From NCBI RefSeq assembly GCF_006345805.1, contig NC_043001.1, forward strand, positions 43,276,001 to 43,340,000: DNA of 64,000 bases. The letters are read 5' to 3'. Under the pieces are notes generated by a model. The model was not told where the DNA came from. It saw only the letters and a program-made list of their open reading frames with translations, and made no database searches. Source of the DNA: Octopus sinensis (Eukaryota). Below are positions 1 to 64,000 of this stretch, piece by piece (the stretch's first letter is position 1; each line of letters starts with the position of its first letter). The translations under genes were made by a program, and so were the position numbers.

Positions 1-62
1 ACTAGGCTCGACGTTGCTTAACTTGCATGATCAGACGAGAACTGGTGCTTTCAACGTGATAT
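1..62 (-). pseudogene. 5S rRNA fragment (pseudogene or 5S-derived repeat), runs off the window edge
   Basis: Reverse complement ATATCACGTTGAAAGCACCAGTTCTCGTCTGATCATGCAAGTTAAGCAACGTCGAGCCTAGT matches about nt 11-72 of metazoan 5S rRNA. The first ~10 nt are replaced by AT-rich sequence and several CpG-type changes are present. Confidence 0.8.
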
Positions 63-550
63 ATATATTTATTTACATATCACATATTATTTCTTCAAAT
101 AACATATTTAAGCGCTTTCAACCACTACTGTAGTTTTTATATACAACCATCCAGCATTCTGAACGCCTTTTTCTTTGATATGTATTAAATCTGTACATCG
201 CTCCTAATACTTCTAATATATATTATACGACGGGTTTCTTTCAATTTCTGACTATTTTTATTTATTTTGTTTATTGCATTGATTTCTTACAAAGGCACAA
301 ATTCTCGAATTTGCGGACAGGGTATGTACATCGACCTCTAGGTACAAAATATACTGATCCAGGGAAAATGTAAAGCAAAGTTGATCTCGGCTGGATTGGA
401 ATTCCTTTTGAACTTTAATAACTGGAACTAAAGATCGTAAGATTCTAAATACCACCGCTCTAACGATTCTGCCAGTCCTGATTTCTGGCGTGTTCACAAT
501 AGTTACATTATTACAGTAAGAGCAATTGAAATGAACACTACTAGAATGCG

Positions 551-592
551 ATTGGCTAGTTTGGAATAAATAAACAACGTTGTCATCGCGAC
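551..592 (+). promoter_or_regulatory. Candidate TMEM218 proximal promoter: inverted CCAAT box, forkhead site, RFX X-box
   Basis: ATTGG 551-555, ATAAACA 570-576 and GTTGTCATCGCGAC 579-592 (one mismatch to a relaxed X-box consensus), ending 13 nt before the ATG of a ciliary gene. Confidence 0.5.
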
Positions 593-604
593 GGGAAACC
601 CACT

Positions 605-711
605 ATGGGGCTGATATTTGGTGTTGGTGTTGGTATCGTCCTTTTGGCTTCTATGTGGATCCTATCATTAACCGTTTGTGTATTTACCTCTTATTCTACT
701 GGAACAATCAG
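605..711 (+). CDS. TMEM218: TMEM218 coding exon 1 (ciliary transition-zone membrane protein)
   Basis: MGLIFGVGVGIVLLASMWILSLTVCVFTSYSTGTI(R) resembles the TMEM218 N-terminus (GVGAGVFILALLW...). Ends AG|GCAAGT, a phase-2 GC donor. Confidence 0.85.
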
Positions 712-1132
712 GCAAGTACGAATTTGAATATTTTATATATCCACATTCGCATAAATATATATATATAAATTGTTTGTCTTTTTGAAGTTTTAATTATAAT
801 CTGATAAAACTTAATCAAATTTAGGCATGTTTATTTTTACATTCTAATTTTTCCTTTAATTTCAAATCAAAATTTGAATATATTTAACGATAAAGTTTAT
901 CTACGAAACTTAAAATCCACAAGTTAAAATATGAAGTTTTTGTTAATGTACTTACGAAAAGCCCCTTTTAGCTAAATGCGTGGAATGTTTTTTTTTTAAG
1001 ATTGTGCTAGTAAAGTTTAAAGATTATCAAACAAGCAGATTTTACTCATATGAGAGAGTAAAGTCACGTGGAATTTTTTTAATTTAAGAAAAAGTATTTT
1101 GTTGGCAACAGACATTGAAATTAAGTGATGTC

Positions 1133-1184
1133 GACAATCACTCGCCTTTGGTATCAGACCTGATGCCAAAGGCGAGTGATTGTC
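1133..1184. mobile_element. 52-bp foldback mini-element with 8-bp direct flanks
   Basis: 25-bp arms with 1 mismatch and a 2-nt loop; GTGATGTC at 1125-1132 and 1185-1192. Confidence 0.75.
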
Positions 1185-1265
1185 GTGATGTCTGTAACTA
1201 CAAATTTAGACAGATTACTTTAATCGGATCTTTTCGGTGTCCAAATGCAATGTTCTCTCTTATGA

Positions 1266-1450
1266 AGGCGGCGAGCTAGCAGAAAAGCTAACGTGAGAAA
1301 AATGCTTAGCGGCATTTCTTCTGGCTCTTTTTGTTCTGAGCTCAAATTCCACCGAGGTTGACTGCCTTTCGGGGTCAATAAAATAAGTACCAGTTGAACA
1401 CTGGAGATCGATGTAATCGATTAACCCCTCCCTCTAAAATCGCTGACTCA
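1266..1450 (+). mobile_element. tRNA-derived SINE, family A
   Basis: GGCGGCGAGCT..GCAGAA head, GAGCTCAAATTCC B-box, CCTTTCGGGGTC..AATAAGTACCAG body; shared with at least 6 other copies in the window. Confidence 0.75.
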
Positions 1451-1559
1451 AATCTTGTAAGCATAAAAAAACCATAGATATTAGACACAAATAATAATAA
1501 TAATAATAAAAAAAAAAACATTGTGTACAGTGCTGAGGTGCACTACAACTCATCTAAAG

Positions 1560-2170
1560 TGTATGTATAATCAGATGTAGTTTCGGCGGATTTCGGAAAG
1601 CATGAGGGCCTTAAAGGATGCAGTGTCATGGCAGGCAACAACTGACGCCGGAGCTTCAGTGAATCCATGCCCAGGGAAACAAGGCGCTCAGAGTATGGTA
1701 GGTGTCTGCTGGAGGGTATGCGTTTGGTTGCACGTCTCTGAACAGATTCCAGGAGGTCAATGTTCTGAGCAAGATAGGGGTTCCAAATTGATGATGCAAA
1801 TCCCAAGTGTGGTCGTACCATAGCTGTATACAGCTTTAAATAGATGGCTGGAGAGCGGCTAACAAAAGTCTTGCTGAGTGATGCCAAGACACCCTCGGCC
1901 TTCTTGACAATTTTAGAGATATGCTTTGTCCAACGCAAATCACTGCTGACAGTGATGCCTAGGTCACGCTCGCAAGAGGATTTCTTGATATCAGTGTTGT
2001 GGAGGGAGTATGTGGACGCAGGTTTTTTTCTCCCAAAATGCATGGTGGTACACTTGTCCACAGCCAGTTTCAGTTGCCAGTCTGTGATCTATTGCTGCAT
2101 TGTGTCCAGCTCTGATTGCAGGAAAGAGCTGTAGACAACAGGATCTGTCCTCTTGATTTCAAGGTACTCC
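1560..2170 (-). mobile_element. CR1-type LINE, reverse transcriptase C-terminal fragment
   Basis: KCTTMHFG...ERDLGITVSSDLRW..HI...LYTAMVRPHL.FASSIWNPY...LESVQRRATK motifs. Confidence 0.9.
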
Positions 2171-2264
2171 TAAAATTTCAACTTCTTAGGAGTTAGTAAA
2201 ACCCCTTAATAGGGTCTAACCCCCCCAAATTTAGTCATTTTTCCTAAGCCAAGACAAATACAAT

Positions 2265-2452
2265 TGTAGTGGCACGTAAAAAGCACCCACTACACTCTTG
2301 GAGGGGTTGGCGTTAGGAAGGGCATCCAGCTGTAGAAACTCTGCCAGATCAAGATTGGAGCCTGGTGCAGCCATCTGGTTCGCCAGCCCTCAGTCAGAAT
2401 CGTCCAACCCATGCTAGCATGGAAAGCGGACATTAAACGATGATGATGATGA
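2265..2452 (+). mobile_element. RTE-LINE 3' tail (family C) ending in (GAT)n
   Basis: GTTGGCGTTAGGAAGGGCATCCAGCTGTAGAAAC...CATGCTAGCATGGAAAGCGGACATTAAACGATGATGATG, the same terminus as the ORF-bearing copy at 37410-39590. Confidence 0.85.
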
Positions 2453-2644
2453 TATATATACGGATATATATACATACATGTATATATGTATGTGTGTACT
2501 ATATATACACACAGAAAGATAGATTGATAGATACAGTTGAGTGGGCAAACAAAAATATGAAGAAATTTTTGTCGAATGAATTGACCCCAGTGCCTTTTTC
2601 TTATTTTGATAAACCTGGTACGTATTCTATTGGTCTCTTCTTGT

Positions 2645-2675
<31 letters not shown>

Positions 2676-2905
2676 AGATGTGCAGATATATACATATATA
2701 TATACATAATATGTATGTATATATATATATACATATACATACATATATGTATATGAATGTATTTATGTATGTGTATATATATGTATAAATATGTATGCAT
2801 GTATATGTGTGTACATATTACATATACATACATATATAGATATATAAAACTCTATATATACATGTATATATATCCATATATACATCTATGCATATACATG
2901 TATAC
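2453..2905. repeat. Compound (TA)n/(TATG)n/(GATA)n low-complexity tract with a short SINE remnant
   Basis: Seen directly. Confidence 0.85.
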
Positions 2906-3075
2906 TATTGGCATCTTAGGCAAGTGTCTTCTGCTATAGCCTCAGGCCGACCAATGCCTTGTGAGTGGATTTGGTAGACGGAAACTGAAAGAAGCCTGTC
3001 GCATGGTTGTATAGTTCTCATGTTTTAGGGACTCACACAAATAGACAGACAAACATTCTCATCTTTATATATATA

Positions 3076-5200
3076 CTAGCTGGCATACCCAGCATTGCCA
3101 GGGCCTGTTTGTTAAGTATGCCTGGTCAGTGTAGTCTCCCACGAAGTAGAGCTGAAGAAACTGGGGCGAGGCAGCATCATGCGGCTGTAGGGAACCAATT
3201 CTATGGTAAATCTGCCCCTGTACTTTAAAGGAAGGCATGAAATGCCCATCTTGTATGATGTTGGCACCAAAGGAAGTCACTTGGAATGCACAGTTGTAGG
3301 CACATATCCGCTTGAGAAATTCATGAGAATAAGGAGACGCCCCTGTCAAAAGATCAGTCAAAGTGGGTGGAGAATCAGTCAATGTGGGTGGAGAAGAGGT
3401 ACTGTAATCATACCATTGGAACAGCACATGCTGTGAGTTTCTCCAGGCCACTTTTTAGCTCCGCAAAATTGGCAGATTGAGGACATGCAGCCTATTTGAA
3501 TGTCAGGGTGATTACTGTAGTCAATTGTAGGATCATAGTTGAATGCTGTCATTGACCAATGCAAGGTGCATGGCCTTGAGTAGGAATGTCATGCAGTCGT
3601 TGTTGTCTTTCCTCCTGTAGTCTCCATGCAGCAGCAGTTGAAGAAGCATTTCTTCTAAGTCGATCTGCACATTGTGCTGCACTCTCTGCAGTACACACAA
3701 CAGCAGTTGAAGAAGCATCTCTTGTAAGTCGATCTGTGCATTGTGCTGCAGTCTCAGCAGTTTGTGCAGCAGCAGTTGAAGAAGCATCTCTTGTAAGTCG
3801 ATCTGCACATTGTGCTGCAGTCTCTGAAGTACACACAACAGCAGTTGAAGAAGCATCTCTTGTAAGTCAATCTGCACATTGTGCTGCAGTCTATGCAGTA
3901 CACACAACAGCAGTTGAAGAAGCATCTCTTGTAAGTCGATCTGCACACTGTGCTACAGTCTCTGCAGCTCATGCAGCAGCAGTTGAGGAAGCATCTCTTG
4001 TAAGTCAATCTGCACATTGTGCTGCAGTCTATGCAGTACACACAACAGCAGTTGAAGAAGCATCTCTTGTAAGTCGATCTGCATGTTGTGCTGCAGTTTC
4101 TGCAGTACACACAACAGCAGTTGAGGAAGCATCTCTTGTAAGTCGATCTATGCATTGTGCTGCAGTCTTTGCTGCTTGTGCAGCAGCAGTTGAGGAAGCA
4201 TCTCTTGTAAGTCAATCTGCACATTGTGCTGCAGTCTCTGAAGTACACACAACAGCAGTTGAAGAAGCATCTCTTGTAAGTCGATCTGCACACTGTGCTA
4301 CAGTCTCTGCAGCTCATGCAGCAGCAGTTGAGGAAGCATCTCTTGTAAGTCAATCTGGACATTGTGCTGCAGTCTATGCAGTACACACAACAGCAGTTGA
4401 AGAAGCATCTCTTGTAAGTCGATCTGCACACTGTGCTACAGTCTCTGCAGCTCATGCAGCAGCAGTTGGGGAAGCATCTCTTGTAAGTCAATCTGCACAT
4501 TGTGCTGCAGTCTATGCAGTACACACACAGCAGTTGAAGAAGCATCTCTTGTAAGTCGATCTGCACACTGTGCTACAGTCTCTGCAGCTCATGCAGCAGC
4601 AGTTGAGGAAGCATCTCTTGTAAGTCAATCTGGACATTGTGCTGCAGTCTATGCAGTACACACAACAGCAGTTGAAGAAGCATCTCTTGTAAGTCGATCT
4701 GCACACTGTGCTACAGTCTCTGCAGCTCATGCAGCAGCAGTTGGGGAAGCATCTCTTGTAAGTCAATCTGCACATTGTGCTGCAGTCTATGCAGTACACA
4801 CAACAGCAGTTGAAGAAGCATCTCTTGTAAGTCGATCTGCATGTTGTGCTGCAGTTTCTGCAGTACACACAATAGCAGTTGAGGAAGCATCTCTTGTAAG
4901 TCGATCTGTGCATTGTGCTGCAGTCTCTGCTGCTTGTGCAGCAGCAGTTGAGGAAGCATCTCTTGTAAGTCAATCTGCACGTTGTGCTGCAGTCTCTGCA
5001 GCTCGTGCAATAGCAGTTGAGGAAGCATCTCTTGTAAGTTGAACTTGCATTGTACTGCAGTCTCTCCAGCTCATACAGCAGCTGTTGAAGAAGCATTTCA
5101 TGTTCAGCGTGCTGAACATTACTTGTTGCTCTGAGCAGCTCGTTGCGCACCAGTATGTGCTAACCGGTCATAACACTGCTCTTCCCTTTCCCTTCTTCAT
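3076..5200 (-). mobile_element. Internally deleted Helitron (N-terminal coding region joined to the 3' terminus)
   Basis: Minus-strand translation AFNYDP..IG.M...CQFCGAKKWPGET..MCCSNG and YNCAFQVTSFG...FKVQGQIYHRIGSL...PQFLQLYF are Helitron N-terminal motifs. The 3' end is a hairpin (3088-3103) plus CTAG|T at 3079-3075. The 5' end was not located. Confidence 0.85.
3600..5100 (-). repeat. 69-bp tandem array (~21-22 units) encoding 23-aa STPR-like repeats
   Basis: GAAGCATCT recurs at 3712, 3781, 3850 and onward (period 69). The minus frame reads ETAAQ(R/C)ADRLTRDASSTAAA(R/*)AA. Confidence 0.9.
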
Positions 5201-5664
5201 GCTGAAGCTATCCTAAGTGCATTGAGAGACACGCATATCAATAAATCTTCTCTTAATCATTCTACGCGGTTATGTCTCCTTTCTCCCTCTGGCAAATACA
5301 TATATCATTCAAATTATATATTTATTGTATTAACCATGCATTGTACTAAAGAACCATTCTCGTCACCTCGCATCTCACAGTCCCTACATTCCTTTGAGAT
5401 AGTTTTTAGAATATTATTCGTTTCTGAGGATTTTAACACAGAGCAACCATCAGTGAATTCTATCTCTCTATAATACCTATTTTACAGCTCTGACATACTG
5501 AACCATTGAAAATAAATCTTTGTCCCAAATATTTACATCACCCTAGTTATAAGCTGTGACATCAAGCCTTCTGCCAGCTGCTACTCAAATTATGTAATTT
5601 TCAATATGAATCACTATATATACTGTATATGTTAAAAATGTTTTTTTTCTTTATTATATTCTAG

Positions 5665-5767
5665 ATATCTTGGAACCATTTTAATTTTACTGAGTACCTT
5701 ACTAACAATAGTTTTTATTGTCATTCCAAGAAAACCAAGGTATCCAGTACCTATTGATGACAGTCTG
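5665..5767 (+). CDS. TMEM218: TMEM218 coding exon 2
   Basis: ctag|A acceptor; (R)YLGTILILLSTLLTIVFIVIPRKPRYPVPIDDSL, a TM helix followed by the PR motif; CTG|gtaaaa donor, phase 0. Confidence 0.85.
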
Positions 5768-5911
5768 GTAAAATCCTTTAAACTATTTTTCTTTAAACTA
5801 CTGTTAAACTACACTTGAAATTTGTTCATATCAGTAAATATTGTTGAAGAAGTTTGTTTCATTTTCAATAAGCTAATAAAATTTCACTTCACTAATTAAG
5901 TAATCAAGTTA

Positions 5912-6420
5912 TCATCATCATTTAACGTTTGTTTTCCATGCTGGCACATGCTGGAGGGTTTGGCCAGAGCTGGTAAGAACAAGGCTGCACCAGGTTCCAT
6001 TGTCTGTTCTGGCATGGCTTCTATGGCTGGATGCCCTTCTTAATGCCAACCACTCCACAGAATGTACTGGGTACTTTTTATGTGGTGCCAGCACCTGTAT
6101 CAATCCTGCTGTGGTGGACAGGTCTTAAGTACAGCAATGTGCTGGTATCTTGGTTCTTAGTCATCTCCTTCATAAGGCTCAGTGTCTTCAGATCAGCTTT
6201 CAATACTTTGTTCCATGTCTTCCTGGGTCTCCTTATCCACATGTTTCATCCACTTTAAATAATCAGCACTTCTGTATGCAACTGTCTACATCCATATGCA
6301 TTACATAACCAAATCAGCACTGTCAGTTTAGATGCATGCTGCATCTAATTCTTATGCTCAATTTTTCCCTTAAAACACTAGCACTCTGTTGTACATGTAC
6401 ACTGACTTTGCACATCCAGT
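5912..6420 (-). mobile_element. Degenerate RTE-LINE 3' fragment (family C)
   Basis: CATCATCATTTAACG..TTCCATGCTGGC tail plus decayed ORF end. Confidence 0.75.
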
Positions 6421-6881
6421 AAATGCATTAAAGTGTAGTATCCCCTAGCTTTTGTAGGGTTGAAGTACTTTCTAATGTAGTTTACATCAATGCCAAGTAT
6501 ATGAAGTTTTTTAAGATGAAAACATTGAGAACAGCAATACATAGATACATGTAGAGAATAGGATTTTTAAAGTTGAAAGCTGTCTGTAAGGAACATAAAT
6601 AGGAGACAGATCAGTGGCAGGGAGTGAGTGGGGGTGGTTTCAATGATGCTAGTAATAGTTCTATACTTCTACTATTGCCACAACCATGGTGTTTTAGACT
6701 AATGGGAATGAAATTATTTTAGAAGTTTAAATTATCATATGTTAGTGTGATGCAATTTTGTTAATTCCTGTCAACCTTTTGCAATTTATAGTTTTATGCC
6801 TGGTAGGTTTGTGACAAACTAACTACGTTAACCATTTTTGAATTCATATTATATGTACTTATTTATTCATTTATTTTACAG

Positions 6882-7025
6882 ATATATGAATATCAGGAGA
6901 GTCATCTGGTACTACTTTTGGTCTTCTGCTGTATTTCAGCCTTTATAGGTTTTGTGTTTTATTTTGTTCACCATATCATGCAGCCCATACATACAATGCC
7001 TATGACAAAGTCGAGTTTATCATGA
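6882..7025 (+). CDS. TMEM218: TMEM218 coding exon 3 (terminal)
   Basis: tttacag| acceptor; IYEYQESHLVLLLVFCCISAFIGFVFYFVHHIMQPIHTMPMTKSSLS*, resembling the HYVLEPIYAKP C-terminus; AATAAA at 7123-7128; total 117 aa. Confidence 0.85.
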   Translation: MYEYQESHLVLLLVFCCISAFIGFVFYFVHHIMQPIHTMPMTKSSLS

Positions 7026-7599
7026 AATTAATCTTCAAAACAAAAAGGAAATTACCTCTTTTTTTTTTCTGTAATTCACAATAGGATAGCAAATTCTCAC
7101 CATTCTAAGGTTATATTTTTTTAATAAATCAATGAAAATAAAATGTTTTGATTATTTATTTTATTTGAACTGTAAATCATAATTTTTTGGTATCAAACAA
7201 TAAAATGCAAATGCATCCTTCTTTTGTAATAAGTTTTATAAACTGAGTTTGAGCCTGCTGTTTTTTCTTTTTTTTTTTCTAATTTAAAAATTGTTGGCTT
7301 TCTGTTTTAAAGTGATATCTTTCTTTGACTTGGGTATTTAGATTTTCTGAGTGCTCTCACAAGATTATTATTGCAAATAGGATAGTCTGAAGTTTAGAAT
7401 AAGCAAGCTGAGTCTTTTTGATGTTAGCCTCATGAGAAAAGTAAAGCTGTAGAATACACAAAGTTCTGACAATTCCTCTTTGAAAGATGGGTAAGTTAAA
7501 TAATTTAAGTAAGTAGCACTTTATGTTATATACCCACAGTTTTACAGCTTCAGATAAATAACTATGCTTGGTTTGTAGGAAAGAAGACAATGGAACTCA

Positions 7600-7750
7600 A
7601 TCATCATCATCATCGTTTAACGTCCGTTCTCCATGCTAGCATGGGTTGGACGGTTCGACCGGGGTTCTGGGAGCCAGAAGGCTGCACCAGGCTCCAGTCT
7701 AATCTGGCAATGTTTCTACAGCTGGATGCCCTTCCTAACGCCAACCACTG
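7600..7750 (-). mobile_element. RTE-LINE 3' tail (family C)
   Basis: (CAT)n CGTTTAACGTCCG..CCATGCTAGCATGGG..GGATGCCCTTCCTAACGCCAACCAC. Confidence 0.85.
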
Positions 7751-8249
7751 CTGATAATATATCAAATAAAATTTCAGTTGAAGTAAAGATATGGGCAAAT
7801 GCAACAACTAAACACAAAATGTGGAATACATCAATGGTACTTGGAAGAGTGCTGTTCCTTTTTTTTTTTTTGCTTTGTACCAGGTCAGCTAGTTATGTCT
7901 GTTTGTTATATCTTTTACTTCTTTTAGTCATTGGACTGCAGCCATACTGGGATACCACCTCAAAGAGTTTTTTATTTGAACAAATCAACCTTAGTTACAG
8001 TGTAAGTCTGAAGGAGATTGCTGATACTGAAGTTGTCTCCATGCTACTACACAGAGAGAGTTTTAGTTGGGAAATGGAACTATCTTTATGGAAGTATATG
8101 TGGAAGGGGTGTTTAACATCCAGGTTGTTAGTTTATAGCCTAATGAAAAAATGGTGGTAGGATGTCTACAGATTTATTAATTCATATATTCTGGTATTTT
8201 TTGACATTTTTGTTTCACTCAGTTACTCATGTATTATCAAAAATATATT

Positions 8250-8462
8250 TAACCCTTTAGCTTTCAGATTACTCTATCAAATGTAATGCTTATATATTCA
8301 CATTGATTTGAATTAATTATGCATTATCTCCTAGCTTTGAGATTTTGATGATATGATTGCTTATTTTTACAATGATATTGATAGGTGTGAGAGGCCAGAT
8401 CTGGTCGGTTTGAACATAAAATAGGAAGAAAATTTTAGGCTGGATATGGTCAGTTTAAATGA
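8250..8462 (+). mobile_element. piggyBac-like MITE (TTAA-CCCTTTAG family), partial
   Basis: TTAACCCTTTAGC start; homologous to 10688-10913 and 54700-54902. Confidence 0.65.
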
Positions 8463-8647
8463 GCTTGAAAATACATATTCTCAGAACTACATTTAAATGA
8501 ATAAAAATTTTCAATTAGAACTGAAGAATATAAAGAATTTGACACCTCATGAAAGACCAAGGGAGAGATATAATTGGCCAGAGTTTTATTGAAACATCAT
8601 GAATGAGAAGACAGAAAGATTCTGAAGTAAATGAATACATTTAATTC

Positions 8648-8970
8648 TGGCACTCTGTTGTCACAACAACAAGGCTTCCAGTTGATCCAACCAATGGAAA
8701 AGCCTGCTCTTGAAATTAACATGCAAGTAGCTGAGCACTCCGCAAACATGTGCACCCTTAATGTAGTTCTCATGGAGATTCGACATGACACAGAATGTGA
8801 CAAGGCTGGCCCTTTGAAATATAGGTACAACTCATTTTTGCTAGCTGAGTGGACTAGAACAACGTGAAATAAAGTGTCTTGCTTGAGGACACAATGCATC
8901 CCTGGGAATTGAACACATGGCCTTATGATCGTGAGCTGAATACCCTAACCGCTAAGCCATACACCTTCAC
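8648..8970 (-). mobile_element. tRNA-derived SINE with CORE-like centre (family D variant)
   Basis: Minus strand has A box TGGCTTAGCGG, B box GTTCAATTCC and CORE-like GTGTCCTCAAGCAAGACACTT; 3' half shared with 58333-58717. Confidence 0.75.
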
Positions 8971-9661
8971 TGTTGAGTTATTCTTTCAATAAAAAATAAG
9001 TTGTCACAATGGATGACAAACAGCATACTCGAAGAAACAGCATAAAATTATGGAAGTTCAACACATAACATAAAAAAATTAGAATGAGATGAGAAAATTT
9101 AGTGAAATCAAATACAATTTATGTCCAGAGTATGGAAAAAGTTAATATGAATACAAATGTTCAGATATTGTCAGAGTTCAAGTGTTCACCCAAATTATCT
9201 ATGATGAAATGTTTCAATCAGTTATTCAATATGATTGTGTCTGTATGAAAACTTTTCACAGAATGTGTTTTGGTTAGGCTCTGTATGGTTTCAGAACACA
9301 AAGGATGCAACTAAAGAACCACAAAATCAAATATTGTGAAGTAGCTATGCAAAATTATGACTCTTTACAACTGTAATTGAGAAAGAGTACAAGGGGAAAT
9401 GAAGATAAATGTCTGAGAGAAAAGTTTTTACATCACAAGGCAATTTCTGTTGGTTGATCAGAAACCAACTTTTTTTTAAAGTGAGACAATGGGAAATAAC
9501 GCATCAACAGTCATCAGTTGGTTAAAATTAGAACCAAAGGCCAGTTTTTACATGAGTGGGTGAATGGAAAAGAAAAAACAAAACATGCAATATGTTAATG
9601 ATGTGAAATTAAACTGAAAAAACACATAATAAAATGATAGTGCAAAGTGTATCAAAAGCAA

Positions 9662-10604
9662 TGTAGAATGACCGTGCGAAAGGAGAGGTGACAAATGGAT
9701 GACTCCTTTAATACACCGCACGGTCGCTTTACAATAAAAGCAAAAATGGATAAATGAGTATGAGTGCCAAAAGGAAAAGAAAGACGACACAACCGTAGAA
9801 TGTTAAGAGAAAGGTTTTATTTAGGTATTAGCAGAGTGTGCGACATAAGTTACATATATAATAAGAACAATAATAATAGACAGGCTGTCATGCATACATA
9901 ATGTGTATGTGTGTGAGATAAAATACAGAGCATAGAAAGAGTCTATAACAGGACGCTAGAAGTTCAGACACAATGAAAATAAATACCAGTTCGTAGTAAG
10001 GTACACAATAGTTGAAGTGCTGTAACAAGAAGTTGTGGCTACTATGCTGTGCCAGTTACTTGATAAGGAAGATCTCGCAGGTTGAGCTTGCTGTTAACCA
10101 CAGTGAAGTAATTCACAAACAGTGAGGAGTTAAACCTGAGTGAATGTTGCTGTATACATAGAGAGATGTTTGTGGTGTCGATAAGATGAAGGTGATGGTG
10201 ATGGAGGTCCTGAATGCTGCTAGCTGAAGTGTTGATGTTTCTCCATGTTGTTGCTTGTGTAGTCGCTGGAACTGGCTGTGTGCTCTGTGGTCAGTGGTTA
10301 GATCTTAGAAGGTCTAGAACCAAAGACGAAATACAGTTTGTTGATCTAGCTTTTTATAGTAACTAGGAGGCTCCAACGGAGAATTTAGAAGACTGTGTCA
10401 TGGGACCTTATCAGAAGGCTGCAATTGGTTGGGTTGCACATTGGCGCATAATAGAGCAAGAGACAAATTGCACCAATACCAACCAATCAGCGTAGTGGAC
10501 ACAACAGGGTCCAAACAGACGAAGGCTAGCTGTTATCTGCTACGCCTATATTTATGTTATATATAACAGAGAGAGAGAGAGAATTTCTCTAAGCGTCCGC
10601 TACA
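9662..10604 (-). mobile_element. Solo LTR (Gypsy-like)
   Basis: TGTAG...CTACA inverted termini; 4-bp TSD GCAA (9658-9661 and 10605-10608); minus-strand TATAAAA near 10355 and AATAAA near 9817. Confidence 0.7.
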
Positions 10605-10687
10605 GCAATTGTACAGAGGATGAAAGAATTGAATATAATCTGATGGGGTTCCTTTGGTAGACTTGTCAGAAGCATTTTAGTTTGAGT

Positions 10688-10913
10688 AACCCTTTAGCAT
10701 TCAGATTACTCTGTCAAATGTAATGCCTATTTATTCATATTGTTTTGAATTAATCAGACATTATTTCATAGCTTTGAAATTTTAATGATATGATTGTTTA
10801 TTTTTACAATGACATTGTAGAATAGGTGTGAGAGGTTGGATCTGGTCAGTTTGAATATAAGACAGGTGGACTATTTGGGCCAGATATGGCCAGTTTAATT
10901 GCTAAAAGGTTAA
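10688..10913 (+). mobile_element. piggyBac-like MITE
   Basis: TAACCCTTTAGCA...TGCTAAAAGGTTAA terminal inverted repeats. Confidence 0.7.
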
Positions 10914-11248
10914 TAATCTTGCAAATATATTTTTCTGAAAGAAGTTAATAAAACCAGAAATATATAAGATATATTTATAAATAAATGAAATGGGTTATTT
11001 ATTAATTTATTTTTAATACAGCAGGAATAATAATGCTTTGGCGCAATGGATTGTCCAGAGTAGAAGAGTATCAGATAAATTGTCTGCAGAACGAGGGGAT
11101 ACCCGAAAGTAACTGGAACTGTTCTCTAGGACAAACCCTTTGTAATTCAAGCTTCCGGTGCTAGAAACCACTTGATGTACCTCAAGCAACAGTCTGCCAA
11201 CCAGTGGCAGCAAGTGAATTCGTATTGCCACCAGGCTTGCCGAACTTG

Positions 11249-11610
11249 GGGATCTTTTCGGTTTGAACAGCAGTTTTTTTAATAATTTCCATGTAACTAA
11301 ACACTTTTAAACTTCGTATACTGGTAGAATGTGTTTATAAAGCATCTTTTCTCTTGGCTTTATTGAGAAAATTCAGATCTTTTCGGTTTGAACGACAGTT
11401 TTTTCTAGCGGTGTCATATGAAATTGTCACCCATAATTATGACCCTAGTATCGATCTATTGCATTTCAATCTGTTTTAGGGTTAGGGGTGGAGGGAAGGG
11501 TATCTTTTTATTCAGAAATGTAAATAAATCTTTAACGAGGGACATATTCATACAGCACAGAATGTTTTCTCCTCAATAGACGTCATTGATTGGTTGAATT
11601 TGAAGAAAAA
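11249..11610. mobile_element. Rearranged copy of the GGATCTTTTCGGTTTGAAC MITE (right half inverted)
   Basis: Two TIRs in the same orientation (11249 and ~11376); both halves match 49512-49925. Confidence 0.8.
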
Positions 11611-12727
11611 AAAAACTATCTTAAACAGAAAAATATGGTATAATAAAAATTTTGAAAATGTATGATTTTTTCAAGCACCTCCATCCCCACTACACACACA
11701 CACACACCTTGTTTATAATTTTAAAATATTGGAGAGCCTGAAAAGGTCATTGCTGGATTTAACAAGTGATTTTAAAAAAGTATGTAAAAGAATTTATTTA
11801 AAAAAATACTTTTCTATTAGTAAATAAGTTTTTTTGTTACGCGCACGCACGGACTCACTTGGTATGGGGGTGAAGGTTTAATAATTTAAATCAGTTTTTG
11901 TTTCTTAAATCCTAGCAATGGGTCACCCTTGGGCTAAACAAAATGTGCTTATGGGGAGAAAAATATTGAAAAGCATCAATACACGTTATCAGAGTGACGA
12001 AGAGACGAGGAAGGTACCTGGTGGTCGTAGGACATGTTAGAAACACCAGTTAAATCCTTCTTAAATCACCCACCTTTCCGTCTGAAAATATTTTCAAAAT
12101 ATTTTTCTTTCGAAATGGCTTCTTCCATCATTTTTAAGTGTGTAGTGCAAAAAGATTGACGAAAATCGGTCCGGAGAAGAGATGAAAAATAATTATAAAT
12201 TTTCAAAAATTTTATTCCTAAAACCCTTCCCCTCAGCATTTACGACGTCCGTGATGAAATAAAAATTGGGAAAATCCAACTTTGTGGGCGTCCTGATCCG
12301 AAATTCCACCTATTAAATATCAAAGTCCCTATCAAACTTAAGGCTTCAAATTTACAACAGAAAGTGATTTCTGGGCAGTAAGCTAACGAAACGTCAACTA
12401 TGCACTGTTCCTGCTCATTACAGCAATAATTAGTACATAAATAGTAAATTATAGCTATGTTGATTGTTCTAGTGCTTACGGTCAAAAGTCGTTGGGCCTG
12501 ACACCGCAAATCCTAATTGAAATATTTTGAAGCTAAATATATTTTAATTGTATCTGTGTATAACTGCTCTGACCGAATTGTAGGTTTTATCTTCGTTCTT
12601 TTACATTTAATTGCGAGACTACAAGCAAATAGAAAACGTAGTGAGCATGTGTAACTCATGCCAAGACATGCACAACGAGATTCTCATACAGAATGAGAGT
12701 GGTAGATAGGCACGTGTGTTGGCTGTC

Positions 12728-12988
12728 ATGGCGCTGAAGAAAGTCAATCTTCGTCTTGATATGTTACATGAAGTTGTACGAAAGCAATTTGAAGGGCTGT
12801 CCAAATGGCAAATAGCCTTGTTACTTGGAGCCCCGGTCACGCTAGGTCTGGCTGGTTTAGTGTATTACAATAAGAAAGGAAAACACGTGAAAAGTGCCAA
12901 GAACAACAACGACCTGAAAATAAACAACTACGCTACATCTCCCAAAACAGAGACCTCGAAGAAAGATACTCCCAAGAAATCAAATGAG
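12728..12988 (+). CDS. TOMM70: TOMM70 exon 1 (mitochondrial import receptor Tom70, N-terminal anchor)
   Basis: MALKK...KWQIALLLGAPVTLGLAGLVYY signal-anchor motif; GAG|gtttgt donor, phase 0. Confidence 0.92.
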
Positions 12989-15171
12989 GTTTGTGTACTT
13001 CTTTTCCCATTACGTAAACAATATCTAATTTTGGTAGTGAGTTTTGTTTAGCTTTCTCTGTTAAGTAGCACATATGGCTTTGTAAGGAAATTGTAACGAA
13101 CCATTTTTCACAATCGTTATTCATTTGGTTTTCTAAATATGCAAATTACGAATTATTTTGTTAGCGATAGTGGTAACACGTCTGCGAGTGATAAAATTAT
13201 ATATATATATGTGTGTGTATACATTCTTGAAATATTCAATCGATAGTAAAGATATCCCCCAAGTGTCACTCATACATATTTCTGGTGGTTAACGAGTTTT
13301 TTTTGTTTCGTTTTCTCCTTTTCCCCCCAATATACACAATTAGCAATGTTTTAATCAGTAATCTGTGACTTGACCTCGACAAGAGTTTCGTGTGACCTCT
13401 GTTCTGGAGCAGATTTAATTATTCACATTGTATTTTACTTTATCTCTAGCGTCTTAAGACTATAAAAGATTAATTTCGAAGTTCACAGTAACTATTCTTA
13501 AACACGGTCTTTAACGAAATTGGGTTGTTAAGCGCCAGGCCGACAGCAGGGTATGATTTGAAAGATTTGGCTGCTATTTCTAGCAGTTTTGTAAACAAAA
13601 CAGCATTTCTTCCCTAAGCTATTTCATATTCTTGATACAAATATCTAAGTAAAATCTCTTGAAACGATAGTTATCTATTAATACGTTTACTTTTATACCG
13701 TACAACTAAACTGAAAGCAAAATATTTCTTGGAATGAATCGAAACAGAACTATTGAATGTGATTGGGAGTACTTCAGAAGAAATAGGTACACAATCTTTT
13801 TGTTTCAAAAATCTAATAGTTTGAAATAAATAATGATTAAAAAAATAAGATGCAATATGCAGCAACCTTAAGTTATGCGATGAAACTATCTGTAATTCAG
13901 TAATTTTTTAAGATAGTGTCAATGCATGTGCGTCTCTCAAGGGCATGAGCGACGAAAGTGAAACGAAATTATTACAGCCAGAAACGAAACCGAAAAAACA
14001 GACTGGAAACACCGGAAGATTTTACTCTGGCACTGGCGAGCGAAATTGATAGAGTTGTGTTTCGATAGCTTTCATGTTTTAGTGAAGTTCTATGTCAAGG
14101 CATGTGATAATGTCCATTATTGCTTTGGCTTGGTTGTGCTGAATAAACCGACAAGTTAGGTATATTTAATTGAATCTGACAGGTGGTTCATAAAAAATTT
14201 TCCCAATAGAAACAGGTTTATCAATCATATATATAACCGTTTCAGAGAATGTGAAAGCCATTATGTTAATTTCTTGAAATGTCACAACAGATCGTGTGTG
14301 AATGAGGGTGGGGGAACTGAATAAATTATTAATCGATAGAATAGTATGGAATTTAGTCAGTGGGATATTGTAGCAATTATATTTTTCAAGTAGATTTTAA
14401 TTACTAGCCTTTTGTTCAACACTGGTTAATAGGCACAATTTAACCCAAATAGTCATATTAGTAGAAGGCTAATGTTTTCAGTTTGTAAGCATTCTGTCAT
14501 TTAAATACTATTCTTGAAAATTTGTTGAATCTATTTTGCAGCGTCGTCAAAAAATCGCGAATGTTTTTTAGTCGGTGCTAAATATAAGAACAATTTACGT
14601 GTCGTACAATATGTTGTTTTACTTGGGACAAGTTTACTTTCATAGAACGCTTGTAGTCGATTGTATCAAAATCTGAAAGATGAATCAATGGAAAATCCAA
14701 AAGCTTCAAGCAGCAAAGAATTTTTTTGATTTTCTGTCGTCTATATACTTTGCTATCTTGGTTTTTGCAAACGAAGATTAGATTACTCTGAAATATTGTG
14801 CAAATCTATTAAAAACACCAGCATGACAAGGGCGCGTTGTAGTCATCCAATGTTTTAGAATATTGATGTAAGTTATAAGAATGTAATAATTATGGAAATG
14901 CCATTGGCATAAGTAATAAGTGCTATTTGCTTTCTTTGCATTTTTGAATTTTGCTCTGATCAAATGAAATCTGTTGATCTTGCTCGTTTTGAGAGTTTGG
15001 ATTTCAAATATAAGATGAAATTTTGCAAATATATTTTTTTCAAAGATTACACTAATTATCTTTACTAAGTTCTTTAGAAGATCCTTCTCCTCGTGGAAAA
15101 CGCACACTAAATAACTTTTGTCATTAATAAACTGATGTTTGGAACATACCATGAAATTTTGATGAAAAATA

Positions 15172-15325
15172 TCAGGCATGGCTGAGTGGTTAAGAAGCTT
15201 GATTCCCAACCACACAGTTTCATATTCTGCTCCACTGCACGGGACATTGAGCATGTGTCTTTTACTATAGCTTTGGGCAAATCAAAGCTTTGTGACTGGA
15301 TTTGGTAGACAGAAACTGAAAGAAG
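15172..15325 (+). mobile_element. SINE family B, 5' half (degenerate)
   Basis: Homologous to the adjacent full copy. Confidence 0.75.
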
Positions 15326-15341
15326 TTAATTTTGTAAACAT

Positions 15342-15752
15342 AGGCGCAGGAGTGGCTGTGTGGTAAGTAACTTGCTTACCAACCACATGGTTCCGGGTTC
15401 AGTCCCACTGCGTGGCACCTTGGGCAAGTGTCTTCTACTATAGCCTCGGGCTGACCAATGCCTTGTGAGTGGATTTGGTAGACGGAAACTGAAAGAAGCC
15501 TGTCGGATATATATATATATGTGTGTGTGTGTGTATGTGTGCGTGTATGTCTGTGTGTCTGTGTTTGTCCCCCTAGCATTGCTTGACAACCGATGCTGGT
15601 GTGTTTACGTCCCCGTCACTTAGCGGTTCGGCAAAAGAGACCGATAGAATAAGTACTGGGCTTACAAAGAATAAGTCCCGGGGTTGATTTGCTCGACTAA
15701 AGGCGGTGCTCCAGCATGGCCGCAGTCAAATGACTGAAACAAGTAAAAGAGT
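15342..15752 (+). mobile_element. Full-length tRNA-derived SINE family B (CORE-like centre, internal (TA)n(TG)n)
   Basis: A box TGGCTGTGTGG, B box GGTTCAGTCCC, CORE-like CCTTGGGCAAGTGTCTT, 3' end GACTGAAACAAGTAAAAGAG; many copies in the window. Confidence 0.9.
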
Positions 15753-16950
15753 ATATAGCAATGTCTTTCGTTTTCAGTCTTCTGTGAAAGCATATCCAAC
15801 AACAGGGAAATATTACCTTATTTAACAAAAAGGGCATCCACAAAATCCATCTGATCCATGCAAGCATGAAAAAATGGACATTAATAATTGTGTGTAGTGT
15901 TTATGACCACTTTAACATGGGTGTTCTCTGGTATTTTAACCTCAGGAAGACATCTCCAACTGATTTATTCAGTGTGCCCTTACACTCAATATTCATTGCA
16001 AGTGAGACCACCAGATCATGAGATTTCGATCTTATTGGATCACTTCAGTGGTGGACACTCGTTTGCCAGGTATGGCATTAGTGTGACCACACTTGCAGTA
16101 TATAGAATACAGTGTCATGCAATCACTGATCTTGTAACTAGCAAACTAGTATCCACCAAACCCACCTCACTGACCATCACTCAGAGCACACTCTCTCCCA
16201 AATTACCTCTATTGCAACCCAACTATACCTCTTGTCTTTATCTCACAACCTGACTTTATACCTCTAGGGTATTCTCTTGCCTTTCTTTTCCTTGTTGCAC
16301 TCATTCACTGTCTCTATTGCCTCCTCATCTACACTGCTTTCATGACATTCACACTCTGTTCTGTCTATTCTGCCTGTCTCTGGTATCCTACAGCAGCTAT
16401 TTCTTGTCCCTCTGCTTCTTTTTCTCTCACTGCCATCTCATCACCCCTTCTTATTTTTCCCCTTCCAGCCTACATGTATGTACCCCCTCACCTCTCTTTC
16501 CTTTGAATCTGGATTTCTCTCCAGCCTAGACTACAGCTTCCTTCCCATCTATCTCTCACATTCTGATGTTTTCCGTATAATGTTGGATAACCCTAGACCC
16601 CACCTCCATACACAACCTACCCTATCACTTTTTCAACTTTATTTCTACCTTTTTATGTCTGGTGCTAATCCCTTGTTGTTTGCTGTACTTGCTCATCCTC
16701 TTTTACTATCCTTCATTCTCACTGAGATCACCCACAATCTCTTCTGTTCTTCCACAGCTGTAGCGGACACTTTGCAAGGTATGACTTAATCATCACTAGT
16801 GCTGGTTCCACAAAAATGTGCCTAATACACCCTTAAGTGACTCGCATTAAGAAGGACATCCGATCATTGAAACTTTGCCAAAGTAGACATTAATGCATAA
16901 AGTAGTCTTCTGATTTGTCAGACCCTGTCAAACTATCCACCCCTATCCCT

Positions 16951-18063
16951 TCTTGTCTTGTCTTGAGACAGCATTCACCCGGGGTGGGTTGAGCTGGCTT
17001 CATTCATCCTCAATGCTGCATCTCTCACAAACGCCGACCAAACCTGGCAATTTGAGGTTAACGACCACGTGATCTCCAACCACTCCTTATTCCAGCGGTG
17101 AATGCCGTAGATATTGGGGCCTAGGTTGGGTTCCAGATCAGCCTTGACTGTCATCAGCCAGGTTTTTCGTTGCCCACCACATCGCTTTCACCAACCCTGA
17201 AGGGGAGCTGGGGCAATTGCTTCGTAGATGAATTCTCCTGGTTGATGTCGGAGGGCATGACCCAGCCAATGCAGACGTCTCGTTAGGATGACTTGTCGGA
17301 GGGAGGTGATTTTGCACTGGTGTCACACCGAATTGTTGGAGACAAAGTGGTGCCATTAGACACGAAGGCTGCGGTGTAGACAGAGGTAATCGAAGGATTC
17401 TAGTCACTTAATATCTTCCACCCTCATCGGCCATGACTTGCTGCCATAAAGGAGAACCGTTCACACTAGTGCTTGGTAGATCCGTACTTTGGTGGTGCAT
17501 TGGATCTCAAATCTTGACCAGAGTCGTGCATTGAGTTGGTTGAAGGCTTGGCAGGCGAGGTCGATTTGTGTTTTAATGTCAGCCTCACCTTGACCTGTAG
17601 CTGTAATGATGGCGCCAAGGTATTTGAAACTCTTAACCTCTTCAAGAATATCACCATTGAGGACAATGGGTGTTTTGTCTGGTGGGGCGAAGCCGGCTGT
17701 GAGGATTTTGGTATTCGAAGCATTGACTTTCATACCAATCTGTGATGCAACACGCTGCAGCTCATTGATAGCAAACTGAACATCAGCAAATGTTTCGCCA
17801 AGTATCGCAATGTCATCTGCGTAGTCTAGATCCTTGATGGAAAAGTTGTGACCAACAGTGACACCGGGGAACTCCCTTAATGCATTTGTGGTGATCCAGT
17901 TGATGGCATAATTGAAAAGAGTTGGTGAAAGAACACATCCTTGCCGAATGCCAGACCGTATTTCAAAGGGTTCCAACACTTCACCGTACATGGAATCTTG
18001 TTGAGCAGTAATAAGCTTTGATAAGATTGAGAAGTTTAGGTGGGATACCATCTGCCTGCATGA
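16951..18063 (-). mobile_element. 5'-truncated RTE/BovB-like LINE with TSD
   Basis: GIRQGCVLSPTLFN and DLDYADDIA RT motifs; (CAAGA)n tail; TSD CCTATCCCT at 16942-16950 and 18064-18072. Confidence 0.92.
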
Positions 18064-18601
18064 CCTATCCCTGAATGGAAGTGAGATGTTAAATGATAAT
18101 TATGAAGGTTACAAAAAAAAAAAAAAGAATCCTGTTCATAAGAAATATAATAAAAATGTATCATATGTTGCTTTGATTCATCATCATTAGTTGATAATAA
18201 TGGCTATTTAATCACTATTGTTTCATTGTCTTGATATCCGGGTGGATTTTTAATAATTTTTTCTCAGATCTTAATTCCAAAAGTTTTGTTATTAATTTTA
18301 GTCTTCATAAAATTGTATGTATGGGCAAAGCTGTACCAGGAAATAAAAACAACCATTCAATCTCTATTTACACAATGGTCCTATGTGTTTAGGAGGGGAA
18401 TATTCATATATTTTGTGGTTTTTCCAAGTGTTTAAGTGACAAAGTAAATTGGCTTTCAACTGGGAATTGAAATTGCATTGCTGTCTCAGCTGGACAGATC
18501 AGAGCTTACCGCCTCTTCTAAGGTACTCTGAACAACATTCAAGCAATGTTGATCAATTACCCTTTTGATACCAACCTGCCTGATGATACAAATTTGTTTA
18601 A

Positions 18602-18805
18602 CCCTTTTGTTACCAGCCCGGCTGGTTCTGAGTACAAATGTCTTGTTTTCATAAGTTTTGAATTAAAATCTTCCACCAAACCTTAGTCACAATTTATGTT
18701 CCTAACACGAGCTTAATGATAACTAAGTTATTTTACTAAATTCTTTGTTTTAAAGTAATTAAAAGAAACACAGAGCATCTCAAAATAAATACAGTAACGA
18801 AAGGG
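18602..18805. mobile_element. piggyBac-like MITE nested in a related MITE (~18558-18911)
   Basis: TTAA|CCCTTTTGTTAC...GTAACGAAAGGG|TTAA; related copy at ~40891-41118. Confidence 0.8.
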
Positions 18806-19216
18806 TTAAAGTGATCTAAATCAAAACATTCCATCAAATTTTCACTTTAATTTACATTCCAAACACCAGGTTTATAATGACAAGAGTATTTTAAGGCAAC
18901 AAGGGGTTTAATGGTATGCAATGGTTGAAAGACTAAATTATTGAACTTAAACCTTGTTACAGCTACTGTGCTAATCTCCTGGGCAGTGAACATATCTTCT
19001 CTTGTATCTCTTTGCATATACTTTTATATACTAAATTTATGTGAAGAAATACAGAATTACGAATTTAACATAGACTATATTTCAAGGATTTCAACATATA
19101 ATGGCTAATTTGGGCTTTACATCAGGCACCTGTTGACTTGATACCATATATATATATATATATAGTATTCACAGAATAACTGTCAGATAAGTTTGAAATT
19201 GAATTTTCTATTTCAG

Positions 19217-19390
19217 ATGTCCAGCACAGAATCTGCTCTTAAGGCAAAAGAAGAAGGTAATGTATTTTTCAAAAGTGGTAAATACAATGAAGCAATTGAG
19301 TCATACACCAAAGCAATTTCTCTGTGTTCAGATAACAAACTGCAACTGGCTACATTTTATCAAAACAGAGCTGCTGCCTATGGTCAACTG
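19217..19390 (+). CDS. TOMM70: TOMM70 exon 2 (TPR clamp)
   Basis: tttcag|; ALKAKEEGNVFFKSGKYNEAIESYTKAI...ATFYQNRAAAYGQL; |gtaagt. Confidence 0.95.
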
Positions 19391-19507
19391 GTAAGTGTAA
19401 TCATTTTTGTCTCTTTAAATGTCTATTATCCCAGATTTTGGTTGAAAATCTTTAATTGGAATTAAAATATCATGTTCATTCATTCATTCTTATATGTGTG
19501 TATGTAT

Positions 19508-20492
19508 CGTCATCATCATCGTTTAATGTTCGCTTTCCATGCTAGCATGGGCTGGATGATTTTGACTGAGGGCTGGCGAACCAGATGGCTGCACCAGGCT
19601 CCAATCTTGATTTGGCAGAGTTCTACAGCTGGATGCTCTTCCTAACGCCAACCACTCCGAGAGTGTAATGGGTGCTTTTTACGGGCCACCGGCATGGGGG
19701 CCAGTCAGGCGGTACTGGCAACGACCTTGCTCGAATCTTTTTACAAATGCCACCAGCACAGGTGCCAGTAAGGTGACGTTGGTAACAATCACACTCGAAT
19801 GGTGCCCTTTTATGTGCCACCGGCACGGAAGCCAGTTGACTGCTCTGGCAATGATCACGCTCGGATGGTGCTCTTAGCACCCTACTAGCACAGGCACAAG
19901 TGCCAGTGAGGCGAGGCTGGTAACGATCACACTCGAATGGTGCCTTTTATGTGCCACAGGCACAGAAGCCAGTTAGCCGCTCTGTCACGATTATGCTTGT
20001 ATGGAGCTCTTTGCACCCGCTAGTATGGATGCCAGTCATTGAATGTGATTTTGATTTCACTTGCCTCAACAGGTCTTCGCAAGCAGAGTTTAGTGTCCAA
20101 GGAAGGAAAAGGTACGCATAGGTGGGCTGGTTACATTCCTGGCATAGGCCACAGGTTATGGTCTCATTTGGCTTGCCGGGTCTTCTCAAGCACAGCATAT
20201 TTCCAAAACTTTCGGTCGCTAGTCATTTCCTTAGTGAGGCTTTATGTTCGAAGGTCGTGCTTCACCACTTCATCCCAGGTCTTCCTGAGTTTACCTCTTC
20301 CACAGGTTCCCTCAACTGCTAGGGTGTGGTACTTTTTCACACAACCATCCTCCTCCATTCTCGCCACATGACCATACCAGTGTAGTTTTCTCTCTTGCAC
20401 ACCACATCTGATGCCTCTTAGGTCCAACATTTCTCTCAAGATACTTACACTCTGTCGAGTATGCACACTGACATTACACATCCATCGGATCA
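19508..20492 (-). mobile_element. RTE-LINE 3' fragment (family C): ORF end, repeat-rich 3'UTR and tail
   Basis: MIRWMCNVS...LHWYGHVARM...GRGK.RKTW plus (GAT)n tail. Confidence 0.9.
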
Positions 20493-20591
20493 TACTATAT
20501 ATTATATTTTGTGAAATTTTATTTAGTATTTTTAAATTGAATATTTCCGTGTAAGTTTGGAATAATATTCCCTCTTGTTATTATTATTATA

Positions 20592-20627
<36 letters not shown>

Positions 20628-20654
20628 GTATATAATATACATATATATGTATAT

Positions 20655-20946
20655 CAGTCTCACTGCGTGGCACCTTGGGCAAGTGTCTTCTACTATAGCC
20701 TCGGGCTGACCAAAGCCTTGTGAGTGGATTTGGTAGACGGAAACTGAAAGAAGCCCATCGTATATATGTGTGTGTTTGTGTTTGTCCCCCCAACATCACT
20801 TGACCACCGATGCTGGTGTGTTTACATCCTCGTAACTTAGCGTACTAGGCTTACAAAGAATAAGTCCTGGGGTCGATTTGCTCGACTAAAGGTGGTGCTC
20901 CAGCATGGTTGCAGTCAAATGACTGAAACAAGTAAGAGTAAAAGAG
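20655..20946 (+). mobile_element. SINE family B, 5'-truncated
   Basis: Homologous to 15342-15752. Confidence 0.85.
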
Positions 20947-20976
20947 ATATATAATATATATATATATATATATATC

Positions 20977-21296
20977 ATGGATGGCTGGGAAGTGCTGCCA
21001 CACCCACCATACTCCCTGATTTGGCACCAATGGATTTCCACCTCTTTCGATCTCTTTCAAATGTTATGCATGGAGTTTCGTTCAATACTGATGCAGAATT
21101 GAGATCTTGGTTGGATCAGTTTTTTGAGTCGAAATCGGGTGATTTCTACCAATGAGGTATTGAAAATCTTGTTGAATGTTGGGAAGAAGTTGTAAACAAC
21201 AAGGGTGAATACATTATTGATTAATTAGTTTGTTTTTTTTTAACCTTTTATAAAATTTAAATTTTAAAAAACGGCAGGAAATTAGTTGCCAGCCTT
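20977..21296 (+). mobile_element. mariner transposase C-terminal fragment with 3' end
   Basis: GWEVLPHPPYSPDLAPMDFHLFRSL...W..V....G.Y motif with an internal stop; TIR-like end followed by TA. Confidence 0.9.
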
Positions 21297-21517
21297 ATAT
21301 ATTTATATATATATATATATATATATATACAGATGTGTGCGTGTAGATGTCCTCTCCTTTACTTGGAAACAACCACAGGAAATGGAAGCTTGCAAAATCA
21401 AACAAAAAGTATATATTTGTGTGTGTGAAATTAAAAATATAAAATTATATGTAAACAATAATAATAAATAGCAATAATGTGTTTTGAATGGCACAACAAT
21501 ACAACAATGCACTATAA

Positions 21518-21715
21518 CAGGGGTGGGCAAACTGCGGCCCGCCATAGGTTTTCATGCGGCCCGCCGAGAGCTTTTATGAATCCCAACTTCTATGCAGATA
21601 CTTCGTAACTGTACGGTAATTCACAATATTTTCACTTGATTTTTATAAATGAGGCCCGCCAAGATTCCAAAGACGCACTGTGCGGCCCGCGATCAAAAAA
21701 GTTTGCCCACCCCTA
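21518..21715. mobile_element. hAT (Charlie-like) MITE
   Basis: TIR CAGGGGTGGGCAAACT / AGTTTGCCCACCCCTA; 8-bp TSD CACTATAA at 21510-21517 and 21716-21723. Confidence 0.92.
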
Positions 21716-21772
21716 CACTATAATAACAACAGTGGGCAGTAATAACTCATGTGATTTAATCATCCATAATCT

Positions 21773-21814
21773 GATATAATATTTCAGAATATAAAAATTC
21801 CTTCTTCAGATATC
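21773..21814 (-). ncRNA. Minimal type I hammerhead ribozyme motif
   Basis: GAUAU-CUGAAGA-A-GGAAU(UUUUAU)AUUCU-GAAA-UAUU-AUAUC: stem I, intact core, stem II, loopless palindromic stem III, AUU cleavage triplet. Confidence 0.65.
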
Positions 21815-23259
21815 CCTAGGGATTGATCAATCAATCTCTAGGGATATCTGAAGTAGGAATTTTTATATTCTGAAATATTATATCAGACTATGGATGATTA
21901 AATTACACCAGTTATTATAGTGCATTGTTGTACCATTCAAAACACATTACTGTTTATTATTATTGTTTACAAACAATACACAATGCTTCAAGCAAACTAC
22001 AATACTCTCTTATAAAATTAGATATTTAAGTATTGTTTTACTTCTGCTTGAAATAGTGTTTTTCTACAATGACTGGCAACATGTTTTGGTGTTGGGGTTG
22101 AATGTCGTCTTGCTCATTTCCTTGTATCAAGTGACAGATCTTTTAAACAATGTTCTTTTTGTTTTGTTTGTTTTTTTTTATTAAAAAATTACCAAATTTA
22201 TTGAAATAAATGAGTGAACACAGAACAACAACAAAAAGAAGTTAATATACACTATTACAATAAAGATTGTTTTTTCTCTGTCCCTTATTTGACACCATCA
22301 GAAGTTTCATTATTTGTATGTGTGTGTGCATGCATACATCTTTGTGTGAACTTCCATCATCACATAACATATTTCGTTTTTGAATTTTATGTCGTTTCTG
22401 TTTGTCTCACACTTTTTGAAAGTTTAAAATTGAGGGAAAACTTTCAAATTTGGTATATTGATGTAATTTTTCATGCTGAATCTGATCTTGTTATTCACTT
22501 GTCCCAGAAAAAGCTGCTTTAAATGTTGCAGAGGTTCAAAGTTTGATTATTTGTGATCTTTAAAAACTATTAGCTTTCTATTATTTATGCTAAAAATGAA
22601 TTTCATTTCCATAATTAGCATACAAAACTACATTAATACACCTAATTTACAATCAATTGGAAAGTGTAGGCCAAACAAAAGCTCCAAAGTTTTTGTTTAT
22701 GTGTTTGGAAATGACAAATATTTGCAGTCTTTTTGTCAAACCACCTGCTGCTCCGGCAGCTGGTATGCAATTCAGTCACTCACTCTATATTTTTATACTT
22801 ACCCTTTCCTCCCACTCATGTTTTCATTTTTTAGTCTCCTTTTGAGTGTGACTGACATTAAACACTTTTATTGTAAGATATGTGACTGTGAATATTTGTG
22901 TGATCTAGTCTTTACCAGCGTGACTGACAAGACACACTCTGTTTTATTAGGTGTGCCTTGAACTGGCATGCAATAAGTAAAGATATCAAATGACTATTTT
23001 ATTTAGATTTATTTGTCTAAAATTAGTTTATAGCTGGTATTGGTGTTGAGAATGTGCAAGAATAGGAGACATGCTGTAGCCTTGACATTAAGGTCATAAG
23101 AACCAAGGTGATATTTTGTATTATGTGAAATAAAAGGAAACAACCTCAGGGCAGCCAAAAGCCATAAAAGTCATTAACATTTAATCCTATTGTACCTAGC
23201 TTAAGTACAATGGGTATATATGTATTCACACTCACATTTCTACACACATATACATATAC

Positions 23260-23262
23260 ACA

Positions 23263-23334
<72 letters not shown>

Positions 23335-23336
23335 CA
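23260..23336. repeat. (GT)n(TA)n microsatellite
   Basis: Seen directly. Confidence 0.95.
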
Positions 23337-24593
23337 TAATTATTTAATGTTCTCCTTCCATGCTAGCATGGATTGGATGCTTTGACAGGAGCAGGCCAAG
23401 CAGGAGTCTGCATCATGCTTCTGTGTCTGTTTTTGGCATGGTTTTTACTGCTGGATGCCCTTTCTAACTCCAACCACTCTTCAGAGTTGGCTGAGTGCTT
23501 TTTACGTGGCACTTACGCGGGCAAGGTCAGTTTTGGCATGGGTTTTACAGCAGGATGCCTTTCTAAATGCGAACCACTTTACTGTGTGGACTGGGTGCTT
23601 TTTATTTTTCTTTACAGAGTTGCTTATACTGTTTGTACTATTGTTTGTATCATTGTTGGTCATTAAGGTATTGGTAGGTTGGTAGTAGCAGTGGTTGTTT
23701 TGGTTTTGGTGTTGGTGCTGGCTGTGTGGGTAGGGAAAGTTGATTTGTATGTAAAGTAACACACAAGCACTCTGCTCTTTGTGCACTGCATCTTATAGCA
23801 GAAACAGATGTAAGCTATTGAAGTTGATTATTTATGCAAAAGGTTATTGAACAAAATGGAGAATATATAATAGATTAAAATTCGTTGTTTGTATGAAAAA
23901 AAAATTACTTTTATTTCACACAAACCAAAATTACTTTCTTGCCAACCTAATATTTCCTGTTCCCTTATCACATATCTAATTTCATATTACACTCTGTACT
24001 TGCCTAATGCTTTAGAATAAAGCATATGTATATTCACTTTTATTACCAGGTTACTTGTATCACTACATAAATATTTATTTGAAATATTTTACCTCAAACT
24101 TTGTTTGTAGTGACACATATACAAACACTTGTATATGCACATACACCTACTCACACAATATGTATGTAACATAATTACAGTTTTTTTTAAATTGTTAACT
24201 CTTTGACTTTGGTAAATTACTGAGAAGTGTAATTTTTTAAATTCTCAAAATTTATTCTTAACAACAAAATTACATGCTGTATCCTGAAATTAGCAATTAT
24301 GCTTTATAATTTCCATAAGCACAAAATCCGATAACCTGAGGTAGCTGTGACATAGGGGGTGGGGGTGCTTGTATAATGAATAGTATTGACATCCAACTGA
24401 ACCATATCATTTTACACTAAAATCCACTTTTATAATTCATCCTTGTGAGACCAATAAACTAAATACCAAGCAAAGTACTGGGTCCATATAATCACATACA
24501 CGCATATAAATATATGTTTTGTTGTCCCTTTTTGTATCACCTAGCTGTCTGGATGTTTTGCATTCTTGTCCCATTTTGTATTTTTTATGTGTG

Positions 24594-25320
24594 TCATCAT
24601 CATCATCATCGTCGTTTAGCGTCCGTTTTCCATGCTAGCATGGGTTGGACGGTTCTACTGGGGTCTGTGAAGCCAGAAGGCTTCATCAGGCCCAGTCAAA
24701 TCTGGCAGTGTTTCTATGGCTGGATGCCCTTCCTAACGCCAACCACTCCGTGAGCGTAGTGGGTGCTTTTTACGTGCCACCCGCACAGGTGCCAGACAGA
24801 GCTGGCAAACGGCCACGAACGGATGGTGCTTTTTATGTGCCACCGGCACAAGGGCCAGGCGAGGCTGGCAACGGACACGAAACGGGGCGGTGCTGGCAAC
24901 GGTCGCGAAACGGAAGGTTCTCTTACATGCCACCGGCACTGGTAACACATCTGCAATTTCCATTGATCGATTTCCATTCTGATCCTCACTTGCCTCAACG
25001 GGTCTTCACAAGTAGAGTTTCGACATGCCACCGGCACTGGTAACACATCAGCATATTTCCATTGATCGATTTCCATTCTGATCCTCACTTGCCTCAACAG
25101 GTCTTCACAAGTAGAGTTTTGTGTCCCAAGAAGGGAAGGTATGCATACGTAGGCTGGCTCCATCCCAAGTAGAAGGCCACGGGTTATGGACTCACTTGTC
25201 CTGCCGGGTCTTCTGGCGCACAGCACACTTCCAGAGGACTCGGTCTCTAGTCATTTCCTCAGTGAGACCTAAAGTTCGAAGGTCGTGCTTCACCACCTCG
25301 TCCCAGGTTTTCCTGGGTCT
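24594..25320 (-). mobile_element. RTE-LINE 3' fragment (family C) with internal duplication
   Basis: (CAT)n tail, GC-rich 3'UTR units, ORF end GRPRKTWDEVVKHDLR on the minus strand. Confidence 0.9.
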
Positions 25321-25339
25321 GAGTGTGTATATATATATG

Positions 25340-26320
25340 GATCAAAATCAAAGAAGACTTACTCCTTTGAAAAATGGGTATAACCATCAAAATTATGATC
25401 TTAACTTGAAGAATACTTAATGGTTAATTGTTCCATTTGGTAAACAGGCCAATTACAATTTTTCCAAATTGTTTAGTACAGCAATTCAAAAATACTTTCC
25501 AAGAAACCACAGATATTACAAAATTTTTAATCAACATAAGATTAGATTGGACCATTGTCTTAATCATAATATTGCACAAATTATAGCGACTCATAATACT
25601 GAAATTTCATAAAAGTGATTACAGTTAGAATAGCGTGGTAAATTCAAAGCATAACGTCAAAATGAATAAAGAAACTCAAATAGAAGGGGACGCTAAGAAA
25701 TTAAATATCACGGGAAGGGAAACAACCAAATTTAACGTAAATAATGTCAAATCAAATAGAAGTTCAGCTAGAAATAAAACAAAGATGATGTTTTCTAAAG
25801 GAGTAAATAGTAATAGAGAACTTGGTAAAAACGAATTTGATTCTACAATCAATGATCAAATTGAAACTAAATTTGACATAAATATAAAAGGCTGTCTTTG
25901 CAATTGTTCTAAACAGGAATCCTCTTATGTGAAAAATATGTGTAAAACTATAAATGTAATATATAGATGTATAGTTACATCTGAGGCTAAGGAATTCCTT
26001 TACATCAGCGGGACATCATTAATTTTCAAGAGGAGACTGGCAAATCATTTGAGTTCATTTAAGGACAAAAATAAAAGGTTCCAAACAAGTCTTAGCAAAT
26101 TAATTTGGTCTTTCAAGGACTGCGACAAGGATTATACGATTAAATAGGAGTTAATTTCTACAGCAAAACCATACAGACCTGGAACCAATAAATGTGACTC
26201 ATGTTTAGAAGAATTTTATTGGATTTTCACATTCAAGGATAATGTAATAAATTCTGGACAGGTGCAAGCATTGAGACGCTTGCACATGAGGAAATTTACA
26301 GTTGCCAAATGAGTAATTAT
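25340..26320 (+). mobile_element. Penelope-like element fragment (Neptune-type GIY-YIG endonuclease), decayed
   Basis: FPRNHRYYKIFN; CNC...C....VIYRCIV....YISGT...FKRRLANHLSSFK...TSLSKLIW; PY.....KCDSCLEE; contains stops. Confidence 0.8.
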
Positions 26321-26996
26321 CATTTAAACTATACAAGGATTTGAAATGATAGACTGAAAAGGATTATCCAGTAAGAACTCAGAATAATGCTGTTAAATGA
26401 TTTGTCTGGTGTCCTAACAATTCTGCCAGCTTGTCACCTTAATACTACTAATAATATCACTTCAGCTGCAACTGTAGTACTTTTTCCCCATTGGTAGGTG
26501 ACCCAAACTTGTAAAATTAGATACCTATTTCAAAGTAAAACAAAAGTAAATATAAACTCATAATCTATTAACTGCTAACCTTAAACATTGGATCATGAGA
26601 ACTGTGTATCAACTAAGATTCATTGTTTTTAATTATGTACTTTCTCCTAGTCTGCCATTGTAGAGATACCAACCTTCACTTTAGAAGTTTTAGTGTTTGT
26701 TCCTTCTGTACTGCATATTTTGTTACATCTACTGGGCCTCTAGTTGTACATTTATCATATCTATGTCTGGATTGTACATGTTGCATGTATTTGTACAACA
26801 AGCCAGACATTTATCAGTAGATGAAAAACCTGGTGTACTTTTAGGATTAAGAAGATTTGCTATCAGTTGTGTTGGAGCTATTATCATTGACATAATTTCA
26901 AAGCTCTTACTCTTTAATTTCATGTTAGCATTGTTTGGGTAATTTTTTGTAATTTTCTCTACACATTTCTATCTAGTATTATTTTGTTTATAATTA

Positions 26997-27216
26997 AGGC
27001 AGCATGCTGGCAGAATCGTTAGCACACTGGCAAGCTGGCAAAATCATTAGTGTGCTAGATGAAATGCTTAGCAGTATTTCGCCCGGCACTGCGTTCTGAG
27101 TTCAAATTCCACCGAGGTCGACTGTGCCTTTCATCCTTTTGGGGTAAATAAAATAAGTACCAGTTGAACACGGGTCATCCCCCAAAATTACTACCCTTGT
27201 GGCAAAATTTGAAACC
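26997..27216 (+). mobile_element. SINE family A with 19-bp TSD
   Basis: ATTATTTTGTTTATAATTA at 26978-26996 and 27217-27235; duplicated head. Confidence 0.9.
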
Positions 27217-28650
27217 ATTATTTTGTTTATAATTAGATTTTCCTCATGGTATTAAATTCATTGCCAATATAATTTTTGCTTTGATAAATAAGTTCTCATA
27301 ATACACTGGCGTTTTTCAGTTGACTATACCCATTTCTTTTACATGAGGCATTTGTTTTCTCAGTAAAAAAGAAAATTTTAAAACTTATTTGATTTTTTTG
27401 TTGATTACTTAATGTATTTAATCTTTCTTGTAAATGGCTTCTTTTCTCCTCGATTGTTGCAAATCTTCTGCACTAATCACCCCTGTTTCATTACTCTGTT
27501 TTATGCTCTTCATGCATGTCTTACAGTCTGCTCTTTGCATGGAGAGAGAACCTCTTTGTTGCCTGCAGGATTAACAGTTCTTTGAATTTGCACTTCAAGT
27601 ATGCAAATAATCAAATTCATAAAATAAAACAAATAATAGTAATCCACATTTTAGTAATTCAGAAAATGGGTGTAAAGCAATGAAAATATAATTTAATTAT
27701 TCAGTCACTTTTCTGTAACTGTAAGAATGACTGGATATCAAAGTGAAACAATTGTTCATTTAATATTAGCAGATTTTTTTTATATAGAGATTTACAAATC
27801 TAAACAGATCCGAAGTATCACTAAAAACATTACATTTATGCCTTTTCTAATGGTTACCTCATTGAGTAACTAGTTTATTTCCCGTTCTCACAATCCCTCT
27901 CCATTCAATTCTTGAAAATATTCCCACTCCTAGGGATGATAGTAAATAAAATTCTTTTCAAGTCCAGTAATTAATCTGTGGTTGGAATCATTGGTTGTTT
28001 AGTGCTCACTTAGTTGTTGAAATTAAGATATTTAATCATCTGCAGTATATTGAACTATTAAATATGGATCCAACTCCTGCCAGCTTTTCAAACACAGGTA
28101 TAAGAATGATTGATAATATTTCATTGCAATACAAAACTATTCATAACACATGCTTGTTAGGATATTCTCTTCACCTTTTCGCTAGTGATAACAATATTTT
28201 TGACACATTTAAAAGGCATACAATCTCTCTCAAGCAATATTGATGCTTCCTGATAATATTCAAGTATTATGTATTATGGTCCAGGGTAAAACACATTGTT
28301 CTTGTTTCTTCTCTCTGCTGTCTTGTAAACATTCTCATGAATCTGAGTTGTGTACTGCCATCCATAGTTAGTAAATGGTAATTAATAGTAATTATTCTTA
28401 TTAATCAGTATCAGCAAGCCATTCAATTTTCTATGCCAGCAAGATTAAACAAGGGCAGGTTGCATATGGCATCTTTTCATACCTTTTTTGATGCTTTATC
28501 AATGAATTCTTATCAGATTTGATTTAATCACTTTCAGTCCCATCCATTGTTTATTCACCTCTTTTTCATCTTGGATGCATCAATGTATTAAGCATTCGCA
28601 TAATGACATTTTTTTTTTCACCTGAGTAATTTTACTTTTGATTTCTGTAG

Positions 28651-28777
28651 GAGAACCACCAACAAGTGATTAGCGATTGTTCCAAAGCTTTGGAGTTAAA
28701 TCCTAAATATATGAAAGCTTTAACTCGCCGAGCCAAATCTGCTGACCAGACAGGCAACTTGAAAATTGCTTTAGAAG
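28651..28777 (+). CDS. TOMM70: TOMM70 exon 3
   Basis: ctgtag|; ENHQQVISDCSKALELNPKYMKALTRRAKS...ALE; G|gtaaga, phase 1. Confidence 0.95.
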
Positions 28778-29378
28778 GTAAGAATAACTGAACCATATCA
28801 TTGTCACTATCAACCATGCTTCTACCATTTTCATCATAACATATTTAAATGCTTGTCGTAAGCTTCATCAGTTTTGGATGGTGTCCTGTTCAATCTAATA
28901 TATGTTCACTTTTCCATGCTTGCATGGATCTGAAGGACCTTATTGAAGCAGATTTTCTACAGCCAGACGCCCTTGTTGCCAACACCTATTTTCATGCGAA
29001 GTAATATTTCCCCATGGTCAGAAATATTTTTGTAGAATATTGAAAGTGAATGATATTCATTTACAGCAATTGTATGATGTCAAGACAAGGAGACATAAAC
29101 ATACACAAACTCACTCACAAGGCTTTGGTCAGTCCAAAGGTATAGTAGAACACTTGCCTAATGTGCCACAGAATGGGACTGAACCTGAGCTCGTTAAGTT
29201 GGAAAGCAAACTTTACAATCATGCTGACATGCCTGCACTTACTATAAAATAAAATGTCTTCAAAATCCCCAAAATATTTTAAATGATCATCACTTAGCTG
29301 CTGTTTTATGGAGTTAAGTAAATGGAAGATAAATATCACCTTTAACAGGATACCAGTTTGTCATTAATATTTTTTAGC

Positions 29379-29590
29379 GGCGAGCTGGCAGAATTGTTAG
29401 CACGCCAAGCAAAATGCTTGGCAGTATTTCATCTGTCTTTACCGTTCTGAGTTCAAATTCCGCCACGGTTGACTTTGCCTTTCATCCTTTTGGGGTCAAT
29501 AAATTAAGTACCAGTTGTGTAGTGGGGTCAATCTAATTAACTGGCCTCCTCTCAAAAAATTTTGGGCCTTGTGCCTAGAGTGGAAAAGAG
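29379..29590 (+). mobile_element. SINE family A
   Basis: GCGGCGAGCTGGCAGAA...GAGTTCAAATTCCGCC...CATCCTTTTGGGGTC. Confidence 0.85.
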
Positions 29591-30021
29591 TATTTTTAGT
29601 AGCTAATCATAACAAATAGAACTGGAGCACATAGAATTAAGCATACTTTCCAAATACACCACAAAACATAGAGGTTTAATGTAAAGTGTTAGTCTAATAT
29701 CTTATCTACTCAGCCATTTTGATTTTATACACATTTTGCATGCTAGTTTGCTCTCGCTCTCTCATAAACCAACAAAATTTATCATCATTTAGCATCCATT
29801 TTCCATGCTGGCATGGGTTAGACAGTTTGACTGGAACTAGTAAGCTGGAGAGCTGTACCAGACTCCAGGCTGGTTGCTCTTTCTAACACCAACCACTCCA
29901 AGAGTGTAGTGGGTGCCTGTGAATCTCATTGCATCATTTTAATCTATACTGTTTATATGTTAATTATTTATTACAATCTCCAGCTATTTAAAAAGCTTTC
30001 TACTTCTGTTTCCATTTTCAG

Positions 30022-30131
30022 ATTTAACATTGTTGTGCATGTTGGAAAATTTTTCAAATGTAAACACAGTCAAATTTTCTGAAAGAGTTCTGCGAGATAT
30101 GGGAAAGCAGAAAGCTAAAGTTGAAATGGCT
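30022..30131 (+). CDS. TOMM70: TOMM70 exon 4
   Basis: tttcag|; (D)LTLLCMLENFSNVNTVKFSERVLRDMGKQKAKVEMA; |gtaagt. Confidence 0.92.
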
Positions 30132-30301
30132 GTAAGTTTGCTTGTTTTTATTTTTTTATGCAATCTGGATATTTATTACTAATTATATCAAAACTGGATT
30201 TTATGATGGAAAGCAGAAAATAAATATGTTAATAGTTTTCTAAGATTAGTAAACACTTAGTTGTTGAACATATTGATACTCCATCAGTTAAAATTGTACA
30301 T

Positions 30302-30400
30302 ATGTGTGCATGCACGCACGCACACGCACACATGCACACACACACACACACACACACACACACCACACACACACACACACTCTCTCTCTCTCTCTCTCTC
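30302..30400. repeat. (CA)n(CT)n microsatellite
   Basis: Seen directly. Confidence 0.95.
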
Positions 30401-31387
30401 ATACATGTATGATTCTTTGTAAAACATTTTTTTATAAATAAATTATAAGTGTTCCTTGATTTAATTTTTAAAAAAACATTTAGTAGCTGCCTTTCCTAGC
30501 TATGACAAAATAAGGCACAATAATATCAAGATGGTATATTATGTTTTTATCCACCCTCTTCAGAACAGAATGAGAAGGACCATTGCTTTTTGGTAATTCA
30601 TTTATGAACCCTAGCTACTTGTAGCTATATCACTGTATGCATTAACGTATATCTTCACTCTTATCTAAACCAGTGAAGTCTTTTACACAATGCATACAAC
30701 TTTTAATATTCTTGCTGGTTTCTCTGTTCACTAACAGTATTTGTCAAATTCCTATTAAACAAATATTACTCAACTCATATTTCAGCTATAAGTCTACTTT
30801 AGAATTGATTTCCTATGTACATCGGATACATTTATCCCCTTTGTGGTGTTACTTTCATTGTGAGATATCCTTGATGTCTTGAAGAAGCTAGCTATTTGTG
30901 TATAAAGTTTCCAATCTTATTTGGCTTTTAAGGTTGACAAAAATGGGACTTTGAATAACTGACAAACAGCTATCCATACTGTAAAATTCTTGTTAATCTC
31001 GGCCCTTTTTGTGAGTTTCTCTGTTACACTTGAGTTGTTCCCACTTCACTTTTATAGATCAAATGCAAAAGAAATCTGAAGAGCTCATTTGATATAGGTG
31101 TTTTCTGCTTCTACACAAGCATATTTATCTGTCAGTGTACCTTATATGTAACTTACAAATTGCTATTTATATACTGAAATGTTATTTATGGAAGTAGAAT
31201 CAGCCAATGAATACCTTAGAAATTCCTGTTAAATTTCTGAAACATTAAATTTTATGGTTAAAGTGGAAAATTTTATTTTCATTTCCTGAGTTAAAAATAA
31301 ATTAATCTTTCTTAAATTTTGAAATGAGGTTATCTTTGGCAAAGTAAATATTCTGTCTGATACAGTGTACTTGTTTGCTTTTTGTAG

Positions 31388-31491
31388 TCTCGTAAACCTT
31401 CTCTACCGTCAAAGACTTTCATGAAAGTTTTTAGAGATATGTTCCGGAATGATCCAATTTTCAATTTTGACACTTCAAAAATTCTTGAAAG
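31388..31491 (+). CDS. TOMM70: TOMM70 exon 5
   Basis: ttgtag|; SRKPSLPSKTFMKVFRDMFRNDPI...; AG|gtatct, phase 2. Confidence 0.9.
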
Positions 31492-31775
31492 GTATCTACA
31501 TTTTATTTTATTTGATCTTAAGTCTTCTACTTTATCTTTAGTACTTGTGTTATCATTAATTCCTTAATTTCACTGAATGTTTCACTTGCGATTAACTTGT
31601 TTTCTATCAATTTTATTTTCCTCTTTCATTTATTTCCTTATAGATAAGTCCAATATGCAAAAAAGCATATTTTCAGCATATATGTGTATGTATGTATGCA
31701 TGCATATATATATGTATGTATGTGTATATATATGTGTGTGTGTGTGTGTGTATATATATATACACACACACACAC

Positions 31776-31887
31776 ATTTAGCAGAAGCAACAGAGTGACT
31801 CAAGGTCCAAGAGTTATGTGCATTGGCACGTAAATGCCAGTGCACAAAACTCTTGAACCTTGAGTCATTCTGTTGCTTTTGCTAAAT
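31776..31887. repeat. 112-bp hairpin (53-bp arms, 6-nt loop)
   Basis: ATTTAGCAGAAGCAACAGAGTGACTCAAGG.. / ..CCTTGAGTCATTCTGTTGCTTTTGCTAAAT. Confidence 0.9.
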
Positions 31888-31939
31888 ATTAATAAATACA
31901 TACATATATTCGTATTTTTGAGTTTATTTTACCTTTTTG

Positions 31940-32142
31940 CACCAGGCCTGACTGGCTCCTGTGCCTGTGACAAGTAAAAAGCACCCCCTACACTCTGAGT
32001 GATTGGCGTTAGGAATGGCATCCAGCTGTAGAAGCATTGCCAGATCAGATTGGAGCCTGGTGCTGCTGCTGGCTTTCCAGACCTCAGTTAAACTGCCAAC
32101 CCATGCTAGCATGGCAAACAGAAGTTAAACGATGATGATGAT
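31940..32142 (+). mobile_element. RTE-LINE 3' tail (family C)
   Basis: Homology and (GAT)n end. Confidence 0.85.
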
Positions 32143-32281
32143 ATATACATATATATATTGACCTGCTTGTCTAGCTAGTAGGGTGGCATCATTCAAAAGC
32201 TAAAATGATGCAAGCACATTGTGGCCAGCAATATTTTTATAACATCCAATAGTCTGATCAATCACAGGATATATATATATA

Positions 32282-32892
32282 TCATCATCATCATAATCGT
32301 TTAACGTCCGCTTTCCATGCTAGCATGGGTTGCACGGTTCAACTGGGGTCTGGGAAACCAGGAGGCTGTAGCAGGCCCTGTTTGATCTGGCAGTGTTTCT
32401 ACAGTTGGGTGCTTTTTACATGCCACCGGCACAGGTGCCAGACGAGGCTGGCAACGGCCACGATCAGTTGGTGCTTTTTACGTGCCAATGGCACGGAGGC
32501 CAGTCGGGGCGGTGCTGGCAATGGCCACATTCGGATGGTTCTCTTTCGTGCCACCGGCACTGGTATCACAACTACAATTTCCATTGATTTTGATCGATTT
32601 CGATTTCACTTGCCTCGACAGGTCTTCGCAAGTAGAGTTTTGTGTCCCAAGAAGGAAAATTATGCATAAGCGGACTGGCTACATCCCAGGTAGAGGCCAC
32701 GGGTTATGGTCTCACTTGTCCTGCCGGGTCTTCTCACGCACAGCATACTTCCAAAGGTCTCGGTCACTAGTCATTGCCTCGGTGAGACCTAATGTTCGAA
32801 GGCCGTGCTTCACCACCTCGTCCCAGGTTTTCCTGGGTCTACCTCTTCCACAGGTTCCCTCAACCGCTAGGGTGTGGCACTTTTTCACACTG
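32282..32892 (-). mobile_element. RTE-LINE 3' fragment (family C)
   Basis: Tail, 3'UTR units and ORF end. Confidence 0.9.
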
Positions 32893-33355
32893 TAAAATAG
32901 GAAGATGATGTTTCAGGGGCAGTGCATTAAACAGGAATTACAGTGGTCATGATCTAGTGGATCATATATTGTAAGTTGTACGGTGACAGTTATGAGCTGA
33001 AATTGATGACATTTGCATCAAATTCTAGAACCACTGATGTCTATGTAACGCAACAATTTGTACATGTCTAACCTAGTAAAAGATAAACATTGATAGCTGG
33101 ATGTGAGTACTGTTGAAGCTTTTATCTACAGAAATTCTCAATATGGAGGTCAGGATTGATGATATGCTGAATGAGAACATTTTGATAATTATCCACAAGG
33201 TTCTGCTCTCTTCACCCTATAGCTTTAATCTGTGAAGGAGTAATTCAGGGCCAGATACCCATTAAGTTTTGTAACTGTTCATTCAAGATTTAATGCCATG
33301 CTTTCCTTTCTTTTATGATATTCTATAACATTTACAAATTTTATTTTATTTTCAG

Positions 33356-33566
33356 TTCACCCTTTATAGAGGCTTGCAAACAATTTTCTAAATGTCAGTG
33401 TGATAATATCATTGATTTATGTTCAAAAGAAATGGATCAACCTGACTCCCCCTATATAAACAAAGCAAGATTGCTACGAGGAACTGCTCACTTTTATATG
33501 GGTGCTTTTACTGATGCCATAACTGACTTTGAGGATTTAATTCTAAGTGAAAATGTTAATAAAAAT
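33356..33566 (+). CDS. TOMM70: TOMM70 exon 6
   Basis: tttcag|; SPFIEACKQF...IIDLCSKEM...ARLLRGTAHFYMG; |gtaagt. Confidence 0.92.
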
Positions 33567-34744
33567 GTAAGTGTTTCATAATCACAACATTCTTTATCTG
33601 TTTTAGATTTTTTAGACAGAAGTATTTTGAAGGTTTTTATTTAAAATTTTAAATATATGATAAAATATGTCAGTTGACATAAATAACTAATTCTGTACGA
33701 CGATATTTATCCTCATCTTGTTTGTTGCTAACATGTTTCAGCTGATATACCCTCCAGCCTTCATCAGGTGTCTTGGGGAAATTTTGAACCTAGGTTCTTA
33801 TTCCTGAGGTATTTTTTGATGTTGTTATTATTCAGGTCACTGCCTGGAATCAAACTTGGAATCTTGGGCTTAGTAGCCCGAATTCCTAACCACTCTGCCA
33901 TATGCCTGTGGGCAATTATGGAGTGAATTTTAGGGCTTATAAATCTAATATTCTCCTATCCTTCCTTAATAGCGGTTCCCATATGCTGTTCATAGCTGCA
34001 CTTGGTCTGCTTAGGAGGATGTTGTGTCCTGGCATATGTGCTGCTTCTTTTAGTTTCCGTATTTTCCAGTGGTAACTTCATCCCACAGGGGGAGGTGGTC
34101 TCCATTTTTCCATACATTATCAGCTATACCCGATTTATCAATATCTCCACATGTCACAGCTTTGTGATGTTCCTCTACTCTCCACTCCAATTATGAAGAA
34201 AAGAGAGGATGAAACTGATAAACTGTTCACAGTCTGTCTACCCTATGCGAAAGGCCTCTCCAAAAAGATACAAAAGATATGCAGCCCATATGACATCAAG
34301 ACAGTATTCAAAAGTAATACAACACTTCGCAAATGTCTCCTTCAAGTAAAACCACCAATACAAGAGAATATGACTAAGAACTGTGTGTACTCCATCCCAT
34401 GCAGCTGTTGTAGGTTATACAAAGGCGAAACATGCTGCCCCCTCAAAATAAGGGTAGAGGAACATTGCAAATCTGTGACATAGGGAGATATTGATAAATC
34501 GGGTATAGCTGATCATGTATGGAAAAATGGAGACCACCTTCCCCTGTGGGATGAAGTTAAAATAATAGACAGAGAACACCACTGGAAAATATGAAAACTA
34601 AAAGATGCAGCACATATGCTAGGACACAACAACCTCCTAAGCAGACCAAGTGCAGATATGAGTAGCATATGGAAACTGGTATTAAGGAAGGATAGGAAAA
34701 TATTAGATTTATAAGCCCTAAAATTCGCTCCATAATTGCCCACA

Positions 34745-34816
34745 GGCATATGGCGTAGTGGTTAAGAGCACGGGCTACTAACCCCAAGATTCCAAGTTTG
34801 ATTCCAGGTAGTGACC
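34745..34816 (+). other. tRNA-like Pol III cassette inside the Penelope pLTR (mirror copy at 33835-33906, minus strand)
   Basis: A box TGGCGTAGTGG, anticodon-like arm GGG-CTACTAA-CCC, B box GTTTGATTCC; acceptor stem is poor, so not a functional tRNA. Confidence 0.65.
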
Positions 34817-34884
34817 TGAATAATAAGAATAACAACATCAAAAAATACCGTAGGAATGAGAACCCAGGTTCGAAATTTCCCCAA

Positions 34885-34927
34885 GACATCTGATGAAGGC
34901 TGGAGGGTATATCAGCCGAAACGTGTT
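34885..34927 (+). ncRNA. Hammerhead ribozyme motif in the Penelope pLTR (mirror copy at 33730-33772, minus strand)
   Basis: CUGAUGA-A-GGCUG(GAGGGUAUAU)CAGCC-GAAAC; core and stem II intact, stems I and III imperfect. Confidence 0.65.
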
Positions 34928-35056
34928 AACAAACAAGATGAGGACAAGTGTCCGGCAATTGTATATAATGTACATAATTCCTCATCTCTTAAATATAGAA
35001 CTGTATTAACTAATTCTGTTGCTTCCTATTATTATTTTCTTTTCTTTATGTTTTAG

Positions 35057-35191
35057 GTGAAAGTCAGTGCTTTAATCAAGAAAGCTAGTTGCTACAGTCA
35101 ACAAAGCATGGCTATAGAAGCTATGGAAATGTATAGTGAAGCCATTAACATTGACCCAGAAAATGTTGATATATATTTCCATCGAGGTCAA
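35057..35191 (+). CDS. TOMM70: TOMM70 exon 7
   Basis: ttttag|; VKVSALIKKAS...AINIDPENVDIYFHRGQ; |gtaagt. Confidence 0.95.
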
Positions 35192-35689
35192 GTAAGTTAT
35201 CTCCCAACTTAACCATTACTCACAAGCAAATATATCTTAGTAGCATGTACTATGCTTTCATTAATTGTTTTTTTAGGTGGCTATGAAGTTGCAAATAGAC
35301 ATCTCCTTAGCCCTCCCACCCTTGATCAAGCAAAACAATCTATTTCATTAATTTGCTTTAAATGATCTTTCATTTTGAGAAGTATGTTTTGCAATATAAT
35401 GATGTGATTATATTACAGCAATACTTTGAAATCATTTTTACTGCAGGCAGGCTGTGTGTTAAGAAGATCACTTATCAGTTGTGTGGTTTTTGGCATCCAT
35501 CCCACTGCATAGCACTTTAAGCAAGTGTCTTCTACTGTGGTCTTGGGTTGAACAATGCCCTGTGAAATTTGATAGCTGGAGATGTTACAGAAACCCATCA
35601 AGTGTGTTTGTCTCTGTGAGTCTTTGCACTCATACCATTTGAACAATAATTATGGCCTGATGCATAAAAATATGAAATAAAGTGCTTAC

Positions 35690-36050
35690 ACTCTATCATA
35701 CTTGCATACTGACATTGCACATCCAGCAAAGCGTACCGGCTTCATTTTTTTCAAACCTTCACATGTCTTCTGAAGTCATCAACCATGTTTGACTGCCATA
35801 TAGCATGGCAGGCATCATACAATCTATTTTTCACTCTGTAGGAGAAGCACTTTGTTACTAACAAAAGTAGCAGCTCTCTGAACTTTGCCTAACTCGTTCT
35901 CATTCTAGCAACTACGCTCTTAGAGCATCCTTCTCCACTGCTAACTTAGTTGCCTAGGTAATGGAAGCTATCACCCAAGGATCTTTCTGGACATTTGAGA
36001 AAGTCAGTGTTTATTGTACCTGCACATCTGTTACACACAGGCATTGAAAA
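35690..36050 (-). mobile_element. Old degenerate RTE ORF fragment
   Basis: Minus strand resembles the FRYLGDQVSSGGGCSES..RI..AWAKFR.LLPLL region of 37410-38270. Confidence 0.65.
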
Positions 36051-37282
36051 CTCTAATTATGTCTTTGATGAGATTGTTGATACAGAGTGAAAGATTTATA
36101 GTTTTTTGTTTTGCATGTGTGCTCATTTAATTTAGAAATTAGCGTCATTGTCATTTTAATATCCTCTCTTCCATATTTGCATGGATTGGATGAGTAGATC
36201 CTATCACCAGCCCTCGCCTGTTGACATAGAAGATTGGAAATGAAAGATGCTGATGCTTCTTTATAACTGTCATGCAATGTGAAGATGAGAGGACATGAAC
36301 ACACACACATACATATGGCAGGCTTCTTACGGTTTTCTATTTACAAAATCCGTTGAGAAGTTTTTGCTCTGCCTAAGGTTGTCATAGAAGATTTCTCCAA
36401 GGTGGCTCGCAGTGGAACCAGGGCTGTCGCATGACTTTTAGAGGCCCCCTGCAACTTTTTATTTCGAGGCTCCATCTCTTCAATCAAAATTTATAACCTA
36501 CATACTTTTTATTCATAGCTATGTTTTACTTTATTCTATCTGAAGTTCAATATTTTACGTTACCGTAAAGAACGTCTTTAAAAGTACAAGTTGAATTCAT
36601 TTAGGGCTGGAACTATCGTATTATTTCATGTTTAGGAAGGCCAACATTTAATAGGGTTGAATATTTATTTGATAGACTCACAAATATCAGAAGACAAGCA
36701 TTTCAAAATAACAACTATATGCTGAGAAGTTTAGGTAAATTTATAGTTCCACATCCAGCTCAATTTCAGTAGTAAATAATTGTTTTCCCACTTTTTTTTT
36801 TTTTTTTTAGTGCAATCATTTTAGTTGACCTCGTAAGCTGTTGGAAATGCATTTTTCCCCATGGAAAACAGAGGTGGGGGCGACCTTGGAAATTCCCTTT
36901 TCTGACCCCACCTCCAGCATTATTTTTGTTGAATAATGTGTGGGGTGGGATGGAACTGTGGAAATTCCCCTTTCTGACCCTGATTTCACTTGGAAAAGTT
37001 TTTCGGTATTTTTTTTTTCTTTTTTTTTTTTTATGTTATCATCTTAGATGACCTCTTTATATCCTGCAAATGCATTTTTTTTGTGGAAAATGGAGAGGTG
37101 GGGTGCACCCTCAGGAATCCTCCAGCCCTGATTTCACCAGAAATTTTTTTTTCAACTTTTTGCTGTTATCATCTTAGTTGAGCTCCTAATATGCCGCAAA
37201 TGCATTGTTTCTGTTATCAAGTCTTTGAGAACATTCACATCTGTTTTTCAAAAATACATAATTTGAAATAGACTTGATAACA

Positions 37283-37409
37283 GGAATGGCTGTGTGGCAA
37301 GTAGGTTGCTTACCTACCACATGGTTTCTGGATTCAGTGTCTTCTACCAAAGCCTTGTGAGTGGATTTAGTAGACGGAAACTGAAAGAAGCCCATCCTAT
37401 ATGTGTGTA
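37283..37409 (+). mobile_element. SINE family B 5' half (split by LINE insertion; 3' half at 39590-39750)
   Basis: Homology to 15342-15752 resumes after the LINE tail. Confidence 0.8.
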
Positions 37410-39590
37410 TAAGGGCCTTAGAGTAAATGTAGCGAAGACCAAAGTTATAGTATGCAGAAAGGCGAACTCAGTACACCCCCCATCGGGCAGGTGGCCCTGC
37501 TCAAGCTGTAGGAAAGGTGTAGGTAGAAACTCCATAAGATGCACCCAGTGTAAGCTATGGACGCATAGGAGGTGCAGCAACATCGAAGGGAAATTAACTG
37601 ATAAGATAGCTTTCATGTGCGGCAGATGCACAGGGACAATAGACACCACAGACACTCAAAAAACAGATTCCATCACACTCCAGGGGGATAAACTAGAAGT
37701 AGTTGATAGTTTCCGCTACCTGGGTGACCAAGTTAGTAGTGGGGGTGGATGCTCAGAGAGTGTCACCACTAGAATACAAATAGCCTGGGCAAAGTTCAGA
37801 AAGCTTCTACCCCTACTGGCGACAAAGGGTCTCTCACTCAGAGTGAAAGGTAGATTGTATGATGCATGTGTGTGAGCTGCCATGCTTCACGGCAGTGAAA
37901 CATGGGCCGTGACTGCAGAGGACATGCGTAGACTTGAAAGAAATGAAGCTAGCATGATCCGCTGGATGTGTAATGTCAGTGTGAATGCACAACAGAGTGT
38001 AAGCACCCTGAGAGAAATGCTAGGCATAAGAAGCATCAGATGCGGTGTGCAAGAGCGACGCTTGCGATGGTATGGTCATGTACTGCGGATGGATGAGGAG
38101 AGATGTGTGAAGAAGTGCCACTCCCGAACAGTTGAAGGAATCAGGGGGAGAGGTAGACCCAGGAAGACATGGGATGAGGTAGTCAAGCATGACCTCAGAG
38201 CGTTGGGCCTCACTGAGGCAATGGCGAAGGACCGAGACCTCTGGAGATGTGCTGTGACTACTAAGACCCGGGATGCTCCCGGCACCAGTTCCGCATACAC
38301 CCTGCACATCCAAAGTACCTTGGATCCTGGAACATCTCGCTGTGCTTGAGGAGACCTGTCGAGTCTAGTGCATATACATGAACATCGAACCAAATATCAA
38401 TGGAAACAGTAGTTGTGATACCTGTGCCGGTGACACATAGAAAGCACCATCTGATCGTGGCCGTCGCCAGTGCAGCCTCCACTGGCTTCTGTACCGGTGG
38501 CACATAAAAAGCTCCATCCGAACGTGACCGATGCCAACCCCGCTTCGAATGGCTTCTGTGCCGGTGGCACATGAACATCGAACCAAATATCAATGGAAAC
38601 AGTAGTTGTGATACCTGTGCCGGTGACACATATAAAGCACCATCCGAACGTGGCCGATGCCAGTGCAGCCTCCACTGGCTTCTGTGCCGGTGGCACATAA
38701 AAAGCACCATCCGAACATGACCGATGCCAACCCCGCCTCGAATGGCTTCTGTGCCGGTGGCACATGAATATCGAACCAAATATCAATGGAAACAGTAGTT
38801 GTGATACCTGTGCCAGTGACACATATAAAGCACCGTCCGATCGAGGCCGTTGCCAGTGCAGCCTCCACTGGCTTCTGTGCCATAAAGGCAACATCCGAAC
38901 GTGGCCGATGCCAGCACCGCGCCGACTGGCTTCTGTGCCAGTGGGACATAAAAAGCACCAACCGATCGTTGAACATCTCGCTGTGCTTGAGGAGACCTGT
39001 TGAGTCAAGTGCATGTACATGAACATCGAACCAAATATCAATGGAAACAGTAGTAGTTGTGATACCTGTGCCGGTGACACATAAAAAGCACCATCCGAAC
39101 GTGGCCGTCGCCAGTGCAGCCTCCACTGGCTTCTGTGCCGATGGTACATAAAAAGCACCATCCGAACGTGACCGATGCCAACCCCGCCTCGAATGGGTTC
39201 TGTGCCGGTGGCACATAAAAAGCAACATCCGAACGTGGCCGATGCCAGCACTGCCCCGACTGGCTTCTGTGCCGGTGGCACATAAAAATCACCATCTGAA
39301 TGTGACCGATGCCAGCACCGCCTTGACTGGCTTCTGTGCCGGTAGCACAAAAGAAAAAAGCACCAACTGATCGTGGCCGATGCCAGACCCCTCTGGCACC
39401 TGTGCAGGTGGCACGTAAAAAGCACCCACTACACTCGCGGAGTGGTTGGCGTTAGGAAGGCCATCCAGCTGTAGAAACACTGCCAGACCAGACTGGAGCC
39501 TGGGGCAGCCCCTGGCTCCCCAGACCCCGGTCGAACCGTCCAACCCGTGCTAGCGCGGAAAACGGACGTTAAATGATGATGATGATGATG
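37410..39590 (+). mobile_element. 5'-truncated RTE-clade LINE (family C), longest copy, with expanded 3'UTR minisatellite
   Basis: GLRVNVAKTK..., PHD-like Cys cluster (PCSSC..SIRCTQC..W.H..C..CGRC), LEVVDSFRYLG, MLHGSETW, RRLRWYGHV.RM, GRGRPRKTW; one TGA at 37873; (GAT)n tail. Confidence 0.93.
38330..39430 (+). repeat. Complex GC-rich tandem repeat (~60-bp units in larger blocks) within the LINE 3'UTR
   Basis: Recurrent GGCTTCTGTGCCGGTGGCACATAAAAAGCACCATCCGAACGTG and GAACCAAATATCAATGGAAACAGTAGTTGTGATACC. Confidence 0.9.
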
Positions 39591-40610
39591 TGTGTGTGTT
39601 TGTATATGTTTATGTCCCTGTAACTTAGTGGCTCGGTAAAAGAGTCCGATAGAATAAGTACTAGGTTTATAAAGACTAAGTCCTAGGGTTGATTTGCTCA
39701 GCTAAAGGTGATGCTCCAGCATAACTGCAATCAAATGACTGGAAAAAGTAAAATAATTTATAGAAGCAGATTTTCTACAGTGAGATGCCCTTCCTGTCAC
39801 TCTTACCTGTTTCGAAGCAAGCTAATATTTCCCCCATGGCCAGACATGTTTTCACAGAAAATTGTAAATGAAGGGCATTCATTTATAGCTATCATGCTAT
39901 GTCAAGACAAGGAGACAGACTCACACAAATAAATAAGCTTCCTTCAGTTTCCATCTACCAAATCCACTCGCAAGGCTTTGGTTGGTTCAGGGCTATAGTT
40001 GAGGATGCTTGCCCCAGGGTGCCACACAGTGGAACTAAATGCAGAACTATGTGGTTGAGAAGCAAACTTAACTACATATCCTTGCCTATGCCTTACATTA
40101 TTTTGTAATAAAGTATAACACTACCCAAATACAACAGAAGTGGATATAACAATGTGTGTCTATTTTTATGTTTGATATGATCTTGATTCAAGTCACATGC
40201 TAAAATGTGAAACTGGAGTTGTCTTTTTCTTTTTTATATTTTTTTACTGATTTAAACAAAATTATTCACTACTGCTAATAAGTATTTATTCTATTAATTT
40301 GATTGACCTTGAAATGATTTAATTGTTATTAGTGAGTTTGTTACTTACTGGAATGGGAATTTTTTTATATAATTATGTACAAGATATCATGGAAGTTAAT
40401 TGAAGATTTGCCAATTGCCTTCCCTTTAGTAAACAAAATCCTTTTATGATGTCAACTTCTAAAACTGTTTGTTTTTTTTTGTCAATTGTGTGTGGAAATT
40501 GGTAACTGTAGGATCTTTGTTGCCCCATGACTCTATCATGCTTAAGATGTTCTCTTGAATTTACAAAGATTTAAGTTTATTTAGCAACTATATATTCATT
40601 TTGTTCTTAG

Positions 40611-40716
40611 CTCCTGATGTTACAAGATCGCTGTGAAGATAGTGTTCGGGATTATGAAAAATGTATAGAACTGGATCCAAACTTCCCTCATGCCCATGTT
40701 TATAAGTGTCTTGGAG
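40611..40716 (+). CDS. TOMM70: TOMM70 exon 8
   Basis: tcttag|; LLMLQDRCEDSVRDYEKCIELDPNFPHAHVYKCLG; G|gtattt, phase 1. Confidence 0.9.
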
Positions 40717-41564
40717 GTATTTAAAAGGCTTTTATTTTATAACATCTTTATGCAAAATAAATGTTACATGTGTCACAATTCTTGTACAGTATCGTCAATA
40801 AAGGAAACAATAGTTTAGAAGTTTTGGCGGTGGTAGTGGTGGTGTGTGTATATATATGTGCGTGCAGAATAGATTAGAAGCAGATATGGTTTAGCCCTTT
40901 TGATAGTAACCTGCTTGAGACCACCCTTGTTTCTATGATATGAACTTTCTGTTTTACAGTGATCTAAATTAAAACCTTCCCTCCAAATTTCATGTTAATT
41001 TATATTCCAAACACCAGCTTGATAATGACAAAATTATTTTACTAGGTTCTTCATTGTTTTCAAAATGAATTGAAACAAAAGCACTGTATTTCAACAGAAA
41101 TATGTTAATTTAAGGGTCACACAGAAATTCAAACTTTAAAATATTTCTCTTTTAAAACAAGATGGGTGAATGCAAATCTGCTAAACATGTTCACCATTAT
41201 TTTATGTATGCCAACATTATAGCTCCTTATATTAGTTAATTCTGTTAACTAACATCTTTAATCAAGAATTTAATCAAATCAAAATATAAACAGTTATTTA
41301 TTAGACAAGCCTTTTTCTCTCTACCAACATTTTTTATTTAGATTGCAAATCCATACATTCAGTCTTTATTGATATATATTTCTTTCGCAAAAAGTATGTA
41401 TAGTTGGGTTGCAACTCTCTTAATATTCTTAGTCGTCAAAACTGTTGTTCTGTTCTTGTGCTGGTGATAAATAGCTATTAATATTAAAAGTTCAGTATTT
41501 GTCATTTTTCATTTGTTACATATTTTATGACAAAATGAGTTTTGATTTATTGATTTGTTTCTAG

Positions 41565-41683
41565 AACATCGAGCTGCCTTAATAAATAGCTCAGCTGATG
41601 GTTTGGAGAAAGTGGCATCCCAATTTGAAAGAGTTGTGGAAAAATTCCCAAACTGTATTGAAGCTAGGATCAAATTTGGACAG
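41565..41683 (+). CDS. TOMM70: TOMM70 exon 9
   Basis: ttctag|; (E)HRAALINSS...FERVVEKFPNCIEARIKFGQ; |gtaatt. Confidence 0.9.
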
Positions 41684-42169
41684 GTAATTAGCTTTCAGAC
41701 TTAATAAACCAGTTCTTTGTTTGGCATATTTGTTTTTCTGAAGACACTAATTAAATTATCCAACTTATATTTTTCTAATTCATATTTTTGATGTTTAGTT
41801 TATTTGTTAAACTTTAAGGTCTGGAACTAAATCTGAGTTGGTTTTGTTTACTTGACAATATAATGTAAGATTGTATGTAAATGAATAAATTATACATAAA
41901 TTACTTCAGAATTCTATAACTTGATGTTTATAGAAAGTGATTCTTAGTTATATAAGTTCATGCTTTATAATGAATATGATTTAATATACTCCTGCATATT
42001 ATTTTGATTTCGCTAAATAATGAAAATTTAGGGAAAACCTTAAATATTTCTTGGATGAAATGTAGCTCATTAATCATTCCAGTAATTCTTCCATCATAAC
42101 TTGAAAATGCTGTAACAAATTTGGGGATTTCATAATCCCTTATGAAACATTTAAAACTCTTCTTTGCAG

Positions 42170-42267
42170 ACACTTTTGGGGCAAAACAAACCAGAAAAAG
42201 CTAGACATCACTTTGAAAAAGTGTTGGAGTTGGAAGAAGATAATGCAATGGCAACTGTATACATGGG
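42170..42267 (+). CDS. TOMM70: TOMM70 exon 10
   Basis: ttgcag|; TLLGQNKPEKARHHFEKVLELEEDNAMATVYM(G); |gttagt, phase 2. Confidence 0.92.
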
Positions 42268-43588
42268 GTTAGTTCTCTTTACATAATTTTATCAGAAAAA
42301 ATGTCAATTATGTTTAAAGAAAGGTGTTTCCATTTTAATATTATATGTATGTTATACTAATACATCTGTTTGTTTTGTACACCACCTGTCTTTGTCTTTT
42401 GTTTTTTTCGTAAACTCTCCCTTAATATTATATCAGTTGTATATAATGTAAATTTTTAAAGCTAATTGCATCACAGAAACTTGTATACTATTTCTTTCTC
42501 TTGGCACACACATACATACACACTAAATTGTATAAAGTTTTTATTATTAACAAGTGTGTCTGTGTGTGTGGCGATTATTAAATTCAAAGATAACTTATAA
42601 GTGGTATCTATCTTCTGATAACCAAGTATTTTAATTGTGTTTGTTAACTTCAGCAATTGAATTCATTACAGTGGTTGAATGTATTATCCATCACACATTA
42701 AAAGCATCCACTACACTTTGTGGAGTGGTTGTTGTTAGGAAGGGCATCCAGCTATAGAAACCAAACCAAAATAGACAGGAGGCTGGTGCAGTTCTCCAGC
42801 TTACCAGTTCCAGTCATGCCAGCATGAGTTAGATGCTAAATGATGATGATGATATCTATCTATCTATATATATATATGTATATATATGATTTTTATACAT
42901 GTATTTATCTCTCTTTGTCTTGTCAAAGAACAGTGTGATTACTAAGAGAGCATGCAATCACAGTATGTTTAGGAAATAATCTTGTTCAATGGTAGGAAGG
43001 GAAAGATAGGAACTCAATGATGTGTACTCAACACAAGCAATAAGTATACAAAAGGTGCAGTGGATTCTCAGACTGACGGAGAATCAGAACTACAAAGTAG
43101 TTGACAACAGAAGCACCTGTGAAATAAAGTCCATGAACTGTTCAGATAGCTCACTAGATTTTGTTGGTTATCTAAGGGAATTAAATAAGTGGTAAATGTA
43201 GTTGTATCAAAACTGTAGTAGCTAGAGCAAAGAAGAGACGAAAGCAGTTTTGAGAGTCGTCGTCTCTGTTGACAAATAAGTAATGGATTCCTTTCTTTGT
43301 GTCAAAGGTAGACTGTATGATGTATGTGTAAGAAGTGCAAGACTGACATAAAAATAGCTGGCTAATTAACCTAAGCCAAAAAGAGGTGAACAAGAGGTTT
43401 GCTTGTATCAAAGGGACAAGTGGTGTGTATTTTCTGCTGAGTCCAGCTGATCCTAACCAAGTTGAACTAACAGAGAGTCTGGCTCAGGACTACAGGTGCA
43501 TGTAGCTCATTTGTTGTAAGACTATTGATATTATTTTCATTTATATACATGTTCAGGAAACCTCAGGTATTTATATTTTATCTTATAG

Positions 43589-43711
43589 AGTCCTGCTACT
43601 CAGTGAAGAACCAGACTTTGATAAAATTCGCTCTTACATTGAGAAAGCTATTAGTATGGATGAAAAATATGAATATCCATATGAACTCTTTGGTTCTATA
43701 GAAGTTCACAG
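43589..43711 (+). CDS. TOMM70: TOMM70 exon 11
   Basis: ttatag|; VLLLSEEPDFDKIRSYIEKAISMDEKYEYPYELFGSIEVH(R); |gtaaaa. Confidence 0.92.
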
Positions 43712-44439
43712 GTAAAATATTACTTCATTACATATTTCTACTAGCTTGTCTTTTTTTTTTTAAATCAGGAGAAACCTAGCCCAAATGCTTGCAACAAAGT
43801 GGATTTTGCTAAAGTATCCAAGGTGCCAGGTGGTGCTATCAGATTGGGCAACAAGGTTGTCTACTACTGATGCAGGCTTTAGTGAGTTTTGAACTCAGAA
43901 TGCAAAGAGCCAAGGTGTCCAGTCTGTCACTTTGGATAGGTTGAAGGGATGAACAGCAAAGTTAATCTGAACAGGATTTCATCTCAGAGCACAGTAACTG
44001 CATCTCTACACTACATTTTAAATACAAACATGAATAAGATTATTAGCAAAAATAAGTGTGGCTTGGTAAGGTGGCCACAGGATTGCAGGTTTGTATCATG
44101 TCACCAGTAACATGCAGCATCAGTAACAAAGACACTTAACTTTCAATTGTCCAATCTATATATTATGAATTTGTGTATATTACATTTATAACAGGCTTGG
44201 ACTAAAATCCTCCCAAAGGCAAAACCTGCAATAGACTAGCATGTTATCCATGTAAAGGGATGCCTTTCAACTAATTAAAGCTGATAACTGATAAGTTCCA
44301 GTATATTGCAATATTTAGCAAACAACTGTGGGTGAAAAGATAAATAAAAATATAATTTTTAAGAAGGTTACATGAAATAATATTTCAATAAGCCTCTTTT
44401 CTATATTGTGTCTCATGAATTACGATAACTTTTACTACT

Positions 44440-45330
44440 ACATGTCTTCCATATTACTAAACATAGTCAGTAGCACCTATTTCCAATACAACATTGAAGT
44501 AGCTCAGATAAACAGATTTCAAGTCTGCCGATGGGATCTGGCCTCAGGCCTGCTGGCCATCTCATACATGAGTCATCTTGAATGCATGATGCTTAACACC
44601 TACCACTCGTGTGTCTTTTTCTCAGGGTACGTTGACAATATCCTGATACCTCCTGGGAGGAAGCGATTGCCATACATCAAAGTTTCAACAATGTCAGCAG
44701 CCATGTCAGATATAAAGTTGAACCATCTCTCTGCTGCATTTCCAAAATTAAGAACACAGTGGAGGGTTCCATCTATACAAAGTTTTATAGAAAAGTGGCC
44801 AACAGGAATCTTTTCATACACTACGAATCAGCTCTGCCCACCAGAGCTAAAGCCACATATGTGCAAAATGAGATCACACACACGAGACAGATGTAGTGAA
44901 GCAACTGACAAAGCAACCAACATCGAGCAGTTCTTCAAGAGCTTAGCACACAAACGCTATCTGCCATCTGTTGCTCAACAACTGCATCCATGAAACAAAA
45001 GTGGGTAAACCACATACGAAGGTCCATAATGCCAAATCAGAAAAGCGCTTCCTTAAACTGCTCCACTTCAACGACAGATGTAACATGCAATCTGTAAGGG
45101 GATATCCAACCTACAGTTGGTGCACACTGGTCCATCCCTGAGGAAAGTTCTGTTGAGGAAAAATACCACAGATAACATCACGGTGTACACACTAACCAAT
45201 TGGAAGGAACTACATGAAGCAGACTGGTTGCCATAATAGCACCTGTCTGTGCATGTCACCTTTCTGCCCCACACATCTGAGCAACAATTTTTTCCAAATG
45301 TTGTGAAGAAGGTGCCATGTCCCTGAAATA
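44440..45330 (+). mobile_element. Degenerate Penelope-like RT C-terminal fragment
   Basis: Frame reading FYRKVANRNLFIHYESALPTRAK resembles the PLE YRK...Y.H..S.HP region; many frameshifts. Confidence 0.55.
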
Positions 45331-45521
45331 TAGAAATACAATTTTTTATTTTTTATTTATTTTTTTTTTTTTTGTAGTTTACTTTCTACCTTCTTGCATT
45401 GTTCTGGCCTTGGGCAACAAATCTCTTTAAAAATATTTTTTTCTATTAAACTGACTTTCAGACACCCAATTTTGCTGTTGAAATCATAAATTTAACTGCT
45501 TTCTTTTTTTTCTGTTTGCAG

Positions 45522-45702
45522 AGGTAATATAGAATCTGCAGTTACCAATTTTCATAAGGCAATTTCTCTTTCCCGTAGTGATCATGAAATCACTCATCTC
45601 TACACTTTACTTGATGCTACCTTGGCACAGTTGGAAGTATCACGGCGCTTGGGCAACTTAGCATTAGGGCAAGATCTGAATGGTGCTTTTAAGTCATTAT
45701 AA
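45522..45702 (+). CDS. TOMM70: TOMM70 exon 12 (terminal)
   Basis: ttgcag|; GNIESAVTNFHKAISLSRSDHEITHLYTLLDATLAQLEVSRRLG...*; joined CDS is 1749 nt (582 aa) without stops; AATAAA at 45758. Confidence 0.93.
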
Positions 45703-48700
45703 CACTACTTATACCGTTATTCATGCTGGTTCTTCTGTGGACTTAAAATACAATATTAATAAATTAAAACCATATAGAAAAAAGTATCAGTGTTTTCAAG
45801 AATCTTTGATGAACCAACTAGATATAAAGAATGAGTTTATGATAAATGAATTCAATAAAATATTGAGAACAATCAATGTAACAGCAGCATTTAAAAAAAC
45901 TTGCAAAGCCTGTTTTTTGGTACGTGTACATTTTGAATGTTTGACACAAGATAACTAGTTTTAATGTAACCCATTCAGAAAACGTACAAAGTAGAGAAAA
46001 GACATTCTAAGCTAGATAAAATGATCAGTAACTAGCTCTTTCTTGTTGACTGAAATAACATACCTTCCTTTTTTTTAATAATCTTTTTGATATGGAAATG
46101 GTGTCTGTGTGTGCATGTTGAAGATTGTTGTATGTTTGTTGGCAACCCTAATATGATTTATGTTGACTGTTAACACTCAGAATTTGTTCTGTGGTTCTCA
46201 GTTCATATTTAATAAAGGATTAGATGATGAACATTCCTGTCTTTATTATTTTACAATATGCATCTTCTCCGATTTAACATTCCCTACTGTCGTATCAAAC
46301 ACATACACACTCTCTAACCTACTGACACTACTTTTCATTTTCTTTCCTATCTCTGGTAGATTCTTCTCTATCACACCCAACAACTAACTTATGTAATTCT
46401 AGTGAAAACTGTCTTGAGCCCTGATGAATAATACAACCATGCTGGTATCGCTGGTGGACTGACCTATCCATTACTTAGTCCATTTAATTAGTGCTTCCTG
46501 TCACCATTACCATCTGCTCACAATGATAAATTTGTCCCAACCATTATGGGCTCTATTTCGCTTTGCAAGGTGACCCCCAACAATGCTGGTGCAACAAAAA
46601 AATTTACACAATACTCTCTGTAAAGTGGTTGACATTAAGAAGAGTCCAGCTGTAGAAACCATGTCAAAAATGAGACATTAGAGCAAGATCTGGTCTTCTG
46701 AGCTGTTGAAACTTATCAAACCAAAGCATCATAACCATTCTAGCATATGGGAGAATTGTGTAAAATGATTATTGTGTGTCTGTATTATATATAAAATTTT
46801 AATAATGAATATGTAGTTGAATCTATAATTTATCTCCACAATAATCAAACTTTGAAATGCTTTACTTACATCACTGCCGAGCAATAAGGCACAGCTTATT
46901 GTTAAAACAACTATATCATAGGAGAGCCAACTATTTTTCAAATATCATCCAGTAATTTTCATATTCTCTCATTTTCTGAACTTACTTGTATATAACCAGT
47001 TTCATAAAAATAGCACAGCATATCAAACAGACTATTCTTTCCATGCATAAAACACTGTTTTCAGTGTTGGCAATATGTATTACCATACATCAGACTTCAT
47101 GAATTTTGCTTTTTTACATAGAGAAAAAAAATTTGTTGCAAAGGAATGCAGTAATCTGCTATTTTTTTTATCAATCTGTTGACATCAACATCTTTACATC
47201 TATTTGCCCATTATGTAACAAGCTGACTGGTTACTTATTACAGTATTGTTGCGTACATTTTATTTGGTACTGTGAAGTTCGTAAAATTTTTTGCTTACTT
47301 TTTATAACTTGTTGCCTTTATTTTTATTGTAGCTACCAAAATAATGTATACATATATGCAAATGTGTGAGTATATGTATTATATACACACCACAAATATG
47401 AGCGGAGATACATGTCAATGGTTAGCTACTAAGACATAATTTTTCAAAATAACAGTACCCCCTAATGTGGAGACCTTATGCTTATGAACACACACACATT
47501 ATACTAAACCACCTTACTGGATTACCATTAGTATCTCTTAAACATCTTTGTAATCTTTCTTAATAGTTCAAATATTAACTGGAAAAAAAACTTTTCCTTC
47601 TGTCTGTTAAATTCTCCTATTACCCTCTTGCAATGAAACTGTTCCTCTCATGATAGATTAATTTCCTTCAACCTAAACCTCTCACCTTTGTCATCGTACT
47701 CACTTTTATTCTCTCTCTCAATTGTAAGGTCTTTAGTCTTACAAATTGACCTGATCAGCCCAAAAAGTCACACCAAAACTGAGACATTGGAGCAAGGTGT
47801 GATACTCCAAATAGCATTCTGGTCAAACCATCCAGACTTTACCACCACAGAAAGTGGATGTAAAATGATGATGAAATGAATTCAAGCAAAGCTTTTTGAG
47901 CGGTAATAAAAATTCTCAATGGATTAATTGAAGTGTGAAAAAATGGGTTTCTAGAGGTAAACTCCATACAACATTCTGATCAGAATTATATTCACCATGA
48001 AGTTTCTTAGGTCACTCAAAGTTGTTTACAACAAAGCATGTGTCTTTCTATGTATTCAGTTCCAGTTAACTAAATTATACCTATTTTAAAAGATATATGT
48101 TGATGGATAAATATCTGACTCTTGGCATACTTCTGAACATCATTAAGCTTAGAGACTAATTTGTGGTGATGAATGCCTGTGTTTTTATTTGATGTTTCTC
48201 TGAATATAAATCTGTAATCGTTTCAAACAATTTAAATAATGAGGGAAAATCTACAACTTAATACAAAAGAATGCTGCAACAGACTATAATTGTTGTCTAT
48301 CATTATATCTATAAATCCAGTTATTGTTTGCAATAAATATTTCTTCAGCTGTCTTCTTTCTTATCCTTTAGCATCATAAAAAATTATAAACCCTTAGCAA
48401 AATTAACAGCTTGTATAAAAGGTATTCTTAAGCATTGCATTTGATGAGTTCTGTTGAGAAAAAGTTTTCTATGCAAAGAATAAGGATGACAAATCCTTTA
48501 TTACTGAAGATTGCAAGAAGTGTGCAATTTTTTAATGTCATTGAAATACTTTTCTTTATCCATTAAAATTGTAGATGCAATTCTCTAGCCTCAAGAAAAA
48601 ATTTCAAAACTAATTCTTTCTTTCAGCTTTTGTGTATATTTATGATTTCATATTTTGTTTAAGTTATTGATAGCATTTGCCACAGTACTCTCCTTTCATT

Positions 48701-48729
48701 TTGGCATATCGAAGCCAGAGCTGTCAAAT

Positions 48730-49055
48730 TAAAATTGTGGAGGGAAGATCTTCAGACGCTGGGCCTCATTGAGGAAATGACAAGGGACCGGGAATGTGGC
48801 AATTTGTTTTAAGTAAAATCGCTGTCTTCCATACATACAAGCTTATTCTTTCAGGGGTCAGTGCTTCATAAATGCATCCATGCCAGTGGCATGTGAAAAG
48901 CACTCCACACACTTAAATGGTTGACATTAGAAAGGGAATCCAGCTGTAGAAACCATGCCACAACAGACAATTGTAATCTGAACAGCTCCCCAGCTCCATG
49001 TCAAACCATCCAATCCATGCCAGCCTGGAAAATGGACATTAAACGATGATGATGA
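48730..49055 (+). mobile_element. Degenerate RTE-LINE 3' fragment (family C)
   Basis: ORF end DLQTLGLIEEMTRDR plus tail ending GACATTAAACGATGATGATG. Confidence 0.75.
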
Positions 49056-49511
49056 CAATCAGATAATATTTATAGCCAGAATTAGCTAAAATCATTACCT
49101 GATTAACTAATATATGGTTATGAGAAATAGATATTTTTAAAGAATTATAAGAACAATAAATTAAATTTTAGGATTCTCTTAAAAAGTAAATATTTTAATA
49201 AAACAGTCTACCAAACCTTATTTAGCTTCCCTTATAACATCTAAATTTCATTTTTCAATACTAAACAGAAATTGGTTTAGTTTCACTTTGGGTAGTCAGG
49301 AAAGCTGAATTCAGCACCAATAACACCTATGTTCTGGGTTACAGAAACAGACTACTAATGGCTAAATAGCCTCCGAGTCACATTGTTACTGCTATGACCA
49401 TTCTGAAATTGCCTAATATAGTAGGTCTTTAAATTTGCCGTGAAATATGATTAGTTCAACTAATTGTAAACTGCTAACAATGAATGTAGCATGATAATCT
49501 ACATTATTTTT

Positions 49512-49925
49512 GGATCTTTTCGGTTTGAACGGCAGTTTTTAACATAATTTCTAGGTAACTAAAAAATTTTAAACTTCGTATACTGGTAGAATGTGTTTAT
49601 AAAACATCTTTTTCTCTTGGCTTTATTGAGAAAATTCTATAGTTTGTAAGATATTTGTTGTTTTTTTCTGCAATTTCAACCAATCAATGACGTCTATTGA
49701 GGTAAAAAAAACATTCTGTGCCGTATGAATATGTCCCTCGTTTAAGAAACAGATTGGGTTTATTTACATTTGTGAAGAAAAAAAAATACCCTTCCCCCCA
49801 CCCCTAACTAACCCTAACCCTAAAAAAGATTGAAATGCAATAGATCGATACTAGGGTCATAATTATGGGTGACAATTTCATATGACACTGCTAGAAAAAA
49901 ACTGCTGTTCAAACCGGAAAGATCC
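49512..49925. mobile_element. Intact MITE with GG termini and 8-bp TSD (Merlin-like)
   Basis: TIR GGATCTTTTCGGTTTGAACGGCAGTTTTT / AAAAACTGCTGTTCAAACCGGAAAGATCC; TSD TTATTTTT at 49504-49511 and 49926-49933; superfamily assignment is an inference. Confidence 0.85.
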
Positions 49926-50227
49926 TTATTTTTAAAATAATTAAATTTCTGTCAGCTAGATGATTGTATTCATTGGCTATATTGTGTTAAAATATGCTAG
50001 ATCTAGTTAGAAATTTATTGAATTAGCAATCCTGACTGGAAGGATGAATTAATTCAAAAGTTTTAAGATGAAAGAATTTGTGAGTATATTATGTGCACAT
50101 ATACTAAGCATTCATGCTTAGTGAATAAAGATGCACATTATTGAGGCCAATTGTGATAATTAAACTCTCAGAGCAATCATGAATATTTAGCATTTATTTT
50201 GTGCAGTTACTTCTCATGTTCATATAT

Positions 50228-50562
50228 ACTCTTTTACTTGTTTCAGTCATTTGACTGTGGCCATGCTGGAGCACCGCCTTTAGTCGAGCAAATCTAACGG
50301 TCTCTTTTGCTGAACTGCTAAGTTACGGGGGACGTAAACACACCAGCATCGATTGTCAAGCGATGTTGGGGGAACAAACACTGACACACAAATATATACA
50401 TATATACGACGGGCTTCTTTCAGTTTCCGTTTACCAAATCCACTCACAAGGCTTTGATCGGCCCAAGACTGTAGTAGAAGACACTTGTCCAAGGTACCAC
50501 GCAGTGGCACTAAACCCGGAATCATGTGGTTGGTAAGCAAGCTACTTACCACACAGCCACTA
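50228..50562 (-). mobile_element. SINE family B
   Basis: Reverse complement of 15342-15752 with an internal deletion. Confidence 0.88.
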
Positions 50563-51361
50563 TAATTTTTTTATTTAATATCGTTAATTGAAATATTACA
50601 CAGTAGTGGTGCACATGCCTTCGCTGGCATTGGGGTGAATGAAATATGAAATGCTATTATTGATGATCGCAGTGTGAGGAAAAGTAGACCTAACAGATGG
50701 ACTAGATTTTGATTACTAAACAATAAAACCATAGCGGTAGGGGAACCAGCAAGACCATCAAGGAGAGTTACTGAAAACATTTACTTGTTATAGGACTGGC
50801 CAGGCTGGGGCACTGCCATTGATCAAACAATTACTTATACATTTATCAGTTTATTTACTGAACTGCTAAGTTGGGGTGGGTGGGCATAAACCAACACCAG
50901 TTGTCAAGGGAGACAAACATATATGACAGACTTCCACCTACCAAGGTGCTAAACATTGGGACTGGACCTGAAATCATGTGGCTACAAAACAAGCTTCTTA
51001 ACCACAAAACCATGCCTGTGTCTTTGTACAGTGATTTTACATTTTAACAGCAAGAATTAAAATCTATCGAAACAAAAATATGTAATAATTTATGATATGG
51101 CATGAACATTTATAGTAGAACAAACAATAAGTTCATTGAATCAACTTTAGTAAATGGCTTGTACTTATTTTATGAACAGGAGAATGAAAAGCAAGTAAGT
51201 TAAAATATAAAGATAGCCGAATTAAATTCTCTTAGTCTGGTAAACTAACTAATCTTTCTGCTATACACCTTTCAAATAAGAATTACAATATCATAAAGTT
51301 TCAATAATTTATTACAATATAAAAACTAACTCCATTTGACCAATCACAAAACTGTACTTGG

Positions 51362-51475
51362 TTAATCCCATTTCCGAGATGTGTCTTTGTAGTCACCATC
51401 AGGTGGCTCATAATTATCAATTGGAATTGTTCGCACAGGTCCTTGATGTGTATAAGGTATAAGCTGCTCATCAAT
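51362..51475 (-). CDS. MRPL40: MRPL40 exon 5 (terminal)
   Basis: tttag|; IDEQLIPYTHQGPVRTIPIDNYEPPDGDYKDTSRKWD* (GP..TPP..NY.PP.G.Y.D motif); minus-strand AATAAA at 51308-51313. Confidence 0.95.
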   Translation of the reverse strand: MDEQLIPYTHQGPVRTIPIDNYEPPDGDYKDTSRKWD

Positions 51476-52017
51476 CTAAAAGAATAAAAAAGAGAGAGCT
51501 ATTGAATTGATTAAACAATGCTAATTTATACTCATTAAACATCTATTTGTAAAGATAGATAGCTAAAGTTGTAATATGATAATTGTCAGTCAATAAGCCA
51601 ATGTATTCAGGCGAGAGGACTATAATTAGAGATATGTGATTTGAAATAATTGTGTTGTGTAGTTGATGGAGGAAGGTAGCTGGAGACATAGGATCAAGAC
51701 AGCCATGGCAATATGAAAATACAACAAATGATTTTCTCAAATACACTAAACAGATGAGAAAAAATTGAAATTGTCTAGAGAAGATAAAGTATATTAAAAT
51801 ACTTCAAAGAATCATAATCAGTAGGAGAGCAGGTTCTGAAAACATGGACTGAAATGAAGAACAGCAAAGAAAAATTAGAACAAGATTAGTACAGAAATAA
51901 AATGAAACAATGGAAAAGGAAGAAAAGAATGAATTCTTAATTTTCTTATTTTGAATGATTTTAAATAATCTGATTGGATAAGCCTATTAAAACAGCAGTT
52001 AAAGAAACAGTCTAGAA

Positions 52018-52437
52018 AGGGGTCCGACAGACCCCCTAGGGGTCGGCAAGGAATTACAGGGGGTCAAATGAGAGTTGGCATGCAAAAGACCAGCTCACCC
52101 AGATGAACTTGAAATACTTAGCACCATGAAACATGGGAAAACATAAACTTTTCACTGCAGCAAGAAGTCTGCTGTTGCTAACGTTTGAGGCCTGATATCG
52201 TAATCAGTGATTTGAGGGGATGCGGACTGTCAAGTGTTTGCTTAATGACTAAGCCTGCTAGGGAAGATGAGATACTAAATACATATCTCATAAACGTTTG
52301 TGCCAGTATCATTACCTGGTACGTGTGTAAGATATGGTATGGTAGGGTATTAAGATATTTTAAAGGAAGTGGGTGGTCATTGTAGAAGGAGAAGTGGCTA
52401 AAGGGAGTCGATGGTTGAAAAAGTTTGGTGAGCCCTA
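52018..52437. mobile_element. Degenerate hAT-like MITE
   Basis: AGGGGT.../...AGCCCTA termini, GGGGTC subterminal motifs, near-identical flanks GTCTAGAA / GTCTACAA. Confidence 0.5.
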
Positions 52438-52613
52438 GTCTACAAGTATTTTTAGGAAAACTACTTAAGAGGTGTAAACAATAGGCTCACTTCAAATTTC
52501 CTATGACAAACTGACAACTCCTCACTACTTTTCCTAAAATTTTCTCAACAGTAAAACTCTCACACACATCTACTATTAACAAAGAAGAAAGAAAAAAAAT
52601 ACAAAGTTACTAC

Positions 52614-52812
52614 CTGAATAGCTAAATGATAGAGTTCTTCAGACTCTTTTCGAAGTTCAGCTAAAGCTTCACTCTGAGCAGTTGCAGCATTATCCATTGC
52701 TATCAGGTCTTCATGAAATTTGTTTTTCTGGTAAACTGACCAAGCTTTTTTCAGTAGTATTCGATTTTCAGATTCTTCAAATGACAACTTTGGTTTAGCA
52801 CGGTGCCTCTGA
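52614..52812 (-). CDS. MRPL40: MRPL40 exon 4
   Basis: taaag|; QRHRAKPKLSFEESENRILLKKAWSVYQ...AQSEALAELRKESEELYHLAIQ; |gtagta. Confidence 0.93.
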
Positions 52813-53694
52813 CTTTAAAAAAAAAAATCATAAAATCACATTCATATAACAACACAAATAAAAAGACTCATAAAATATCTATTTATCTGTCTGAATATGA
52901 GATACATGAATAATCTTACACATTTCTACTTTAAATAACAAAAGAATTAGATTATTAAATAATAAAAGTATTTTGCCACATTAAAATCACTACAGCTATC
53001 ATTCAAAGTGTGTATGAACTAGTAGTGTATGATCCTTGCATTTCGTCACCCTAGATATTGCATCATCAACTTGTGAGCATTTATGTGGTGTTAAAGAACA
53101 AGCACACACTCCCATATGCCCTGCCCTTATCAATGGAAACTGAATTATTTCACACATCAACTAGGACTTAAGGAGACACGGAAACCACTGATTTTGGCAA
53201 AACAAATATTTAGCTCTCTTTGCCAGTTTCTAATCCTTTGCAAAGGCAAGGAGGTACTATCCCTTGTAACATACTTTTCCACATTCTTTCCTCTTTCAGG
53301 ATCCAACCAATATTAAGGAATTTCCTTGACTAGCAATGATAGCAAAATGGCTGCTATTGCTATTCATCATCATCATTTAACATCTGCCTTTGATGCTGGC
53401 ATGGGTGGGATGGTTTGACAAGAGATGGCAAGGCAGAAGCCTACATCAGACTTCTGTAACTGTTTTGGCAGGATTTTTACAGCTTTTGTCTTTTTGTAAA
53501 ATTCTCTCTTATTTTCAAATACTATTTTCTTTGAGATGGGATTGGTGCTATCATGCTGGATGACTAGTACATCTCACTAAAACACAAGTTAATAAATGTT
53601 TACAAAACTGAAATATAACAATGTTCAATATTTTTCCACTCTTTAGTAAATGGGTGGATATGAAAGTTTCTGGAGACCTTTTGTTGACAGCTGC

Positions 53695-53802
53695 ATAATA
53701 ATAATAATAATAATAACAATAACAATAACAACAGCAGCAGCAGCAGCAACAACAACAACAAACAACAAACAACAACAACAACAACAATAATAATAATAAT
53801 AA
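53695..53802. repeat. Compound (AAT)n(AAC)n(AGC)n trinucleotide tract at the tail of a SINE A copy (53803-53996, minus strand)
   Basis: Seen directly. Confidence 0.9.
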
Positions 53803-54997
53803 TCCTTTCTACTAGGGAGGTGGAAATGAGTTGATTACATTGACCCCAGCGTTCAACTGGTATTTATTTTATCAACCCCGAAATGATGAAAGGCAAAGTG
53901 GACCATAACAAAATTTGAACTCAGGTCTTAAAGACAGATGAAATGCCGCTAAGCATTTTGCCCAATATGCTAATGATTCTGCCAGCTTGCCACCTTAAAC
54001 CTTTTATTGACAGCACAATAATAATAATAGTAAATTTTTCCTTATTAACCACTAACAGTTTGCATGAAACATTGGTACAGGACAGTGTACCTTGTTTTAA
54101 CATCATGATGGTTTGAGCAAAACATCATAGAAGTGATGTTGTTTCCAGTCTTCTGTAAAAAATATGTGGCCATGGGGAAATATAACCTTGCCTAGAAACA
54201 GTTGAGGTTTGGTGACAGGAAGGGCATCCAACCATAGGAAATCTGCTTCAATAAATTCCATGGAAAAGTGGAAATGATGATGATGACATTGTGCCACATA
54301 CATATTTGACAAACATCTCAGAGAGATACCATCAAACCACTGTTCAAATATTAATCAACATAGACAAAAGGGAAGCAAAACAATAAGTCACAAGGTAATT
54401 TACTAATTGTCAAGATGATGATGATGATGAAGAAGTAGTGGATAATATTCAGCTTGTGTAATAGATGAAAATAATATAAGGTTAGGAATAAAATTTAACA
54501 AAATTACATTTTTTTTAATGGGCACAACATATCATTTGCTAGGCCAGAATGGATATAAAATGAAATTTGTATTACATATACAATGAGACAAAACTGTGTT
54601 GAATTAAATCAATCTCAGCATATGTCAAGTATTTAATACTTTAATCCAAAATGAATGAAAGAAGTTGACTAGTTGATTTTAAACTAAAAAAGAAGAAATA
54701 CACCCTTTGGTATTTAGACTATATTCAGCCAAATATTCTACTTATTATATGTTCAAACTGACCATATTCTACAATGCCATTCTTAAAATAAACAATCACA
54801 TCATCAAAATTTCAAAGCTATGAGATAATGCAAGGGTAATTCAAAACAGTGTGTATAAATAAACATTACATTTGACAGAGTGGTCTGAAATCTAAAGGTG
54901 TAAAGTACACTGGTTCTTCACCATTTCTGACAACTTTTTAATATCTATAATGAAAATAAACATCAGAAATTCATGATTATCTTTAAAGACAACTTAC

Positions 54998-55168
54998 TTA
55001 ACTTCTTTCCGAAGTTGAGCACTTATTTGGACTTCCTCAATAGGTTTTAATTTTTGAGAATATTTTTCAAGTTTTTTAATTTGTTTTTCAATCTTTTTTC
55101 GTTTTCGTTGTTCTCGAGCCATAACCACCTGGATATCAGTTTTCTTCTTTTTTTTCATTGGCATTCCA
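54998..55168 (-). CDS. MRPL40: MRPL40 exon 3
   Basis: tttag|; GMPMKKKKKTDIQVVMAREQRKRKKIEKQIKKLEKYSQKLKPIEE; AA|gtaagt. Confidence 0.95.
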
Positions 55169-55411
55169 CTAAAAAGAAAATATTTATAAGGCAAACTCAA
55201 ATTTTTGCAGCAGTTGATCAGAATAATGAAAATAACTTTCATTTATATGAAATAGACTCATTTCTGGGTTAAAAAAAAAAGAATAATTTTAATTTATTTT
55301 ATAAATAATGTACATGCAATAGAAAGAAATGTACAAGATGATAAAGAATTACTACACAATAATGTAGTTATCTTTATAAAGTAAAAAAAAACATGAACTC
55401 AATTAAGTGTT

Positions 55412-56075
55412 CATCATCAGCATCATTTAACGCCTGCTTTCCATGCTAGCATGGGTTGGATAATTCGACTGAGGACTGGCGAACCAGATGGCTGCACCAG
55501 ACTCCAATCTTATTTCTTTACTACCCACAAGGGGCTAAACAAGGACAGACAAAGGCATTAAGTCAATTACATCGACCCCAGTGCGTAACTGGTACTTAAT
55601 TTATTAACCCTGAAAGGATGAAAGGCAAAGTTGACCTCAGCGGAATTTGAACTCAGAACGTAAAGACAGATGAAATACCGCTAAGTATTTCGCCCGGCAT
55701 GCTAACATTTCTGCCAGAGTTTCTACAGCTGGATGCTCTTCCTAACACCAACCACTCTGAGAGTATAGTGGGTGCTTTTACGTGCCACCAGTACAAGGGC
55801 CAGTCTGGTGGTACTAGCAACGGCCACACTCAAATGGTGTTTTTTGCATGCCACCTGCACAGGAGTCAGTCCAGCGGCACTGGCAACAACCTTGCTCGAA
55901 TGTTTTGTTCACATGCCACCGGCACAAGTGCCAGTAAGGCAACGCTGGTAACGATCACATTCAAATGGTGCTTTTTACATGCAACTGGCACAGAAGCCAA
56001 ACAGCTGCTCTGGCAGTGATCCCACTCGGATGGAGCTGTTAGCGCCCCACTGGTACGAGTGCCAGTCATCGAATT
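55412..56075 (-). mobile_element. RTE-LINE tail (family C) interrupted by a SINE A copy (~55512-55716)
   Basis: Homology to 19508-20040 breaks after CTCCAATCTT and resumes at CAGAGTTTCTACAGCTGG. Confidence 0.85.
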
Positions 56076-56119
56076 TGGTTCAAGATAAATTAATATAGTG
56101 GTTGCTCTCTCTCTCTCTT

Positions 56120-56985
56120 CAGGAAAATAATCATCCAACTTCCACTCCTATCAAATTTGGCTTTATGAAGTAGTTTATTAAAGCTCAGAGTAAAGATGGA
56201 CCATGCTTTCACTATATCTGCAGCACATTTCCCTGTCTGAGCAGTGAAAAGATAAAAGCTGAAACATTTGATGAGCCTCAAATCAGAAAATCAAAGAAAG
56301 ATGGGAATTTTATAAATTCAATGAATTGCATTGAAGCAGCAACATGGAATTCACTTGTAATAGTTGTAAATGACTTTCTGGGCAACAGAAAGCAGCTGAA
56401 ATAGTCAACAGCATGCTGGAGAGCTTGCAAAAGTCGGGAGCATAAGAGCATAAAGCTGCACAATCTCCAAATCCCCTTAATAAATTCCCTGTAAATCTTG
56501 GTGACACAAGTGACTAATGGGGAGAATGTTTCCATCAGGACATAGAATCAATAGAACAAAGATATCAAGGCAGATGGGACTTGCATATCGTAGTGGACTA
56601 TTGCTGTAATTCAGTTCATGATTTTCCTGAGGCTCAGCACTCAAGAAAATCATCCAAATGCAAATTCATGGGAAATTAGGCATAAACAATGTAATTTGTC
56701 AGTACAAATTTTTTAATTTTTACAAGTTATTTCACTAGAATTTTCAGAAAATGTTCTGATTTTGAAGAAAATCAATTTCTATGTATGTTTGTAAGTTATA
56801 TCTTGTTCCTTGTAAGTTGTTTTATTGAAAAAAAACAATGAAATTCTATGGATCTAGTATCTTAAAATCTTGATGTGATAGTAATAAATGGTTGTCACCT
56901 TCAGATTCTGTGTGTCAAAAAACCCCTAGTTCAAGTTCACATTTTTTTGACAATAAAGAAAAAATTTTTTTATTGTTGGCCTGTG
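56120..56985 (+). mobile_element. Chapaev3-like (CMC) DNA transposon 3' fragment, decayed
   Basis: PLPIKFGFMK*FIKA..KDGPCFHYICSTFP.LSSEKIKA.TFD.PQIRK; FLGN.K; SIKLH; FPVNLGDTSD..GECFHQDI..IEQRYQGRW...VDYC; terminus TTGTTGGCCTGTG|TAA. Confidence 0.72.
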
Positions 56986-57377
56986 TAATTAATTTGAATA
57001 ATTCTCCATTTTCCAATGCATCAAGTAAAATTGATAGGATATCAAAAACATTTTTAAAATAGAAACCCATTAAAAAGTTAAAACTTACAAAAAAGGAAAA
57101 CAAAAACAAAAATGTAATATTTCAATTAAATATTTGTGAAAAAATGTACTAATTTATTGTTGAGAATGATGTAATCTCTCTTGACTTAGTGTAATTCAAA
57201 CCATATTAACTGGCATTCTTCCCTGCAAAACTGATCTTACTTGACAAAGCTTAACTGCAATAAAAAGACCATGTTTTATGGAATTAGAGTTATTTCTAGG
57301 AATGTAACACAGATAAACTCGAAGACCTAACCTTCAGCAACATGACAGTGTAAACTATAAAATGCAATCAAACTTAC

Positions 57378-57452
57378 TAAAGTAAATCAGTTGTCTGGAA
57401 ATACAAAGGAGTTCCTTGGGTGTGAAATAGTCTTGTGCATGGTGAAATCAAT
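57378..57452 (-). CDS. MRPL40: MRPL40 exon 2 (presequence part)
   Basis: ttacag|; LISPCTRLFHTQGTPLYFQTTDLL; TA|gtaagt; phase 2 at both ends fits its neighbours. Confidence 0.8.
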
Positions 57453-58332
57453 CTGTAATATGAGAAAAGAAAAAATACCAACTTAATCAAATATGAAAGA
57501 AAAAGTTGTGTGTGTGTGTGTATCATCATCATCATTTAACATTAGTGTTCCATGCTGGCATGGGTTGGACAGTTTGATAGGATCTAATGTGTTCAAGAAG
57601 TGCATCATGCTCCAATGTTTGTTTTGGCATGGTTTCTATGACTGGATGCCCTTCCTATTGCCAACCACTTTACAGCATGGACTGGGTGCATATTTTGTGC
57701 CTGAGATTTCCGTGCAGCTCACAGAACTACAAACCCTGGGGATTCATTCTAGGGGATGAGAAGACTGAACCACATGAGATGGGGGAAGTGAGAGTGCAGT
57801 TACTTGTAGAAGATCTGCATGGCTATCACATCTATTTGGAGAAAGGAAGAGAAACAGAAAAACAATAGGTGCTGCAAGAGATAGATGATGGTAATGAGGT
57901 GCCTAAGTGACTCCACAAGCCACAAGGTAAGTTGAAAAATCAGTTTGCAAGATTGTATGAGAAGGAGAATGAAGGGAAGCAGACTGCCAAAATGGGTAGG
58001 ACTGAAGGGTAGAAGAGCATGGAGCCATGAGTTGGGGATGATAGAAGGATACAGAAGAGAGTGGAATGGAACAAGCAGCAGGAGTAGTAAAGATGATACA
58101 GCTGTGAATGAGGAAGGACAAGAAAAGGATTTGCACTATATACCCACAAACAGACAGACACACACACACACACACATATATATACATGAATCACATGCAC
58201 ATATATGTGTACATGCTTCCACATGCATGTATCTGTGTGTATATTGCAATGATTGACCACTAACTCCACAAGTTTTTTTTATTCTCTCTTTATTTCATCA
58301 TGTTCCTTTCTGTTGAAGAGTGTATAAAGTAT

Positions 58333-58717
58333 GTGGAGGCGCAATGGCCCAGTGGTTAGGGCAGCGGACTCGCGGTCATAGGATCGCGGTTTCGATTCCC
58401 AGACCGGGCGTTGTGAGTGTTTATTGAGCGAAAACACCTAAAGCTCCACGAGGCTCCGGCAGGGGATGGTGGTGATCCCTGCTGTACTCTTTCACCACAA
58501 CTTTCTCTCACTCTTACTTCCTGTTTCTGTTGTACCTGTATTTCAAAGGGCCGGCCTTGTCACTCTCTGTGTCACGCTGAATATCCCCGAGAACTACGTT
58601 AAGGGTATACGTGTCTGTGGAGTGCTCAGCCACTTACACGTTAATTTCACGAGCAGGCTGTTCCGTTGATTCGGATCAACCGGAACCCTCGTCGTCGTAA
58701 CTGATGGAGTGCTTCCA
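58333..58717 (+). mobile_element. Young full-length tRNA-derived SINE (family D) with 12-bp TSD
   Basis: A box TGGCCCAGTGG, B box GTTTCGATTCCC; TSD TGTATAAAGTAT at 58321-58332 and 58718-58729; CpG-rich. Confidence 0.92.
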
Positions 58718-59032
58718 TGTATAAAGTATATAGCATGTTTATATGCCCTTAGTGTAAAAGTTCTTGCTAACAACAGATAAGAAAACACAAATCCCATACA
58801 AATTCGTGTCAGTGAGGTTAATATTTCTCAGCTGAAAGATAGAAAGCTGCTAGCTATGGTTTCAAATACGATTGTCTAAGTTTACTGGACGACAATAATG
58901 ATTGAGAAATCCTACAGCAATTCTCTTTAAATTCTTATATTCTCGAATTTAACTAGTTGTCTTTCTCCAGTCTTTTTAACAAACTGAACTTCATTTTATT
59001 CTGTTTTTTTTTTTAAGATTAAGAACCAGCAG

Positions 59033-59224
59033 AATCGTGAGAACGTTGGACAAAATACTCAGCAGCATTTCTTCTGGTCCTTTACGTTCTGAGTTCAAAT
59101 TCCGCCAAGGTCGATTTTGCTTTTCATTCTTTCGGGGTTGATAAAGTACGAGCCGAGCAAATAGAGTCGATGTAATCAACTAACCCCTACTCTGATGTTG
59201 CTGGCTTTGTACCAAAATTTAAAC
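59033..59224 (+). mobile_element. SINE family A
   Basis: Homology; TAAGATTAA flanks. Confidence 0.8.
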
Positions 59225-59868
59225 TAAGATTAAATTAAATTACGTGGAAAATTCATAAACACTCTTCCTAAATTATTAATAATATGGTTGAAATTGATTG
59301 AGATCTCATTACATTTATATATTCAATTAATTCACTAAAAGTTACTATGCCATTAAGGTACTTTACACCAAGTACTTGCTGCTAAGTTACAAATAGATAC
59401 ATTATTCTAGGAGTCGGAATTACAAATTTCTTAAAAAGATACGATCTCTCAGATTTATAGAAGAGAAACTGAATTGCTTGCTGTCTACGTTATTTTCAAT
59501 GACATTAAGAAAAAGAATGAATCTTTCCAACTGATGTGCAGACTTGGCTTTACCGACATCATACATTGACAGCGCTCATTCAAGGTCGGATATTTATCAA
59601 ATAATAAACACTGTAATTTCAATCTTTGCGTTAAAAATATCATTATTAATAATTTAAAGGGACATATTTTTTGACAATTAAAGGGGCATATGAGTTGGCA
59701 ATTAAAGAAATTATTACTGTAATCTATTTTATTATAGAAACATGTTTATTGTTATCATGAATTTTACAAAAGCAAAATAATAATACAATTAAAGATTCAA
59801 CTGATAAACGAAAATTATCAATAAAAGTCTTTAAAGAGAGTATTATATATATATACTATGATCTTTAC

Positions 59869-59915
59869 CTTGGGTTTATTAAACTTTTAGTAAATCCCGA
59901 TATAATGGACGTCAT
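59869..59915 (-). CDS. MRPL40: MRPL40 exon 1 (mitochondrial ribosomal protein mL40)
   Basis: MTSIISGFTKSLINP(R), acid-free and presequence-like; AG|gtaaag phase 2; joined CDS is 606 nt (201 aa). Confidence 0.72.
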
Positions 59916-60587
59916 TATCTGTCCGAACTTTGAAAGGTAAATAACTATAATGTATATTAGAGTTATTTGCCCTTAGGTGGTACCCCTAGTCCCCCCTCTC
60001 TCTCTCTCTCTCTCTCTCCGTTTGTTGGCATAAAAATACACCATGTGTGTTTGACACACTTCGATTTCAGCATTGCATATTCAGGGTAAAAAAAAAAAAA
60101 AAGATTTAGTGCATTATGGGAGCTCCACTTCACAGATAGGACAAGGAGTGATTTTTTTAGACATTTGGGGGTGGGGGTACGCCTTATCTATAGTATATAT
60201 CGTAATTATATTTCATTTCTGTATGTGTAGATAAATATAGACAGCTTTATTCTTTATTTTATTTAATTTACTGTAAATTTTCCATTTTCCATGGAGATGC
60301 CGGTGATGTTCTCTCCATGTAGTAAACTGACTTTAATTATTAAAGAGTAAACACTAAGAGTAAAAGATGTTTTATATGACATCCTACCAGTATCCGAAGT
60401 TTGAAAGTGCTTAGTTACAAAAAATTAATTTCTCGATCTGCCGTTCAAAGGGTAAAGATCCCTTTATAACTGTAATTGTAGAGCATCTAGAATCTGCTCT
60501 CTAAATGGGAATTGTGTGAGGAAAAATGTCTACAAGTGTACTTTCAAGATTCACAACGTCTTGAAGTATTATATACTCGTAGGTAAA

Positions 60588-60800
60588 GGCGGCGAGCAGG
60601 CAGAATCATTTGCACGCTGGGCAAAATACTTCGCGACATTTCGTCCGTCTTTACGTTCTGAATTCAAATTCCACAGAGGTCGATTTACCTTTTCATCCTT
60701 TCGGGGTCGATAACTTAAGTACCAGTGAAACACTGGGGTCGATATAATCAACTAGTCCCCTCCTCGCAGAATTTCAGGCCTTGTGCCTATAGTAGAAAGG
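60588..60800 (+). mobile_element. SINE family A
   Basis: GGCGGCGAGCAGGCAGAATC...CATCCTTTCGGGGTCGATAA. Confidence 0.88.
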
Positions 60801-60839
60801 ATTGTATTCCCGTAGGTTCCACTGTCGGTGTCAAAGAAT

Positions 60840-61110
60840 AGAATCCTTGTGCATTTTCATTCGTTTCACAACAGCTAACTCCGACTTTCCACCTCTTTAA
60901 CCGAAACCATCTTCAAAAGGAATGAAATTTAAATGGTTGATCATTGATTCTGCCCCTCCCTATCACACAACAGGACGTAAATGTCGGTTATACCAATGCA
61001 AAACCATCATCATTAAAACTGACGATCTGATCCTACTCAATAAGCATAAGGGACTAGATATTGATTGTAGACACTGCTTGAAGTGTTTCTTTAACACCTA
61101 CCTAGGGTAA
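60840..61110 (+). mobile_element. Neptune-type Penelope endonuclease C-terminal remnant
   Basis: KWLIIDSAPPY....KCRL...LLNK......CRH motif. Confidence 0.6.
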
Positions 61111-61287
61111 CCATTCTTCTTCGGTACTCTTACTCCCTTTATTTAGATTACGGTGAATTTTACATATCTACTCTAACAGCTCTGTATTCCATTCAAGATT
61201 ACCAAAACATCTCCATCTTTCTTATTTTGGTGCACCCATATTATGTAATTCAAAATATAAACAATAATAAGCTATAACATAAATTTT

Positions 61288-61523
61288 GCAGCGTGGAAGA
61301 GGTTTATAAGCCATTTAAAAACACAAAATCCATTAGATTCACTTCAACATTTAAATTTAATTTGTCAAAATATTTTCGTTGCATTGAAACTTTGACCTGT
61401 TCACTGAACAGGTGAACAGCTCGCGGTTTCAAAGCGATGAAAATACTTCGACAAGTTAAATTTAAATGTTGAAGTGAATCTAACGGTTTTTTGTGTCACT
61501 TGCTATGCAAGTACATCTCCGTA
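61288..61523. mobile_element. Foldback insertion (~84-bp arms) with 14-bp direct flanks
   Basis: Arms 61321-61404 and 61412-61496; ATAACATAAATTTT at 61274-61287 and 61524-61537. Confidence 0.8.
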
Positions 61524-61954
61524 ATAACATAAATTTTTATTTCTAAAAATGAAAGAAAACTAACAGTAAGATGGAAAACAATTTATTTTTGTATACTTTC
61601 ACTTTATTTCCATTTGAAAATTTCCTTTTTTTTATTGTTATTGTAGTCTTTGATCAGATCCTCACTTTAACACCATGAACACTTCGAAATTATATTTCCA
61701 ATTACATGAACCACTTCGAATATTATTTTAGCAAGTTTAAAGTGATTTCCTTTGTGTAATAACCATTTATCATTTCTGTGGTGCCCCTCTCCCCCGCCTC
61801 CTTTGATGACCTTAGCACTTGCTTATTTTGCTTAATGGTAAACCCAGTGCTTCTGCCAGATACCAAAGATTGTACCTCCTATTCAGCACCCTGTACAATC
61901 TTTGTGCCTATAGTAGAAATAATTATCGCTATTAGTGTTAGTAGTAGTAGTAAT

Positions 61955-62325
61955 ATTATAACAATTATTATTATTGTTGTTGTTGCTATGCTTGACTTTT
62001 GCTTTGTATTTATACAAGTTAACTCCAAATCTCACCCAGAGACCTCAAGAGACAAGTTAGAAGTTCAAGTTGGTATTATGCCTAGGGTGTCATATATTTG
62101 GTTTTGTACATTGTATTGTTCTAGAGCGTTTTAGATTACATAGACAGTATTTTACGTAGGATATGGGCAGTTCCCATGAGCACTATCTTTTGAATTTCTA
62201 CCATTTTGGGGTTTCCTGGTATCTGAACTAGGTAAGAACCACCCCCTTTTGCTATCATTCCTAAGGCACCTATGACAACAGGTATTGTTTTAGTCTTGAG
62301 GTTCCACACTTTTTCAGAGTAACAC
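61955..62325 (-). mobile_element. R4/Dong-like non-LTR retrotransposon 3' end (restriction-like endonuclease tail)
   Basis: KTKTIPVVIGALG...EIQKIVLMGTAHILRKIL* followed by 3'UTR and (CAA/TAA)n tail. Confidence 0.8.
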
Positions 62326-62889
62326 ATGCACGATTTTCATTAAGAAAAAAAAAAAAAATTTTTTTTTTTTTAGTGGAATCAAGTACCCTGACCTCCTAAT
62401 ATGCTGCAAATCCCTTATTTTGGTTCAGGAAGGTGGGGCGGCGAAGGGACCCCCCCCCCCGTCCTGGATTCATTGGAATTTTTTTTTCTCCGTTGAATGA
62501 ATTCCTGTGACATCCTAATATGCTACAAAAACCTTTTTGGGGTTCGAAAAACGGAGTGGGGTGAGGTGGAAGCTTCAGAAATTTCACCTACCTCTACCCC
62601 CATTGATCTTTTCATCAGCACGATTTTCACTAAGGATAAAAAAAAAATTCCAATGAATCCGGGACGGATTTCCCTAACCCTAACTCTGAAAAGATGAATG
62701 GGAATGGGGTGGGTGAAATTTCCGAGGCTTCCACCTCACCCCACTCCGTTTTTCGGACCCCAAAAAGGGTTTTGTAGCAGGGATTCACTCAATGAAAAAA
62801 AAAAAATTCCAATGAATCCAGGACCGGAAATTTCGGGCCTATAGTAGAAAAGATTATTTTCATTATTATTATTGGTTTTTTAAAACAGG

Positions 62890-63560
62890 CTATTAGAGTA
62901 GAAACTGTAGAATTTAGCAGGGAACTAGCGAAGACTAGAGTAGAGAGAGACCGTTTTGGGAAATTAGAAGAGGCACTGAGTAGAGGCATGGCGACTGATG
63001 TGCTGGCAGCGAGATTGGTTCTGAACCAATTCTTCAACACCAAGCATGAAGTTTGCATTGTCAGAGCTAGGGCATGTGCTCTATAGCAAGAGGGAAATGA
63101 AAGCTGTTCGATTGGCCTAGGTGGCCAAGGCGCAACGTGGTAATAAAACTACAATTCGGTCTTTAAGAGGTCGGGATGGGCACATGCTACACGAGTCGAA
63201 GCAGATTTGTGCGGAATTTCAGCGGTACTTTGCTGAACAGTACGCGCGGTGGCCCAGAGGCGGAGGTGAACTTCACTTACTACCTTGATGGTATGCCGCG
63301 GCTTTTGGCCAGGGACATAGAGACCTGCAAAATGCCGATAACAGCTGAAGATACACGTGACGTGTTGCACAAGGGAGCGGTTCCGGGATTGGATGGTCTG
63401 CTCTTCGAGTTTTATATACATATGCCAGACTTGTTTGGTGAGCTTTTGGGAAACGTCTGCTGCAACTGGCAGCAGAATGGGAGAATACCCAGATCTGTGA
63501 GCCGAGGTGTGGTAACACTACTGAGAAAACATCCGAACAATGGGGACATATTTTTTTCCA
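62890..63560 (+). mobile_element. Tx1/L1-like LINE ORF2 fragment
   Basis: PIT.ED....L....PGLDGL..EFY....DLFG..L....N.....G.IP.S..RGVVTLL.K motif preceding the RT domain. Confidence 0.8.
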
Positions 63561-64000
63561 ATGCTCCAACGATTCTGCGAATCCCTCGGCCTTAATATTC
63601 AATAATGAGAGCAATATATGGGTTTTCGTTTCTTGTAATCTGATTAGTATGAACATGCTTATTGCAAATACGCCCATTCTCAGTTCCACAAACATACAAT
63701 GTTTTGCGATGGTCAAATGATTCTCTTCAATTTCACTTTGTCACAGTCTTTGCTATTTTTACTTTTTTTTTTTCAAAAGAGCTTGCTGTTATATCTGCAC
63801 TCATATTATTCTGTAACTTTCAAAAAAAAAAAAAAAAATTAACACTTTAATCTCACATGAATTACTTTGTCATATTACTGTGGGAAATTTCTCTAAAAGA
63901 GAAATCTTTGCAGAAAGGTGAGTAGATTGATTACATATTTCTTTCATTATGTTATCGCAGTTTTGTGAGATTTGGCTGTTATTTCTAGCATGTGGATAGC

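Follow-up and report, generated by a model that had tools for sequence, protein, structure and literature searches.

A Penelope-like element (PLE) family in Octopus sinensis opens its terminal repeat (pLTR) with a tRNA-like head that carries A and B boxes, followed by a hammerhead ribozyme and the start of a long open reading frame (ORF). Judged from its sequence, the family is a Penelope/Poseidon-type retrotransposon, and the head is a real, family-wide variation on elements of this type. We propose that the head is an RNA polymerase (Pol) III promoter marking the 5′ end of the element's RNA, probably that of the coding RNA as well, and that the abundant short, SINE-like copies are by-products; we regard this reading as evenly balanced between right and wrong. 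A fuller version is tentative and, in our view, somewhat more apt to fail than to hold: an autonomous coding retrotransposon whose 2.6-kb messenger would be made by Pol III from a captured tRNA promoter, its terminators shed, translated without a normal cap and spawning thousands of SINE-like copies of its 5′ end, so that a SINE would be born inside its own partner.

Structure of the insertion

Within the window (the whole 64-kb stretch of DNA analysed), positions 33697–35006 are a single Penelope-like insertion composed of an inverted arm and a 5′-truncated arm and bounded by a 13-bp target duplication. This arrangement is that described for PLEs (PMC8557442). Its features are as follows.

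33684–33696: target-site duplication, left copy, 13 bp, identical to 35007–35019
33697–34181, minus strand: inverted left arm, with GIY-YIG end, head and hammerhead, without 3′ tail
33730–33772, minus strand: minimal hammerhead of the left arm (CTGATGA 33767–33761, GAAAC 33739–33735), cleavage triplet deleted
33831–33907, minus strand: tRNA-like head of the left arm (A box 33900–33890, two changes; B box 33857–33846, C>T)
34182–35006, plus strand: right arm, 5′-truncated
34182–34714, plus strand: 3′ end of the PLE ORF, GIY-YIG endonuclease with CCHH motif (two Cys and two His)
34715–34743, plus strand: spacer from stop codon to head, 29 nt
34744–34820, plus strand: tRNA-like head of the right arm (A box 34751–34761, B box 34794–34805)
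34821–34835, plus strand: (TAA)n/(CAA)n linker, 3–172 nt long among copies
34856–34858, plus strand: ATG that opens the ORF where the repeat stands 5′ of the body
34885–34927, plus strand: minimal type I hammerhead of the right arm (stem I 34885–34889/34923–34927, core 34890–34896, bulge, stem II, GAAAC 34918–34922), 3 nt with the cleavage site missing
34978–35006, plus strand: optional PLE tail of about 29 nt, found in some copies and not in others; 3′ ends cluster at 34977–34978 and 35005–35006
35007–35019: target-site duplication, right copy

The two arms are 88% identical across their alignment. A first-pass annotation had placed the cassette in both of them, and its A box, CTGATGA and GAAAC are indeed there, with the B box region at 34794–34805. 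The right-arm A box reads TGGCGTAGTGG (34751–34761); the right-arm B box has two CpG-type changes, and a C>T change lies in the B box core of both arms. Behind the TAA linker, the right arm continues for 171 nt that contain the hammerhead. The frame at 34182–34714 ends in a TAA at 34712–34714 and has two internal stops; this copy is dead. CCHH and GIY-YIG are the names that we presume apply to its motifs.

The insertion sits in an intron of a TOM70-like gene, two exons of which match TOM70 with E values of 7.5e-4 and 7e-15. The insertion lies between these exons (33360–33568 and 35060–35193), its end about 50 nt short of a 3′ splice site, and its long inverted repeat would make a hairpin in the TOM70-like pre-mRNA. 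Elsewhere in the window, fragments of another non-LTR retrotransposon lie at 37267–38349 (plus strand; presumably RTE-like), with related pieces at 32656–32890 and 20108–20497. The first of these is followed by a 65–193-nt tandem repeat at 38376–39346, and a minisatellite with a 69-nt unit occupies 3494–5103.

The head is a family-wide feature

Exact seed matches in the 2.72-Gb genome numbered 6,473 for the 3′ end, 3,390 for the ribozyme, 1,967 for the head, 739 for the ORF end and 50 for the repeat–body junction. Reversed control seeds gave 0 matches each, and true copy numbers exceed these exact-seed counts. The head was present, in some cases with deletions, in all 30 loci seeded on the ORF end, which bears out the view that the cassette belongs to the family and not to the window copy alone, and rules out a one-off SINE insertion.

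A consensus built from genomic copies, as the first-pass annotation had proposed, has full A and B boxes and a hammerhead that folds. In the consensus head (31 copies) the two boxes are complete and spaced as in a tRNA. Compared with 45 distinct tRNA genes of the same genome, a set covering 10 anticodon types only and thus not fixing the donor, the head matched tRNA-Arg(TCT) best (score 59, z 6.9 against shuffles); 300 random 72-mers from the window scored at most 44.5 against the same set. ARAGORN called no tRNA within the 64-kb window, Rfam matched neither tRNA nor hammerhead at E ≤ 10 in the element or in 20 other copies, and a cloverleaf fold of the head was not obtained (minimum free energy z +0.85). 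A and B boxes kept without a cloverleaf or a tRNA call are the usual state of SINE heads, and a 5′ tRNA-derived head with both boxes is a trait that the family shares with tRNA-derived SINEs, even with no call from Rfam or ARAGORN.

These missing calls lend some weight to a different reading, in which the head is a passive tRNA-derived relic and the pile-up of copy ends described below comes from cDNA snap-back, a reverse transcriptase stall at a hairpin or a chance Pol II start. We consider it unlikely. The consensus speaks against it, as the A and B boxes are intact whereas the acceptor, D and T stems are broken. Among copies, the A box, the B box and the rest of the head have decayed alike (6.4, 4.8 and 6.8%), as expected of dead copies, so selection on the boxes is not evident.

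The coding unit and its relatives

Walking upstream yielded a unit of about 2.6 kb (2,641 nt) with a continuous reverse transcriptase (RT) and GIY-YIG frame. The unit is ordered as head, TAA linker, ATG, hammerhead, tail, body, ORF, stop and head again; long copies have a repeat, truncated to varying extents, that directly adjoins the body. The start codon lies within the repeat (ATG 34856), 112 nt behind the tRNA +1 point, and the frame reads through the hammerhead. One locus (L209) starts at the head and has 401 open codons from this ATG, and a relative (P0003) that is 54% identical in RT and endonuclease (EN) keeps the hammerhead-encoded peptide at its N terminus. The commonest indels in the stretch from ATG to hammerhead are 3 and 9 nt long, and in frame. 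A 38-nt intron joining the pLTR ATG to the ORF had been considered and was dropped, as an in-frame ATG lies further upstream.

The RT domain is recognized by Pfam (RVT_1, E 1.4e-10 on L197), and 44 longer relatives were found, the best 54% identical. The C-terminal GIY-YIG with CCHH lies in the same ORF, in a continuous consensus frame matched by relatives; for the 97-aa GIY-YIG fragment in the window, Pfam gave no match. The consensus translation has no zinc-finger-like linker between RT and EN, a criterion for Penelope/Poseidon (PMC8557442). The layout is likewise that of EN+ PLEs, in which the pLTR forms a partial tandem, an inverted 5′-truncated copy occurs and a 30–40-bp tail stands at one end (PMC8557442); here the tail is about 29 nt. 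With an ORF and PLE-type ends, the full unit differs from TRIMp3 elements, which have two LTRs, a PBS and a PPT and no ORF.

A sister PLE family without the head was not found in the genome: a distant-relative query returned 30 loci, all 86–95% identical to the head-bearing family, so the state before capture was not seen. Among metagenome contigs of related PLEs with at least 300 nt behind the ORF, a strict pair of A and B boxes occurred in 0 of 39, a loose pair in 2 and a hammerhead core in 21. The two loose pairs (L386 and L420) possibly arose by chance. ARAGORN run at a low threshold also gave hits, at best candidate tRNAs, on the related PLEs. Head, ribozyme and body are also represented on contigs under three other organism labels, a result that speaks to presence only.

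Many copies begin at the head

The copy ends point to an RNA start at the head, and of the two options in the first-pass annotation, pLTR transcription driven by the head fits best. For 90 head-seeded loci (the first 90 usable of 1,967 matches, all on contig C1), the end upstream of the seed lay at 0–8 nt in 16, at 9–19 nt in 57 and at 24 nt or more in 17. The 57 ends have modes at 12, equal to tRNA +1, and at 19, a fold-back form 7 nt further on; one of them (L040) is linked to the ORF through a deletion. Position 34744 is thus both the tRNA +1 point and the modal 5′ end of short copies. Per nt, the end rate falls from 0.10 at the head start to 0.0075 further upstream.

Other seeds gave similar counts, with the reservation that the samples overlap in a few loci and that both arms of one insertion may count twice. 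By script, 43 of 70 ribozyme-seeded loci were cut before the head start, 20 stopped there and 7 continued; by eye, 27 reached the head start, of which 22 stopped and 5 continued. Among 70 loci seeded further 3′, 21 reached the head start, with 13 stopping and 8 continuing. Of the 50 copies spanning the repeat–body junction, four start at the head and run 34–335 nt into the body; two or three extend back as far as an ORF end. No copy running unbroken from head to final tail was seen among those examined.

Three observations favour the passive relic. A palindrome, TGCCC-AC-GGGCA, stands at the head start and is included in 12 of the 90 ends, so that some of the pile-up may be due to cDNA snap-back; an inverted arm lies next to 44 of 72 head-start copies; and spacer and head could form a hairpin in a long RNA (−16 kcal/mol, z −1.0), which also counts against the promoter reading. 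On the other side, 40 of the 57 ends fall at 9–16 nt and lack the upstream palindrome arm, the stronger stem II of the hammerhead yields no pile-up, and a stalled reverse transcriptase would presumably leave ends at the 3′ foot of a hairpin, not at its apex. The spacer itself (34715–34743) weakly resembles a decayed inverted copy of the start of the head (shuffle P 0.055), as if the 3′ repeat of the master had come as a head-start copy with a fold-back end.

Short and ORF-linked copies appear to form one lineage

Most head-bearing copies are short, and their head, microsatellite and partner tail have the anatomy of a SINE. Both facts would fit an independent SINE lineage, a Penelope parasite with masters of its own that later recombined onto the ORF. 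We judge this very improbable. Between 72 short and 45 ORF-linked copies there is no diagnostic substitution, the ages are alike (4.6 versus 5.3%, P 0.16) and one linked sub-lineage (P 1e-8) is common to both classes; in this sample of 117 copies, the non-autonomous lineage with its own masters that characterizes SINEs is not seen. The tail of the short form is also the N-terminal coding sequence of the ORF, with its recurrent in-frame indels of 3 and 9 nt, and PAc, the Penelope element of Anolis carolinensis, needs an RNA that extends past the copied part into the ORF (PMC11167929), a stretch missing from solo short copies.

Internal deletions of at least 7 nt affected the tail far more often in copies linked to the ORF (18 of 41) than in those that start at the head (6 of 62; P 9e-5), the two groups being of similar age (L031–L060, L091–L180). 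Head-to-tail hammerhead arrays, a retrozyme trait, were absent from the 30 mapped loci. One short direct tandem was noted elsewhere: L329 and L330 (G000:C2:28972411 and 28972802) are two same-orientation junctions 391 bp apart, with 77 nt of body each.

The hammerhead is a minimal PLE type and seems dispensable

The consensus hammerhead comprises a 5-bp stem I, CUGAUGA, one bulged A, a 6-bp stem II and GAAAC-GUU, with a palindromic centre. It has the short helix I, long helix II, bulge after A9 and palindromic 15.2–16.2 of the minimal PLE hammerhead, a type thought to act as a dimer (PMC4209133). The stems had first been described as imperfect. This is so neither for stem I, which is sound (5 bp), nor for stem III, which the minimal type lacks by design; the copy is nevertheless defective, as 3 nt with the cleavage site are missing from both window arms, and so cannot cleave.

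Both core halves are kept in 22 of 96 copies spanning the hammerhead, which lies within the coding frame of the ORF; one linked sub-lineage alters N7, the free core position. The 3-nt deletion recurs in 16 of about 100 copies, both window arms among them. It is in frame (window 34923), occurs in short and long copies and is tied to no other variant; slippage that recurs, or a master with a dead ribozyme, could account for it.

Among junction copies, 6 of 50 (tail positions 91–99) had hinted at copy ends at the cleavage site, which a new sample did not bear out: of 70 copies seeded 3′ of the ribozyme, just 2 start no more than 6 nt from the site, with no pile-up of 5′ ends. Together with the recurrent site deletions and a window copy that cannot cleave, this tells against the dedicated, self-cleaved RNA of about 180 nt envisaged in the first-pass annotation. 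The lack of 5′ ends at the site agrees with PAc, for which hammerhead cleavage is not needed (PMC11167929).

The coding unit is free of Pol III terminators

Pol III read-through predicts that TTTT is absent from the sense strand, a prediction tested on the 2,641-nt unit. The unit has 0 TTTT, where 4.7 are expected by base shuffle (P 0.007) and 2.6 by dinucleotide shuffle (P 0.05); the evidence is weak under a synonymous-codon shuffle (P 0.13) and stands at P 0.011 when scaled to relatives. In every 10-nt bin, TTTT occurs in at most 8% of copies, and 10 of 22 decayed single copies of the family are free of it. By contrast, all 56 related PLE coding regions of at least 1.5 kb (80 loci fetched) contain at least one TTTT, the 24 of similar T content among them. 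The test concerns a single family and draws its 56 controls from single contigs of other hosts, some of them not independent; GGGG is also absent from the unit. We take the absence of TTTT as supportive, not as proof, of Pol III transcription of the unit, with which the sequence is compatible.

This result bears on a further alternative, in which the head is a working Pol III promoter for short RNAs only and the coding RNA comes from a Pol II promoter or from read-through. Short copies do far outnumber long ones (6,473 matches to the 3′-end seed against 50 to the junction seed), the internal promoter of Drosophila virilis Penelope is LINE-like and has a downstream promoter element (PMC2377424), and a capped RNA would make translation easier to explain. 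However, no Pol III terminator separates the head from the ORF end, head-start copies enter the body, and the whole ORF lacks TTTT, unlike its relatives. We consider this alternative improbable, slightly more so than the passive relic.

The favoured reading, Pol III transcription of the coding RNA, faces objections of its own. Pol III RNAs are normally short and uncapped, and the unit has no Pol III terminator. The autonomous partners of Pol III elements, it has been argued, must use Pol II (PMC10886601). In RNA-seq from a related organism the two strands were covered to the same depth, peaks marking starts or ends were absent and the profile followed copy number. The identity of the polymerase, the translation of an uncapped RNA and its termination are points that we infer.

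A model for transcription and copying

We hypothesize that, where a repeat stands 5′ of the body, TFIIIC would bind its A and B boxes and transcription would start at about tRNA +1 or −2. The RNA is predicted to run through the start codon, the hammerhead and the RT–endonuclease ORF. The encoded protein would then prime reverse transcription internally at two positions close behind the hammerhead, as has been shown for anole PAc (PMC11167929). Use of the 5′ repeat would lead to run-off at the RNA 5′ end after about 260 nt and give abundant SINE-like short copies; use of the downstream repeat would give ORF-carrying, 5′-truncated copies such as 33697–35006. Internal priming would explain the two 3′ ends, the flood of copies of about 260 nt and why these have no lineage of their own. 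To cut, the hammerhead would have to dimerize or be helped by a protein; for copying it seems unneeded.

Relation to known elements

The closest parallel is PAc (PMC11167929). Like the family described here, it has a single ORF for RT and C-terminal GIY-YIG, a start codon within the pLTR, a hammerhead that overlaps the beginning of the ORF, two 3′ ends a short tail apart, tandem and inverted structures and an apparently dispensable ribozyme. The accessible text on PAc mentions no tRNA-like head, whereas the repeat of the octopus family opens with A and B boxes at which copy ends pile up. D. virilis Penelope (PMC2377424) is similar in that an internal pLTR promoter drives the downstream ORF. 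That promoter resembles TATA-less LINE promoters and overlaps an intron; the octopus family needs no intron, as its ATG is in frame, and its candidate promoter is of tRNA type.

Among non-coding elements, a Pol III promoter is combined with a hammerhead in schistosome SINE-like repeats (SM-alpha; review PMC6765202), which are often tandem; here, in contrast, a protein-coding element has the cassette as its terminal repeat, with a ribozyme of the minimal PLE type. In the TRIMp3 elements Cassandra, Helenus and Ajax (PMC10886601), too, a Pol III promoter of small-RNA-gene origin sets the RNA start from within a terminal repeat, but all of these are short, non-autonomous LTR elements, not a PLE with its own ORF. 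Non-LTR retrozymes (PMC7229834; 10.64898/2026.07.22.740005) share with the short copies their length, hammerhead, pLTR relationship, lack of coding capacity and presumed mobilization by PLEs, and have been described as non-autonomous PLE derivatives (10.64898/2026.07.22.740005). They differ in forming head-to-tail arrays that give rise to circular RNAs, where the short copies are solo or inverted, and the accessible portions of these two sources mention no Pol III promoter for them. The bridge between PLEs, SINEs and retrozymes that the first-pass annotation proposed is therefore partly in print already (PMC6765202, 10.64898/2026.07.22.740005).

No PLE with a tRNA-type promoter was found in the open-access main texts searched, and a repeat-library entry for the family may already exist. 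Two papers on octopus repeats (PMC13282606, PMC8967140) and one butterfly paper (PMC6685494) showed no such element in a word search of their accessible text.

Implications

On the prevailing view, only short non-coding parasites such as SINEs and TRIMp3 have Pol III promoters. If our preferred reading is true, a Penelope element with a tRNA promoter for its coding RNA would break the rule that autonomous partners use Pol II (PMC10886601), would raise the question of how an uncapped 2.6-kb RNA gets translated and may offer an escape route from Pol II-directed silencing. It would also supply a testable origin for SINE-like elements, in which internal priming, as in PAc, copies the 5′ repeat into short elements that bear a promoter. 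Even on the weaker readings, the family has dispersed thousands of A/B-box cassettes and provides a clean genomic map of the 5′ end of a PLE transcript.
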